From contig JBNKBE010000006.1 in the NCBI GenBank assembly GCA_050287085.1, positions 138,381-202,380 on the forward strand: 64,000 bases of DNA, read 5' to 3'. Source of the DNA: Polyangiaceae bacterium. Its GTDB lineage: Bacteria > Myxococcota_A > Polyangia > Polyangiales > Polyangiaceae. Made by a program: the position numbers and the translations under genes. This document shows, in pieces, positions 1-64,000 of this stretch. The notes beneath the pieces are model-generated. The model saw only the letters and a program-made list of their open reading frames with translations, did not search any database and had not been told where the DNA came from. Position 1 is the first letter of the stretch. Each line of letters begins with the position of its first letter.

Positions 1-611
1 CCAGTGCACCCGACCCTGCTACCGATGGTCAGCTCCTGGCGCAATCGCTGAGGCATGCAGGGGCAGCGCAGTGGCTTTTCGTGGCGGAGCGAGCCCCGCT
101 CGCAATCGCCGAGCAACGTGAGCCAAGCGGACATCCGAGAGTCCCTTCGCCCGGTGCCCTGCGCCTTTGCCGAAGAGAACCACGCTTTTTTCGGGGCGTT
201 TTTGCTGACACTCCGGTGCTGCAGCGAGGCGCATGGAAGGCCATTCAAGAGGCCGGTTTTCCGGTTCTCAGCGCGGCCCAAGACTGAATACACCAGCCGC
301 CGGCAAACCTAGCGGCCGCGTCCTCGAGCCCCGAAAGAAGAGCTGGTGTTCCACGTCGGCTCGCTTTGGCGATATCCCCCTTTCGCGGGCAAACTCGGGC
401 TGGCCGGCACAAAGCCGAAAGTCGTTGGGAGTCCATGCGCGAAGGGTTTACATTCGTTTTGTCGTGCCGCCTTTGAGGCGGTCCCCGCGCCGGATTCCAG
501 CTCAAACAGACGCGCCGCTTTCACAGTGGCGGCAATTCCAGCAGGAGCGGGCAGGCGCTGAGCTCTGCTCACCGGTGGTAGGGGGGACGTGGCAGGAGAA
601 ACGGCCGCACT

Positions 612-2435
612 ATGAGTGACGAAGGCGAATCGGATCTAGAGGTGTTCAAGACAGTGGAGGGCATCGGTAGCAGTGCCCCCACGCCCCTTGCAAAGGGTGA
701 GGGCCAACTTGGGACCACGCCGCCCAGCGTCGGTGAGAGCGAAGCTGGCAGCGCGGCAAGTGCCGACGCGGCCCTGCTCGACGACACGGAATTGCTGGAT
801 GATCTGGATGATGACGACGAGCTCGAGGACGAAGCGCCCCCCAGCGGAGACGCCCTGCAAATCTTGTCCGGCGCGTCGTCACCTGCGCCGAGCCCGCTAG
901 CGGCGGCCGTACCACCACTCGGACTGGCCCCACCGCCGAAACACCTAGCGGCCCCCAGCAGGCCAACTTTGCCTCCCCCCTCAGCGCCGGGCAGCTCGCT
1001 ACCGCCGGCAGCACTCATTGGCTCACGACCACCGGCCGGGCCAGGCAGTTCGCTGCCACCGGCGGCCCCGGCGCCGCCCCCGGGTCTGCTCCCGCCGATC
1101 TCTGCGGGCGCGCAGTCTGGCAGCGACGGCACTGGAGCACCACCCCAAGCCATCGGCTGGGATGATGAGGACGATCAGACCACCGTTTTCACGCGCAACG
1201 AGCTCTTGGGTGGCCTAGGCGGACTCCTCAACCCGACGATCCCGAAACCTTCTGGAGTGCCGGGCGCGCCGCCCCCCATGTCGCGCCCGAGCGCGCCCGT
1301 CCCCACCGCGCCGCACCAGACGATCGCCTCGCTGCGGCGAGCATCAAGCCCGGCCAGCACCCCGGCTCCCTCCTCCGTGCCCCCGACGGGAACCACGAAC
1401 CGAACTCCGCTTGTCTTCGCGGCCGTGGCAGCGGCCCTGGTCGCACTGGCCCTGTTCTTCGTGTTGCGCCCCACCCAAGGGGCGCTGACCGTGACGGTCG
1501 CCGGCCCCGTTGGGGAGCCCCTTGATGAGGTCCAGGTGTTCGTTGACGGCAAGAGCCGTTGTTCGAGCTCCCCCTGCAAGTTGGAGGAGCTCGAAGCAGG
1601 CACGCACATGGTCCACGCGGAAGCAGCCGGTCACCTCGGAACAGCCGATCGAGCGGTGACGATCAGCGGCGGACAAGAGGCGGTGATGAACATCAAGCTC
1701 GAACGAGCCGCCGGGACCGGGTTCCGCATCAGCGCCAGCGGGTCCGGTCATACGCTCTTCGTCGACGGCAAAGAAATCGGTCCACTGCCGCAAGAAATGA
1801 AGGACCTCTCCTCCGGCGACCACGTTGTGACGATCAAGAGTGACCACTACGAAGAGTGGAAGCAAACGATCTCCGTGCGTCCAAACGAGATGCAAACCAT
1901 CGGACCGCTGAAGCTCAAGGTCACCTCCGGCCTCGCCCACATCCGGGCAGGAGGCGGCGCCGACGGAGCTCGCATCGTGCTCGAATCCAATGGCGACCGG
2001 CGAGCTTTGCCCACACCTCCGGTCAACGTGAGCATCGAGACCTCCAAGCCCCACACCCTGATCGCAACCAAGCGGGGCTTCGAGACCTTCAGACAGGTGT
2101 TGGAGTTCAGCGATGGCGAGGCTGAGCGAACGTTCGAGATCGTGATGAATCAGAAGGCGGATCAGGTGCCCACCACGCCAGCCCCCAATCCTGTATCCCG
2201 CCCGACCCCCGCGGCGCCGACGGAAAGCACTGGCGGCAGCGGTATGCTGAACATCAACTCGATCCCCGCCTCCAAGATATTGTTGGACGGTCGTCCCCTG
2301 GGCAGCACCCCCAAGGTCGGTATTTCAGTCCCGGCGGGAAGCCACAGCGTGGTGTTTGCCAAAGACGGACAACGCAAGAGCAAGCGCGTCACGGTCCGCG
2401 CCGGCGAGACGGCAACCGTGGTCCATCGCTTCTAG
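612..2435 (+). CDS. PEGA-domain membrane protein with long Pro-rich N-terminus
   Basis: Acidic/Pro-rich N-terminal half, one TM segment (LVFAAVAAALVALALFFVL), then repeated PEGA-like units (VFVDG..., LFVDGKEIGPLP, LNINSIPASKILLDGRPLGSTP). GGAG lies upstream of the ATG. Confidence 0.8.
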   Translation: MSDEGESDLEVFKTVEGIGSSAPTPLAKGEGQLGTTPPSVGESEAGSAASADAALLDDTELLDDLDDDDELEDEAPPSGDALQILSGASSPAPSPLAAAVPPLGLAPPPKHLAAPSRPTLPPPSAPGSSLPPAALIGSRPPAGPGSSLPPAAPAPPPGLLPPISAGAQSGSDGTGAPPQAIGWDDEDDQTTVFTRNELLGGLGGLLNPTIPKPSGVPGAPPPMSRPSAPVPTAPHQTIASLRRASSPASTPAPSSVPPTGTTNRTPLVFAAVAAALVALALFFVLRPTQGALTVTVAGPVGEPLDEVQVFVDGKSRCSSSPCKLEELEAGTHMVHAEAAGHLGTADRAVTISGGQEAVMNIKLERAAGTGFRISASGSGHTLFVDGKEIGPLPQEMKDLSSGDHVVTIKSDHYEEWKQTISVRPNEMQTIGPLKLKVTSGLAHIRAGGGADGARIVLESNGDRRALPTPPVNVSIETSKPHTLIATKRGFETFRQVLEFSDGEAERTFEIVMNQKADQVPTTPAPNPVSRPTPAAPTESTGGSGMLNINSIPASKILLDGRPLGSTPKVGISVPAGSHSVVFAKDGQRKSKRVTVRAGETATVVHRF

Positions 2436-2480
2436 AGGTGCGGCGCCAGCCGCGACGAGCCAGGGTGGACGCTCCGCGAC

Positions 2481-3392
2481 TCACTGCGCATCGACCAACG
2501 CGCCCCACTCACGCCACGACTTGACGCACTCGGCTCCGTCCTGATGGACGGGGCAGACGAAGGGATCGAAGCGAGGTCCCAGGATCAAGATCCGCTCCTT
2601 GCTCGCGTGCGGCAGATCGCGTTGCCAAGCCCTCCGAAAGCGCTCGTCACGCTGCGCGTATCGCTCGCGTTCCTCTTGACCGACGTACTTCTCGAGGATG
2701 GCAAGCGCCTCGGCGCGGGAGGCCTCATCGTCGTTGACAGCAATCGATCGCCGCATCATTCGAATCAGTGCGCTGCGCTCTCCCGCCGCGTTGAGGTACC
2801 GCGCCGCGCTTAGACACTGTCCCACGTCGCCGTCGCCCCCCTCGGATGCCAGCTCGCATGCCCGCGCCAGCAGTTTTGCTCCTTCCACCCGCCATCGTAG
2901 CTCGTCGTCGCGGTCCTTGAGGTTCGGCGCAGCCAAGTAGGCAATGTACTGACCGGCAGTAATGAACACTCTTCGGTTGTAGGGAAGGTTCTTGGTTCCC
3001 CGAAGGAGGATCGATCGCGCGCGCCAGTAGTCTTCCTCTCGAGGCGACATGGGCTGCAGTACGACCAACGTGTCCGCGAATAGATACGGCTCCGTAAAAG
3101 TCGGGTCCAATTCAGTAACGACATCTAGATAGTCGGCGGCCCGTTCGAAACGACGCTTCTCTTCAAAGTGCAGGCCATAGCTGACCAGCACATGAGCGTA
3201 CACGAGGTCAGCTACGGCGGCGCGGTGGCCCAAGCTGAGCAGCTTGGCCCCCTCGGGCCCGGGCAAGCCGTAGCCATCCGAGGTCTCTTTCAGCTGCGCG
3301 TGCGCCGCCGCGACGCGAGAGCGAGCGGGGCCAAGCACTAGCACCGCGCCCAAGAGCAATAGCCAGGGAACCAGAGCCCGCAGACGTCTCAC
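2481..3392 (-). CDS. Pilus-associated TPR-like protein (resembles myxobacterial PilG / Geobacter XapA type)
   Basis: N-terminal TM; motif LSLGHRAAVADL...LDVVTELDPTFTEPY; GTGA overlap with the upstream pilin-like gene. Confidence 0.55.
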   Translation of the reverse strand: MRRLRALVPWLLLLGAVLVLGPARSRVAAAHAQLKETSDGYGLPGPEGAKLLSLGHRAAVADLVYAHVLVSYGLHFEEKRRFERAADYLDVVTELDPTFTEPYLFADTLVVLQPMSPREEDYWRARSILLRGTKNLPYNRRVFITAGQYIAYLAAPNLKDRDDELRWRVEGAKLLARACELASEGGDGDVGQCLSAARYLNAAGERSALIRMMRRSIAVNDDEASRAEALAILEKYVGQEERERYAQRDERFRRAWQRDLPHASKERILILGPRFDPFVCPVHQDGAECVKSWREWGALVDAQ

Positions 3393-3874
3393 TCGACCTC
3401 CCGCTCGATGTCGATTGGATAAATAACGGGCTCCTTGCCAGCTAGCGCGCGGCCCGTGAGTTCAAAATGACTGTATATGCCGTCACCGTCGAGGTCCCCA
3501 TAGGCGTGGGCTCTGAAGGTCGACTCGTCAGCCTTGTTTTGGGCGTCGAAGGAGAATGAGAAGCAGTGCGGGTGCGAGAATTCGAATCCGAGCGCTTTCC
3601 ACGTTGGATGGTCCCAGATACCTGGTGCATCCAAGACGGCTTCTCCCCGCGGCACGACCTCGGGCGTCAGCGGCGCATCTCCGGGATAGGCGTGATCCAC
3701 AGGCTTGCCGGCAGCGTATTCATTGGCGGCGAGCCCTAGGCGCTGCAGCCCCTCCAAGGGCTCAGCCAATCGTGAAAAGTGCAAATTGCGAACAAACCCC
3801 GGTACCAAGATGGCCAGCAGACTGCCGCCAAGTGAGACGACTAGCACGATCTCCAGAGGACGTAGGGCGCGCAC
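3389..3874 (-). CDS. Pilin-like protein with degenerate class III signal
   Basis: A|LRPLEIVLVVSLGG keeps Glu+5 and the hydrophobic helix; C-terminal W..LGF....FS.SF and GDLDGDG motifs shared with neighbouring pilins. Confidence 0.7.
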   Translation of the reverse strand: MRALRPLEIVLVVSLGGSLLAILVPGFVRNLHFSRLAEPLEGLQRLGLAANEYAAGKPVDHAYPGDAPLTPEVVPRGEAVLDAPGIWDHPTWKALGFEFSHPHCFSFSFDAQNKADESTFRAHAYGDLDGDGIYSHFELTGRALAGKEPVIYPIDIEREVE

Positions 3875-4025
3875 AGGGGCACCTTAGTCTGGCCTCGCAC
3901 ACTTGTCAGGTGTTGCGGTGCACAACCGGACGAGGAATACCACCGGCGAGCGCGTCACTTCAGACCGGCACCGACGCCGCCAAAGCAAAGCGAGGGCCCT
4001 GTCATGGCCAGTGCGGGGCGTCGCC

Positions 4026-4619
4026 TCAATCCCCCTCGATGTAGATCTCATTGGTCAGGCTATGAGTGAGCAACCAGGTTGGAATCCCATCTCCGTCCGT
4101 GTCGCCTCGCGCCACGGCGACGTAGAATGGCTCCACCGCGGCCGCAGGCAAACCAAAGTTCTGCTTGGATGTCGGCGGCGCCGGAAACGCGTCCCCGGTG
4201 TCGCCCGCCACACATCCATAACTAAAATACACTCCGCCGTCTGCGCTCACGCCCAGAGTTCGAAAGTTGGCGCTCGTCGTGGCGTTGTCCCCGTCCCCCT
4301 CCCAACTGCGCTTGAACGCACCGGGGGTAGTCGACGGATGGAGCTTCGCAAAGTCTCCAGAAACGTCAAGATAGCGGAAGGTTTCCTGACGGTAAGCCTC
4401 CTGCGCCCCGCGAATTGAAGCCAGCATGCCGGTGGCCTCTGACACGCGAGCGCGATGCACGTAGCGGGTGACGCCGTATGATGCAATCGCCCCTAGCACT
4501 CCCACAATGGCCACCACGACCATCAACTCAACCAACGTGAAGCCCTGAGCCCCGGCTCGGAGCGAGCGCCCACTCGTGACCCGCCCGTGCTTCGTCACCG
4601 CCAATTGCTTCGTCGCCAT
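4026..4619 (-). CDS. Type IV pilin (prepilin N-terminal cleavage/methylation domain)
   Basis: G|FTLVELMVVVAIVGVLGAIA motif; start moved to the second ATG (MATKQ) to avoid overlap with the upstream gene. Confidence 0.9.
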   Translation of the reverse strand: MATKQLAVTKHGRVTSGRSLRAGAQGFTLVELMVVVAIVGVLGAIASYGVTRYVHRARVSEATGMLASIRGAQEAYRQETFRYLDVSGDFAKLHPSTTPGAFKRSWEGDGDNATTSANFRTLGVSADGGVYFSYGCVAGDTGDAFPAPPTSKQNFGLPAAAVEPFYVAVARGDTDGDGIPTWLLTHSLTNEIYIEGD

Positions 4620-4626
4620 CGGCTCT

Positions 4627-5208
4627 TCATTCCCCGTCATTGAGTGTCAGCATATTGCCGTTGTAGCTGGACGCCACGTAGTACCCAGGGGTCCCGTCGT
4701 CGTCCAAGTCCGAAACTGCTTGAATCACAAACCAGCTATCGTTCGATACCGTCCAGGCTTGACCAGGAATGACAAATTCCAGTGCGGTAGGGGTCGTCCC
4801 CGCCAAACCTGCCGTCACCAAATAGCCCATCCGGACAGGTCCTGGATCGACGGCGCCGAGCCGCAAGAAGCGAGCCGCGTCCGCGTGCGCGGCGCTGCCA
4901 GCCGGAAAGTAAAACGCCTGCTGATCCGAACCACGAATCGCGGCCGCGGTCGGGTCGCGTGGGTACCAATTGCCAGAAACAGAGGCATTGAAGTAGACCC
5001 CGTTGAGAGCGCGATACCGCTCCTCCGCCGCTCGCAGGGTCTCGATCATCGCCGTTGCCTCGACCGCGCGGGCCGCGGTGGCATGGGAGCGGAAGAAGGC
5101 CAAGGCAACGGTCGCGAGCACCGCCACCAAAGTCACGACCACCATCAGCTCCGCCAGCGTATAGCCGCGCGAAGCGTATCGTTGCTTGGCATCTCTACTA
5201 CGACCCAC
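4627..5208 (-). CDS. Type IV pilin
   Basis: G|YTLAELMVVVTLVAVLATVA motif; C-terminal SDLDDDG motif. Confidence 0.88.
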   Translation of the reverse strand: MGRSRDAKQRYASRGYTLAELMVVVTLVAVLATVALAFFRSHATAARAVEATAMIETLRAAEERYRALNGVYFNASVSGNWYPRDPTAAAIRGSDQQAFYFPAGSAAHADAARFLRLGAVDPGPVRMGYLVTAGLAGTTPTALEFVIPGQAWTVSNDSWFVIQAVSDLDDDGTPGYYVASSYNGNMLTLNDGE

Positions 5209-5440
5209 CGAACCAGTATGGCAGATCCCACGCGCACGTGCATTTGCGTCTGTATGGAGGGTAAGGTGTGACAGCGGCGCGCACTTCGCCGCCCGGGCAT
5301 TTCAAAGCGCAGCAGCCGCCACTGCGGTGCAAACGGCTGGGCGAGGCGTCGGCGGCGCGACCGAAGTCACGTCTCCCGGCCGATCCGTTCGGACCCTGTA
5401 GAAGTGGGCGGGCGACGCCGTTTTGAGCTAGAAGCGTACC

Positions 5441-6877
5441 ATGGGTGATGTCACGCGACGCTTACTCGTGGTGGACGACGAACCAGGGCTGCGTCAGGTA
5501 CTGGATATCCTGTTTCGACGCGACGGATATGAGGTCATCTTGGCTCCCGGGTACGCAGCGGCCAGCGAGATCCTCAGGTCGTCGCCCCAACCGATCCCGG
5601 TGGTGCTGACTGACCTCGCAATGCCCGACGGATCGGGATTGGACGTACTCGCAGACGCGAAGCGACGCTCGCGGAGCACCGAGGTCATCTTGATGACCGC
5701 GCACTCCTCGGTCGACAACGCCGTCGCGGCAATGCGCTCCGGTGCGTACAGCTTCGTGACGAAGCCCTTCGAGCCGGCCCAGGTCGCCGCGATCGTGGGC
5801 AAAGCGTTCGAGGCCCAGGCCCTGGCTAGTGAGAATCAGCGCCTGCGAGCGCAGGTCGATGATGGAAACCGCAATCTTCTCGGTCGTAGCGCCTCAATGC
5901 GCCGAGTCATCGATCTGATCGGCCGCATTGCCGGCACGAGAACAACGGTCCTCATTACCGGCGAAAGCGGCACGGGCAAAGAACGAGTCGCTCGCGCCAT
6001 CCACGAAGCGTCGGAACGTCGGGAACGGCCGTTCTTGGTGGTCAACTGCGGCGCGTTGCCGGACAACCTGATGGAAAGCGAGCTCTTTGGACACGAGAAA
6101 GGCGCTTTCACAGGCGCTGTTTCGCGCCATGCCGGCATCTTCCGGGAAGCCCAAGGTGGCACGGTGCTGCTGGACGAGATCGGGGAGCTGCCGCCCCAGC
6201 TTCAAGTCAAGCTGCTACGGGTGCTGCAAGAACGCAGGGTTCGCCCCGTCGGCTCCGCGGCAGAGCAGGAAGTGGACGTTCGGGTGCTGGCGGCGACCAA
6301 CCGCAACGTTGAGGATGACGTTCAAGCTGGGAAGTTTCGGCAAGATCTGTATTACCGACTCAACGTCATACGATTGGAACTGCCCCCGCTTCGGGAGCGC
6401 CGGGAAGACATCCGGGCGCTGGTGGAACAATTCGTGACACGTTTCGCCATCGAGATGGGCAAAGACGTACACCACTTGACGCCCGACGCCCTGAAGGCGC
6501 TAGAGCGTTATCCCTTTCCCGGTAATGTCCGGGAGCTGGAAAACATGATGGAACGCGCGGTGGCGCTCGCCGGCGCCCGTGCGATCGGTCTCGGCGACCT
6601 TCCTCCAGAGGTGGGCGGCGGTGCTGCAGCTCCCTCCGCCGACCTGGTTTCGCTGCCGACGGACGGCTGCGCCCTGGACGAAGTGCTCGCCGAGGTCGAA
6701 CGACGGCTGCTGGTTCAAGCACTGGAGCGCACCGGAGGTGTCCGCAATCAGGCAGCCAAGCTACTCGGCGTCACCTTCCGTAGCTTCCGCTACCGGCTCG
6801 CCAAGCACTCGCTAGGGGACGACGAGCTCGAGCCGGAATACCGGACAACAAGCCCCTCCGATGCGTCGGATCTCTAG
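5441..6877 (+). CDS. pilR: Sigma-54-dependent response regulator (NtrC family, PilR-like)
   Basis: REC domain (LLVVDDE, TDLAMP), AAA+ [22 protein letters not shown]-terminal [19 protein letters not shown] typical of PilR; divergent from pilins. The symbol rests on context. Confidence 0.8.
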
Positions 6878-6956
6878 CTTATCGCTTGCGTGTCGGCGCC
6901 AGACGCTGACTGCATATCACTACCTGCCCGCTCAGCTTTTCGCTAGACTCACCCCC

Positions 6957-8573
6957 GTGCGGCCCCCTGGCAGACATCATTGGATAATCTGGTCTGCGTT
7001 GGCGGCGGTGCTCAGCCATAGCTGCGGCTCGCCGCGCAACGACCCGCCGAACAACCCCCGAGAGACTGACGCCGGCGCGATAGACGTGCCGCCGGTTTCT
7101 CTATCCATCACTTTTTCTCCGAGCGAGCCGCAGCTCGCTCCCGGTGACACTCAACGTATCCGAGTGACCACTGAGCCGGCTGGAGAGTTCAGCCTCCAAC
7201 TCAGTCTGCCCGTCAACGAGGTCTCAGGATTCCTCGACCGCGGCAGATTGACCACCAATTCCAAGGGGGAAGGCAGTTTTGCTATCACCGTGGCCCGAGA
7301 CGGAAAGCTGACGATCCGCGTGTCCCATGCGGGGTCCAGCAGCTTGCTGCCGCTCGAAGTCAAAGAACGTCCCGTCGGAACCCTGCTGGTGCAGCCTCTC
7401 TACGACGGTGCCCGCGCGGTGGACGAGTGGATTGTAAGCACCCGACTGACAGCGGAATGCTCCGACCTCGGCGCGTACGAACTCGGTCAAACCTTTGCTC
7501 GGGATGCCCCGATACGAATTGACAATGTCCGCGCCGGATCTCCGATCAAGCTGCTGATGCGAGGAAAGCATTACGTATACGGTTGTCGCGAAGTGAGCCT
7601 GGTGCCTGGCGTCGACAACGCGTTCGAACTGACCCTGAGCGACCGCCCACTGCAGCTGGCCGGACTCGACACGGAGCTCGCGCTGGGCTTTGAACGCACG
7701 ACTCAACTATCGGAACACCTGGAAGACACCATCACGGCCATGTTGAGCCCTTTCTTCCGCCACCAGAACGACGCGGGCGCGCTGCTCGAAGCCATGGCGC
7801 GCCGCGCGAGTGAAGAGCGTGACTTCGACTTGGCCGCCGACCGCTACGACTGGCAACAGGAAGCGGAGGCCCACTTCAACGACCTCGGTCAATCCCCGAC
7901 GCTACTGCGAGAACGCGCCGACGCGCTGCTGCGCCAGGGCAGCGAACTGCTGTTTCAGGCCAACGTCATCAGCTCGCACCTATCCGGTAGCGACCGCCTC
8001 GGAAGCGGCAGCTTCCAAGCGAGCACGGTGGCCGGCGTCGAGGCCAGCGCCTATTCCGTCGTCGCCGCCATGAGCGCGGCGTCGCTGGATGCCACCGCCC
8101 CGGAAGGCATGAAAACGGGCGAATACTGGGTGCGCGCGAGCTTTCAGTTTGCCTGGGAGCCTGCGACGCTGCTCGGCGGACTCGCCGCCAATAAGCTGGG
8201 TGATCCGGTCAGCGCCGGACTTCGGCCGGCCCTCTCGGAGGCGGTGGATTGCCAGGCGCTAGCGGCGCGTCTGCACGATGCACAGGCGCGCGTCGACACC
8301 GACGGCACCTTCACCGCGTCGGCGCTGACAGCCCTCTGCGACTCGGGTGTCGAGCTGCTTTGGGCCGATGCGCTGGGCGCGCCGAACAATCGCGCAGTCC
8401 TCAACGTAGGAGCGGCCGGCGCGGCCGCCCCGGTGAGCGAAGTTGCCATTCCGCTGGGTTTCTCGGGCGATTGGGCGGGCTCTCTATACGTCGTGCCGCG
8501 GGACGTAGAGCCCACTGCCAATGAACCGTCGCTGCCCGTTCGGGGACAGTTCAATGCCTCGCAAGCCGAATAG
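6957..8573 (+). CDS. Hypothetical lipoprotein
   Basis: Long ORF; hydrophobic signal ending VLSHS-C; GTG at 6957 preceded by TAGACT. Confidence 0.65.
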   Translation: MRPPGRHHWIIWSALAAVLSHSCGSPRNDPPNNPRETDAGAIDVPPVSLSITFSPSEPQLAPGDTQRIRVTTEPAGEFSLQLSLPVNEVSGFLDRGRLTTNSKGEGSFAITVARDGKLTIRVSHAGSSSLLPLEVKERPVGTLLVQPLYDGARAVDEWIVSTRLTAECSDLGAYELGQTFARDAPIRIDNVRAGSPIKLLMRGKHYVYGCREVSLVPGVDNAFELTLSDRPLQLAGLDTELALGFERTTQLSEHLEDTITAMLSPFFRHQNDAGALLEAMARRASEERDFDLAADRYDWQQEAEAHFNDLGQSPTLLRERADALLRQGSELLFQANVISSHLSGSDRLGSGSFQASTVAGVEASAYSVVAAMSAASLDATAPEGMKTGEYWVRASFQFAWEPATLLGGLAANKLGDPVSAGLRPALSEAVDCQALAARLHDAQARVDTDGTFTASALTALCDSGVELLWADALGAPNNRAVLNVGAAGAAAPVSEVAIPLGFSGDWAGSLYVVPRDVEPTANEPSLPVRGQFNASQAE

Positions 8574-8623
8574 CCAGCGCGTTCACGGTCCGCAAGGCTG
8601 TTGGGAGGGCTCGCTCCCATCCC

Positions 8624-9520
8624 TCAGCGGCGGCGTTGCTGTAGCAGCTCGAGCGCCCGCTGATTGCGCCAAGCATCTGAGTTGAGAGACAAAGCGATCG
8701 ACGCGAACGAAAACACGACCAACGCGCTGGCAGCCCACTTGAGAAAGCGGCTCCGACGCCACGGTCGATTGTCGCGCGCGAACCAATAGCCCAATAGCCC
8801 CCCGGCAAGACCACCCCCCAAGTGGGCCGCATTGTTCAGGGGAAAAATGAGCGACAGCAACACCGTGTACACCACGACGCGGGAGACCACCGTCTTCCAC
8901 CGGGTGTCCTTTCTGAAGTAGAGCTCTCCCACCCAGGCACCGAGCAGCCCACACAGCCCACCGCTGATGCCAACCGTTACCGGAGCATGCTGCATGCGCA
9001 GCATGCTCAATTCCGGCAGCTCACAATAGACGGCCGCGGAAGCCCAATGGGAATACCAAAGCTGACTGGCGAAAAACCCGATGGCAACGGATACCAGCAA
9101 TACCAAAGCGTAACGCACCGACCCAAGGGTGGGCTCCAGAAGACGTCCGAGATCAACCAAGGCCATGAGGTTCATTGCCAAATGGAGAACTCCCGCGTGT
9201 AGGAACATGGGGGATAGCAGCCGCCAGGGTTCGTCGAAACCATCACACGCCCGGAGCGCCCCCCAGCGGAGAATCGAAGAGCGGGTGAAGCCCCCCATCA
9301 GGCCGCCCGAGCCTCCCTCCAACACCAATGCCAGGTAGATGAGAAGGCATGCCCCCACATAGAGACGGGTGACCGGGACTGCTTCCCCCAAGAGCGCGGT
9401 CCACAACGAGTGCAGGGTGCTTTCCCACCCCCGCGGAAACGACGCCCCACATCGGTAACACTCGGATTGCTCGGCGCTGTTGAGCCCACCGCATTGCCGA
9501 CACACCTTGGATCGAAGCAT
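8624..9520 (-). CDS. Rhomboid intramembrane serine protease with N-terminal zinc ribbon
   Basis: CRQC..CYRC ribbon; EPWRLL, FLHAGVLHLAMN, catalytic GISG, NAAHLGG. Confidence 0.9.
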   Translation of the reverse strand: MLRSKVCRQCGGLNSAEQSECYRCGASFPRGWESTLHSLWTALLGEAVPVTRLYVGACLLIYLALVLEGGSGGLMGGFTRSSILRWGALRACDGFDEPWRLLSPMFLHAGVLHLAMNLMALVDLGRLLEPTLGSVRYALVLLVSVAIGFFASQLWYSHWASAAVYCELPELSMLRMQHAPVTVGISGGLCGLLGAWVGELYFRKDTRWKTVVSRVVVYTVLLSLIFPLNNAAHLGGGLAGGLLGYWFARDNRPWRRSRFLKWAASALVVFSFASIALSLNSDAWRNQRALELLQQRRR

Positions 9521-9665
9521 CGTGCTGCTGGTAGGAGGTCACCTAGCGGATGTCAAATACCTACATAGGCGCGCGTCGTCAGCACCTGATGCCTCGAACT
9601 GTGGACCGACAATTTCGCGCTTCTTCTCGCGCGTTTGACGGTTCGGTGCCACGCTCCTAGGACTC

Positions 9666-11534
9666 GTGAATCAGCTCGCGTCACATTCGGTGTCGGAGGT
9701 GCCAAAGCCGGTTCTGGGCACCGATCTCAAGGCATTGCCCATCACGCCCGAAGACGCCTTCGTGTTGTCAAGAGTCGACGGCAGAGCGTCCGTCCGCGAC
9801 ATCGTGTTGGCCACAGGCCTGACAGCGGATACAGTTCAACGTTGCCTCGAGCATCTTGCGGCGTTGGGTGCGGTGCGCACGTTGCACGGGTTGCCCCCGA
9901 CCGGAAGACCCAGCGCAGAATCTTCCGGTTCCAATGGCGTCGCTGCTCTCGACTCCGCGGCAGCTCTCGTCGTCCCCCCTCCCGGAGCGTCGTTCCTGCG
10001 CGACATAGACGTGAGCAACCCGGCGGCTCTACAGGAGGCGGTGACGCGCATCGCCGGGCAAACGCACTACGAGCTCTTGGGCCTACCGCGAGATGCGGAT
10101 CGAGCAGCGATCAAAGCCGCCTACTTCTCCTTGGTCGGGCGCTTCCACCTCGATCAGTACTACGGTGAAGACCTCCAATCTCGCAAGCCTCTGCTGACAG
10201 CCCTCTTCCAACGCCTCACTGAAGCCCACGACACGCTCAGCCGTAGCCGGCGCCGCGCTGCATACGATGAGCAACTGCCCCCGGCCGAAGGCGGTCTCCG
10301 GCGGGCGACGTCGGAGGGTTCACAGAGCAAGCCTCCCCCCGCTGAACACCAAACAAGAAACCCGCCACCGATGGGCGCCGCCGCCGTGAGCGCAACGCCC
10401 ACCCCGGGCCGCTCCGCGGCGTCACCCAGCGCGCGACCTGGCGCGCGGCCTAGCGCGCCGCCCACTACTGCGCCGCGGCCCAGCGCGCCGCCCACCGCGC
10501 CGCCCAGCGCGCGGCCTACCGCGCCGCCCAGCGCGCGGCCTACGGCGCCGCCCAGCGCGCCACCCGGCGTCGGAACGCGGCCCAGTGTGCGGCCAACCAC
10601 GCCATCGGGTGCCAGCGCCACCTCCCCCCGCGCGACCAATGCTGGAGCGACGTTCGGCCACCCTCGAAATAGCTCGATTCCGGCCCCGCTTGCCGCAAGC
10701 GGGCCAACCGTCCCCGCAGCGACGAACACCCCATCGCGCAACAGCACGACGCTGCGACCGGGCGCCTACCCATCACCGACCTCCAACCTCCAGCACCCAA
10801 GCCTCGTCTCCGGCGCTTCGAATCGGCCACCGGCCAGCGACGGGCCCAGCCGTTTCGTATCCCTCCCCGCGGGCGGCAACGCGGAATCGAACGGCCCGCA
10901 GGTGCCCAATTCGCGCCGCCGCAATCTCGAACGCTCGCTCCGAAGCTCAGGCGCCGCAGCCGCCCTGACATCCGTGCCCGCAGCGTCCTCGACCACGTCC
11001 GAGCCAGCCCTCCCGCCGCCCGGTCATCGCGGCGCCGCCCACTATGTCGCCAGTGCAAAGCGGGCGTCGGCCGAGGGTGATGCGTTGGCCGCCGTGAACG
11101 CGCTGCGCATTGGGCTTTCCCTGGCTCCCGAGGACGAGCGCATCCAGCGACTGCTCGCAGAAGCCCAGGCGCGAGCTGAGCGAACGCACGCCGAGCACTA
11201 CCTCGAGCGAGCGCGGGAACGGGAGCGGGCGGGACAGTCACAAGATGCCTTCCGACTCTACTTGAAGGCGGCGCGGGGCAAAGCGAACGCCAGTCTCTTC
11301 GCCCATGCAGCCGAATTGGGCTACTCAATGGGCCACAATCTCAAAGAGACGAGCCATGCTGCACGACGTGCCGTGGAGCTGGACCCCACCAATCCGCATT
11401 TGCGTCTTCTCCTCGGACGCATCTATGCTGCAGCCGGGATGCAGGCTAGTGCGTCGTCGGAATTCGACAAAGCCCTTGAACTAGCACCAACAGACAAAGA
11501 CCTTGTGGCTCGTGTGAAGGCCGCACGCCAGTAG
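9666..11534 (+). CDS. J-domain protein with N-terminal winged-helix-like module, Pro-rich linker and C-terminal TPRs
   Basis: THYELLGLPRDADRAAIKAAY...FHLD...FQRLTEAHDTLS...RRAAYD J-domain pattern; TPR-like repeats (AVELDPTN, KALELAPTD); directly upstream of dnaK. Confidence 0.85.
   Translation: MNQLASHSVSEVPKPVLGTDLKALPITPEDAFVLSRVDGRASVRDIVLATGLTADTVQRCLEHLAALGAVRTLHGLPPTGRPSAESSGSNGVAALDSAAALVVPPPGASFLRDIDVSNPAALQEAVTRIAGQTHYELLGLPRDADRAAIKAAYFSLVGRFHLDQYYGEDLQSRKPLLTALFQRLTEAHDTLSRSRRRAAYDEQLPPAEGGLRRATSEGSQSKPPPAEHQTRNPPPMGAAAVSATPTPGRSAASPSARPGARPSAPPTTAPRPSAPPTAPPSARPTAPPSARPTAPPSAPPGVGTRPSVRPTTPSGASATSPRATNAGATFGHPRNSSIPAPLAASGPTVPAATNTPSRNSTTLRPGAYPSPTSNLQHPSLVSGASNRPPASDGPSRFVSLPAGGNAESNGPQVPNSRRRNLERSLRSSGAAAALTSVPAASSTTSEPALPPPGHRGAAHYVASAKRASAEGDALAAVNALRIGLSLAPEDERIQRLLAEAQARAERTHAEHYLERARERERAGQSQDAFRLYLKAARGKANASLFAHAAELGYSMGHNLKETSHAARRAVELDPTNPHLRLLLGRIYAAAGMQASASSEFDKALELAPTDKDLVARVKAARQ
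10425..10605 (+). repeat. Coding tandem repeats encoding PSA(R/P)PTAP-type Pro-rich linker
   Basis: Imperfect ~24-bp units such as cccagcgcgcggcctac(c/g)gcgccg; approximate boundaries. Confidence 0.7.
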
Positions 11535-11545
11535 ACTTCGGGAGC

Positions 11546-13375
11546 ATGATGGACCGCGTAATCGGGATAGATCTCGGCACAACGAACTGCTGTGTCAGCG
11601 TGTTGGGGGACGACGGACCCATCGTCATCCCTAATAAGGGGGGCTATAAGACGACTCCCAGTATGGTCGCGGTCACGCAAGCCGGAAAACGGCTCGTTGG
11701 CCACATTGCGAAACGTCAAGCGATCACCAATGCCGAAAACACCGTCTACGCGGCCAAACGTTTGATCGGGCGCAAGTGGGGTAGCCGTCAGGTCGAAAAC
11801 GCCCGCCTCACCGCGAGTTATTCAGTCGTCGAAGGCCCCCACGACGATGTGCGCATTCAACTCCGCGAGCGGAGCTATTCCGTTCCCGAAGTCAGCTCCA
11901 TGCTCCTGCAAGAGATGAAAATCATCGCGGAGGATTTCCTAGGCGTGCCAGCGGAACGCGCCGTCATCACGGTACCGGCGTATTTCAACGATAATCAACG
12001 CCAGGCCACCAAAGACGCTGGTCAAATCGCCGGACTCGATGTCATTCGCATCATCAACGAGCCCACGGCGGCCGCGCTCGCTTTCGGGCACGGCAAGCAA
12101 TTGAATCAGACCGTGGCGGTCTACGATCTGGGGGGAGGCACCTTCGATGTATCCGTCTTGGAAATCGGTTCCAACTCGGTGTTCAAGGTCATCGCCACGA
12201 CTGGAGATACGTTCCTCGGCGGAGAAGACTTCGATGCCCGCGTGCTCGATTGGTTGGTCGATGACTTCAAGCGCGAACATCACATCGATCTGAAGCAGGA
12301 TCGGATGGCACTCCAGCGGCTCAAGGACGCCGCCGAGAAGGCCAAATGCGAGCTCTCCAGCGTGAGCGAAGCGGAGATCAATCTGCCCTTCATCATCTCG
12401 ACTGGACGCAACGAAGCCCTGCACTTGCAGAAGTCCATTTCGCGTTCGCAGTTGGAATCGTTGACGTTGGATCTCGTGGAGCGCACTGTTGAAATCTGCC
12501 GAGATGCCCTGAAAGACGCCAGCCTGGACGTGGACGACATCGACGACGTCCTGCTGGTCGGAGGTATGACGCGAATGCCTGCGATTCGCACCGCGGTGAG
12601 TGACTTCTTCAAGCGGCGCCCCAATCAAGGTGTGCATCCGGATGAAGTCGTCGCCTTGGGAGCCGCCATTCAGGGCGCCGCTCTCACGGATCGCAAGAAG
12701 CATCAGATGCTGCTCCTGGACGTCACTCCACACGCTTTGGGTATCATGACTGCGGGGCGTCACTTCGAAGAAGTCATCGCTCAGAACACGACCGTTCCGA
12801 CCCACAGCAGCAAGGTGTTTACTACCAGCCGAGACAATCAGACGACCGTCAAGATCTTGGTGATGCAAGGGGAGAGCACTCACGCTCGTGACAACGAACT
12901 ACTTGGCGAGTTCAACCTGACCGGGCTTCGCCAGGCGGCCCGAGGTGAGGTTGAGGTCGAAGTCACCTTCTCCATCGATACGGACGGTATAGTGAGCGTC
13001 AGCGCCAAAGACCTAGAGACTGGGCAAGCTCAGTCGATTCAGGTGACAGCATCCAGCGGGCTCACTGAGCAAGAGGTGTCTCAGATGATCGAGGGCGCCA
13101 AGGAATACCTCGTGGAGCGGCGCGCCGACGAGGAGCTTGAACAGGTGCGGCAAGAGGTTGAAACCTTGTCGGCCGAAATCAATCAGTTGCTGCCTCGAGT
13201 CGAAGATTTGGTCGGGCAGAGTGAATTCGGTCGTGATGCGGTGAGCAAGGCCCGCGAAGTCCTGCTTCGAGCCGGTGAGGCGCTCGACAGCGGCGATGTC
13301 GCCAGTGTCCGAGTCGAGCTTGAGTCCCTGGAGCGGACGCGTCGAATGTTCCGAGGCGTGGTCGGGAGTTCTTGA
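11546..13375 (+). CDS. dnaK: Hsp70/DnaK family chaperone (short C-terminus, likely paralog)
   Basis: [58 protein letters not shown]. Confidence 0.95.
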
Positions 13376-14368
13376 GTGGGATTGGGGGACCTCTTCAAGC
13401 GCGGCAACCTATTGCCGAAGCGCGAGCAGGCAGGCGGTGAGGATCCCCGCAATGAGGGCCAAGGCGCGCAAGACGACAGCGTTTTCGACCGAACCACTGT
13501 GATCCCCGAGCCACCTCAAGCTGAGGAGAATGTGACCGTCGAGGACGTCTTGGACTCCGCGAGCTCGGGCAGTGTTGAGGTCCCCAGCGCCTCGAGCTCC
13601 AAGCGCTCCGACGAACGCGTAGGAACCGGAACCAAGCCATCGCCGGGCATGGGCGATGAGGAGGAAACGGTCGTCAACCGCAACCTATTCGACCTGATAA
13701 CGCTGCAGCCGGCTCCCCTCGATGCCGAGGCGCTCGAGTTCGAAACCCATGCCTGGCCGGGGGAAACTGAGGCAGAGCCGCTGCTTGAAAGCGGTCACCC
13801 ACTCTCGTCGTCGGCGACGCTAGATCTGTCGCCTCACGCCATCTCGCAGCTTGCCGGAGGCGATGAACTGGAGGCTGAAAGCATAGAGCTTGCGGCCAAT
13901 AGCGCGCTCGCATTCGTCGACGAAACGGACGCGATGTCGGAGCCCCGCTGGGAAGGTGACGAGAGCTGCGAATCGGAACGAGAAACCCCCGTGCCCAGGG
14001 TCTCGTCGAGCCCCTTGTCAGATCTATACGCGGTCGGGGATTTCACGGGCGCTTTGCGCAGCGCGGAAGCCCGGCTAGCCGCCGATCCAGACGACGCCGA
14101 GGCCAGCAGATACGCGGCTCGCTGCCGGGACGTATTGACCCAGATGTACCTATCGAGACTCGGCGACCTGCGTCGCCCGGTGCGCCTGCTGGTGCCCCCC
14201 TCAAAGCTCAAGTGGCTATCGATCGATCACAAGGCGGGCTTTGTCATCAGCCTGATCGACGGTACGAGCAGCGTGGAGGACGTCCTGGATCTATGCGCGA
14301 TGCCAAACGTCGAAGCGATGCGAATCATGGTCGAGCTACTGGAAAAAGAGGTCGTAGCCTTCGGCTAG
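13376..14368 (+). CDS. Hypothetical protein, acidic disordered N-terminus plus TPR-like and winged-helix-like C-terminus
   Basis: GTG directly follows the dnaK stop; C-terminal LSIDHKAGFVISLIDGTSSVEDVLDLCAMP module. Confidence 0.75.
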   Translation: MGLGDLFKRGNLLPKREQAGGEDPRNEGQGAQDDSVFDRTTVIPEPPQAEENVTVEDVLDSASSGSVEVPSASSSKRSDERVGTGTKPSPGMGDEEETVVNRNLFDLITLQPAPLDAEALEFETHAWPGETEAEPLLESGHPLSSSATLDLSPHAISQLAGGDELEAESIELAANSALAFVDETDAMSEPRWEGDESCESERETPVPRVSSSPLSDLYAVGDFTGALRSAEARLAADPDDAEASRYAARCRDVLTQMYLSRLGDLRRPVRLLVPPSKLKWLSIDHKAGFVISLIDGTSSVEDVLDLCAMPNVEAMRIMVELLEKEVVAFG

Positions 14369-14414
14369 ACGAAAGCGCCGTGCCTTGTTGCATACCTTGA
14401 ACGGCCGTATTGGG

Positions 14415-16247
14415 ATGGCCACCAATAGGCGACCAGTGCCTCATCGGGTCACCTGGGCCGCGGTCGCTGCAAGCTTACTCTTCCCGGTCAATGCGCTTGG
14501 GGAAGAGGCCGCAAATCCCCGCTACGAGATATGGGCACGTCTGGATGCCAGCGCCCACATCGTGGAGGGGCGGTCGAAGGTTACCGTTGTCAACCATTCA
14601 AGTCGGCCCCTGGTGCACCTCGAGTGGCAGCTCTACCTCAATGCGTTTAGTGAAGGAAGCTCGTACAGCAAGTCTCCCATAGGCGAGGCGTTGCACGCGC
14701 AGATGCGCCAAAGCGGCGCGCTGACGGTGCATGCCATGAATGTGCAAGGCGTTGATATCTGGGCAACAGCGGACCCCGTCGTTGCTGGGGACTGGACGTT
14801 GGTCGGCGTCACGCTGCCTCAACCCTTACCTTCTGGAGCCCACGCCGACGTCGAAGTCGAATGGACCGCTGAGCTACCCTCATTGGTGCAGCGCACTGGC
14901 TTCGCATCGGACTTCCACTTCGTCGGCCAATGGTACCCCAAGCTCGCCAAGCTCGAATCAAACGGCACCTTTGCCGGCGCGGCATTTCACCCGCTGGCGG
15001 AGTTCTACGCCGACTACGCAGACTACCGTGTCACACTCGACACACCTGAGGCGGAGCGCGTAGGAGCCAGCGGCACTTTGACGCGAGAGCAGGTCCTCGA
15101 AGGACGCAAACTGAGCACCTTCGAACTTTCGCGCGCACTCGACTTTGCCTGGAGCGCATGGCCACGCTTCTCCCAACTCTCCACCCGCCTGGGCGGTATC
15201 CACGTGCAGGTGCTGTACCCACCAGGGCATAGTGCGAACGCGAAGGAAACACTATCTACTCTCGCTCAGGCGCTGCCCTACTTTGCCTCGCGTTATGGCC
15301 CCTACCCCTACCCAAACCTCACGGTCGTGCATCCTCCCCTCTGGGCGAACGCGGCTGGGGGGATGGAGTACCCGACTCTGATCACCACCGGCGGCTCCTG
15401 GCGAAGCGCTTGGCTCAACGTAGATGTCCCGACCGTGACAGTCCACGAGCTAGCTCACCAATGGTTTTACGGACTGGTTGCGAGCGACGAACGGCGCTAC
15501 CCCTTCCTGGATGAAGGGCTTGCTTCCTACGCCGAGTACAACTTCTTGACCACCCATGCGATAGCAACAAGGCTGCTTGGATTGAGACTTCCCCCGTTTG
15601 CCAAGGCGCGGATGCTCTATGGGGTAAGAGCTCACCTACCACTGGCAACGGCCGCAGCAGAGTTATCCAGCCTCGACGAGCTAGCGGTCACAGCCTATCA
15701 CCGACCAGCACTGCTCCTCGAGACACTCGCGCGAACTTACGGACGCGCCGGTGTAGACGGGGCGCTCCAGATGTACGCGCGTGAACAGCGTTTCAAACAC
15801 GCAACGCCGGAGTCCTTGGCTCGAGCTCTACAACACCACCTCGGCGAGGACGCAGCGGAGCTCTTCCGCGCTGTTGCATTCGAGGAAAGCGCCCTCGACT
15901 ACCGCGTTTCCGAGGTGCTCCAGCAAGCGTGCGTCGCCGGCGATTGTGGCCACTCCCGGGTCCTAGTAGAGCGCAGCGGTGGCCTTCCACTCCCCATCGA
16001 CGTGCTGGTCATCGAAGACTCGGGCGACCGTCACCACTTCGCTTTGGATGGGCGACAGGTGCGCTACGAACTCACCGTGACAACCCGATCCCCCATCGCG
16101 AGTGCGCAGCTGGACCCCGCGCGTCATAACTTGCTCGATGACGACCTGCTCAACAACACCTGGCGTCGCTCCCCGGAGCCGGCTCAGCGCACGCGCGCGT
16201 GGCTGACCGCACTATGCGCCCTATTTCTAGCCATTTTGGCTCCCTAA
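14415..16247 (+). CDS. M1 family metalloaminopeptidase (exported, C-terminal membrane anchor)
   Basis: GGMEYP, HELAHQWF, distal DEGLA; N-terminal signal-like segment; hydrophobic C-terminus. Confidence 0.9.
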   Translation: MATNRRPVPHRVTWAAVAASLLFPVNALGEEAANPRYEIWARLDASAHIVEGRSKVTVVNHSSRPLVHLEWQLYLNAFSEGSSYSKSPIGEALHAQMRQSGALTVHAMNVQGVDIWATADPVVAGDWTLVGVTLPQPLPSGAHADVEVEWTAELPSLVQRTGFASDFHFVGQWYPKLAKLESNGTFAGAAFHPLAEFYADYADYRVTLDTPEAERVGASGTLTREQVLEGRKLSTFELSRALDFAWSAWPRFSQLSTRLGGIHVQVLYPPGHSANAKETLSTLAQALPYFASRYGPYPYPNLTVVHPPLWANAAGGMEYPTLITTGGSWRSAWLNVDVPTVTVHELAHQWFYGLVASDERRYPFLDEGLASYAEYNFLTTHAIATRLLGLRLPPFAKARMLYGVRAHLPLATAAAELSSLDELAVTAYHRPALLLETLARTYGRAGVDGALQMYAREQRFKHATPESLARALQHHLGEDAAELFRAVAFEESALDYRVSEVLQQACVAGDCGHSRVLVERSGGLPLPIDVLVIEDSGDRHHFALDGRQVRYELTVTTRSPIASAQLDPARHNLLDDDLLNNTWRRSPEPAQRTRAWLTALCALFLAILAP

Positions 16248-16312
16248 ACGGAGGACCCAGGCGACCCCTCGATTCCGGCGCCCCCCAGAACTCAATCCGC
16301 TATCGTGGGCCG

Positions 16313-17155
16313 GTGCTCTCTCTGCCTCTCATGCTGCCCGCGGCTCTTTACATCGCCATCAGCGTGGCCGGCAGCTGGCTCGCCGCCAGCGCCTACCTCT
16401 CAACGGTCGTTGACGCGCTCGGTCCCAACGCCGCGAGCGACGAGTTGTTCTCCCCAGATGGTCTTGTCCTCGTGGAATTGCTCAACCATGGAGTGCCGAC
16501 CTTGACCGACGCCGGGGTGTACGCGCACCTCTGGCTCTTTGCGAGCGCATTGCTTTCGCTTGCGCCGCTCGACAAATACCTACGCCTTGCCCCAGTCGGA
16601 CGCCGGAATCACTGGGGCGAAGCCTGGGCTTCGCGCTCGTTCATCTGGTTGCTGACTACGGGCCTAGGATTGCTGCTCGCATTCCTGGGCGTGGTATTTG
16701 CCCGCGGCTCGTCGTCACTCTTCGCACCCACGCTGGCCGCCCCATGGCCTGACATCCTGGCTCTCGCCCTCGCCCTTCCACTTGCTCTCGCGAGCCTGTT
16801 GCTGGCAGTGCTCGGCGCCCTCAGCCAAGCGTCGTACGGCGCGCAGAACTCGGTCTACGCGGCCTTCCGCACGGCGCTCGCGACATGGGCACACGCGCCA
16901 CTCAAGCGCTCGCTCGAATGGCTTGCGTTTCGACTGCTGGGGGTTCTGCTCGTTGCAGTAGCCCTACGCGCCAGCCTGGTCGGGGCCCGGGCTCCCGCAG
17001 CGCATGCTGTGCTGGCAAGCGCCTTGGCCGCGTGCGTTCGCCTTGGCTACTGGCACGTCTGCAAACGCCGGCTCATGCGGCCTGGCGCACGGTCGTTCGA
17101 TACAGCTTCTCGTAGCGCCGCGCCGCACGATCCCATCCCAGATCCAGACGCATGA
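16313..17155 (+). CDS. Hypothetical multi-pass membrane protein
   Basis: About 6 hydrophobic segments; GTG at 16313 preceded by TATCGT-N6 (alternative ATG at 16331). Confidence 0.6.
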   Translation: MLSLPLMLPAALYIAISVAGSWLAASAYLSTVVDALGPNAASDELFSPDGLVLVELLNHGVPTLTDAGVYAHLWLFASALLSLAPLDKYLRLAPVGRRNHWGEAWASRSFIWLLTTGLGLLLAFLGVVFARGSSSLFAPTLAAPWPDILALALALPLALASLLLAVLGALSQASYGAQNSVYAAFRTALATWAHAPLKRSLEWLAFRLLGVLLVAVALRASLVGARAPAAHAVLASALAACVRLGYWHVCKRRLMRPGARSFDTASRSAAPHDPIPDPDA

Positions 17156-18512
17156 CCCGACGTCGCAGCTTGCCCCAACCGGGTCTAGTGCAAGCCGACA
17201 GCGCGCGCGCAACCGCACCATACACGGCATCAGAAGACTCCTCGTCAAAGAGGAAGCCGGTGCCGGTGCTAAGATCCGCGCTGCAGTCTACAATGGCGTC
17301 GCAAGCGGCCGGGGTTGCATAGGCAACCGGAACTGCGCCGTAGCGCTGTGCCGCGAAGATCGCAGGAGAGGTCCACCGCTCGGTGCTAGCGCATAGGGCG
17401 ATGTCCGCGGCGGCTAGAGCTCGGCGACGATCCGCCGCTGCATCGCTTGGGATGTAGCGAAAGCCCGGAAGCTTTCGAAGCTTGGCCGCGGAAAGCTGCC
17501 GTTCGACCGCCTTGGAGCCGGTGCCGACGACGACACAGTGCGCCCCATTTTCGATGAATTTGGGGATCAACGACGGCAGCCATGAGGCCCCCGAGCCCTT
17601 GTCGAGCCCGTCAGCAAAGACCAGTAGGGGTCGCTCAGGATCCAGGTCAATGCCCAGTTCACGGAGCCAAGCCGCTTTGCAGCGCCCCTTGTCCTGGGGT
17701 GCCTCTGCGTCGAAGCGGACCGGGATCGCGGCGTCGGTCGCTGGATTGAAAACGGCGTAGTCGATGCCCCCCGCGATCCCTAGGACCGAAAGCGAAGCTT
17801 CCTTGAGCGCGGCACCAAAGGCCCCTGTAAGCTCGAGCTCCAGCATCGACGTGGCGTAGCTTGCCGACTGCGTGGTCACCCAATCCGCAGACAACATGCC
17901 CCCTTTGAGCAGATTGCCACGATTGCCAAGCCGGTAGCGCTGCCGGGTCGCCGGCTCATCCGGAATGCCAAAAAGGGACAAGTCCTTGAGTATTACCCCG
18001 CCCTGCTGCTCAGCGTTGTAGACCGTCAGGACGGTGGGAAGCGCGGTCAAGACGGGCAGCGCCGCCGCAGCCCAACCGTGCGCATGGACGACGTGGTAGG
18101 GCGAGCCCTCCGCTTCTGCCTGGGCCGCAAGCGCCGATGCGGCTTGGCAAAGCGTGCCCATGCGAGCCTTGTTGTCCGGGTATTCCTTACCCCCGTCTCC
18201 ATAAGCGCCACTCCGGCTCTCCAACGACGGCGACTCGAAGAGCGTAACCCGGACTCCCGACGGGAGCTGGCCGTCAAAAAGCACGACTTCTTCGCCGCTT
18301 GGCAATACGAGCGGCGTCAGCCTACGCGCGAAGAGCAGGCCCGCATCCGAGAAACCAGTCCCGTTGGGAGCGGCCAGCGTCACGCTATGCCCAAGCTCGG
18401 TCAGAGCGCGGCTCAATGCCGTCACGGAAGCGCCCAACCCACCGTCGCGTGGTCCGCCGGAGCTGTCTACCAGGTAGGGGGCTACTTCGGGGCTAACCAT
18501 GAGAATATCCAT
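17073..18512 (-). CDS. Glycogen synthase (GT5, GlgA)-like protein with degenerate catalytic motifs
   Basis: MDILMVSPEVAPY, GGLG, LGHSVT, HVVHAH, NLLKGG, GIDYAVFNPATD, AQRYGAVPV, TGFLF, W..AARRY. The ORF-track extension to 19127 is antisense to argB and was not used. Confidence 0.85.
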   Translation of the reverse strand: MDILMVSPEVAPYLVDSSGGPRDGGLGASVTALSRALTELGHSVTLAAPNGTGFSDAGLLFARRLTPLVLPSGEEVVLFDGQLPSGVRVTLFESPSLESRSGAYGDGGKEYPDNKARMGTLCQAASALAAQAEAEGSPYHVVHAHGWAAAALPVLTALPTVLTVYNAEQQGGVILKDLSLFGIPDEPATRQRYRLGNRGNLLKGGMLSADWVTTQSASYATSMLELELTGAFGAALKEASLSVLGIAGGIDYAVFNPATDAAIPVRFDAEAPQDKGRCKAAWLRELGIDLDPERPLLVFADGLDKGSGASWLPSLIPKFIENGAHCVVVGTGSKAVERQLSAAKLRKLPGFRYIPSDAAADRRRALAAADIALCASTERWTSPAIFAAQRYGAVPVAYATPAACDAIVDCSADLSTGTGFLFDEESSDAVYGAVARALSACTRPGWGKLRRRVMRLDLGWDRAARRYEKLYRTTVRQAA

Positions 18513-18710
18513 CGGGCGCTCGTGTAGCACGAAGCCGTCCGGGCTTGTAGCATGAGTTCCTGCTCGCCCGCGGGAGCGGCCCCAGGAGCCCCACCGGCGC
18601 CGGCCACGCTTCGGACGAAGACCCAATGCCGGACGCCCCCGATGGACGGGCCGATCGCGGGCGGCAGAGATCCGCTCGACGAGGCATGCTGAGACGGATA
18701 AGTTCCGGCC

Positions 18711-19604
18711 ATGTACGACCCTGCCGACAAGGCCGCCATTCTGCACGAGGCGCTCCCTTACATCCGGCGTTTCCGCGGCAAGACCTTCGTCGTGAAGTAC
18801 GGCGGACACGCCATGGTGGACGAAGAGCTCAAGAGCAGCTTTGCGCGGGACATCTGCTTGCTGCACTACGTGGGGATCCGCGTAGTGGTGGTGCACGGCG
18901 GCGGCCCGCAGATCAATAACACCCTGGACCGCCTCGGGATCCAAGCCGAATTCCGTCAGGGCCTGAGGGTCACCGACGACGAAACCATGCGTGTCGTGGA
19001 GATGGTGTTGGCAGGAAGCGTCAATTCGGAAATCGTAGGCCAAATATGCGCGCAAGGCGGACGCGCCCTCGGGCTCTCGGGGCGCGATGACTCGTTTCTC
19101 CAGGCTCGGCCCATGCGGGTTGCACACAGCACGGCAGACGGTGATGTGATGATCGATCTTGGCCGAGTGGGTGAGGTGACAAAGGTTGAACCGAAGCTGC
19201 TTTCCGACTTGGCGGCCAACGGCTTCGTGCCCGTGATTGCCCCCGTAGGCGTCGACGAGCGCGGCGAGCCCCTGAACGTCAACGCCGATCTAGCGGCGGC
19301 GGCCGTCGCAAAGGCCTTGCACGCCTCCAAGTTGGTGTTGATGACCGACGTAAGCGGAGTCAAAGATGCCGCAGGCCAGCACCTGCCGTCGCTCGACGAC
19401 GCCGAAGCCAAACGTCTCATTGCCGACGGCACCATCTCGGGGGGGATGATTCCGAAGGTGGATTGCGCCCTCGATGCGGTGCTCGGCGGCGTCGAGAAGG
19501 TACACATCATCGACGGTCGCCAGCGCCACGCGCTGCTCCTCGAGATATTCACCGACCGCGGTGTGGGCACGGAGATTCACGGCCACAGCACCGTGGGCGA
19601 ATAG
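18711..19604 (+). CDS. argB: Acetylglutamate kinase
   Basis: EALPYI, VVKYGGHAM, VVHGGGPQI, GLRVTD, NVNAD, GGMIPKV, LLEIFTDRGVGT. Confidence 0.97.
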   Translation: MYDPADKAAILHEALPYIRRFRGKTFVVKYGGHAMVDEELKSSFARDICLLHYVGIRVVVVHGGGPQINNTLDRLGIQAEFRQGLRVTDDETMRVVEMVLAGSVNSEIVGQICAQGGRALGLSGRDDSFLQARPMRVAHSTADGDVMIDLGRVGEVTKVEPKLLSDLAANGFVPVIAPVGVDERGEPLNVNADLAAAAVAKALHASKLVLMTDVSGVKDAAGQHLPSLDDAEAKRLIADGTISGGMIPKVDCALDAVLGGVEKVHIIDGRQRHALLLEIFTDRGVGTEIHGHSTVGE

Positions 19605-19617
19605 GCGTGACGCACTG

Positions 19618-20670
19618 ATGGCGGACAAGATCCGCTGGCTCGAAGCCGAACTCCCACGCCCCCGCGAACTGGATCCCCGTACGACGGCCCGGACGCTCCG
19701 AGTCGCCCCGGAGCTGGCCGGAACCCGTCTGGACGTCTTCCTGAAGCTCATGCTGCGCCACACCAGTCGAACGCAGGCCAAGAAGATCGCGCGCTTCGGT
19801 GCCTACTCCCCGGAGGGCAGCAAGCTGCGCCCAAACCAGCGCCTGCGAGCGGAACAACACGTTGTCCTGTGGCGTGTTCCGGTGGACGAGCTCGACCCGG
19901 ACTTGGAACTCCCCGCAGTCTACGAGGACGACGATCTCTTGGTGATCAACAAGCCTCCGGGACTGACCGTCCATCCCACCGCAAGCCACTATCACCGCAC
20001 GGTCACGCGTATCCTGGAAGCCCAACGCCCCGAGCTGCAGGTGAGCCTGGTCCATCGTCTGGACCAGGATACCAGCGGCATTCTATTGATCGCCAAACAC
20101 ACGGCGGCAGATCGCGCCTTCAAGATGCTGCTGGAAGGAACATTGCGCCTGCCGGCTGACTGCGCGACGCCGCTCCGCAAAACCTACCGGGCTATCACTT
20201 GGGGACGCCCGCCGGAGGGGTTGTGTCAGCTGCCGCTCGAACGGGACGTGGACAATCCGCTGCGCGTCAAGATGCAGGTCGCGAAGCCCAACACCGGGCT
20301 CGAGGCCTTGACTCAAATCACGGTCGTCGCCCAACGTGGGCGCTACTGCTTGGTGGAATGCGGGCTCCTTACCGGTCGTCAGCATCAGATCCGCGTGCAT
20401 CTTGCGGCGCTTGGGACGCCGGTTGTGGGTGATAGACTCTACGGCCCAGACGAACGACTGCACGCCCGAGGCGCGGATGGGGAACTCACTGATGCTGACC
20501 GTGCGCTCCTGGAGCTGCCCAGGCAAGCACTACACGCCCACCGCTACGAGTTGCCACACGCCCTCACCTTCGCGCCACTCGATCTCCGAGCGCCCCTCGC
20601 TTCCGACATGGTCGATTTCTGGGAATCAAAGGCCGAACTCGCGGACTGCGACGACGTGCCCAACCCTTGA
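19618..20670 (+). CDS. RluA-family pseudouridine synthase
   Basis: S4-like RLDVFL, VINKPPGLTVHP, catalytic HRLDQDTSG, TGRQHQIRVH, GDRLYG, RQALHA. Confidence 0.93.
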   Translation: MADKIRWLEAELPRPRELDPRTTARTLRVAPELAGTRLDVFLKLMLRHTSRTQAKKIARFGAYSPEGSKLRPNQRLRAEQHVVLWRVPVDELDPDLELPAVYEDDDLLVINKPPGLTVHPTASHYHRTVTRILEAQRPELQVSLVHRLDQDTSGILLIAKHTAADRAFKMLLEGTLRLPADCATPLRKTYRAITWGRPPEGLCQLPLERDVDNPLRVKMQVAKPNTGLEALTQITVVAQRGRYCLVECGLLTGRQHQIRVHLAALGTPVVGDRLYGPDERLHARGADGELTDADRALLELPRQALHAHRYELPHALTFAPLDLRAPLASDMVDFWESKAELADCDDVPNP

Positions 20671-20702
20671 CCGAATGGCGACTTGCCGGTACCTCGTCGG
20701 CC

Positions 20703-22262
20703 ATGCTCATTCGTCGTGCCCTGCTTTCTGTTTCCGATAAGACCGGCCTCGTGGAGCTCGCACGAGCGCTCGCTGAGCTCGGCGTCGAGCTGCTCTCCAC
20801 CGGAGGCACCTACCGGACGCTTGAGAGCGCTGGGATCCCGGTGCGCAAGGTCGACGACTACACCGCATCACCCGAGGTCATGAGCGGGCGGGTCAAGACG
20901 CTCCACCCTCGAATTCATGGCGGGATCTTGGCGCGAGAAGGCACTGACGAGAGTGACATGGCCCAGATCGGAGCGGGATTCATCGATCTGGTTGTGGTCA
21001 ACCTCTACCCTTTCGCAAGCACGCTGCAGCGCGGAGGCAGCTACGAAGAGTTGGTCGAGAACATCGACATCGGTGGCCCCAGCATGCTCCGATCCGCGGC
21101 CAAGAACCACGCCCGTGTGACTGTTCTCTGCGATCCGGACGACTATGCGAGCACGCTCGCAGAGCTCCAGCAAAACGGCCGTCTCGCAGATGAAACGCGC
21201 CGCCGTCTGGCCGCCAAGGGCTTCACCCACACCGCAGCCTACGACGCCATGATCGCCGAATGGCTAACCGGTGTGGACGAAACCGATGCTCACCCGCGCG
21301 CTCGCTTCTTCGCCCTCGAGAAGTGTTATGGCCTGCGCTACGGGGAGAACCCCCATCAGAGAGGCGCATTCTATCGGGAGCTCAGCGCACCCGCCGGTAG
21401 CTTATCCCGCGCGGAATCGATTGGCACGGGCGCCAAGGAGCTGAGCTTCAACAACCTGGTGGACGCCGACGCGGCGCTTGAAGCGGTACGCGACTTCGAC
21501 GCCCCCGCGGCGGTGGTCATCAAACACGCAAGCCCGTGCGGGGTCGCTACGGCTGACCAGCTGAAAGATGCCTACTTCGCGGCACGCGAGGCGGATGCAC
21601 TCAGCGCCTTCGGCGGCATCGTTGCGCTCAATCGCCCGGTCGATCTGGCCACGGCAGAGCTCATCGCAGAAACATTCATAGAATGCGTGATCGCTCCTGA
21701 CTTCGACGCAGACGCTTTGGGGCGACTGCAAAGCAAGAAGGCACTGCGAATTCTGCGCACCGGTGAGTCACCCGAGGACGCCCCCCTAGGTGTGCAGTTC
21801 AAGCGCATCGGCGGCGGCGTGGTGATTCAAGACCGCGATCTGGGGCGCGGCCAGGAGGTGCGAGCCGGCCGTGTCGTCACTCGAGCACAACCGACGGAAG
21901 CCCAATGGGCGGCTCTCGAGTTTGCCTGGGTGTGCTGCAAACATGTTAAGAGCAATGCCATTGTATTGGCGAGCCCAAGCGCGAACGGCGGCTATGCCAC
22001 CGTCGGCGTCGGCGGCGGGCAAACATCTCGCGTTGGGGCGGTCAAGAACGCCTGCGAAGGCGCCGGCGAGAAGGCGCGCGGGGCGGTGTTAGCCAGCGAT
22101 GCGTTCTTTCCCTTCCCCGACGGGCTTCAGGCCGCGATCGACGCGGGCGTAGCCGCCGTTGTTCAACCGGGTGGCAGCAAGCAAGACGAGTCGGTCATCG
22201 CTGCGGCAGACGCCGCCGGCATCGCGATGGTATTCACAGGACTTCGGCACTTCCGACACTGA
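20703..22262 (+). CDS. purH: Bifunctional AICAR transformylase / IMP cyclohydrolase
   Basis: RALLSVSDKTG, GRVKTLHP, ENIDIGGP, LRYGENPHQ, KHVKSNAI, ASDAFFPF, TGLRHFRH. Confidence 0.97.
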   Translation: MLIRRALLSVSDKTGLVELARALAELGVELLSTGGTYRTLESAGIPVRKVDDYTASPEVMSGRVKTLHPRIHGGILAREGTDESDMAQIGAGFIDLVVVNLYPFASTLQRGGSYEELVENIDIGGPSMLRSAAKNHARVTVLCDPDDYASTLAELQQNGRLADETRRRLAAKGFTHTAAYDAMIAEWLTGVDETDAHPRARFFALEKCYGLRYGENPHQRGAFYRELSAPAGSLSRAESIGTGAKELSFNNLVDADAALEAVRDFDAPAAVVIKHASPCGVATADQLKDAYFAAREADALSAFGGIVALNRPVDLATAELIAETFIECVIAPDFDADALGRLQSKKALRILRTGESPEDAPLGVQFKRIGGGVVIQDRDLGRGQEVRAGRVVTRAQPTEAQWAALEFAWVCCKHVKSNAIVLASPSANGGYATVGVGGGQTSRVGAVKNACEGAGEKARGAVLASDAFFPFPDGLQAAIDAGVAAVVQPGGSKQDESVIAAADAAGIAMVFTGLRHFRH

Positions 22263-22347
22263 GCCAATACGAGCGCTGCGCTGAGGATGCCGGGCAACGG
22301 ACACTCAGCGCTATCGCGGCGGCCACAGCACACCGTTCGCGGGCTCA

Positions 22348-22917
22348 TCAGTGCGTCGGGTCGCCCAAGCTCTCGCTAGCGGCCAACTGCTCCTCGACCA
22401 ACGCCCTCAGTCGAGCGCGCGGTCCCTTCGCCTTGCCGCCGGCCTGCTCAATGGCACGCACCGCTTGACGCAGTTCGGACACGGGCGTTCTAGGGTGCTG
22501 GGCGAGGAAATCACTAAACGCTTCCGCATCACCAGAGACAAGACGCTCAACCCAAGCTCCACCGGGCGAGAGCGCAACGTTCGGCGCGCCCCGCCCAGGA
22601 TTGGCCAGCTCATCTACCACATCCCGCAAGGGCTCCCAGTCGATGGCCTTGAGCGCACGGCGGATGAGCTTCATCTGACGATTGAGCGCGGGTGGACTCG
22701 TGATCCGCCGCGCCGTCACGACGGCCTCAAGGACGCTTTCGTCGAGTTCCAAGCGGCGAAACTGCTTCTCGGGCAGCGATGTCAAAGCGCGAGCAAGCGC
22801 GATCAGCGCGTCGGCCTCTTGTCGGCGTTCGGTCCTGGCGTCAGAGCGGGAGCGCAAGTCGCGATCGTCCGCTTCCGCCTTCTCGTGCTCGCGAAGCACA
22901 TCCTGCAGCTTTCTCAT
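22348..22917 (-). CDS. darP: Ribosome-associated protein DarP/YjgA (DUF615) family
   Basis: SRS..R.E...L..LA.AL..L...F..LEL...V.EAV..ARRITS..A..RQ pattern, then W.ERL....F..F...HP. Confidence 0.75.
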   Translation of the reverse strand: MRKLQDVLREHEKAEADDRDLRSRSDARTERRQEADALIALARALTSLPEKQFRRLELDESVLEAVVTARRITSPPALNRQMKLIRRALKAIDWEPLRDVVDELANPGRGAPNVALSPGGAWVERLVSGDAEAFSDFLAQHPRTPVSELRQAVRAIEQAGGKAKGPRARLRALVEEQLAASESLGDPTH

Positions 22918-23386
22918 GCGTAGTCCGGCTGCCTCTATCCGTCATGACCGAAGGAAATGCAAGGAGACCGCCCCGCGATGCCGTCCGGCTCGGGGAAGCG
23001 AGCTTGCTCGCTCCCCGCTCTTTGGGGTTCGGCCGGTAGGAGGGGGTTCGATTTTTGGGGGCCTCCTTTCGTCGCGGCCCCATCGCGCGCCACATCTGCC
23101 AGCCAAGGTCCATCAGCGCCAGCTCGACTGCCTCGGCATCCGACGTAGCCTTGGAGCAGGACCGCCATGCACATCATCGCCGGAGGGTGCGGCGGATCGC
23201 TAGCCCCGTTGGCCGATACATGTCCTCCAGCTGAGCTTGGCTCCTCCAGCTGTGCTTGGAAGGCATCTTGTCCCCTCCGCGATGGGTTCCGCACTTTTTT
23301 TGGCCGCCGCGAGACGTCCGTGCCATGGCAGCGCACGAGCTTTCGATAACTATTTGCGTGAACGCATATTTGCTACCGGAAAGAAC

Positions 23387-24543
23387 ATGGCCGATCTCCT
23401 CCAAAAATGCTCCGTTTGCTCGCAGCAATTTCATGTGCAGTTCAGCTACCAGATGGAAGAGGCGCGAACGGAAGGCGGAGGCGAACCCAGCGTCGGATTT
23501 CGCTTCTTTTGCTCCCGAGAATGCGTCGCACGCAGCCACGGTCAGAGCTCGGGCCTCGTTCCGTGCAGCGCATGTGGCACCGCCTTTCAGCTGACACACG
23601 CCTCACAGGTGCTCTTCATCAACAGGCAACGCAACTACGCCTGCCAGGAAGCGTGCCGAAAGCAACTCCTTGACGAAGCCCAAGGCGTTCGCCTGGGCCA
23701 GGTTGCGCGTAGCGATGCACCGGAATCCATCGCGGCACAATCGAGCCCGCGAGTCATTGCTGTCTTCAACCACAAGGGGGGGACCGGCAAGACGACAACA
23801 GCTGTCACTCTGGCCGCAGGTCTCGCCGAGCGAGGCATGCGAACGCTGCTGGTCGACACCGACGCCCAGGGCAACGTCGGTGTGTCCTTGGGCATCAAGG
23901 CGCAGCGTTCCTTGTATCACGTCTTGGTCATGGGGCTGAAGCTCTCGGAGGCGGCGCAGAATGCTCGTCCCAATCTTGATGTTCTTCCCGCCAATGAAAC
24001 CCTGGCCGCCGCAGAGCTCTATTTGGCCGGTCGCAAGAACCGCGATCGGGTCCTCTCGGCGCGTCTGGCTCCCGCGCGGGAAAGCTACGACTACGTCGTC
24101 GTCGACTGTTCGCCAAGCCTATCGCTGCTGAATCAAAACGCGCTGGCTTTTGCCGATGCCGTGTTGTGTCCCGTCGCTTGTGACTATCTCTCGCTCGTTG
24201 GCGTGCGACAGGTGGTCAAGACCATCAAGAACGTCAACCGACTACTGGGGCATCCCGTGCGCCTGTGGGGGGTATTGCCCACACTTTACGACCGGCGTGC
24301 CCGCATCTGTCACGAGGCCTTGGAGACGCTGCGGGAACACTTTGGCGACCGCTGCCTGGAGCCCATCCGCGCGGCCATCCGCGTAAAAGAAGCGCCCTCG
24401 CAAGCGCTCACGCTATTCGAGTACGCGGCCGGCAGCAGTGCCACCGAAGACTACAGAAAGGTCGTCGACCGGCTCTTGCTCGAGGCCGGCAACGCTACGC
24501 AACTTGCCGCGCCCGTCGCGGTATCGGCATACCAGGAGGCGAT

Positions 24544-24547
<4 letters not shown>
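23387..24547 (+). CDS. ParA/Soj-family ATPase with N-terminal tandem Cys-rich (TRASH/MYM-like) fingers
   Basis: Deviant Walker A KGGTGKTT, LVDTDAQGN, DYVVVDCSPSL; N-terminal CSVC..FFCSREC and CSAC..YACQEAC. Confidence 0.9.
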
Positions 24548-24858
<311 letters not shown>

Positions 24859-25022
24859 TCCCCAGCTTCCGCGACCGCTGCGGTCGATGACTCGCAGGTG
24901 ATGTAGCGTGCACCTTTCCCGATGCTGCCGTTCGGGAGGGGCGCTCCGCGTAGCGCGGCAGTCTCGGCGCCACCTGCCAAGACGGTGGCGCTAGGTCACC
25001 TCCCCCCTAGCATCGGTGAAAG

Positions 25023-26093
25023 ATGTCGTTTGGTGATGAACCGCCGCAGGACGTGGCTTCGCGACTGGGCATTTCCAGAGCCGCAGCCGAGCTCTTTCAC
25101 GACGCAGAAGTCATCGATCTCCACCTCGATTCCTATATCTGGAGTCGCGTCTTTCGCTACGACCTCCAACGCAGACATGGCCCCGGGCCCTTCGGCGGAC
25201 GTTTCCTCAGCCAAGTGGATGTCCCACGCCTCATCCAGGTGGGCGTCGACGCAGCAACCTGGGTGGTGACCACCAACCCCTTTCGCTCCGAAGCGGGACG
25301 GACCCGTGCCCTACGTGTCAATCTCGATCGATTGGTGCAGGAGTTGGAGCTGAGCCCGCGAGTGCGTCTGGTCCGCGACGTGTCGACCTACCGCGCCGCC
25401 CGTGCCAGCGGGTGTCATGCGGCCTTCGTGGGACTTCAGGGCGGCAACGCGCTGGGGATCTCCGAGGAACACGACGCGGCCCTGGCGAGCGGTCTGATCC
25501 TGCGCGTGACATTGCTGCATCTCACGCGTTCTCACCTCGGTTCGCCCAGCACTTGCAGCACTACTAGGGGCGCAGGCTTGTCTGCGGCGGGCTGCCAGCT
25601 GATAGAGCGGCTCAACGCACACCGCGTCTTCGTCGACTTAGCGCACATCAGCCGCGACGGGTTCTTTCGCGCTCTCGACGTGCATAGCCGGGCTATCCCT
25701 CCCATTGTCACACACACCGGACTGAGTGGGGTTACCCCGAGCTGGCGCAACCTCGACGACGCTCAGCTCCGCGCCATTGCCGACCGCGGGGGGCTTGTCG
25801 GCGTTCTATTTCACAGCCCATATCTGGGCGACGGAACGATCGCCGGGCACTTTCGCTCCTCCTACGAGCGCATCGTCGATCATATCGACCATGTCGTGCG
25901 AAGCGTCGGAGACGAACACGTCTCCCTTGGCTCCGACTTTGACGGCTTCATCAGCCCGCCCCGGGACCTGAGGACCTGCTTGGAGCTGCCACGTCTCGTC
26001 GAGGGCATGCTGCAGCGCGGCTACGGCGAAACCCGAATTCGTCGTATCCTCGGGGGCAATTTCTTGCGCGTTCTTGCCGAGCTGCGAGGATAG
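25023..26093 (+). CDS. Membrane dipeptidase (M19, amidohydrolase fold)
   Basis: IDLHLD, QVDVPRL, FVDLAH, VTHT, RNLDDAQLRAIA, DHIDH, LGSDFDG, ILGGNFLRV. Confidence 0.9.
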   Translation: MSFGDEPPQDVASRLGISRAAAELFHDAEVIDLHLDSYIWSRVFRYDLQRRHGPGPFGGRFLSQVDVPRLIQVGVDAATWVVTTNPFRSEAGRTRALRVNLDRLVQELELSPRVRLVRDVSTYRAARASGCHAAFVGLQGGNALGISEEHDAALASGLILRVTLLHLTRSHLGSPSTCSTTRGAGLSAAGCQLIERLNAHRVFVDLAHISRDGFFRALDVHSRAIPPIVTHTGLSGVTPSWRNLDDAQLRAIADRGGLVGVLFHSPYLGDGTIAGHFRSSYERIVDHIDHVVRSVGDEHVSLGSDFDGFISPPRDLRTCLELPRLVEGMLQRGYGETRIRRILGGNFLRVLAELRG

Positions 26094-26117
26094 GGCGAAG
26101 CCGCCCCATTTCCCCCG

Positions 26118-26789
26118 CTAGAGGGTGAAGTCCCCAACCGGCTCGTACTCTGGGCCACCCAGAAGGTCGGCGTGCCATTCTCCTGCCGCTTCTTCGTCGG
26201 ACTCGCCGTCCTCGAGCTCCGCATCACTGCGCTCCTGCCCCATGTCGAGCAACTCCTCGCGACTCAGGCGCGGCAGTCGACGCTTGCCCTGCGGACCTTC
26301 GTCGACGAACTCACGGAGCGCGTCCATGTCTCGGATTGCCTCCAACTTGGCCAGCGCTTTGACTTCAACTTGCCGAATGCGCTCCCGCGTCAGGTTCATG
26401 ATGGCTCCCACGTCCTCGAGGGTCGTTCCCCCTCGATCGGCTACGTCTAGGGCGCAGGACTCACCCATTTGCCAGATCTCCAGATCCGGAAAATTCAGCT
26501 TGATCGCTCCGGTACGCGGAGAAACATCAATGTACAAATGGTGCTGACACGAAACATAGGGACAAGGCCGGGGCCCGCCTTCGCATTCAACGCGGGACCG
26601 AGGCTTCCAGTAATCGTCTTCAGGATAGAGCTGGCGCCCCACCTCCAGCTCACGTTTCGTCATTCTCTTGACGCTAATCGTCCGAGCGCGTACTGCTCGC
26701 TTGCGCCGTGAGCGTCGCTGCTCCCGTGTGATAGGCTCATCACCGTCGAGTTCGTTCGTCTTGATAGTCGACTGAGCTGGTTCCGCCAT
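26118..26789 (-). CDS. Sigma70 region-4-like HTH protein with Cys-rich N-terminal motif
   Basis: [27 protein letters not shown] resembles RpoD region 4.2; preceded by [14 protein letters not shown]...C; no sigma region 2 visible. Confidence 0.85.
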
Positions 26790-27081
26790 GCTGTTCACTT
26801 CCCCAATTTTAGCTAGGTCGAGCGCCCCCCGCTGACCGAATCCGGGTGGTTTGTCGTGCAACTACCGCAGCGCGGCAGGTTGCTAACTATCGGCCGCTCC
26901 CTAGCTCACGAGCGTGGTGCGACCTGTTAACCTGAATGTTTGCCCCACAGCGTCACGGTGGAAAACACCTTCAGCAGGAACGCGACGAAACATAGCTAGC
27001 ACCGGAAGGACGCTCAAAGCCTTTCTCGACAGAATTTTGAGACACACGCGATAGAGTCCATACAGCAGGACCTCGCGCGCA

Positions 27082-27106
27082 TGGTGTGACAAATAATGTC
27101 ACACCA
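27082..27106. promoter_or_regulatory. Perfect 10-bp inverted repeat, probable transcription-factor operator
   Basis: TGGTGTGACA-AATAA-TGTCACACCA in an AT-richer divergent intergenic region. Confidence 0.6.
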
Positions 27107-27437
27107 AAAGATTGTCCATGGAGCTCATTTGGTGTCCATCGTGCCGGCTCTGCCAACGCCGCTCCCACCACCGCCCCGGGGTGGGCAGCCAAAACGATGA
27201 AGACAGCCACCCTACCTTGTAGGCGTTCAGGCCACCAATTTATGGCGGGACGCAAGCGGATGCTGGCGGGTTGAGCAAGCGCGCCACTCCAGCTCCGCCG
27301 TAGCTGGGCCCCCCATTGCCCCCCTACAGGCTCAAGTTGGGCCCTGCGGCCCTCTGCGTTCTGTCCGGTTCGCCCCACACCAATCAGGGGCCCTTCCAGG
27401 ACACAGCGTCGGTGGACCTGTGATACCCTACGACTCC

Positions 27438-28274
27438 GTGAAGGCACTCACCACGCGAGATGTCAAGAGCAGCGGGATTCGGCTGCGCGTCACCGACGTG
27501 GGGGAAGGGCCAGTGCTCGTGCTGCTCCACAGCGCACTGCTCAACCGAAAGAGCTGGGAGCCCATCCAAGAAGCGTTGAGCCAAGAGTTTCGCTTGATAA
27601 TTCCCGACCTTCCGGGATTCGGAGAAAGTGAGAAGCCCGCTGCCAGTCGCTTTGCGTACACATTCGATGCGTTTCGAGGCGTGGTTACCGACCTGTTTGC
27701 GGGTCTGCAACTAGGGCAAGCACACCTCGTCGGACACGGCCTGGGTGCGTCCATTGCTCTCGGGATCGCAGCGCACCACGCCGAACTCGTCGACCGACTG
27801 GTTCTGTTGGATGCCCACTGCTATCGGACGGGTCAGGACATTGCGCGCAGGCTGGCCGGGATGCCCTTGGCCGGCGGACTTCTATTCAAGCAGCTGCTGG
27901 GCAAAGCGGCGTTCCGCCGATACTTCCGCGACGTGCTCTGCGCCGATCCAAGCCGCATACCCGGAGCTCGCGCCGACGCATTTTTCGAAACGCTAGCGCC
28001 CCCCGAAGGACGGGGCAGCGCACTGCTCACCCTGCGCAACACCAACGACTCCCGCTCCGTCGTCGCGCAGCTGTCTCGTATTGTTACGCCTACCCTGGTA
28101 CTGTGGGGACGTCACGACCGCGTGTGCAGCGCCTCTCTCGGACGGAGAATGGCACGAGAAATCCGGGGAGCGGGTTTCGAGCTGCTGGACGCGGGACACC
28201 TGCCCCATGAAGAAGCACCGGATGCCGTGGCGCAACGGCTGACGGACTTCTGCCATCAGCGTCGCGCCGGATAG
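27438..28274 (+). CDS. Alpha/beta-hydrolase fold protein (nucleophile position is Gly)
   Basis: GEGPVLVLLH, PDLPGFGES, HLVGHGLG, PTLVLWGRHD, AGHLPHEE. Confidence 0.9.
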   Translation: MKALTTRDVKSSGIRLRVTDVGEGPVLVLLHSALLNRKSWEPIQEALSQEFRLIIPDLPGFGESEKPAASRFAYTFDAFRGVVTDLFAGLQLGQAHLVGHGLGASIALGIAAHHAELVDRLVLLDAHCYRTGQDIARRLAGMPLAGGLLFKQLLGKAAFRRYFRDVLCADPSRIPGARADAFFETLAPPEGRGSALLTLRNTNDSRSVVAQLSRIVTPTLVLWGRHDRVCSASLGRRMAREIRGAGFELLDAGHLPHEEAPDAVAQRLTDFCHQRRAG

Positions 28275-28303
28275 GGCACAAAGACCCTGGACTCAGCGGA
28301 ACC

Positions 28304-30880
28304 TCATTCCGAGGGAAAGGCTGCCACAGGCGGCTTAGTCTTAGGCGGAGGCAAGCGCAGCTTCTTGCGCTTGGGGGCCACGCCCCGCGGCGCTAAGCCC
28401 ACACCGGCCGACGGAACACTCAGCAAGTCCGCCTCCGCCGCAGCTGAACTCACCGCCGCGGCCGGCGCAACCGGCGAGCTTGCACCTGTTGCCGTGGGCG
28501 CAGGCTCAGCCTCGCCTTCGGCCCCATCATCCGGCGCGGCTTCGGTCTCAAGGGGCGGCTCAGGGGCGGCCTCCGCCACCATGGCGCCCGTTCCGGCCGG
28601 CGTCACAGGACTGTGGGGCGAGATAGCCGCGGTCGTCTCCCCGGGAAGAGCAGCCGGTGTCTCACTCCGTTGGCGCAAGAGCAGCCAGCCACCAAACAGC
28701 ACCGCAAGCGCTCCCAGCGAGACGAAGAGAGCTCGATTCCCGCCGCTTCTTGACGGTACACCCGCAATGATCAGAACGTCATCGGTCGCTGGCGCCATAG
28801 AGCCGTGGGGGGCGTCAAAGAACTCCTCGAACTCAGCCTCCGAGCCAACGTCGGGCTGAGAAGACTCGCGCGCAGACTCCTGCGAGGCTGAGGTCTCGGG
28901 CTCATCGTGGGGGTCGGCTTCGCCCTGGGCGGCACCCAGCGCGGCCGCAGCCCGCGGCTCCGCGTCGGGTGGCGTCGCTTCAGCAATAGCTCGAGCCGGC
29001 AATCCCCCCCCCGCTCGCTCGTCCCCGCTGGGTGGCGGAGGCGTTGAGGAGGTCGCTTTGGGATCGACGGGACTCACGAACCCGAGCAGGGTCTTGTGCT
29101 TGCGCACCTCATCAGCCTCGGGCTGTTGCGCCGGGCTAGTGTCGACGACATAGCCGGCCGGCGGCTTCGGCTCGTCACCGAGTCGACCTACAGCCGGCGG
29201 TGGCACCGACGCCCCTGGCGCCTGTGCTACCCCAGAGCCATCAGGCGGCTCTCGAGTCGCGGACACCTGCGGGCTCCTGGGCTCGTTCGAGGCGCCGGCG
29301 GTCGGGATTCCCATCAGCGTTGGATGCAGGCTGGAGCGCACGTCGCGCGCGGGGGTTGATGCTGCCTGCCTCCTATCTTCAGGGGGCAGGGTGGGAGCTG
29401 CCGCCGGGGCGCCCACCTCACCCACTCCCCTGCCAGTAGCCGCAGGGGAAACGTTGGAGACCGATGACGAGCCCCCTCCGTAGCCCGGTGGGGGGCCGAG
29501 GACAGGCGCCAAACCGAGCCGGGTGGTGGATACGTCGCGCTTCAACGTGCGCGCGATCTGACGCTCATCCTCATCTGGCGGGACCAGAGAGAAGGGTTCA
29601 GGCCGTGCGGATGGAGTCGGCAGGGCAGCGCTGCGCTCGGCCGGACGAAGTGTCGGCACCGAAGGCTCCGGCTCCCGGAGGGGCAGCGGATCCGTGCGCC
29701 GCTCAGACTCCGAGCGGGCCTGGGACCGATGCGTGCTGCTTCCGTGTCCCGCAGGCGGCAGTCCTCCGGATGGCATTCCACTCGTGGGTCCGTCCGGGTG
29801 AGCCCCCGCGCTGTCACGAGGTTTCAGAAACTCCCGCTCTGAATAGACGGAGGGCACCGATGGCCTCAAGGAGCGCCGCATTGCGCCGGCGCTCGACTTC
29901 GGTGCGCTCAGCGGTGACAGCTCACCCTGCCCGGAATGAATCTGTCGCAACAGCCCTTCGAAGTACAGCTTCGAGACAACTGTCAGCGTAGACAGATCGT
30001 CGAAGGGCGATTCGTCGATGACCCCCGAGAGCGAACGCGTGCCGTCGAGCAGCCGCACGATCGGGTTCAACTCATCCGGCAGCTCACCAATCCGCTCCAA
30101 GAGCCGCTCCGAGTCGACCTCAAATACGGCAGAAAGCGTCGGCAGTTGTTCGGACAGACGCCCCCACTCATCCATTCGGCGCATCCCCTCCATGAGCAGC
30201 GCCTGGGTTGTGGTCGTGATCGTCTCTTCGACCTCAACCGGCCCAAAATCAACGACGAAACTTCCCCCCGTCCACAGCAGCGTTCTGTACACCGCTTCTT
30301 CACCCTGCAGTCGCCCGAGTTCAGCGTTGACCGTCTGTCCCGCGACGAAATGGATGACCGCTTCTTGACCGCCGCAGGCGATCGTTGCGGTCCCGCTCTT
30401 GCGACTTGCCTCGATCGTCTGCAGCAGATCAACAACCCCCATGTCCTCGAGCGTGCCCGAAAGCTGCATCCGGGTGGCCCCCGTCGTGGACACCAGCCGG
30501 CGTTGCGTCTGCCTAGCCAGAAGCATGTTGACGCGATTTATCAGCTCACGAACGATCGGCGGCTTGATGAGGTAGTCATCGGCCCCCAGAGCAATGCCTC
30601 GCAGCTTGTCATCCAAGGAATCCGTAGAGGCCAGAAATACTATGGGTACGGTCGCGAGTTCCGGACGGGCTCGCACCGTCTTCGTTAACTCAAATCCGTC
30701 AAGGCGAGGCAAACGCGTGTCTGTTAGGATCAGGTCCGGCGTGCCGTACGCCAATTTGTCGAGCGCGTCCGCGCCATCGGTCGCGAGGGTCACCATGAAG
30801 CCCTCGTTCTTGAGGCTGACTTCCAATAAGCGAACCGATCGCGGATCGGCGTCAACGAGTAGAATCTGGGGTTTTGCCAT
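28304..30880 (-). CDS. Response regulator: REC + DUF4388-like + wHTH + long disordered linker + C-terminal TM
   Basis: [39 protein letters not shown]...KSG...[33 protein letters not shown]. Confidence 0.85.
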
Positions 30881-30911
30881 GACGAGTCAGCCTGCAGCCT
30901 AGCGAAAAGCG

Positions 30912-32552
30912 CTACTTTGACCAAGGATTGACGAGTTCCGCCGGCCGTCGAAACGCTCCTTGCTCGGTGGCACTGTTTTCTGCGGCAGGGTGGGCGCGGT
31001 TTCGGTTGCTCCCGGCTGCGGGTGCAGGGGTGTGGCGCGCCGTCTGCTTGGGCGTGAGCGCCAAGGCTCGCATCCCCTCCCCACTCGCGGCGCGCATTCT
31101 CTGGCTGACTGGCTGTACCACCGAAGAGCTGGGTATGACGCGGGGAGGCGGCAAAACTGCCGCTGCGCCGGAAGCAGCGGACGCCTCGCCCGACGGAGCA
31201 GGCTGCGCCCCGCCGCCCTGGGATTGCGAACCGCCGGCCCGCGCGTTGGGCAACGCGTCCCCTGAGGCCGACTGCTCCCGGGCAGGCACTTCTTCACTGG
31301 CGGCGTCTTCACTGGCGGCGTCGCCCAGGCCAAGGGGCTCACGCAGCGTGACCACAACCCCGCCGCCAAACGCCAGCCCGGCAAGAGCCACGACCAGCCA
31401 CGTGCGGCGGTATTCCACAAACAAGCTGCCGAAGGCACGCCGCGCCTGCCGCTCCGCAAGCATCCCCCGCAGCGCCTCTGCAACGTCCGCCATCGTGGCG
31501 TAACGCGCGGCGGGCTCCTTGGCCAGGCAGCGCAACACAATCGCGTCCAGTTCAACGAGTTCAGCGTCCGCCGCAGCCGACGAGGGTGACGGCGGCAACG
31601 CGCGAAAGTGTTGACTCAGGACTTGGAGGTGGTTGGTGCCCTCAAATGGCGGACGGCCCGTGGACATTTCGAACAGCAGGATGCCCAAAGAGTAGATATC
31701 ACTCGCTGCGGAAACTTCCGCCCCCATAGCCTGCTCAGGACTCATGTAGTGGGGCGTTCCGTGGACCAAACCACGCTGCGTCAATCGCGACTGCCCCGTG
31801 AGGTACGCGAGCCCGAAGTCCACGATCTTCACGGCATCGGCGTGTGTAGAAGGCAACAGCAGGATGTTTTCGGGTTTGAGATCGCGATGGACGACCCCGC
31901 GCAGATGGGCCGCGTGGAGCGCATCTGCCACCTGGAATGCAACTTGAAGCGCTCGAATCAATGGCAAGCGGCCGCGGCGCGTCAATTCTTCACGCAGCGA
32001 TTCAGCTGTGAGCAGCTCCATCACGAAGTAGGGGCGCCCGTCCCAGCGCCCGAAGTCCGTGATCTCGCAGACCGCCGGATGAGAAACGGCAGCCGCAGAC
32101 TGGGCCTCGCGCAAGAAGCGCGCCGCCAGGAGCGCATCCGACGCTAGTTCGGCGCGCAGCATCTTCAGCGCAAACTCGCGCCCCAACGTCGCGTGACGCA
32201 CCCGATAGACGATCCCCATTCCCCCTTCACCGAGGATAGCCCGCACTTCGTAGCGCTCATCGATGACAACGCCGATCAGGTCACGGACGCTGGCCGTCGC
32301 GACGTCGCTCCGTACCTCTACCTCACGCGGCGGCGTCACCCGACCGGCTCTCTGCAGCCCTGGCTGCGTCCCAGATCCGATGGCGGCCGCGCCCAGAGTC
32401 GAAGCCTCACGACACGGCTGTGTTGGGCGACTCGAGCTGTCGTCACCGCCAGCGGCGGGCAGCTGCGCACCCGGCAGCCGAGTTGTCCATTCTTCTTGCG
32501 ACACTGTGAAATTCGAAATCGTGGTAGAGGACCCTAACACGACCGGCCACAC
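30912..32552 (-). CDS. Hanks-type Ser/Thr protein kinase with TM segment (start uncertain)
   Basis: LGEGGMGIVY, FALKML, HRDLKPEN, DFG, GTPHYMSPEQ, SDIYSLG. Confidence 0.93.
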   Translation of the reverse strand: MWPVVLGSSTTISNFTVSQEEWTTRLPGAQLPAAGGDDSSSRPTQPCREASTLGAAAIGSGTQPGLQRAGRVTPPREVEVRSDVATASVRDLIGVVIDERYEVRAILGEGGMGIVYRVRHATLGREFALKMLRAELASDALLAARFLREAQSAAAVSHPAVCEITDFGRWDGRPYFVMELLTAESLREELTRRGRLPLIRALQVAFQVADALHAAHLRGVVHRDLKPENILLLPSTHADAVKIVDFGLAYLTGQSRLTQRGLVHGTPHYMSPEQAMGAEVSAASDIYSLGILLFEMSTGRPPFEGTNHLQVLSQHFRALPPSPSSAAADAELVELDAIVLRCLAKEPAARYATMADVAEALRGMLAERQARRAFGSLFVEYRRTWLVVALAGLAFGGGVVVTLREPLGLGDAASEDAASEEVPAREQSASGDALPNARAGGSQSQGGGAQPAPSGEASAASGAAAVLPPPRVIPSSSVVQPVSQRMRAASGEGMRALALTPKQTARHTPAPAAGSNRNRAHPAAENSATEQGAFRRPAELVNPWSK

Positions 32553-32622
32553 ACCGTCCCTCTCATCGCAAGTGACGGTGTCGCAAATAAGCTCGCCGGC
32601 ACGCTACGAGTTCGAAGGTCCA

Positions 32623-33741
32623 GTGAACCCTATTGATACACAACAGCTGTCTCCGCCGGCGCGAAAGCCGCTAGCCCCTTCGGCTCCAAAGGCGCTGCGC
32701 TTGATGGCCGCGCGCGGCATTCTGCCGGGCGCCAAGCCCGGTGATGCCCTGACGGTACTGGTCGTGCTCGCCGCCGACGACGACGATGATGTGGCGGCAG
32801 CCGCGCGCGCCACGTTGGACGACCTACCCCGCCCTTTGCTCACGGGTGCCCTCTCTAGCGATTTGCAGGCCTCCGTTATCCTGACTCTGGCCGAGCGCTA
32901 CAACCGAGACGCGGACGTCGTTCAACGACTGGTAGCCATGCCCCGCATCTCGGGACTCGCGCTCTGCCACTTGGCTGAGACGGCAAGCGAACAGACCGGC
33001 GAGGTGATAGCCGCCAACGAAACGCTGCTCCTGCAGCACTCGACGGCGATCGAAGCGCTGTATATGAACAAGCGAGTGCGCATGAGCACGGCCGATCGAC
33101 TGTTGGAGCTGGCGGTTCGCAACGGCCTGGAACTAGGCATTCCGGCCTTCCGACAGGCGGCTGCGGCGATCGTCGACGAATTGATAGCCGAGCCTTCCGA
33201 TGAGGAAACGTTCGACGATCTGCTGTTCAAGGAAGCCGAGGAGGTGGCTCGGGAGGTGGCCTTGAAGGACGATCCAGAAGACGATACCCACGAACGCAAC
33301 GAAGAAGGGGAAGAACAACTCCGCGCCCCCTTCCTGCCGCTCCACGCCAAGGTCGCACAGATGACCATCTCCCAGCGGATTCGGCGGGCCATCCTGGGGT
33401 CGGCGGCGGAACGGATGCTGCTGATTCGTGATACGAATCGACTGGTCGCGACCGCTGCCGCCACAAGCCCCCAACTTAACGAGAACGACGCGGCGCGGAT
33501 CGCCGCGTGCCGCAACGTCATCGACGACGTCCTGCGCATCATCGCCCAGAATCGCTCGTTCACAAGGAGCTATCAGGTGAAGCTGAATCTGGTCACCAAC
33601 CCCAGGACTCCATTCACCTTTTCGGCGCGCATGATCCCCCACCTGCGGGACAACGATCTCAGGTCTTTGGTCAAGAGCAAGAACATTCCAGCCGCTGTGC
33701 AGACGGCAGCCCGGCAGCAGCTATTGCGCAAGAATAAGTAG
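32623..33741 (+). CDS. Conserved hypothetical alpha-helical repeat protein
   Basis: Strong ORF with LMAARG.LP and M...QR.R.A..G...ERM.LIRD.NRLV...Y.VKLNLV.NPRTP motifs; GTG start after GAAGG. Confidence 0.75.
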   Translation: MNPIDTQQLSPPARKPLAPSAPKALRLMAARGILPGAKPGDALTVLVVLAADDDDDVAAAARATLDDLPRPLLTGALSSDLQASVILTLAERYNRDADVVQRLVAMPRISGLALCHLAETASEQTGEVIAANETLLLQHSTAIEALYMNKRVRMSTADRLLELAVRNGLELGIPAFRQAAAAIVDELIAEPSDEETFDDLLFKEAEEVAREVALKDDPEDDTHERNEEGEEQLRAPFLPLHAKVAQMTISQRIRRAILGSAAERMLLIRDTNRLVATAAATSPQLNENDAARIAACRNVIDDVLRIIAQNRSFTRSYQVKLNLVTNPRTPFTFSARMIPHLRDNDLRSLVKSKNIPAAVQTAARQQLLRKNK

Positions 33742-33898
33742 TAGGTCGACAGATCTCTGCTGCGGCCAAGCGTGAACTTCTACAGGTACGCGCGGTGAAA
33801 ATTCGCCCCCCTATGGGCTGCCTTGACTCGCCCTTGATTTGAGGATTGACTACGCTGACGTGCGTCCGCTGGCGCGCGTTCGGCCTGGAGACTCGTCA

Positions 33899-35464
33899 AT
33901 GCGCACCACACGTACTTCTTTGCTCTGTCCGTCTAGCCCTTCCCAACCGCTACAAGCTTGTTCGGCACGGCCCAACAACGAGCGCCTAGCGCTAGGCATC
34001 TGGGTTAACATGTTCCTACTGCTGACCAGCACGGGTTGCGGTCGTACGCTCGACATGGAGTGGGCAGATATTCACGGTCAAATCCCGGACGGCGGCATCG
34101 CCCCTTCATCCCAGACCGACATCCGGAAATTGTCAGAAGGTGAAATGCAAGGCGGCGCAGGTGACAGCAATGGCGGTACCGCGGGCACGCAGCCTTCAGG
34201 TGGTGCCACTGGAGGCGGGCTCGCAAACACAAGCGGTGGAAGCAGCCTAGTCGGGGGTGGCGGTTCCACAGGCCAAGTCACCACACCTGACTCCGGCGGG
34301 CAATCCAACGCCGGCGGGCAATCCAACGCCGGCGGGCAATCCAACGCCGGCGGTCGACCCGACAACGCAGGCGGGCAACCCAACGCTGGCGGGCAACCCA
34401 ACGCCGGCGGACAACCCAACGACGGCGGACAGGCGGGGGGCGCTGCCGGAAGCGATAGCGAGGGTCAGGGCGGCGCGGCTCCAGACGACGAATTGAAGTG
34501 CAATTCCGACCAGTATGCCGAAAGCTCGGGCTGCAACGTCTATGAGGAGTGCTCCGGTCCTGCGGGCTACACCTACGGATCCGTCGAGTGCTGGAACTCC
34601 GGGAGTGACGATTCCCTGGACTGCTATTGCGACAGTCGCAACTTCACTAACGACGGTACCACCCCCCCGCGCTTCTACTCGGTGCAGGTAGAGCTGATCG
34701 ACGTCGCGCCCGAAGAGGCGTGCGGAATGCTCTTTGACGCGTGCAGCCAGGGCCCGCTGCCCGAACCGGCCCCCAACGCGCCGGAAACGTGCACTCCCAG
34801 CTCCCAGAGGGCAGATACGAGCTATTGCAATCGCACGACCCGTTGCTCCAAAGAGGTGGACCTCGGAGGTGGCTTGGTTGGCCGCGTTTCTAACTACGAG
34901 ACCACAGCTTGTAATTCCGACTCGCCTGACGATACCGCTTGGTCCTGCACGTGCAGCGCGGCGCATAGCCGCGTGGCATTCGAACTGGAGGCCAGTGACG
35001 ACTCCTTTGACACATGCCCAGCGGCAGAGCGCTTGTGCCAGGGTGAACAGGTAGTTCCCGCCGGAGATCCGGTGTGCCGGCACCGAACGCAAGATGCGAA
35101 CGACGACTACTGCTACGCTCAAGTCGAGTGCCGCCAGCCAGCCCTGCTGGGTGAGCAGTCTGTAGAGGTCTTGGCCGCTCCGAGCGTATCGTGCAGGCAG
35201 GGTGAGGTCATAGCGGGCGATGCGACGACGCCGACTGACGGTGGTACGCAGTACGACGCTTCAACGTGGGGCTGCCGTTGTGGCGACGGCGTCACAGCGT
35301 TCAACATGGACGCCGGGGAGCCTTGGGACCTGTGCTCTGCCGCCGCGGAGCGCTGCGGTGAAAGCGCCATTGTCGACGGACTACTCCGCAGCGACCAGCA
35401 GAATTCTTACTACGGACCTTACGGCTACTACGACATGCCACTTCCGGCCCCCCCCACGCGCTAG
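33899..35464 (+). CDS. Cys-rich lipoprotein with Gly-rich linker
   Basis: Hydrophobic stretch ending TSTG-C; Gly-rich repeats; three Cys modules (LDCYC, WSCTC, WGCRC). Start uncertain. Confidence 0.7.
   Translation: MRTTRTSLLCPSSPSQPLQACSARPNNERLALGIWVNMFLLLTSTGCGRTLDMEWADIHGQIPDGGIAPSSQTDIRKLSEGEMQGGAGDSNGGTAGTQPSGGATGGGLANTSGGSSLVGGGGSTGQVTTPDSGGQSNAGGQSNAGGQSNAGGRPDNAGGQPNAGGQPNAGGQPNDGGQAGGAAGSDSEGQGGAAPDDELKCNSDQYAESSGCNVYEECSGPAGYTYGSVECWNSGSDDSLDCYCDSRNFTNDGTTPPRFYSVQVELIDVAPEEACGMLFDACSQGPLPEPAPNAPETCTPSSQRADTSYCNRTTRCSKEVDLGGGLVGRVSNYETTACNSDSPDDTAWSCTCSAAHSRVAFELEASDDSFDTCPAAERLCQGEQVVPAGDPVCRHRTQDANDDYCYAQVECRQPALLGEQSVEVLAAPSVSCRQGEVIAGDATTPTDGGTQYDASTWGCRCGDGVTAFNMDAGEPWDLCSAAAERCGESAIVDGLLRSDQQNSYYGPYGYYDMPLPAPPTR
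34293..34430 (+). repeat. 18-bp coding tandem repeat (GGQ(S/P)NA)n
   Basis: ccggcgggcaatccaacg three times exactly, then about four degenerate copies. Confidence 0.85.
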
Positions 35465-35469
35465 GGCCT

Positions 35470-35507
35470 GCCGGTCACTTCTGGCAGGTCCGCGAGAAGT
35501 GACCGGC
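35470..35507. terminator. 13-bp perfect stem hairpin between convergent genes
   Basis: GCCGGTCACTTCT-N12-AGAAGTGACCGGC, 5 nt after the stop at 35464; no U-tract. Confidence 0.5.
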
Positions 35508-35773
35508 TCAGCCCGCTCCGGCATCGTCCGAATCATGTGCCGCGTCAAACGCTCGATGTGTGCGACGAAACGTTCCAGGTCAGAGTCATTCCTACCTCCC
35601 TCGTGGCCGGCGACGCTCCGCGGCGCAACACTTGCTCCTGAAGCCGTCGCCCCTCGATCACAAACTTTGAAGTTGGGGCTCTGAAGGTAGAGCAGAGGAT
35701 CGAGTCGTCCAGCTATCGTGGCGTGCCCGGCGCAGCGACGGGCTCCTCCAACAAGCAAGCCACCCTTCGTCAG

Positions 35774-36616
35774 CTAGCGAGCCGTAACGAGCTGCGTCTT
35801 CTTCTTTTTCTGCTCTCGCGACCGGGCTTTGGCATCGCGCGTTTCCTGCTGCCGCTTCATCTTCTCGGGATCGACCAAGAAAGTGGAGATACGCTCGGAC
35901 TTCTCGAACTTCTTCTGATAGCGACGCGCTTCGTAGCGATTCTTGAAAGAGCCCACCCGAACGCGATGCCACAGGCCACGGTCGGGCACGTAGGCAGCCT
36001 GGTGGTAAGCGCGGTGTCCCCGCTTCCGGAGCTCCTGGGCAAAAGCTTCGGCGTCCTCCTTTGCCTGGAAACTCGCCACTTGGATTTCATACCCCCCCTC
36101 GCTGCCCTGTGGGGCCATCGGGACAGCGTCGTCAGACTCAGCAAGACGTTCAACGGTGAGCTGCGTCAGCTCGTCCTTGGGCTGTTCCGTAACCGGTGTC
36201 CGGCGCAGCAAGTCGCCTGCGGGTAGCACTTGGCGCGGCAATCCCGCGCCGTCCGCTTCGGCCGACGGCACGGGGGGCGCAACCAGCTCCGCTGAAGGCG
36301 CCAACAAGCGACCTCGAGCGTCCTTCACGGTCGCCAGAGCGGTCGTTGGAGAGTCACCGTCGCTCAACACGCTGGGAAAGGTAACCAAGTCCGAAGACAA
36401 CTCCGCCGGCCGCGCCTTCACCACCGGCTGCTCAGCAAGCAGCCGATCCAGGGCGTCCGAGTCCGCACGCTCCGGTGGGCGCTCTCGAGAAAACGTGGTC
36501 ATGGCAACAACGACCAGCCCTCCGCCCGCAATCGCGGCAAGGAGCAGAGTAGCGAAGGGCATGGAGCCCCCGCGTCCATCGCGCTCCTGAATCTGCTCGA
36601 GGTTCCTGAGGTTCAC
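35774..36616 (-). CDS. SPOR-domain membrane protein (FtsN/DedD-like architecture)
   Basis: N-terminal TM; C-terminal YEIQVASFQAKEDAE...WHRVRVGSF SPOR motif; GTG after GAAGG. Confidence 0.85.
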   Translation of the reverse strand: MNLRNLEQIQERDGRGGSMPFATLLLAAIAGGGLVVVAMTTFSRERPPERADSDALDRLLAEQPVVKARPAELSSDLVTFPSVLSDGDSPTTALATVKDARGRLLAPSAELVAPPVPSAEADGAGLPRQVLPAGDLLRRTPVTEQPKDELTQLTVERLAESDDAVPMAPQGSEGGYEIQVASFQAKEDAEAFAQELRKRGHRAYHQAAYVPDRGLWHRVRVGSFKNRYEARRYQKKFEKSERISTFLVDPEKMKRQQETRDAKARSREQKKKKTQLVTAR

Positions 36617-36888
36617 AGCTATTACCTTCGGGGCGCGCCCTCGGCGCGCAAAGAAATGACTACACGGGCGAGGGGGTCGACGACAACCGGGTCCTCGGCC
36701 TCTGGCGGATACCGCGTCGTGGCCGCGCGGGCCAAGATTTCGTCTACTCCTTGCCGTGCATTCGACGCCGCTGGGGCCACGCACTCGGGGCCCCAGGGCC
36801 AAAGTCGAGCACCTCTTGACGACCTGTCGATAGGCTTGACGCAAGCGGATGGATGGGCCAGCACCCCAGGGAGAGGAAGGAGGTCAGG

Positions 36889-39342
36889 ATGACCACACAA
36901 CCCAATGGCGCCCCGATGCAGTCGCCCACCGGGAGGTCGATACTGGCGCGCGTCGGCCAGCACCTGGCACAACATCTGCGCCTGTTCAGCCTGTGGCCGA
37001 GCGGGGCGCTGCTTGGAGTCATGCTGCTATGGCTACCACTGTCCATCTTCACGTGGTGTCCAGGGCACGCCCTGGCCGCTTCAACAACGCGTGGCCTGTT
37101 TCGCAGTCTCGACTTCTGGGCGGTCTGTATCGCGACGATGTCGCTCTGGGCCGCGGCGACGTGCTGGGCGTTTACCTGGAGTCTTCTGGTGGAGGGCGCC
37201 GCACACGTCTTTTCGCGGCCGGGGGAAGTCGCCCACATCGAGAAGTGGCCGCTGATGACACCGAACGCTCAGAGCAACATGAGCCTGCCCGTTTGGTCCT
37301 ATCGAGTCTTCTCGGTTCCTCTCAAGTTGGGGTATGTTGCGGCGACGCTGCTCGCCCTACCGGGAGTCGTAACCCTGGTAGCGGCTGCCTCCACCCCGGC
37401 CCGTTGCGGGGTAGCGGCAGTGCTGGGCACAATCATCGCCCTGACGGCGTCCCTGGTGGCCGGATACCTGACGAGACAAGGCCTGATCGCCAACGAGCCC
37501 TATCCATCAGCTTGGTATCCAATGGCTCGGTCTGTCAGCTGGCTGCACAGACCCAGCGTGTGGCTGCGACGACAGCTCGCACGAGCGCTCCCGGAAAGCA
37601 GTGCCGCCGTTGTTCTAAGTGGTCGCTTGCCCGGCGAAAAGCTCCTCCACCCCGACCACTTCGCGGCCGTCTGCGGCTCCGCCATCATTCTCTTCACGCT
37701 ACTGCTATTGGCTTACCTGGGTCACCCCAACACGGGTCGAGTACATGTCGCAAGCTGCGCCTTTCTATTCTTGATCGCCATGAGCGCGCTTTGGCTTCTC
37801 GGCGCGTTTCGCTTTCACCTCGCTCGCGTCAGCATATCGCCAGTGGTGGCGACACTCCTGCTGGGTTTGGTCAGCTACTGCGCGCGTGACAGCGAACACG
37901 AATACCCTTTGCTCAGCACTAGCACTGGGGCCCCAAGCGCCGCGACGCGCCTTGCCCCAGGCGATGTCCTCTCCTCCCATCGCTCCGACAACCTTGTTGT
38001 GCTCACGACTACCGGCGGCGGCATATGGGCTGCTAGCTGGACTACGCTAGCACTAGCGCGTTTGCTTGACGCCCGACCAACACTCGAGCAAGAGCTGCGC
38101 GTTCTCAGTGGCGTTTCGGGTGGAGCGGTGGGCTCGGCCTTCTACGTCGCCGAACGGCTTGAGCACCCCGGCACCAAGGCCAGCCGCGCCGCTCGCAACG
38201 CCTACATCAAGGCGACGCAATCAAGCATCGACGCGCTCAGCTATGGGCTTCTCTACCGAGATCTACGATTGATGTTGCCGGGCCTTGGACGCCCCCGGAG
38301 CGCTGCAAGTTCAGTAGCCGAAGATCGCGCCACGCTGCTCGAGGACAATTGGTGCAAGATCGCGGCGTGCAGCAGCGGAGTGATGACCCCCAGCGGCGAC
38401 GCGGTCGCCGCCGGAGAGTGTTCTCGAGTCGATGCTCTCCATTGCCCTCGCTATCCCCTTTCGTCTCTGGTGGCTCCCATCCGCGCCGGACACATCCCAC
38501 TGCCTATTCTCAATACCGCGGTGCTTGAGACCGGCCGGCGCTTGTTGGTGACGCCGCTTGCTTGGGGCACAGCTCCGCGCCCACCCCAGGCGTCGGGGAG
38601 CCCTCGCGTCGAGCCGACGCAACGCGATACCCGCGCTTGGACACTGGACGAGTACCTCTTTGACCAAGACGGCACGGCGGAGCTCTCGCTGTGGACCGCT
38701 GCGCGACTCGCCGCGACATTTCCATATGTATCACCCGCAGCGAGAGCGCCACGCGACCTCGGCGCAGCGTGCATCCCTGACGCTGCCCCGGACTCGTTGC
38801 CGAGCCGCGCATGCCGGGCGCTGCACCACGTGATCGACGGTGGCTACTACGACAACTATGGTGTCGCCTCTGCGCTTGATTGGTTGAGTACGGTGCTCGA
38901 CACCGAGCTCGAACGTCGACGTGGGCAACTCACGGGCGAAGAGCCGAGACTGAAGCGTGTCCTCATCGTTCAGCTGCGCTCTAGCCCCGATGCCGAACCC
39001 GGCACTCGAGGGGGCGCCGACGCGTACTCGACGGCGCTATTCGGCCCCCTTAGGGCGGTAGTCAAGATGGCTTTCGGCGCTGCCCGACAGCGCAACGACA
39101 TCCAACTAGACAGCTTCCTCAAGCGGTACCAAGCCGCCTTCGGCGGGACGCTACAGCTGGACACAGTGTTGTTTCAGCCCGCCACATCGGGAATCGATCC
39201 ACTCAACTGGCGACTGACCCCCCAAGACGTACGCGCCTTGGAAGCCGCTTGGCCGGAGGGACCACCACGGTCCTGGCCAAAGGCCATTCGAGACGAGTGG
39301 TACACGCTCGAACGATTTCTGGACGACGCCGCAAGTGAATGA
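36889..39342 (+). CDS. Multi-TM patatin-like phospholipase
   Basis: AGGAGG RBS; 7-8 hydrophobic segments, then TGGGIWA, SGVSGG (GxSxG), A.FPYVSP, IDGGYYDNYG. Confidence 0.8.
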   Translation: MTTQPNGAPMQSPTGRSILARVGQHLAQHLRLFSLWPSGALLGVMLLWLPLSIFTWCPGHALAASTTRGLFRSLDFWAVCIATMSLWAAATCWAFTWSLLVEGAAHVFSRPGEVAHIEKWPLMTPNAQSNMSLPVWSYRVFSVPLKLGYVAATLLALPGVVTLVAAASTPARCGVAAVLGTIIALTASLVAGYLTRQGLIANEPYPSAWYPMARSVSWLHRPSVWLRRQLARALPESSAAVVLSGRLPGEKLLHPDHFAAVCGSAIILFTLLLLAYLGHPNTGRVHVASCAFLFLIAMSALWLLGAFRFHLARVSISPVVATLLLGLVSYCARDSEHEYPLLSTSTGAPSAATRLAPGDVLSSHRSDNLVVLTTTGGGIWAASWTTLALARLLDARPTLEQELRVLSGVSGGAVGSAFYVAERLEHPGTKASRAARNAYIKATQSSIDALSYGLLYRDLRLMLPGLGRPRSAASSVAEDRATLLEDNWCKIAACSSGVMTPSGDAVAAGECSRVDALHCPRYPLSSLVAPIRAGHIPLPILNTAVLETGRRLLVTPLAWGTAPRPPQASGSPRVEPTQRDTRAWTLDEYLFDQDGTAELSLWTAARLAATFPYVSPAARAPRDLGAACIPDAAPDSLPSRACRALHHVIDGGYYDNYGVASALDWLSTVLDTELERRRGQLTGEEPRLKRVLIVQLRSSPDAEPGTRGGADAYSTALFGPLRAVVKMAFGAARQRNDIQLDSFLKRYQAAFGGTLQLDTVLFQPATSGIDPLNWRLTPQDVRALEAAWPEGPPRSWPKAIRDEWYTLERFLDDAASE

Positions 39343-39443
39343 AGCGCTTCCGGCCTGCGTATACAATGCGAAGCGGCTCTTCTAGGCTTAACAGATCCCG
39401 TCATGGACGCCGTTGGCAAAAGAGATGAGTGGCCTCGTTGGCA

Positions 39444-40787
39444 TCATGATCGGATGTCCAAGGCCCTCACGACCTGCACAGCCTTCCAATGAGTCTCTAA
39501 GATCTCCGCCTCAACATCGCTCGCCGCCACAATCCCCCCGCCCACGAAGTAGTGGCCACACCCCTCGCGCACCGTCAGCGTTCGAATAGCCATCGCAAGC
39601 GTCATCCCCCCGGCGTGCTGGATGAAGCCCAGCGCTCCGGTATACAGTCCGCGCCGATGCTCTTCGAGCTCTCGGATGAGCTCCATGGCACGGATTTTCG
39701 GCGCCCCCGTGATGCTCCCACTGGGTAGCATGACGCGCAGCAGTTCCGCTCGCCCCACCTCTGGACGGAGCTGCGCGGATACTCGCGCCTGGCGATGAAA
39801 GAGGGTTGGATGGGTATGGATATAGGCGGGCTCCGCATGCACCCGCCCCACCTCGCTGACGCGGCACAAGTCGCTGCGCTCGATGTCCACCACCATCGCA
39901 AGCTCCGCGGCCTCTTTTGGGCTCAGTTCAAGCTCGCGCTTCAACCGTGCGTCGACGCGCTTGTCAGCGGATCGCGGGCGAGTGCCCTTGATGGGCACGG
40001 TGAGAACCCGCCCCCCAGGCTCCAACTGCAAGAATAGCTCTGGAGACGTACTGACGACCCCCGCTGCCGACAGCGCAGCGCCATAGGGCGGTCGGGTCAG
40101 CTCGGTCATCGCTACCAACACGGAAAGCAGCGATTCCTTCACGGGAAACGTGAGACGCCGGGCCATGTTGACCTCATAGATGTCGCCTTCGTAGATGTGT
40201 GCGAGGGCGCGCTGAATGCGAGCTCGATGACGCTCGATATCGAGCTCAAGCTCGCCCGTTGCTCTCGCATGCCCGGCCGCTGCCACCTGACTGTCGCGCA
40301 GGGTTGGGCCGCGCAGCAACGGCCTGCCGCAGGACAACGCGCCCCCCTTGGCGGCGCCCGAGAGCAGCTTGGAGGCCAAACGTCGCACGGCCAGGCGATC
40401 ATCCCCCACGACACGAACGGTCTTGTCGACGACGCAGATCGCAGCATAACGCCACCACTCTGGGACCTCGTGATGTGGCGCGGGACGCGTTTCCGCTGTC
40501 GTATAACGTGGACGCTCCAGGCGCGAGCGTTCAGCTTCGTAGGGCAGCACCCCGATCCAGCGCGGCACCAACATCCGTGGGTCGGCTAGCGCACCAGCCA
40601 AGGGAAGCTCCGGCTCCGGATCCAACGCTGAGCGTCGCTCTATCGCGTCGCAGGCTACATAGCTGGGTCCGGAGCCGTCCGCTGTCCACAACACGACCGC
40701 GTCTGGTTCATGCCATAGCAGCGCGGCAATGCGCTCGGGCTCAGGGGCGAGCGCAAGTTCGGTCTCATACATCACGACCGGCTTCAC
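39444..40787 (-). CDS. Chorismate-binding enzyme (aminodeoxychorismate/anthranilate synthase component I family)
   Basis: GDIYEVN, STSPELF, PIKGTRPR, KE.AEL.MVVDIERSDL, PSGSITGAPK, RGLYTG, AIRT, GGGIV; GTGA overlap with the upstream gene. Confidence 0.9.
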   Translation of the reverse strand: MKPVVMYETELALAPEPERIAALLWHEPDAVVLWTADGSGPSYVACDAIERRSALDPEPELPLAGALADPRMLVPRWIGVLPYEAERSRLERPRYTTAETRPAPHHEVPEWWRYAAICVVDKTVRVVGDDRLAVRRLASKLLSGAAKGGALSCGRPLLRGPTLRDSQVAAAGHARATGELELDIERHRARIQRALAHIYEGDIYEVNMARRLTFPVKESLLSVLVAMTELTRPPYGAALSAAGVVSTSPELFLQLEPGGRVLTVPIKGTRPRSADKRVDARLKRELELSPKEAAELAMVVDIERSDLCRVSEVGRVHAEPAYIHTHPTLFHRQARVSAQLRPEVGRAELLRVMLPSGSITGAPKIRAMELIRELEEHRRGLYTGALGFIQHAGGMTLAMAIRTLTVREGCGHYFVGGGIVAASDVEAEILETHWKAVQVVRALDIRS

Positions 40788-41821
40788 GGGATGTCCCCGT
40801 AGTGCGCGAAACTCTCTGCGACAGCCAAGGGTCGAATGCAATCGGCGACCACCCGGGCCGTATCGGAGCGCATCCTAGCCCAGTCCACGGTCGCTGGCAC
40901 CTGCCAGCTCTCGTCGGGAAGCACCCAGGCACGCTCGAGCGGTGCCACGGCCGTGGCGCCCGACAGGACCACGCAATCCCGAAGTCTGCCGCTCCCCACC
41001 ACGCGTCCCCCCGGATGGATTAGGCTCCCCTGCACCTGAACCCGCCGGCCACAACTTACCGTTATCCGACCTGAGATACAATGCCCCGCCTGGCGCTCCA
41101 GAACCCCCGCTTGGCAGTCTCCCAATCCGCCCAACAAGGTGGCCCACGCCAGGTTGGCCGCCAGGAGTCGCGCCGTCTCCCCCAGATCGAGCCAGGGTCG
41201 CTCGTGCAGGAGCGTGGTGATGGAGCGCCCCGCACGCAGCCATGGCAAACACAGATCACCCACCAAGCAGCCGCGCCCCGGCAATGCTGCCAGCGCACTC
41301 TCACCCAGCGCCATGACCCCCACGTAGTCCGCCCCACGTATCTCTTGCCCAAAGCGCTCCCGTCGCAAACGCACCACTCGACCCGCCGCGTCCAATCCCA
41401 CGGTACCAGTCCCGGGTGCGTCGCCCCCGGCCGGCGGCGCGATCAGCAGGCATAGATCCCCGCGCACCGCCGCGGCTCGCAACGCCGCGAGGGGAGGCGC
41501 CGTCAGAATGTCCCCGTTCCATACGACACAAGGGGCCTGCAGCTGGTCGCTGGCGAAGGCTACCCCCCCCGCGGTGCCGAGCAACTCGGGCTCCCGGCTG
41601 AAGGTGAGGTCGAGCGACGGATAGCTGAAGCGCTGCCAACGCTCGGCCAGATGATGTGTATTGACGACCGCGCGTGACACGCCTTGGCTGACTGCCAGTG
41701 AAAGCAAGTGCGCTAGCATGGGGCGGTCCCCGAGTGGCGCCAATGGTTTGGGAACGCGGCGAGTGAGGGGCCGAAGCCGGGTGCCCGCCCCGGCGCAAAG
41801 TACCATTAGCGACGCGCCCAT
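40784..41821 (-). CDS. Nucleotidyltransferase (NTP_transferase, MurU/sugar-phosphate type)
   Basis: MVLCAGAGTRLRPLTRRVPKPL, VVNTHHL, EPELLGTAGG, NGDI, WLDLG. Confidence 0.88.
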   Translation of the reverse strand: MGASLMVLCAGAGTRLRPLTRRVPKPLAPLGDRPMLAHLLSLAVSQGVSRAVVNTHHLAERWQRFSYPSLDLTFSREPELLGTAGGVAFASDQLQAPCVVWNGDILTAPPLAALRAAAVRGDLCLLIAPPAGGDAPGTGTVGLDAAGRVVRLRRERFGQEIRGADYVGVMALGESALAALPGRGCLVGDLCLPWLRAGRSITTLLHERPWLDLGETARLLAANLAWATLLGGLGDCQAGVLERQAGHCISGRITVSCGRRVQVQGSLIHPGGRVVGSGRLRDCVVLSGATAVAPLERAWVLPDESWQVPATVDWARMRSDTARVVADCIRPLAVAESFAHYGDIP

Positions 41822-41908
41822 AAGACGGCCAGTATCACCTTTTCGGCTCCCCGCCAGGCTACAAAACTCGCCCCGGCCACAGCGATCTGCTAGCGGGTAT
41901 GCGCCTGC

Positions 41909-42343
41909 ATGTTTCGACCCGTCCTCCTTGCTATCTCCCTGCTGGCTACCATTTTCTCGGCCTGTGGCACCGACGCGGTGGGCGTCGATGTGTGCCAGCG
42001 CATCGAAGAAGCTCGTTGTGAGGCTGCTCGGCGTTGCGGCGACATCAGCGACGTCGACGCATGCCAGCGCTTCGCGCAAAACCAATGCCTGCATGGCGTA
42101 GCGCTCGAGAAGAGTCCAGGCACGGTGCTCGCAACGCGCTGCGCCGACGCACTCGAACTCGCGGGTCGTTGTGCTTCAAAGAATGGCAAGGGGTCGCGCG
42201 CGGAAGCTTGTGTCGATCTCGAGGCCAAAGGCGACGAGCGGGTTTGCGATATCGTGCGCGAACCGGAGCGTGCCAAGCGCTGCGCCTTCCTGATCGAAGC
42301 GGACGAAGCCGACTCGAAAGACCAAAGCGCCGACGCCGGTTGA
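41909..42343 (+). CDS. Small Cys-rich lipoprotein
   Basis: Signal peptide ending IFSA-C; about 10 further Cys. Confidence 0.75.
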   Translation: MFRPVLLAISLLATIFSACGTDAVGVDVCQRIEEARCEAARRCGDISDVDACQRFAQNQCLHGVALEKSPGTVLATRCADALELAGRCASKNGKGSRAEACVDLEAKGDERVCDIVREPERAKRCAFLIEADEADSKDQSADAG

Positions 42344-42435
42344 AGACGGTAAAAGGAACGGCACACGTGCGGCCCCCTGAGCCCACCACCAACGCAGGGG
42401 TGGCACTTTCCAACGTCGTCGGCTAGAAGGCGCGC

Positions 42436-43299
42436 ATGCGAGGCTACGTCGTGAAGGGTCAGCGCCTGAGCACTCTACTATCGGCCCTAGGGCTGAGTGC
42501 CTGTGCGAACTCAGCTCCGCTCAGCTCCACCGCCACCCACGAAGGCATCGAGGTGGATCCAGCCGAGTTCATCGCCCCTCAAGATTGCGCCCAGGGTTAT
42601 GCGGAGCTCTACGTAGCCACGCTGGTCGATCTCACGGATCCCGACGCTGCGCCGCGAAGCTCGGTCGCAACCTCATGCCTGAGCTCCGTGATCTTCGAAC
42701 AGCTGCCCTATCCGAACGCTGCCGGCGATCCGGTGCACCAGTTTCGCGCTGACATCTCGTTGTATACGCGAGCTGAAGACCATCGACCTGACGCGGGCAT
42801 CGACAAGCCGTCGTGGCTCGGTAGCTGCGGCCTAGGCAACGCAGAAGAACGCAGCCAGCGTGTGCGTTTCGACCTCTCCGTATCACCGGACGCAGGCCTC
42901 TGGAACGAAGACGCGGGTGCCCTGAATCAGGACGGTGGCGACTCGCTCGTGGACGCGAGCGACGGCACTGGTGGCGCACGCGCCGACGCCGGTGGGGACG
43001 CCGCCAGCACTCGAGGCGACGCCAGCCGCGACGCGGGTAGCATTCGCACAAACGCCGGTGGGAGCACCCGCGCCGACGCCGGCGTAGCTCCCCGCCTCGA
43101 CGCGGGACCCGCGCTCGCGCCCACTCGCGCCCCATCCGACGCGGGCTCCGGCCGCAACCCGACCGACGTCGAAAGCACGCAAGACGCCGGCGCCAACCCG
43201 CCCAAGAGCGACCCGGACGCCCCCTACGGGGGGGCCGCTACGCCGATCCGTAGCCAGATCGTCTCGCTTCGCGGCTGCCTCCTCACAGCTGCGAACTAG
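42436..43299 (+). CDS. Hypothetical lipoprotein with DAG-rich linker
   Basis: Lipobox LSA-C; many DAG/DGG motifs. Confidence 0.7.
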   Translation: MRGYVVKGQRLSTLLSALGLSACANSAPLSSTATHEGIEVDPAEFIAPQDCAQGYAELYVATLVDLTDPDAAPRSSVATSCLSSVIFEQLPYPNAAGDPVHQFRADISLYTRAEDHRPDAGIDKPSWLGSCGLGNAEERSQRVRFDLSVSPDAGLWNEDAGALNQDGGDSLVDASDGTGGARADAGGDAASTRGDASRDAGSIRTNAGGSTRADAGVAPRLDAGPALAPTRAPSDAGSGRNPTDVESTQDAGANPPKSDPDAPYGGAATPIRSQIVSLRGCLLTAAN

Positions 43300-43411
43300 G
43301 CGGCTCGCCCACCCCCGTCACCTAAGGCGGTCTTCATACAGGCGGCGAGGCGCATTTCAAGGCGCCTCCAGCTGGCGCTTTTGCGGGCGGGCCGCTACAC
43401 CGTGGAGGTGT

Positions 43412-44257
43412 ATGTCGAACTGGCAATCTAGCGGCGGCTTCAGCCTGCAGCGCCCGGGCAACGCTGTCCTGGGCGTCATGGGCGCTCTGTTCTTCGTCTG
43501 GTTGATGTTCGCCGTTGCCATCAATTGGGGCGGGGCGAGCCAAGAATTGTTCCTGCTCTTCTGCGGCGACAGCGAACGGCTGCTCCACGGTGAGGTCTGG
43601 CGTCTGTTCACGGCCCCCTGGATGCACATGCCAAGCGGCAGCGTGGGACACATTCTGTGGGCCCTTGTCGGCCTGTTCTTCTTGACCCCGGAACTCGAAC
43701 GGCGCTGGGGCACACGCCGCCTGCTGCGCTTCCTCTTTCTGTCCGGCATCATCGCCTACGGCTTCCAATTCGTCATGGGTTTGATGTTGCAAGGCACCTC
43801 GCTTGCGCGCCTCGCTCCGCCGATTTGGTTCGGCGCCTTCCCGATTATCGAAGCGGTGGCGGTCGCGTGGGCTCTAAGCTTCCGCGACCGTCAGGTGCGC
43901 TTGATGTTCGTGCTTCCCGCCAGCGCCAACATGCTGCTCTATTTCGTGCTCGGCATGAGCGTCCTCAAGGTCATCGCCGACGCCCAGTCACCGGAAGGCC
44001 TGCTTTCCCCTTTTGGGGGCATGTTTGCAGGGTGGCTGCTCGGCGCCAGCACCCCTTCTCCCCTGAGACGCGCCTACCTTTCGCTGAAGCTGCACAAGGT
44101 CGAAGCCCAGGCGCGACGGGAACGACGCAATCGCAACGGTGGGGACGAGAAACGCTCCCGGGGCAGCCACTTGCGGGCTATCCCGGGGGGCAAACGAGAC
44201 GCGGAGTCGATGCCAGAGCGGGGTCGCAAAGGCCCGAATGGTCGCTGGCTCAATTAG
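43412..44257 (+). CDS. Rhomboid-superfamily membrane protein lacking catalytic Ser
   Basis: GGAGG RBS; GEVWRLFTAPW.H, ELERRWG; FGAF where GxSG is expected; C-terminal HLRAIPGG and RWLN. Confidence 0.75.
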   Translation: MSNWQSSGGFSLQRPGNAVLGVMGALFFVWLMFAVAINWGGASQELFLLFCGDSERLLHGEVWRLFTAPWMHMPSGSVGHILWALVGLFFLTPELERRWGTRRLLRFLFLSGIIAYGFQFVMGLMLQGTSLARLAPPIWFGAFPIIEAVAVAWALSFRDRQVRLMFVLPASANMLLYFVLGMSVLKVIADAQSPEGLLSPFGGMFAGWLLGASTPSPLRRAYLSLKLHKVEAQARRERRNRNGGDEKRSRGSHLRAIPGGKRDAESMPERGRKGPNGRWLN

Positions 44258-44356
44258 CCGGCATCAGACTCCCCTCGCGGCAGTCCACAAGTCACCGCTG
44301 CACCCCCCGCTCGTTTCTTGGGTTGTTGGACAAAACACGCTAACAGGGCTAGCGCC

Positions 44357-44929
44357 ATGCAAGAGCTGTTGTCGTATGACGAAGTCGAGCGCGGATTGCG
44401 ACGGATCGCGGAGGAGCTCCTAGCGCAGCAGCCTGACACCTCGGATCTCGTATTGATAGGTGTGCGCCGCGGCGGCTTGCCCATGATGGAGCGTCTCGCC
44501 GGCTGGATCAAAAACCTGAATGGCGCCGACGTGGCCACCGGCTCCGTGGATATCACGCTCTACCGGGACGATGCGGCCAGTGCGTTACCGAATCCGCGCA
44601 TCGGCGCCAGCGATATTCCCGTGCATCTCGACGGCAAGCGCGTCGTGCTGATCGACGACGTCTTGTACACCCGTCGCACGATCCGCGCCGCCATCGACGC
44701 TTTGATGGACTACGGACGTCCCCGCAACATCGAGTTGGCGGTCATGGTGGACCGCGCGGGTCGACAACTGCCGATCCAACCCGACTACCGCATCCGCCGA
44801 GTCGAAAGCGTGGCCGACGACGAACGCATCGATGTCTACGAGGACGAGCGCGGCCTGCGTGCCGTCATTTCGAAGGTCTCCAGTCCAAGTATTCCGCCGC
44901 GAGCCGCTCCCGACGCAAGCGACCCCTGA
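44357..44929 (+). CDS. pyrR: Pyrimidine regulatory protein / uracil phosphoribosyltransferase PyrR
   Basis: DITLYRDD, VVLIDDVLYT.RTIRAA.DAL.DYGRP, VDR.GR.LPIQPDY. Confidence 0.95.
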   Translation: MQELLSYDEVERGLRRIAEELLAQQPDTSDLVLIGVRRGGLPMMERLAGWIKNLNGADVATGSVDITLYRDDAASALPNPRIGASDIPVHLDGKRVVLIDDVLYTRRTIRAAIDALMDYGRPRNIELAVMVDRAGRQLPIQPDYRIRRVESVADDERIDVYEDERGLRAVISKVSSPSIPPRAAPDASDP

Positions 44930-45094
44930 GTCTCAAGCGCCAAAACGGCGGACCCATGCAGCCCGGCACTGGCAGCTGCTCGTCCGGGCGCTCGTCGCAA
45001 CTTGGGGCCACTTCGGCACACCCATGCTCGACGACGGGTGCGCGCACAGGTGGGGTTGCGGGCGCTATTGGTTCGCGTCTATGGTGCGCGCCGC

Positions 45095-46018
45095 ATGCAG
45101 CTCCGGCGTCTCGTTTCCATCCATGACTTGACCGCCACTCAGGCCACGGAACTACTGAGTGCCGCTGACGCTTTCCTCGAGCTCAACCGGCGACCGATCA
45201 AGAAGACACCCACGTTGCGCGGCAAAACCGTGCTGAACCTCTTCTTCGAGAACTCGACCCGCACGCGCACTTCCTTTGAACTGGCTGGGAAGCGTTTGAG
45301 CGCCGACGTGGTCAACATCAGTGCGGCGGCCTCAAGTGTGAAGAAGGGCGAGAGTCTTAAGGACACCATCCTCACGCTGAATGCGATGCACCCGGACGTG
45401 CTCGTCGTTCGGCACAGCTCCTCGGGCGCTGCTGAATACGTCTCCCGCCATACTCAGGCCGTAGTCGTCAACGCGGGAGATGGGACCCATGAACACCCGA
45501 CGCAAGCGCTGCTCGACGCGTTCACCATACGACGCGCCGGCAAGCCCTTCGAGGGCCTCGTGGTCACCATCTGTGGCGACATCCGCCACAGCCGCGTGGC
45601 CCGTTCCAACGTCTTGCTGCTCAGCAAGCTGGGTGCGCGCGTTCGGCTCGCCGGGCCCCGGACCCTCCTCCCGATTCAGCCTGAGGGGCTCGGTTGTGAA
45701 GTCTTCTCGCGCCTTGAGCCAGCGCTGGAAGGCGCTGACGTCGTCATGATGTTGCGCATTCAGCAGGAGCGCTTGGGTGGGGCTCACTTCTCGAGCCTGC
45801 GGGAATACTCCCGCTTCTTCTCCCTCAATCGCAAACGGCTTGAGCTTGCCAAAGCCGACGCGCTAGTCCTCCATCCCGGTCCGATGAATCGTGGCGTGGA
45901 GATCTCCGACGAGATCGCCGATGATCCGAGGTGCGCCGTCCTTCAACAGGTGGAAAGTGGCGTCGCCGTTCGCGCGGCTGTTCTCTATGCTTGCTCGGGT
46001 GAACGAGGCGAGGCGTGA
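45095..46018 (+). CDS. pyrB: Aspartate carbamoyltransferase catalytic subunit
   Basis: [57 protein letters not shown]. Confidence 0.97.
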
Positions 46019-46662
46019 GGCGCCCCGCGCTGGGTCCACTCGGTGGGCTAGTGCTGGCGGTAGCGGGGGCCACACTCAGCTGCGCAAAGCACCCTTCCTC
46101 CGACCAAGCGAGCCAAGCTGCGTCGACGGCCTCGGACGCGCCAGCGGCGCAGCCGGCTACGTCCTCCGAGGAGCGTTTGATCACCTTGCCCCTCGGACTT
46201 GGCATCACCGACGCGGCTGGGCTGAAGCAACGCGCGCGCGCTCTCGGTGGCGCGGGCACGCTGGTCAACGTATGGGCAAGCTGGTGTGGCAGCTGCCGCG
46301 CAGAGATGCCCATGCTCTTGTCCTTGCGCGAAGAATACGCGGCCAAGGGCGTCCATATGCTCTTCGTCTCCGTCGATGCGCCTCAAGACGCTGAGAAGGC
46401 GATGGCCTTCCTAGATGAGCTCCACGCGCCCCCTCCCCGACTGATGGTCAGCGGCTCCCTGGAAGCCTTCAAGGCAGCCATGAGCCCGGTCTGGCGCGGT
46501 TCGCTGCCCGCGACGTTCTTGTTCGACAATCAGGGTGCGCTGCGCTTCACCTGGGGCGCGCAAGTCTTCGAATCCGAGCTGCGCCCAGTGCTCGATGGCT
46601 TCCTGCGGGGCGAGCCTATCGACGGCGCAGCCAACTTCTCGGTTCGACGCAGTCCGGGTTAA
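46015..46662 (+). CDS. TlpA-family thioredoxin-like lipoprotein
   Basis: Lipobox [33 protein letters not shown] overlap with pyrB. Confidence 0.88.
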
Positions 46663-47501
46663 GCGGAGGCCACCGGGACGTCAATCAACTCCGGCTCCGG
46701 CACAGCCTCTCCAAGAAAGCGCTCCGCCTGCGCCGAAAAACTGCGCGGAAGATCCGAGACCAGAAGTCGCAACCCGCCGGGGCCCTCCGCCAGAGTTCCC
46801 GCCGCGCTGAGCGTCGCGGCCAAAGCGCTCGCCGCCGCGGCAGCGCCATCGACAACCAGTACTTCCGAGCCCGCCAGCTTTCTCGCCTCGGCCTCGATGA
46901 CCTGGCGCAGGAGGGGGTAATGGGTGCAGCCTAGCACCAGCACGCGAGCCCCACCCGCCATCAGCGGCTCGAGGTAGCGACGCACTGCAAGGGCTGGAAC
47001 CTCCCCACTGAGCCAGCCTTCCTCCGCGAGCGGCACCAGCAGCGGGGCAGCCTCCTGCACCACCACGGTTGCGGGACGAAGAAACTGCACGGCACGGACA
47101 TAGGCCCCCGATTCGACCGTTGGACGGGTGGCGAGCACGCCGACGCGCGCATCCGCTCTCCCGAGCTGCGTAAGCGCGGCCAAAGCAGCCAACGCCCCTG
47201 GCTCAATGACCCCAATGACGGGGATGGCGAGTTCTCCCTGCAAGACCTCGAGCGCCACCGCGCAGGCGGTATTGCAGGCCACGACCAATGCCTTTACGCC
47301 CCGTTCGACGAGCACATTGGTGCAGCCACGGGCGTAGCGAACAACCGTCTGAGGAGAACGCGTTCCGTAGGGCACACGCGCGGTATCTCCCAGGTAAACG
47401 ATCTGCTCATTGGGCACCAGAGCCCTAAGCGCCCTCACAACCGTGAGTCCACCGAGTCCGGAATCGAATACGCCGATGGGAGCGTTCCGCTCGCGACTCA
47501 A
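46659..47501 (-). CDS. murI: Glutamate racemase
   Basis: IGVFDSGLGGLTV, DTARVPYG, VACNTA, LGCTHYP; TTG start overlapping the hom stop. Confidence 0.95.
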   Translation of the reverse strand: MSRERNAPIGVFDSGLGGLTVVRALRALVPNEQIVYLGDTARVPYGTRSPQTVVRYARGCTNVLVERGVKALVVACNTACAVALEVLQGELAIPVIGVIEPGALAALAALTQLGRADARVGVLATRPTVESGAYVRAVQFLRPATVVVQEAAPLLVPLAEEGWLSGEVPALAVRRYLEPLMAGGARVLVLGCTHYPLLRQVIEAEARKLAGSEVLVVDGAAAAASALAATLSAAGTLAEGPGGLRLLVSDLPRSFSAQAERFLGEAVPEPELIDVPVASA

Positions 47502-48805
47502 ACCGCCTCGATGCGGATCAGGCGCGGCGGGGCCGACATGAAACTGGCCTCCGCGAGCTTGTGGAGCGCAGCGGAAACGTGCCCTTCCTTGCACAGGTGC
47601 GTGATCATCTGGAGCGCAACCGGACTCTCTCCGGCGCTCCCGGAATCCTGAACCACGTGCTCGACGCTCACGCCGCACTCGCCCAATGTGGTGGCGATCT
47701 TGCCCAGCACGCCCAGTTCATCCGCCACCGAGAAGCGGAGATAGTAGCGACACTCCAATTCACTCATGGGAACCAAGGCGCACGGCTCAGGGCGAATCGC
47801 GCTCGACAACAGTCCAGTAGCGCCCTCCACCCGTGCGCGCGCCACATCCACCACGTCCGCCACAACGCTCACCGCGGTCGGCATTTCTCCAGCGCCGCGC
47901 CCTACTAGCAGACACGGCCCCAGCGCGCGCCCCTGGATCAGCGCACCGTTCAGCACTCCGTTGATGCCTGCAAGCTGCCCTTCTTTGGGCACCAACGCGG
48001 GGTGCACCCGCAGTTCAAGTCGTTCCCCACAAGGCCGACCGACAGCAAGATGCTTGATGGTGAAGCCGTAGCGCTCCGCGAACGCAAAGTCCTGCGCGTC
48101 AACCTGACGAATCCCCTCGACGTGGACTCGCTCCGGATCGACGTCCGCACCGAAAGCGAGCATACTCAGAACAACGAGCTTCTGGGCCGCGTCGTGACCG
48201 TCGACGTCTAAAGACGGGTCGGCTTCCGCGTACCCCAAGCGCTGAGCATCACGCACTACCTCCTCAAAGCCGAGGCCTTCGTGCTGCATGCGCGTTAACA
48301 CGTAGTTACAAGTGCCGTTCAGCAGCGCGTACACACTGTCGACCCAGTCGCTGGTCAACGAGTCACGCAGCGTGCGAATGATTGGCACCCCGCCGCCCAC
48401 CGAAGCTTCGAACGCCAAGTCCACGCTATTGGCAGCGGCTTGTCGCAACAGCTCCCCCCCTTGATGCGCTACCAAGAGCTTGTTCGCGGTAACGACGCTC
48501 TTGCCCGCTGCGATCGCACGACGCAAGTAGCCGCTGGCCGGCTCTTGTCCGCCCATCACCTCGACTACAACGTCAACGCTCTCATCGCTGAAGACGACTT
48601 CAGGATCGGTGGTGACCCAGTGCTCTTCGCACTCGGGCACGCGGGCCTTGCTCCGATCGCGCACCAGGACATGCGCTATCTCGATAGGGGCGCCAATGCG
48701 CGCCCCTAGGTGCTCGGCATTTTCCCTCACCAGGCGTATTACGCCCCCACCGACAACACCTCCACCGAGTAAGGCAACCCGAATCTTGTCTTTATGCATG
48801 CTCAC
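47498..48805 (-). CDS. hom: Homoserine dehydrogenase with C-terminal ACT domain
   Basis: LLGGGVVGGG, VVTANK, FEASVGGGVP, NGTCNYVL, GYAEADP, GRGAG..PTA, YYLRF ACT domain. Confidence 0.95.
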   Translation of the reverse strand: MSMHKDKIRVALLGGGVVGGGVIRLVRENAEHLGARIGAPIEIAHVLVRDRSKARVPECEEHWVTTDPEVVFSDESVDVVVEVMGGQEPASGYLRRAIAAGKSVVTANKLLVAHQGGELLRQAAANSVDLAFEASVGGGVPIIRTLRDSLTSDWVDSVYALLNGTCNYVLTRMQHEGLGFEEVVRDAQRLGYAEADPSLDVDGHDAAQKLVVLSMLAFGADVDPERVHVEGIRQVDAQDFAFAERYGFTIKHLAVGRPCGERLELRVHPALVPKEGQLAGINGVLNGALIQGRALGPCLLVGRGAGEMPTAVSVVADVVDVARARVEGATGLLSSAIRPEPCALVPMSELECRYYLRFSVADELGVLGKIATTLGECGVSVEHVVQDSGSAGESPVALQMITHLCKEGHVSAALHKLAEASFMSAPPRLIRIEAV

Positions 48806-49099
48806 TACGGCTCATCTCCGATCGCGAGCCGTTTAGCACGCTCTGGGGCGAAAAGCCGTACTACAGCACTGCCGGCCTGAAGCCCGGACAACGTCCGCAG
48901 GGGCCCAACCTTGATGGATAGTCGGTCCGGCCCCCCCCACCGGGCTTTGCCCAATCCCGGTCCCGACTCGACCGTTGGTCTCGCTGCCCGCGCGCAACCA
49001 TCAGCCAGGCGGTGCTGCAACCGGCTCCCAAAACCGAACCCCTCCAACGGCCGAACCCCTAAGCGCTCAAAGCTTCGCAGCAGCGCCGCTGCGTGGACC

Positions 49100-49130
49100 T
49101 ATCGCGCCCGCTCTGAGAGCAGGCGCGATA
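49100..49130. terminator. GC-rich hairpin downstream of lon
   Basis: TATCGCGCC-c-GCTC-TGA-GAGC-a-GGCGCGATA, about 30 nt past the lon stop; no clear U-tract. Confidence 0.4.
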
Positions 49131-49162
49131 TCGCCCCCGCTCTCAGAAGGGGCCGCGGGCGC

Positions 49163-51604
49163 TCAGTTGGTTTGCTTGAGCGTGGCCTCTTGCGCCGCTA
49201 CTTGGTCCAGGTATTCGGGTCCCGGTTTGGGCTCACTTTCCAGGGCAGCCGTCAGGACCTCCTCAAGGTGGGTCACGGGAACGAACTCCAATTCGTCCCG
49301 GATCTCCTTGGGCACTTCCTCCAAGTCAGCCTTGTTGCGCTCTGGAAAGACGATCCGACGAATTCCGGCCCGGTGCGCCGCCAAGGTCTTCTCTTTGAAC
49401 CCCCCGATCGGCAACACACGACCCCGCAGCGAGATCTCACCTGTCATCGCCACGTCGTGTCGCACTCGAATCCCAGTGAGCAGCGAGACCAATGCGGTAA
49501 ACATCGTGATGCCTGCACTGGGGCCATCCTTTGGCATAGCCCCTGCCGGGATGTGGATGTGGACGTCGCTCTTGTCTAGGAAGTCTTTGGCAATGCCATA
49601 CTTCTGCGCATTGCTGCGCACGTAGCTCAACGCGGCATGAGCGCTCTCTTTCATCACATCACCGAGCTGTCCAGTGAGCTGCAACTTGCCCGTGCCGAAC
49701 ATGCGCGTAGCTTCGATGAATAGGATTTCGCCACCCGCACTCGTCCAGGCTAACCCCGTGCAAACACCCGTTTCTTCGGTGCGCTCGGCCACTTCGCTCG
49801 TGTACTTGATGGGCCCCAGGAACTCGCGTAGATCATCCTCGGTCTTGATCGTCCGATGGGCGGAGTCGCCTTCCGCAACCTTGACGGCCACACCCCGGAT
49901 TACGCTCGCAACCTGTCGCTCCAGCGAGCGAACGCCGGCCTCTCGCGTGTAGTGCTCAATGAGCTCTTCAATCGCCTCGTCGGTGATCGTGACTTGTTCC
50001 CCGCTGAGACCGTGCTCCTCAAGTTGCTTCGGCAGCAGATGCTGGCGTGCGATGGCTAGCTTTTCGCGTCGCGTATAACCCGGTAGATCCAGGATCTCCA
50101 TCCGGTCACGGAGCGGCGGCGGGATCGGATCTGCGATATTGGCTGTTGCGACGAACATCACCTTGGACAGATCGTAGGGGATCTCCAAGTAGTGATCGGC
50201 AAACGTATTGTTTTGCTCTGGATCGAGCACTTCCAACAAGGCCGCGCTCGGATCACCCCGGAAGTCGTGCCCTACCTTGTCGATTTCGTCGAGCATGAAC
50301 ACCGGATTTATCGTGCCAGCCTTCTTCATGCCTTGGATTAGCTGTCCCGGCAGCGCCCCCACGTAGGTCCTTCTGTGGCCACGAATAGCCGCTTCGTCGT
50401 GCACCCCACCCAGAGAAATGCGGACGAATTTGCGGCCGATCGCCGACGCGATGCTCTTGCCCAGCGAGGTCTTGCCGACGCCGGGTGGTCCAAGCAGGCA
50501 CAAGATCGGACCGCGCTTGTCCTTTTTGAGCTTGCGCACGGCGAGGTATTCAACGATGCGCTTCTTGACCTTCTCCAGACCGTAGTGGTCCTCATCAAGG
50601 ACCTTGCGCACTTCCGCAATCTCCAACCGATCGTCGGTGGTCTTGGACCACGGTAGGTCGACGATCCAATCGAGGTAGGTGCGCACCACAGTGTACTCCG
50701 CACTGCCCACCTGCATGGCACGCAAACGCTTGAGCTGCTTCTTCGCCACCTCGTGGGCCTCGCTTGGCAGGTCGGCTTTGGCGATACGCTCTTCGAGCCC
50801 ATCGAGATCGCTCTGGTCGCCTTCGTCCTCGCCCAGCTCCTCCTTGATCGCCTTGAGCTGTTGGCGCAGCACGTACTCGCGCTGATTCTTCCCCATTTCC
50901 TCTTTGATCTGGGAATTGATGCGCTCGCGCATCTTGAGAATCTCGAGCTGCCGGGTCAGTAAGCGCAATACTTTGCGAATACGCTCTTTGACGTCCACCG
51001 TCTCGATCAACTGGGCCTTCTCTTCAACAGGTGCGTCCAGATTCGCCGCAACAAGATCGGAAAGCGATCCTGGGGCATGCACGGAGTCCATGAGTGAAGC
51101 TGCTTCCCTCGGAAGTTCCGGCATCAGCTGAATGACCTGCTTGGCCACGTCCCGCAAACTCATCGCCAAGGCCTCCGCCTCCACGTCTTCGAGCGGCGTA
51201 GACTCAACACGCGAAATGCGCGCGCGCAGATAGGGGTCTTCCTGCAGGGTCTCACCGTAGCGAATACGGGTCAGCCCCTGCAGAATCAGCGAGTAGTTGC
51301 CGGAACTATGCTTGAGCGCTTTGAGTACACGCGCCGCACAACCTATCGGATACAACTCCTCGGGTCCGGGATCGTCGGTTGATGGATCGCGCTGAGTGAA
51401 GATCGCGATCACGGGCGACGCGTTCCGGTGAACGTTCTCCACCAATGCGACCGACTTGTCGCGTCCCACATCAAAGGGGGCGACCTGACCGGGGAATAGC
51501 ACCGCATTGCGTATGGGCAACACCGCTAACTCGTCGTCAAAACGGAGCTCATCTTCCGATGGGGGTGCGACACTCGGAGCCGGCGGGTGCTTGCTTTCGC
51601 TCAT
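49163..51604 (-). CDS. lon: ATP-dependent Lon protease
   Basis: LPIRNAVLFP Lon-N, GPPGVGKTS, IRGHRRTYVGA, PKDGPSAG, MTGEISLRGRVLPIGG.KEK. Confidence 0.97.
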   Translation of the reverse strand: MSESKHPPAPSVAPPSEDELRFDDELAVLPIRNAVLFPGQVAPFDVGRDKSVALVENVHRNASPVIAIFTQRDPSTDDPGPEELYPIGCAARVLKALKHSSGNYSLILQGLTRIRYGETLQEDPYLRARISRVESTPLEDVEAEALAMSLRDVAKQVIQLMPELPREAASLMDSVHAPGSLSDLVAANLDAPVEEKAQLIETVDVKERIRKVLRLLTRQLEILKMRERINSQIKEEMGKNQREYVLRQQLKAIKEELGEDEGDQSDLDGLEERIAKADLPSEAHEVAKKQLKRLRAMQVGSAEYTVVRTYLDWIVDLPWSKTTDDRLEIAEVRKVLDEDHYGLEKVKKRIVEYLAVRKLKKDKRGPILCLLGPPGVGKTSLGKSIASAIGRKFVRISLGGVHDEAAIRGHRRTYVGALPGQLIQGMKKAGTINPVFMLDEIDKVGHDFRGDPSAALLEVLDPEQNNTFADHYLEIPYDLSKVMFVATANIADPIPPPLRDRMEILDLPGYTRREKLAIARQHLLPKQLEEHGLSGEQVTITDEAIEELIEHYTREAGVRSLERQVASVIRGVAVKVAEGDSAHRTIKTEDDLREFLGPIKYTSEVAERTEETGVCTGLAWTSAGGEILFIEATRMFGTGKLQLTGQLGDVMKESAHAALSYVRSNAQKYGIAKDFLDKSDVHIHIPAGAMPKDGPSAGITMFTALVSLLTGIRVRHDVAMTGEISLRGRVLPIGGFKEKTLAAHRAGIRRIVFPERNKADLEEVPKEIRDELEFVPVTHLEEVLTAALESEPKPGPEYLDQVAAQEATLKQTN

Positions 51605-51758
51605 GCCATTGGTTGTGCGACGAGTATGATCCTTTTGCAAGGAACTGACCTCCGCTTGCTGACAATTGGGATGGCTCCGGCTGGCCCTGCGTCTTCTCCG
51701 TCCAGCCCCTGAGCCAGCGCCGTCGACACCCCCAAGCGCATGCGCTACACCCCCCCCG

Positions 51759-52697
51759 GTGAAAACGGCTTTCTTTGGGACCCCGCCGATCGCGGTGGCC
51801 AGTCTGGACGCGTTGTATGAAATGAGCGACGTCGCTCTCGTCGTCACGCAGCCCGACCGCCCCTCGGGACGTGGACTTGGGGTCAGTTCCAGCGCAGTAA
51901 AGTGCCGCGCCCTAGAGCTCGGACTGGAAGTACTTCAGCCCAAACGGGTGCGTACCGGTAGCCTGGACCAAGCTCTGAGCGAACGGGGGATCGAACTCGC
52001 GGTCGTGCTCGCCTATGGGCGCATTCTGCCCGAGGCTGTGCTGAATGCCCCTCGGCTCGGATGCGTCAACCTACACGCGTCCTTGTTGCCCAAGTATCGC
52101 GGTGCCGCGCCGATAAACTGGGCCCTCGCCAACGGCGAAAGCAGCACGGGCGTGTCGCTCATGCAGATGGACGCAGGTCTGGACACCGGCCCCATTCTGG
52201 CTCAGCACCCGCTGCCCATCAAAGCCCAGTGGAATGCCGGTGACCTCGCGGTTGCCCTGGGTCAGCTGGCCGCCGCCGTGGTGCGCGAGCGCCTGCCGGA
52301 ACTGGCTCGTGGCGAACTCCCAGCTCTCGCGCAGGACGAGTCGCTCGCCACCTACGCCCCCCCACTCAGCGCCCGTGACGCCGAACTCGACTTCTCCCTC
52401 ACCGCCCGCCAATTGCACAATCGAGTTCGTGGATTCAATCCGAAGCCTGGAACCTACACATACGTTGGGGGCAAACGATTGAAGGTTCTGCAGACCGGGC
52501 TGCCGGAGGGCGAGTTCCCAGCGGCGGAGCCGGGTACCATCGTAGCTTTGGACCGACGCATCCTGGTGGCCACCAGCGCCGGCTATCTAGAGGTACTGAG
52601 AGCCCAGGTCGAAGGGCGCAAGGCGCAAGACGCCACGACGCTTCTCAACGGCCGTGTCCTGAGCAACGGACAACGGCTAGGAAAGGCGACACCGTGA
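51759..52697 (+). CDS. fmt: Methionyl-tRNA formyltransferase
   Basis: FFGTP, VVTQPDRPSGRG, AYGRIL, NLHASLLPKYRGAAPI, MDAGLDTG. Confidence 0.96.
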   Translation: MKTAFFGTPPIAVASLDALYEMSDVALVVTQPDRPSGRGLGVSSSAVKCRALELGLEVLQPKRVRTGSLDQALSERGIELAVVLAYGRILPEAVLNAPRLGCVNLHASLLPKYRGAAPINWALANGESSTGVSLMQMDAGLDTGPILAQHPLPIKAQWNAGDLAVALGQLAAAVVRERLPELARGELPALAQDESLATYAPPLSARDAELDFSLTARQLHNRVRGFNPKPGTYTYVGGKRLKVLQTGLPEGEFPAAEPGTIVALDRRILVATSAGYLEVLRAQVEGRKAQDATTLLNGRVLSNGQRLGKATP

Positions 52698-52725
52698 GCC
52701 TCCGCCGGACGGCCACGAGAACGTC

Positions 52726-53382
52726 GTGACGCGAGCTCGGACTGAAGCACGCTCGCTGGGCGAGCCCGGCAGGGCTGCGGACTCGCCGGAGCGCGATCCG
52801 CTTTATGTCGCATTCCTCGCCGAACTGAAGCAGGAGTTTCCGCTCTTCCGCATCGTGGAAAAGAGCACAAGCCCGCTTTCTCATGCCATCGCTTGGGGCC
52901 TGAGGTTCGTAACCCTGGGGCAGCAGCGCTCCTATCTGAGCGTGTATTACACCGTAATAGGGGATACGCTCTATGTGCCCCCCGGCTGGTCAGTACTACG
53001 CGGCGTCGACCGCGTGATTCTCCTGCGCCATGAGAGGGTCCACCTCAGACAACGGCGACGCTGGACAACGTTGGGCATGGCCTTCATCTATCTGATCCCG
53101 CTCTTGCCCCTTGGGCTCGCATATGGACGGGCACGGCTCGAGTGGGAAGCCTACATGGAGACCCTATTGGCCACCGCGGAACTACACGGGTTGGACGCAG
53201 CGCTGGCCCCCGACCTCAGGCGCCAGATCGTGCGACGCTTCACCGGCCCCGACTACGGCTGGATGTGGCCGTTTCCACGCGTTGTTGAGCGCTGGTACGA
53301 CAGCGCCCTAGTCGAGATTGAGAATCGGCTCGCGCCGGCCTCGTCGGCCGCCCGACGGAGCCAAACCCCGCGTGTTGGCTAG
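52726..53382 (+). CDS. Hypothetical protein with HExxH zincin-like motif
   Basis: TVIGDTLYVP, LLRHERVHLRQ, hydrophobic segment, RARLEWEAY. Confidence 0.7.
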   Translation: MTRARTEARSLGEPGRAADSPERDPLYVAFLAELKQEFPLFRIVEKSTSPLSHAIAWGLRFVTLGQQRSYLSVYYTVIGDTLYVPPGWSVLRGVDRVILLRHERVHLRQRRRWTTLGMAFIYLIPLLPLGLAYGRARLEWEAYMETLLATAELHGLDAALAPDLRRQIVRRFTGPDYGWMWPFPRVVERWYDSALVEIENRLAPASSAARRSQTPRVG

Positions 53383-53891
53383 TGTTTGCCGTAGGCTCGA
53401 AGCATACCACTAGGACTACAACCATCGGGGGTCGACACGCCCGGATACGCCCGGGGCCCTCGCCCAAGAGCTCGTCTGGGCGTCGTTCACAAGGACGCGA
53501 GCAGGCGTTGCCTTTGAAGGCCTACACGCCATGCAACGCGTGTGATAGGACTGGGACCACGTGGCGACCGGCTTCGGTACTCCGCCACGTGGGTTTGCGT
53601 TTGGGACGGCGCACTCGATCCTTGGGCCGACCAACCGTGTCAGAATTAGGCATTGCGCTGAGAGTCAATTCCAGTTCTTTATCCAACGTCCGAAGATCCA
53701 CTTGGAGTAACGTGCCCCGTCGTTGAACTGAACGCCCCGAATCAGCGGGATCCGCGGCTGGGCCCCGGGGCGCAGCGTTCGTAAACGCGACGTTTGTCGA
53801 CAACCTTCGGCTCGGGGCTACTGGTCTCGAGTGGGGTTTAGACCGCCTCTCCTCCCCGTCCGTAAGTACGCTCACACGATACCGCTCCGAT

Positions 53892-53933
53892 TGTGCTTGT
53901 CCCCGCTGTGCTTGTCCGCCTCTGTGCTTGTCC
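53892..53933 (+). repeat. Three direct repeats of TGTGCTTGTCC
   Basis: Exact 11-mer at 53892, 53907 and 53923 in intergenic DNA. Confidence 0.8.
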
Positions 53934-54056
53934 GCCACAACCGCGGCTCTCCAAACTCAATAGCGGCCCCTCACATCCTCCGCCAGACTCCGCTGGCCCC
54001 CCAAATTACTCCAAAGCCCGCTAGCGACCCCCCGGTCTGTAGACAAAGGCCCAAAC

Positions 54057-55415
54057 GTGAAGATCTCCTGTCCCTCCTGCTCCGCCAAGTACTCGATCGC
54101 CGACGAGAAGGTCCAGAACAAGCTCGCCAAGATCCGTTGTCGCAAGTGCGGAACAACGATCGTAATTGACGGCAAATCGAGCCCGCCCACCGTGCAGACC
54201 GGGGAGAGCGCGACGACGGGTAGCACCCCGCCCGTTGCCGCAGGCTTGTACACCGTCGATCTGTCCGAGAACGATCAGCCGCAGATGACCGTCGCGCAGA
54301 TCGTTGAGGCCTACAACACGGGCTCGCTCACCGCAGAGACCTACGTGTGGGCAGAGGGCATGGCGGACTGGGAAGCCCTCGGACAGGTGCCGGAGATCAA
54401 TGACGCCTTGCACCGCGCTGCCGCGCAGCATGCGGAAGCCACAACCGCCCAGAGCGACGGACCTGCGGCGCCCGCAGTCGCAACGTCTTCCCTGGGGGCG
54501 GCTGCTAGTGATGCCTTCGGCGGCGCCCCTGAAAGGGCCCCCGATGTCACAGCGCCGCTCGAGGCTGCCGCGGACATCTCGGCCCGCGCCGCCACCAAAG
54601 CCGCTGCAAGCCGCGGTGCTTCCTATGACCTCTTTGGTGGCATTGACGCCGCCGGCGGCGAAGACGATGTAACCACCAGTGCTGCGCAAGCCCCTGCCGT
54701 AGGAGCGGCGGGTACCGGAGCTCGCAACGAGTCTTCCGTCCTGTTCTCCTTGAGCGCACTGACAGCCAGCGATCCCTCACCGGCCGCGTCGACCGCGCAA
54801 TCAAGCAACCAGGAGGACTCGGGTCTGATCGACTTGGCAGCGTTGACCAGTGGTGCCAGCGGCGGCGGCGCAGGGCAAGCCGCAGCTGCGTTGGACCTAG
54901 GAGCCGCTCCGCTTGGCGTCGCCCCCTTGGGCGTGCCTGCCCAAGCCGCACCGCAAGAGAAGTCCGGCAAAGGAGTCATGATTCTGGGAGCCAGCGTGGT
55001 TGGAGCCGCAGTTGCCAGCGTGGCGATGTTCTTCGCCATGTCCGAAGAACCCCCCCCGCCAATCCCGAGTGCGGCCCTGACCGCACCTTCCATCGCTCAA
55101 TCCGCGGCCGCCGCAACCGGAGCAACGGCGCCTGAAGCGAGCGCTGCCGCAAGCGCGTCAGCAAGCGACGTCGCGGCGGCAGGCGCAACCGGCAGCGCTT
55201 CGGCCGAAGCCAGCGCTTCCGCAGCTGAAGCCGAAAAGGCGGCGCCGCCGAAGAAGTACACGCCGCCGCCGAAGAAGTACACACCTCCGAAGTCCGCAGC
55301 ACCGGCAGAGCAGTCCTCGACCACGAAGAAAAAGAAGAAGAAGGTCAAGAAGAAGTCGTCTTGCAACTGCAAGCCCAGTGATCTGATGTGCGCCATGCGC
55401 TGCTCGGCCAAATGA
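54057..55415 (+). CDS. Zinc-ribbon (MJ0042-type) + GYF_2 domain membrane protein (GltJ/AgmX-like N-terminus)
   Basis: MKISCPSCSAKY.I.D.K...IRCRKC; GYF_2 motif ETYVWAEGMADW; RNESSVLFSL, EDSGLIDL; TM; Lys/Cys-rich tail. Confidence 0.85.
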   Translation: MKISCPSCSAKYSIADEKVQNKLAKIRCRKCGTTIVIDGKSSPPTVQTGESATTGSTPPVAAGLYTVDLSENDQPQMTVAQIVEAYNTGSLTAETYVWAEGMADWEALGQVPEINDALHRAAAQHAEATTAQSDGPAAPAVATSSLGAAASDAFGGAPERAPDVTAPLEAAADISARAATKAAASRGASYDLFGGIDAAGGEDDVTTSAAQAPAVGAAGTGARNESSVLFSLSALTASDPSPAASTAQSSNQEDSGLIDLAALTSGASGGGAGQAAAALDLGAAPLGVAPLGVPAQAAPQEKSGKGVMILGASVVGAAVASVAMFFAMSEEPPPPIPSAALTAPSIAQSAAAATGATAPEASAAASASASDVAAAGATGSASAEASASAAEAEKAAPPKKYTPPPKKYTPPKSAAPAEQSSTTKKKKKKVKKKSSCNCKPSDLMCAMRCSAK

Positions 55416-55506
55416 ACTCGATGGGCGCGGGGTCATCCGGTGACTCACCCGCCCTAGGCGCCCGAGCACCCAGCGATTCACCCGCCCCGGTCGACCCCAA
55501 GGGGCG

Positions 55507-57984
55507 CTACAAGGCGGCGGGGGCCGGCTCGAGCAAGACGACACCAGGCGGCGCGTCCGGCTCGTAGACGTGGGCATTTCGGTCAAGGATCGCAATGCGG
55601 CGCAGGCCAGAGCCCATGAGCAAGACAAGAGACCGTCCAGGATGCGCGTGGGGTCCCGTAGCCTGAAGCCGCAAAGGGCCACCGGGGTGAAATGCTGCGG
55701 CCAGCCATTGTGGTTCAGGCCCCTGATGACACACGAGGGACACGCGCGGGGAGCGCTCCGCAAATCGGCACGCGGCGAGCCAACGCTCTCCTTCCGCACT
55801 GGTCGGCTGCGCCAGCAGCAGGCGCGCTGCCTGCTCCCTCACCGCAGCTGAGGGGTCTTGTAGATACGGCGCGAGCGGAGCAGAGCAAGAAGCCCCGAGC
55901 AACCTCACACCTGCCAATGCATTGGCGCGCACCAACGGTGTCAGATGGCTCAATCCGGAACAGATTTCGCCGCTGTCCACCCCCCCGGTACGAAGCGCCA
56001 GACGCACCAGACCTGCCATCGCGTTCGTGGCGACTGCCGGCGACTGGCTCTGAGCAGCGCGCGCGAGCTGCCGCGCGTCCCCAACAACTCCCACTGAACC
56101 GAGGCTCCACGCAGCAGCTGCCGCAACCCGCGCGTCGCGGTGGCCCATCAAGGCGCGCAGCGTGGCGGCCGAGTCCGGGCGAGAGCCCAAGCGCTCCGCC
56201 ACCGTCAGCAGGGACGCTGGCGCCAAGGTGTCGCTCAAGACGCTCCAACGAGGCGCGGGAAGCGCCAGCAACACTTCGAGCCATTGTTGCTGACTCTGCC
56301 CTCGCGTCTCGCTCGCCCGCGCCGTGATGCGCTGAATGAGTGCCGGATCGTCCAGGCCGCGAGCGGCTCCGGCGAGCGCAACAAGTGCATGCTCTCGCTG
56401 CACCAGGCCCCGATCCAAGCTTTCAAAGATCGGGGCGGCCGCGCCGGAGGTAGCGCCCTCGCGCAGCGCCCAGGCCGCAGTGCTCGCGACCACACCATCT
56501 GGGCGAGCGAGCATCGTCAGCAAGGCATGCTCCGCCTCGTGTATCAGCTCCCGCGGCACTCCTCCCGCGGACGCCCCAAGACCTCCCAGGGCGGAGCCCA
56601 GGGCTCCCGCAATGGCCGACGCCGACTCAGGATTGTCAGCGGGTAGCAGCGCCAGCAGAGCCGGCAGAGCCCGAGGTGAACGAGTGAGGCCGAGGGCCTT
56701 GACCAGCTCTCGTCGTGCCGTCGCATTCGGCTCAATCGCGAGCGCATCCGCGAGCGGCTCGACTGCGCGACCGTCACCCCGGCTCTGCGAGAGAATAGCC
56801 ACCGTTGCAGCTCGTGCGCGCCGACGAAGCGCGGGCGCGCGATCACCAAGCCCTTCCAATGCTAACGACAGCCCCTTCGGATCACACGCTAGGCCCGCTA
56901 CCTCGACGGCATCCGCAAGCGAGAGACGGCTGCGTCTACGCCAATCGACAGCGAGCTCCGTCGCTCCAGGCGTTCGAGTGCGAGCGAGCACCCGGAGCAC
57001 GGCGCTTCCCACCTCCGGCGCAAGTGAATCATCCAGCGAGCCAAGCACCCGCACGCGCTGTGGCTCCGGCGCCCTGGCGACCGCATCGAGCACGGTGGGC
57101 CAATGAGCTACGCGGGTCGAATCAGCCAACAACGAGACCAATACGCGAGCCCCGTCTCCCGGCAAAAGCAACAAGGACAGCGCGCATTGCCGCCGCACGT
57201 CGGCATCTTCGTCCGACAAGCACCGTGTTACCCCCGAGGTGGCAGACGGCGCCCCCAATCGCCCAAGCCCCAAGGCCGCGAGGCGACGGACTTCAGCGTC
57301 CTGATCTGTCAGCGCGCCGATCAGCGCAGGCTCTGCACTGGGGGATTGGATGGCCACCAAGGCGCGGGCGGCGCCAATCCGGATCGCATGCTGTGGAGCA
57401 GAGAGCCTGGCCGCCAGCGGAACGACAGCGCGCGGATCGCGCAGCTCCTGGAGCGCCTCGAGTATCGCTATCTGCACCGTTTCGTCGGGATCGGAAATGC
57501 GGCCGAGTAGGACCATCACGGCCTCCGCCACCGCGGCACGCCCGAACGCCCGAGCCGCAGTGGCGCGCACCTCGGGCTCGGGATCGGCCAGGGCGCGTGT
57601 GAGCTCCCGAGTCGTCCTCGCCCCAAGCCGGGTCGCGGCAATGAATCGGACCGCCGCGAGGCGCAGCGGAAGTGGCTCGGCGCTCAGCCAAGGCAGGATG
57701 AGAGCGAGATGGCGTTCGGGAAGCGAATGCGCCGCGATCGCCGCTGCCGCCACACGCACGGCCACGTCAGGGCTAGCCAGCGCCTGAGGCAATAGCTGGA
57801 CGCGATATGGCAGCGCCAGTGGCGCCAGCTCGCGGACTGCGTCCACCCGACGTGACGACTCTTCACTGTGCAGCTCCCGTGCGACCCGGCTAGCTGCGCT
57901 CGGCCATACCGACGCGTGAGCGATAGACCCGTTGGCCCCCACCAGCAGTCCCAGAGCGACCCACGCCGGACGGCGCCAGGACAC
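55507..57984 (-). CDS. Exported HEAT/PBS-repeat protein
   Basis: N-terminal signal-like segment; many L.D.D..VR..AA.ALG repeats; GTG overlaps the upstream stop. Confidence 0.85.
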   Translation of the reverse strand: MSWRRPAWVALGLLVGANGSIAHASVWPSAASRVARELHSEESSRRVDAVRELAPLALPYRVQLLPQALASPDVAVRVAAAAIAAHSLPERHLALILPWLSAEPLPLRLAAVRFIAATRLGARTTRELTRALADPEPEVRATAARAFGRAAVAEAVMVLLGRISDPDETVQIAILEALQELRDPRAVVPLAARLSAPQHAIRIGAARALVAIQSPSAEPALIGALTDQDAEVRRLAALGLGRLGAPSATSGVTRCLSDEDADVRRQCALSLLLLPGDGARVLVSLLADSTRVAHWPTVLDAVARAPEPQRVRVLGSLDDSLAPEVGSAVLRVLARTRTPGATELAVDWRRRSRLSLADAVEVAGLACDPKGLSLALEGLGDRAPALRRRARAATVAILSQSRGDGRAVEPLADALAIEPNATARRELVKALGLTRSPRALPALLALLPADNPESASAIAGALGSALGGLGASAGGVPRELIHEAEHALLTMLARPDGVVASTAAWALREGATSGAAAPIFESLDRGLVQREHALVALAGAARGLDDPALIQRITARASETRGQSQQQWLEVLLALPAPRWSVLSDTLAPASLLTVAERLGSRPDSAATLRALMGHRDARVAAAAAWSLGSVGVVGDARQLARAAQSQSPAVATNAMAGLVRLALRTGGVDSGEICSGLSHLTPLVRANALAGVRLLGASCSAPLAPYLQDPSAAVREQAARLLLAQPTSAEGERWLAACRFAERSPRVSLVCHQGPEPQWLAAAFHPGGPLRLQATGPHAHPGRSLVLLMGSGLRRIAILDRNAHVYEPDAPPGVVLLEPAPAAL

Positions 57985-60170
57985 TAGCTGAGGCCCCCCT
58001 GCCTGCGCACGAGCCAATGGGCTCCCAATGCAACGCTCGCCAATAGGGTCCAGACCCACACCGGTAGCCACGGCGCAGTCTTGCGCGACGCATTGACTCG
58101 CGTTGGCGGAAGCATCGGAAGCTCCGCCTCGTCGCCGCTCCGGACATAGGCGCCACCGCTTCGCTCAGTGATGGCGCGCAACAAGTCGGGATTGGGACGC
58201 GTGTCGGCCCAGGCGCGTCCCGCCGCTTCGCACCCAAAGTCATGCCGCGTTGCAGGCGCAGGCCCAACGACCACGCGCGCAGAGTAGCCGCCAGCCGGCA
58301 GGGCGGGCAAGACCACCTCGGCTAGCGACTGCCCCGTACCTGGCACCGTCTGGCTCATCACGGTCCGCGGCTGGCGCGTCAAGGACTCCACCGTCAACGT
58401 CACGTCTCCAGCCATACCCGGCAAACGGTGCACTCGAAGGGTCGCGGGTACTCCCGCAATGCACTCGGCCACCAGCTCAACGCGGGCCGCCTCGTAGCGG
58501 GGGTCGTGCATCAGCCACCCCAACAGACCGTCCCACAACGCTCCGTAACCGCGACCGGAAGCCCGCGCCGCAAGCTCACCGAACGCCAAGGTGTGGGTTC
58601 CGTCGACGCCCAGGGCAATGGCCCGACCGTCACCTGCTTCACCGAGGGCCAGAAGCGGCATCCCCCGCTCTCCGGCGGTCAAGCGCGGATGTTCCCACAA
58701 TACGATAGCGCCGGGGCGGGCTTCACCCAAGATGTTGGCGCCCACCATTTCAGGCAGTTCTCCCTGCAACAGCGAACGCAACTTTCGGGTTACCGGCGCA
58801 GCCCGACCGGCGGCGGTGTAGCTGGGCACGAAGGTTCCGGGATCTGCCGTTTCTCCCCCACGCGGTTGTTCAACCGGAAGAATCGAATCGAGCGGCGTCC
58901 CGGCATACTTGCCCCCGCCAAAGGACGATGGCCCTCCCACCATTATCAGGCCTCCGCCTTCTTTCACGTAGCGCTCCAGGCGAACCAAGTAGCGGCTGAG
59001 CCGATACTTGATGGCGTCGATGTCCTGGAGAATGACCGCGTCAAAACTCGGAAGATGCTCTGTAAACAGTTCATCGACGGGAAAGCGGATGAGCGAGAGA
59101 TCTCGTTCTCCAGCCACTGGGTCATCCGTCTCACCGCGCAGAATGAAGAAGGCAACGACATCAACCGAGTCATCGCTCTTCAACCAGGTTCTGAGCGCGC
59201 GCACGTCGTAGGTGGGTCGCCCTGCTAGGTGCAGCAGACGAACACGCTCTTTGGCGACGCTGAATGTCAGCAGCCGAGTGTCGTTCTCTGGCACGGCGTC
59301 GCCGGAGGGCGTGTCAATGGCTACCTGTACCACCCGCGCCCCAGAACGGTCGAGAGTAAGCTCGAATTCCGCCGCGCCGACCCCCTCTTCTACGCGCACA
59401 GCGCCGGCAGATAGCTCCACGGGAGCTTCCCCGCTCAAGAGCTCCGTGACTCGCACCGGTATTTCACCACAGGTAAGCCCCCCGCTGCACCCCACCTCAA
59501 CCGTAAGAGTGAGCGCCTGGTGAGCGACGGCGGCTCCCGCCGCGCGGACCGCCCTTATGCTCGCGTCTGGAGGCCCGCGCTCGGCCACGGATACCGCGTG
59601 CAAGGCCACGGACTCAGCGTTCAATTCATTCAAGGTGTCCGAAAGTGCTTCGACATCCGTCGGGCGAGACACTCGCCCATCCGACACCACGACAATAGCG
59701 GCTGGCTTCTCCCGCTCACTCCGCAGAAGCTCGTCCAGAGCCGCCTTGAGGTCGCTATCAACCGCCGAAGGGGCCGCCTTGGGGTCGTAGGTATCCAGGG
59801 CCTCGGCGAAGCGAAGAACACTCACTCGAGCTTTCTTGAAGTGACGACCCAACGCAGTGACGACCTGGCTTGCAACCTCGGCCCGCGACGTCTGCCCGTC
59901 AGCCGGCAATAGCAGTCGACGCGATCCATCGACCAGCACCACCACCTTGGCCCCCATCTCCAAACTGCGTTCCAGCGCCGTCACCGGGCGCAAGACCGCG
60001 AGCAGCAACAAGAGCGACGAAAGTATTCCGGTGGCCAACACCCATACCCGTTGCTGATCCGCCCGCCGAAACTCGCGCAATAACAGCCCAACGGAAAGCG
60101 CCGCCAGAGTGCACGCAAGCGCCACGCCCGGCGTCGAAATGTCATCGCTGATGTTCCAGGTCGACGTCAC
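57984..60170 (-). CDS. Membrane protein with vWA-like and GATase1-like (DUF1355-type) domains
   Basis: Two N-terminal TMs; VVLVDGS and IVVVSDG vWA motifs; FFILR...LSLI.FPV.ELF, YV.EGGGL.MVGGP.SF; C-terminal WLVRRQGGL. Start uncertain (TTG at 60206 possible). Confidence 0.8.
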   Translation of the reverse strand: MTSTWNISDDISTPGVALACTLAALSVGLLLREFRRADQQRVWVLATGILSSLLLLLAVLRPVTALERSLEMGAKVVVLVDGSRRLLLPADGQTSRAEVASQVVTALGRHFKKARVSVLRFAEALDTYDPKAAPSAVDSDLKAALDELLRSEREKPAAIVVVSDGRVSRPTDVEALSDTLNELNAESVALHAVSVAERGPPDASIRAVRAAGAAVAHQALTLTVEVGCSGGLTCGEIPVRVTELLSGEAPVELSAGAVRVEEGVGAAEFELTLDRSGARVVQVAIDTPSGDAVPENDTRLLTFSVAKERVRLLHLAGRPTYDVRALRTWLKSDDSVDVVAFFILRGETDDPVAGERDLSLIRFPVDELFTEHLPSFDAVILQDIDAIKYRLSRYLVRLERYVKEGGGLIMVGGPSSFGGGKYAGTPLDSILPVEQPRGGETADPGTFVPSYTAAGRAAPVTRKLRSLLQGELPEMVGANILGEARPGAIVLWEHPRLTAGERGMPLLALGEAGDGRAIALGVDGTHTLAFGELAARASGRGYGALWDGLLGWLMHDPRYEAARVELVAECIAGVPATLRVHRLPGMAGDVTLTVESLTRQPRTVMSQTVPGTGQSLAEVVLPALPAGGYSARVVVGPAPATRHDFGCEAAGRAWADTRPNPDLLRAITERSGGAYVRSGDEAELPMLPPTRVNASRKTAPWLPVWVWTLLASVALGAHWLVRRQGGLS

Positions 60171-60294
60171 GAATCGCTCCCCCGGCGCCAGCCGCAAGAC
60201 CGCCAAAGCCAGATGCCTCGATCCAGGGGCGAGGGGCGGCGAAGAGGAGTTGGGGGGTACATCGGCAGGCGCATGCTAGCAGACTCCGGCTGCA

Positions 60295-61053
60295 TCACGG
60301 ATGTCCTGTGCTGCGTCCTCGCCGGCGCATCAGCTCCTGCGCATGGACCTGGTCGTCCTTGTAGTCAGAACACAGAACATACATAGCGACGTTCACGCAC
60401 AGTCGAACCGCCCATTGCCGCGCTTCGCTTCCGCCCGCCATCGGCAACGCCCAGGTGTCGCCCGTGCGTGCCAACGCTCCAAGCAGGTCGTGATTCGAAA
60501 ACAGCACCTGGACCTGCCGCCCTCGGAACATGCCCCCAAGCTCAACCGGCGCCACACTCACGCGAGAAGGCGGATGCTCCACCAAGTAGTAGGACTTGAA
60601 CAACACGTGAGAGCGGGGCAGTTCAACGACAGGAGAACTGGGCAATACGCGTTTTAGCTCATCGCGTGCGGAAGCAAGAAACTCCCCGCGCTCCGGCTCC
60701 GACTCGTCTACCAGTAGCACGCCCCCCAACTGAAAGAAGGTGGTCAACTGACGCCGCTCCGGGCTGCTGAGGGGGCCCACTGCTTTGGCGCCAGCCCACA
60801 CGCAAAACGGCTCGTGCAACAGACTCGGTGCGTCTGCTTGGACCTGGGAAGGGTGAAGTCTCGCAGGCGAGCTCGTGCGACGTACCAGCTCCCACCCCCA
60901 ATGAGCCAAGGCCGTCTCGCGGACGCCCAAGCCATCGCTCTGACCGCTGGTCCTCAGCGCACGTGCGTGAAAGGCGCCGTCCTGTCCAAAAGCCATCGCC
61001 GCGCGCGGCGCACAGGCCGCCAGCGCCCCCGCTAGTAGCTGCCGCTTCTTCAT
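60295..61053 (-). CDS. DUF4159-domain protein
   Basis: EL.RRTS, GG.LLVDE, LP.SH.LFKSYYL, S.HDL.GA, VN.AMY.LC.DYK.DQVH; ATGA overlap with the upstream gene. Confidence 0.8.
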   Translation of the reverse strand: MKKRQLLAGALAACAPRAAMAFGQDGAFHARALRTSGQSDGLGVRETALAHWGWELVRRTSSPARLHPSQVQADAPSLLHEPFCVWAGAKAVGPLSSPERRQLTTFFQLGGVLLVDESEPERGEFLASARDELKRVLPSSPVVELPRSHVLFKSYYLVEHPPSRVSVAPVELGGMFRGRQVQVLFSNHDLLGALARTGDTWALPMAGGSEARQWAVRLCVNVAMYVLCSDYKDDQVHAQELMRRRGRSTGHP

Positions 61054-61742
61054 TCGAAGTCGTAGACCTTCCATGCACCTTCCTCAAAAACCAACTCGAC
61101 GCGATGGCCGCTGGCCGTCCACACCGTGGCTCGCTCACCCTGCAACTCGACGCGGAGCGTCCGGGGCTCCTGCAGATCGGATGCGAGCCCCGACAACTGC
61201 GACTGAAGACTGGTCGCGCTTTCTCGACTGAGTACAGCGAGCAAACCGGCAAAATCGCGAGCCGAAAGAGCCGTCCCAAGTGCACTTGCGGCAGCTACCG
61301 GCGACTGGTAAGCAAGCGGTAGCCCGAGACCGGCACTCGCCATGCGGTATTCACCGCCGTGCCGCGTCAACTCCACGATACGACCGGACGCCAAGCGCAG
61401 CGCTGCGCTTTCATCGCTCGTGCCGCTGCTGACTATGAGCGCCAAGCGCTCCGAGATGGCCGCTTTCGACTCCTTAAGAAGGCGTGACACCTCACGCGGC
61501 GGCGTGGTCCGTCGCGCGGCCAAGGTGAGAGCCGCGTGAACCCTAGCCACCTCCGAACGAACCACAGCAACACGGAGCTCCTCGACCGCGTCCCGAGGAG
61601 GTGGTGGCGGCGTGGCACAAGCGCATAGGAGCGCCCCGACGACCGCGACGCGACGCCGATTGCCCCCCTCTCGTCTGGCACACGAGCCCCTCTGAAAGGC
61701 ACCTCGCCTCCGCTGTTGTCCAAGACGCGAGCCCTTCGCCAC
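61050..61742 (-). CDS. Hypothetical lipoprotein
   Basis: RRR followed by hydrophobic stretch and lipobox LCA-C; C-terminal VELVFEEGAWKV. Start uncertain. Confidence 0.65.
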   Translation of the reverse strand: MAKGSRLGQQRRRGAFQRGSCARREGGNRRRVAVVGALLCACATPPPPPRDAVEELRVAVVRSEVARVHAALTLAARRTTPPREVSRLLKESKAAISERLALIVSSGTSDESAALRLASGRIVELTRHGGEYRMASAGLGLPLAYQSPVAAASALGTALSARDFAGLLAVLSRESATSLQSQLSGLASDLQEPRTLRVELQGERATVWTASGHRVELVFEEGAWKVYDFE

Positions 61743-61864
61743 TTTGTAGAGCTAGCGAAAGGCCGCTGACTTGGCTAGACTTGCACTCTCAAGAGCGATG
61801 CTCACCCGTTGCTACCGGGCCTGTGGGCCTGCCTTCGGATGAGGGTGCTCATCCCACAAGCCCT

Positions 61865-62041
61865 ATGCCATCCCCCCGCTCACTACTCTTCGCCGGCGCC
61901 GTATTGGGCCCCCTCGGTGTCGTATTGTGCCTGATTGCCCCCGAAACACTCGGGGCCAGCGTGTTGCTTGTCGGATTGGTGTGTGGCGTGCTGGGGCTAC
62001 ATCGCTTCGGGCGACGGGGTCCCGACACGACAGCCCAGTAG
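61865..62041 (+). CDS. Small two-TM membrane protein (58 aa)
   Basis: MPSPRSLLFAGAVLGPLGVVLCLI-APE-LGASVLLVGLVCGVLGLHRFGR.GPD; fills an otherwise empty gap. Confidence 0.6.
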   Translation: MPSPRSLLFAGAVLGPLGVVLCLIAPETLGASVLLVGLVCGVLGLHRFGRRGPDTTAQ

Positions 62042-62074
62042 GGCCTCGCCGCTAGGAGCCGGACGCCACGCCCG

Positions 62075-63037
62075 TCAGGTCTCGCTGCGCAGAACCGCAA
62101 TCGCCACCCCTTCGCCGAGCGCTGGGGCCCTGGCGACGCCGAGCCCAAAGCTGCGCCCCGTAATCTCGAGCGCGGCAGAAAAGGTCCCTTCGCTCAGCGC
62201 CGCGACCGGATCTAGCGCCGCAATCGCCTGCGCATTCACTTCCGGCGAAGGACCGGTACCGTAGACCTTCTGGCCAACTACAACGAAAACGTAGACCAGC
62301 GGCCGCTTGCCCTCCTCGGTGTCGGCAATCCGCGTTGCAAGGGCAGCTTCCAACCTCCGGCAATAGAGGGACCACGCCCAGCCCGTTAGATAGACGCCTT
62401 TTGGCTTCTGCGTATCGTCTGGTCGAATACCGACGGCTGCCACCCATTGCGCGTCCGGCTTGCCCTTGACGCCATTGGCGGGCGCAAAGCTCCCGAGTGT
62501 CTCCTTATACCGACCGTTCTCACCAACGTCCCGCAACGACGCCCACGCCGAATGGAAGTTCTCACCCGCCATGAGGTCCTGCGACTGGTCATTGCGAATG
62601 ATGGTGCCGTCTGGGGTCGCAACCGCAAAGAAGGTCGACTTGGCGAGCCGCAGCTCCAACACCTTGAGGCGGGCCCGCTCGAGGGCCGCCTGCGCTGCCT
62701 GGGGGTCTCGAGACGCGTCTTTGTCGTCTGCAAACAGAATCCGCAGTTCACGTTCACCCAGAGGTAGCCCCGTCCGGACTTCCTGAACGTCTGCCGCCGC
62801 GACCGGAACCAGATACTCGGCGTGGGCCAGGGCCAAAGTGCGGCTCTTCTTGACCGTGTCCTCACAACCAAAGGCAAGAAAAGCCGCCGTCGCCACACAC
62901 ACGTCGCGACGGGTAGGAAAGCCGTCGCGCCCCGTGTTCGGGCCATAGGCGGAACGATTCCAACTCGCCCACCCCCGACTCGACGCCAGCACCCGGCTCC
63001 GAGCCGCATGCTCGTGACCGCATTTGTTCCGTTTCAT
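62075..63037 (-). CDS. Hypothetical lipoprotein, possible Tat substrate with Cache-like fold
   Basis: PTRRDVCVATAAFLAFG-C signal; AVATPDGTIIRND..DL.AG.NF Cache-like pattern. Confidence 0.6.
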   Translation of the reverse strand: MKRNKCGHEHAARSRVLASSRGWASWNRSAYGPNTGRDGFPTRRDVCVATAAFLAFGCEDTVKKSRTLALAHAEYLVPVAAADVQEVRTGLPLGERELRILFADDKDASRDPQAAQAALERARLKVLELRLAKSTFFAVATPDGTIIRNDQSQDLMAGENFHSAWASLRDVGENGRYKETLGSFAPANGVKGKPDAQWVAAVGIRPDDTQKPKGVYLTGWAWSLYCRRLEAALATRIADTEEGKRPLVYVFVVVGQKVYGTGPSPEVNAQAIAALDPVAALSEGTFSAALEITGRSFGLGVARAPALGEGVAIAVLRSET

Positions 63038-63096
63038 CGACCCTCATTCCTTCCTACTCAAAAGCGGCCACAAGGTGCACGGACCCGCAGCTGCAC

Positions 63097-63999
63097 CTAA
63101 AGGTTGCGCGCAGCGGCGAGTACTTCCGCGGTGTGCCCGGCGACACGCACGCCGCGCCAAACAGCCCGAACCTTACCCGACGCGTCCACCAAGAAGGTGG
63201 AACGGACGATGCCCATGTACTCGCGCCCGTAGTTCTTCTTCAATTGCCACACCCCTAGAGCCTTTGCCAGTGCTTGCTCCGTGTCGGCCAAGAGCGAATA
63301 CCCAAGAGAGTACTTCTCGTCGAACTTTCCATGCGTGGCCGTTGTGCCCGGGCTGATCCCCAAAACACGCACCCCCAGGGCCTCAAACTCGGCACCTTCA
63401 TCGCGAAAGCCGCAGGCCTCCTTAGTGCAGCCAGGGGTATCCGCCTTGGGAAAGAAGAACAATACGTAGGCCGCTCCGAGAAGCGACGCCCCGGTGACTG
63501 CAACATTCCCCTGATCGAGCAGCTCGAACTCTGGCATGGCGTCCCCTGCGGAGATGGCGTCCCCTGCGGAGATCGCATCGCTCGCCGTCTCGCTTTGAGA
63601 CGCGGCAGCTGCCTTGCCACGCTGGCTGCGCTTCGCCTCCCCCGTGTCGCGGGCCTGGACGGAAGGTGATGCCGCCGCGTCAACGGCTTCTTCTGCCAAC
63701 GCGCTGGGGCGCCCCACTCTCTTTGCAGTGGCCTTCTTCGCAGTCGCCTTCTTCGCAGTCGCCTTCTTCGCAGTCGCCTTCTTCGCAGTGGCCTTCTTCG
63801 CAGTCGCCTTCTTCGCAGTGGCCTTCTTCGCAGTGGCCTTCTTCGCAGTCGCCTTCTTCGCAGTCGCCTTCTTCGCAGTCGCCTTCTTCGCAGTCGCCTT
63901 CTTCGCAGTCGCCTTCTTCGCAGTGGCCTTCTTCGCAGTGGCCTTCGCAGTCTTCTGCTTAGAGCCGCCGTTCTTGGTCGCTGCCTTCTTGGTGCGGCT
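63097..63999 (-). CDS. bcp: BCP/PrxQ peroxiredoxin with N-terminal histone-H1-like Lys/Ala repeat (5'-truncated by window edge)
   Basis: [35 protein letters not shown]; the frame stays open from 63999 through the (KKATA)n tract into the domain. Confidence 0.9.
63725..63946 (-). repeat. 15-bp tandem repeat encoding (KKATA)n
   Basis: 14 full units of gcagt(g/c)gccttcttc plus one partial unit. Confidence 0.95.
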
Positions 64000-64000
64000 C

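Follow-up and report, generated by a model that had tools for sequence, protein, structure and literature searches.

A putative nucleoid tether on a BCP/PrxQ peroxiredoxin: lysine-rich tails at either end of the enzyme in several bacterial lineages

The window, a 64,000-nucleotide stretch of a Polyangiaceae genome (G000:C6:138381-202380), ends inside a gene whose full-length product (P0001) joins a long, very basic N-terminal tail to a BCP/PrxQ peroxiredoxin domain. We hold, with slightly better than even confidence, that the tail would serve as a non-specific electrostatic tether keeping the peroxidase on nucleoid DNA; the putative nucleoid targeting of peroxide detoxification that the initial annotation of this DNA had suggested is on this view slightly more likely than not. 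Polyphosphate, RNA or ribosomes are possible alternative partners of the tail. Far from being a one-off, the fusion recurs in several lineages and at either end of BCP.

The gene lies on the minus strand, as do all features described here for it, and its part within the window (the last 300 codons and the stop) occupies 63097..64000. The frame had been read as free of stops to the window edge, which is correct: it ends at 63097 and translates as first written. Beyond the edge it stays open as far as an upstream stop ending at window-equivalent position 64347. The upstream sequence, which the initial annotation had wanted retrieved, supplies a likely in-frame start, an ATG at window-equivalent 64209 (G000:C6:202589; L001:6209), 209 bases past the edge and preceded by a GGAG that ends 6 bases before it; the worry that no start might exist upstream of the repeat can be set aside. 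This single open frame encodes 370 amino acids, with a predicted mass of 37.8 kDa at 14 repeat units. By composition, the product begins with a near-neutral Ser/Gly-rich leader (residues 1-34, beyond the window edge), followed by an imperfect Lys/Ser/Ala/Thr-rich part of the tail, of which residues 71-92 lie at 63934..64000 and residues 35-70 continue past the edge. Then come 14 tandem KKATA units with a 15-base DNA unit (residues 93-162; 63724..63933), a near-neutral Ala/Ser-rich linker predicted to lack secondary structure (residues 163-215; 63565..63723; pLDDT about 40-55), and the peroxiredoxin domain (residues 216-370; 63100..63564). An 18-base tandem duplication is found at 63536-63573, where the linker ends.

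Assignment of the domain to BCP/PrxQ comes from Pfam (AhpC-TSA, 112 bits), from PDB sequence matches, which are BCP/PrxQ structures, and from the predicted model, in which pLDDT is mostly 86-98 over residues 221-370 and whose top Foldseek matches are BCP/PrxQ structures (TM 0.84-0.91 by target). The PxxxTxxC...C domain called intact from the letters alone is so. The active-site motif of P254, T258, C261 and C266 (63412..63450) is invariant in a 25-row alignment, and residues 254-266 match the BCP-typical PKxxTPGCTxEAC exactly (motif as given in PMC8945050). C261 (63427-63429) is the peroxidatic cysteine by motif and C266 (63412-63414) the predicted resolving cysteine by its CxxxxC spacing, that of the E. 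coli-type 2-Cys form, found in 120/120 listed homologues. The catalytic Arg336 (63202..63204) is likewise kept, in 25/25 alignment rows. P0001 misses the cut-offs of the NCBIfam bcp equivalogs PRK09437 (129.3 vs 140 bits) and NF053650 (130.4 vs 260 bits), which are nevertheless its two best NCBIfam matches, and at a handful of nearly invariant sites (251, 253, 256 and 288) its residue is not the consensus one; its membership in the subfamily is by motif and fold, not by these two models. It is the sole BCP found in the source genome, which is 97% complete and also holds a thioredoxin gene. Compared with single-domain bacterial BCP/PrxQ structures (Xanthomonas 5iiz/3gkk, Burkholderia 5enu), the fold, active-site motif and catalytic Arg are alike; those proteins are about 155 aa and tail-less, whereas P0001 has 215 extra residues.

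Those first 215 residues are predicted to be disordered, with AlphaFold pLDDT of about 40-55 and no structure. Residues 35-160 hold 51 K+R against 1 D/E, and the net charge of the tail is about +50. The (KKATA)14 array reported initially is present in the assembly as exactly 14 tandem units. At the DNA level it is a 15-base unit in 15.1 copies with 96% matches, and its score of 405 is the highest among the 13 tandem-repeat rows of the window. The units vary at synonymous positions only; to judge from these sequences, the array is a recent local expansion and not a conserved element. Pfam HC2 (PF07382) matches residues 35-191 at 62.7 bits against a gathering score of 40, a compositional match to low-complexity sequence. 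The NCBIfam Hc2 model (28.4 vs 135 bits) and Burkholderia H1-like model (40.3 vs 80) fall below their cut-offs, and the segment, fused as it is to an enzyme, is not classed as Hc2. No hydrophobic stretch resembling a signal peptide occurs in P0001 or in any of the 120/120 homologues, which rules out an export signal of that kind; the protein should therefore be cytoplasmic and meet DNA, RNA and polyphosphate. Copying of the tail from another Lys-rich gene of the genome is not supported: 31-mers of the repeat occur at the bcp locus only, and similarity of the tail DNA to the other tails is about 70%, as composition predicts. Such copying may have taken place in the distant past.

The copy number of 14 stands for the assembly and is uncertain for the genome, since read depth points higher. 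A look for sequencing runs that contain this DNA turned up one, and none of RNA; that one is possibly the assembly's own source and so not an independent check. No contig of that run spans the array, and its contigs break within it. The flanks have equal depth (12.8 and 13.4), and for the six repeat pieces listed, of 14, depth is 1.6-2.1 times what the assembled number of copies would give. The assembly may have collapsed the array, whose true count could be about 24 units. Because the unit is 15 bases, the frame is kept whatever the number.

Translation of the tail is indicated by the relatives. The internal ATG at M225 (63535..63537), which the initial annotation had allowed might be the only start, is a poor start because it falls within the BCP domain's first motif, which is conserved. 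Start codons are not conserved there; among 120 homologues the site is Ala in 98, Val in 16, Leu in 3, Met in 2 and Ser in 1, and we reject it. The suggested search of Myxococcota homologues for Lys-rich N-extensions found them. At the same locus, 15/17 same-genus genomes have at least 8 Lys in 30 residues upstream in frame; of the remaining two, one has 7 Lys and one is interrupted by a contig end. Neighbouring genes are conserved at this locus among the relatives, so the tailed bcps are orthologues at one locus. A search of proteins of 203-648 aa, a length filter that selects extensions and not their composition, found 435 homologues; the best 120, those listed, are all N-tailed with a net charge of at least +8. 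These 120 tails have a median length of 86 aa and a median charge of about +21, and their pooled composition is 29% Ala, 20% Lys, 9% Pro, 9% Ser, 8% Arg and <3% acidic. Lengths among homologues range from a few residues to >200. The initial annotation stressed the (KKATA)14 array, but the relatives keep a net positive charge and low complexity, and neither that repeat nor its length.

Constraint on the tail was estimated from close relatives, dN/dS of divergent pairs being left unused because low-complexity sequence aligns poorly. In the closest pair, tail dN/dS is 0.39 (Fisher p 0.003) and domain dN/dS 0.06, and the differences in tail length add up to multiples of three. For another close pair the values are 0.57 for the tail (p 0.22, not significant) and 0.10 for the domain. 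From these comparisons, the tail appears to be coding and under moderate purifying selection.

Across phyla, BCP is normally single-domain, as the initial annotation had supposed, with a Lys-rich tail in just 3 of 80 loci (2 N-tails and 1 C-tail); this set is a background sample, not a census, and consists mostly of distant BCPs among the matches listed. A quick tree built from 133 BCP domains places P0001 inside a group of 43 rows (SH-aLRT 84), in which 32 rows have at least 8 Lys in 30 residues, 6 have 5-7 and 5 have fewer. Of these last five (<5 Lys in 30), one is cut by a contig end, two are Arg-rich and two are short. Labels in this tree refer to the N-terminal side only; L025, L029 and L034 read "none" there, yet they are C-tailed. 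More distant Polyangiaceae BCPs are mostly below threshold (38/40), with 2/40 reaching it and several carrying short stubs.

Tails are also found well outside the lineage of the window, N-terminal ones in a Phycisphaerae lineage and in a Bradymonadales protein. Seeding a search with a planctomycete copy gave 3880 proteins of 218-697 aa that contain BCP; the best 120 were listed and 119 parsed, giving 99 N-tails, 5 C-tails and 2 tandem BCPs with a Lys-rich linker. Named tailed members belong to Phycisphaerae/Phycisphaerales, Bradymonadales, Aggregicoccus and Myxococcus landrumensis, a cultured organism whose protein (WP_241757932.1) has a 166-residue C-terminal tail. In an order-level sample around the planctomycete, 1/14 loci was tailed. 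Around an Archangium genome, 33/41 genomes of the Myxococcus/Archangium family gave matches and 30 loci were read: 13/30 have a C-tail, 17/30 have none at threshold on that side, and 0/30 have an N-tail. Other families of the window's own order have a C-tail in 2/6 loci. Among the best 150 representatives at 50% identity there were 75 N-tails, 14 C-tails and 61 with none, using a profile that included tails and is hence biased toward N-tails. The idea that rhizobial-type Alphaproteobacteria carry tailed BCPs found no support in the order of a Methylocystis genome (0/30 loci read, 61-genome sample); a single alphaproteobacterial N-tail was seen (L110). The Atlas search returned peroxiredoxin clusters of 223-287 aa only. 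We also noted tandem two-BCP proteins (P0128, P0131, P0136 and P0137), three of them with a joining Lys-rich linker.

Tails at opposite ends imply at least two fusion events. In a 68-row tree, whose rows were hand-picked after the first tree had been seen, a single origin of all 24 N-tailed rows was rejected (p-AU 8e-5; LG+G4, quick tree), a test that does not distinguish repeated gain from a single gain followed by many losses. By these sequence comparisons, the fusion of BCP and tail has arisen repeatedly and at both ends of the enzyme.

Other redox enzymes served as controls, read in 18 same-genus genomes. Lys-rich extensions were found on 0/30 thioredoxin loci read (46 matches), 0/16 superoxide dismutase (SOD) loci (23 matches; 7 unparsed) and 0/7 loci of AhpC-like proteins (8 matches). 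The second BCP-like matches of the relatives (L276-L295) are also without a Lys-rich tail (0/20), and many have signal-like leaders and Ala/Pro/Thr linkers instead; this second, 1-Cys-like paralogue, present in many relatives and without a match in the source genome, is probably exported, to judge from those leaders. A six-frame scan of the source genome gave 45 frames with at least 8 Lys in 30 and a net charge of +8, of which 15 were Pfam-scanned and several lie on tiny low-complexity contigs; the genome's 14 other AhpC-TSA matches are all absent from this set. As far as tested by these sequence searches, basic tails do not appear to be a mere habit of these genomes.

The long H1-like tails among these frames are those of four proteins: the BCP, topoisomerase I, a protein with a receiver domain and a small one that stands alone. 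The stand-alone protein is 72 aa, Lys/Ala/Ser-rich and without Pfam match (L181:522-782, minus strand; G000:C7:23321-23581). Topoisomerase I (L184:120-2954, plus strand; G000:C4) has C-terminal lysine repeats, a feature described as characteristic of Actinobacteria (PMC5714199). The receiver-domain protein (L182:660-1640) has an acidic linker and a long KKAAKKVT-type tail that runs off the end of contig C27; the start of contig C16 (L183:3-242) carries the same repeat type, and the two contigs probably join at this repeat, judging by sequence. This protein is a candidate second nucleoid-tethered signalling protein, by analogy with FrzCD. A further 819-aa frame (L197:27-2483, plus strand; G000:C4) combines a long Lys/Ala/Glu repeat region with a C-terminal Fic/DOC match. 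The genome also encodes an HU-like protein, a Dps-like gene and a polyphosphate kinase. Replacement of Dps by the tail is not supported, as Dps-like genes occur in 20/34 genomes with tailed BCP and 16/32 with untailed BCP (p 0.62).

If the tail is a nucleoid tether, the protein would work as follows. C261 would attack H2O2 or organic peroxides, form a disulfide with C266 and be re-reduced by thioredoxin, as known for the family (PMC8945050). The tail would bind the DNA backbone without sequence preference, with just positive charge and flexibility mattering. Such tethering would concentrate the enzyme where DNA suffers iron-catalysed damage by peroxide, and the tail might also shield or compact DNA. 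Selection for a tether could then have led to repeated gain of tails on BCP, at either end, and not on the other redox enzymes checked. Weighing against the tether are the absence of a tail in many relatives and the weak constraint (dN/dS 0.39-0.57).

Precedents for a tether exist in bacteria and eukaryotes. In Myxococcus xanthus, the basic N-terminal tail of FrzCD is described as binding the nucleoid, with only its charge conserved (PMC5716589). FrzCD resembles P0001 in that a basic N-tail, variable in sequence and constant in charge, tethers a protein that does not process DNA in a myxobacterium (PMC5716589); it differs in being a chemoreceptor whose tail spans about 30 residues, whereas P0001 is a peroxidase with a far longer tail and a putative tether. 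The Plasmodium nuclear peroxiredoxin (PfnPrx/MCP1) has an AhpC-TSA domain and a long Lys-rich C-terminal region likened to histone H1 tails; it is reported to be chromatin-bound genome-wide, by ChIP-seq, and genome protection was proposed (PMC3064226). Its authors report that they could not express the tail, and direct DNA binding by it is not shown there (PMC3064226). That protein is eukaryotic and its tail follows an acidic region at the C-terminus, whereas P0001 is bacterial and N-terminally tailed; no sequence link between the two tails is expected. Dot5, the nuclear thiol peroxidase of S. cerevisiae, has a BCP/PrxQ-type domain and a basic disordered N-terminal part on chromatin, and its structure (PDB 2a4v) is among the matches to our domain. 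It is described as binding nucleosomes via a short HMGN-like motif, rich in Arg, that engages the acidic patch of the nucleosome (PMC13347269); the tail of P0001 is unlike this, being a long Lys/Ala repeat with no nucleosome to bind. P0001 shows the features of the PfnPrx/Dot5 kind, a peroxiredoxin domain and a predicted-disordered basic extension without export signal. In composition and repeat style the tail is like the H1-like Lys-repeat domains of the TopA C-terminus, HupB/HupS, AlgP and Hc2 (PMC5714199, PMC9239181), which differ from P0001 in being DNA enzymes or nucleoid proteins; Streptomyces TopA is reported to depend on its Lys repeats to bind DNA (PMC5714199). Tail-less BCPs have been described with chaperone and DNA-binding side activities, and some are said to bind and protect DNA in vitro, in a 2022 review that terms the relevance of this binding unestablished (PMC8945050).

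Dps follows the logic of the proposed tether, in that a basic tail attaches an antioxidant core to DNA. In E. coli, Dps is a ferroxidase with a Lys-rich N-terminal DNA-binding arm. Its fold and chemistry are unrelated to those of P0001, and Dps-like genes co-occur equally with tailed and untailed BCP.

Several other readings of the tail were weighed. It may be a tether to polyanions whose main partner is polyphosphate granules, ribosomes/RNA or anionic membrane lipid and not chromosomal DNA, in which case the peroxidase would protect the granules, the ribosomes/RNA or the lipids; we regard this as unlikely, though it is the likeliest of the alternatives. A polyphosphate kinase is encoded in the genome, the composition of the tail offers no feature beyond charge with which to choose DNA, and very basic proteins stick to ribosomes. 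The H1-like domain of AlgP, with its KPAA repeats, is reported to localise to polyphosphate granules (PMC9239181), just 175/554 Streptomyces Lys-repeat proteins are annotated as DNA-binding (PMC5714199), and the genome bears such a tail on a receiver-domain protein as well. Set against these points, the clearest other long tails of the genome are on topoisomerase I and the stand-alone H1-like protein, the myxobacterial precedent FrzCD goes to the nucleoid (PMC5716589), and the tailed eukaryotic relatives are described as chromatin-bound (PMC3064226, PMC13347269). Improbable, in our estimate, is a tail that is just a cheap, tolerated appendage, made of Lys/Ala/Pro repeats grown by slippage at protein termini in these GC-rich genomes and without a targeting role. 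The continuous range of lengths from short stubs to >200 aa, the near-perfect and recently expanded KKATA array, the weak constraint, the frequent absence of the tail in close relatives and the description of Lys repeats as typical of GC-rich bacteria (PMC5714199) would all fit such an origin. It sits poorly with the tail-less thioredoxin, SOD, AhpC-like proteins and BCP paralogues of the same genomes, with charge kept in 120/120 listed homologues though sequence varies, with repeated gain on one enzyme at both ends, and with dN/dS <1 in the closest pair.

Somewhat more doubtful still is a mainly chromatin-structural protein, in which the H1-like tail would condense DNA and the BCP domain would be a redox switch or oligomerisation module tuning compaction. 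The net charge of +50 does match the size of stand-alone H1-like proteins, Dot5 overexpression is reported to alter chromatin function via the basic motif (PMC13347269), and chaperone and DNA-binding side activities are attributed to BCPs (PMC8945050). Most homologous tails are, however, much shorter (median 86 aa), stand-alone H1-like and HU-like proteins are already encoded in the genome, as is a Dps-like one, and nothing was found that links the cysteine state to the tail. That the whole tail is an artefact, with the real gene starting at the internal ATG and the upstream repeat non-coding or misassembled, we consider highly improbable. A purine-rich stretch precedes the ATG at M225, the array is unspanned by contigs of the read set, and depth suggests another copy number; opposing this are the rarity of Met at that site (2/120 homologues), the upstream ATG with its GGAG, in-frame basic tails in 15/17 congeners, repeat units that differ at synonymous sites only and the equal depth of both flanks (12.8 and 13.4). 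An electrostatic tether to nucleoid DNA is the explanation we prefer.

No description of a bacterial BCP with a Lys-rich tail was found among the top-listed papers of the literature searched, which included few subscription titles; BCPs may be among the Lys-repeat proteins catalogued for PMC5714199. In the main text of a recent M. xanthus peroxide-defence paper, BCP/PrxQ goes unmentioned (PMC12754779). The parts are already known, an ordinary BCP/PrxQ and a known tether module, and their combination is known in eukaryotes; surprise is limited because BCP, Lys-repeat tethers and eukaryotic chromatin-bound peroxiredoxins are all familiar. New here are the true start, the evidence for translation and constraint, the negative controls among redox enzymes and the convergence of N- and C-terminal tails. 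We tentatively propose, with confidence a little short of even, that an H1-like polycationic tail has been joined, independently and more than once, to one end or the other of BCP/PrxQ, giving bacteria a peroxiredoxin dedicated to the nucleoid. Such proteins would form a widespread class of chromatin antioxidants that has gone undescribed, independent of Dps and convergent with Dot5 and Plasmodium nPrx.

Tail fusions speak to the ill-defined physiological role of BCP/PrxQ in bacteria: repeated fusion to BCP, and not to thioredoxin, SOD or AhpC, is comparative evidence for BCP at the nucleoid or another polyanion. If the proposal is true, tailed and untailed orthologues in cultured myxobacteria are a natural experiment on the suspected DNA-protective role of BCP, and Dps would not be the only means by which bacterial chromosomes get local protection against oxidants. 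Because Myxococcus landrumensis, which carries a tailed BCP, is in culture, the tether idea is directly testable.

The neighbourhood of the gene yielded further observations. Downstream and co-oriented is a 320-aa ORF (62075..63037, minus strand) without Pfam or NCBIfam match, found at 38-54% identity in the same neighbouring position in many relatives. It has an internal hydrophobic stretch ending in Cys, by eye like a lipoprotein signal, which would shift its real start inward. No Fe/Mn SOD match was found in the source genome; of the 16 congeners in which SOD was matched, 7 have an Fe/Mn SOD gene no further than about 5 kb from the tailed bcp (contigs G002:C36, G003:C347, G008:C14, G010:C50, G011:C44, G012:C235 and G015:C329). 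Outside the window, about 310 bases upstream of the bcp start, a divergent gene (L001:6520-6978, plus strand) encodes a 152-aa protein without Pfam/NCBIfam match; its relatives stand beside tailed bcp in many genomes at 64-74% identity, and its Atlas clusters are labelled "hypothetical protein" and are mostly from Myxococcota.
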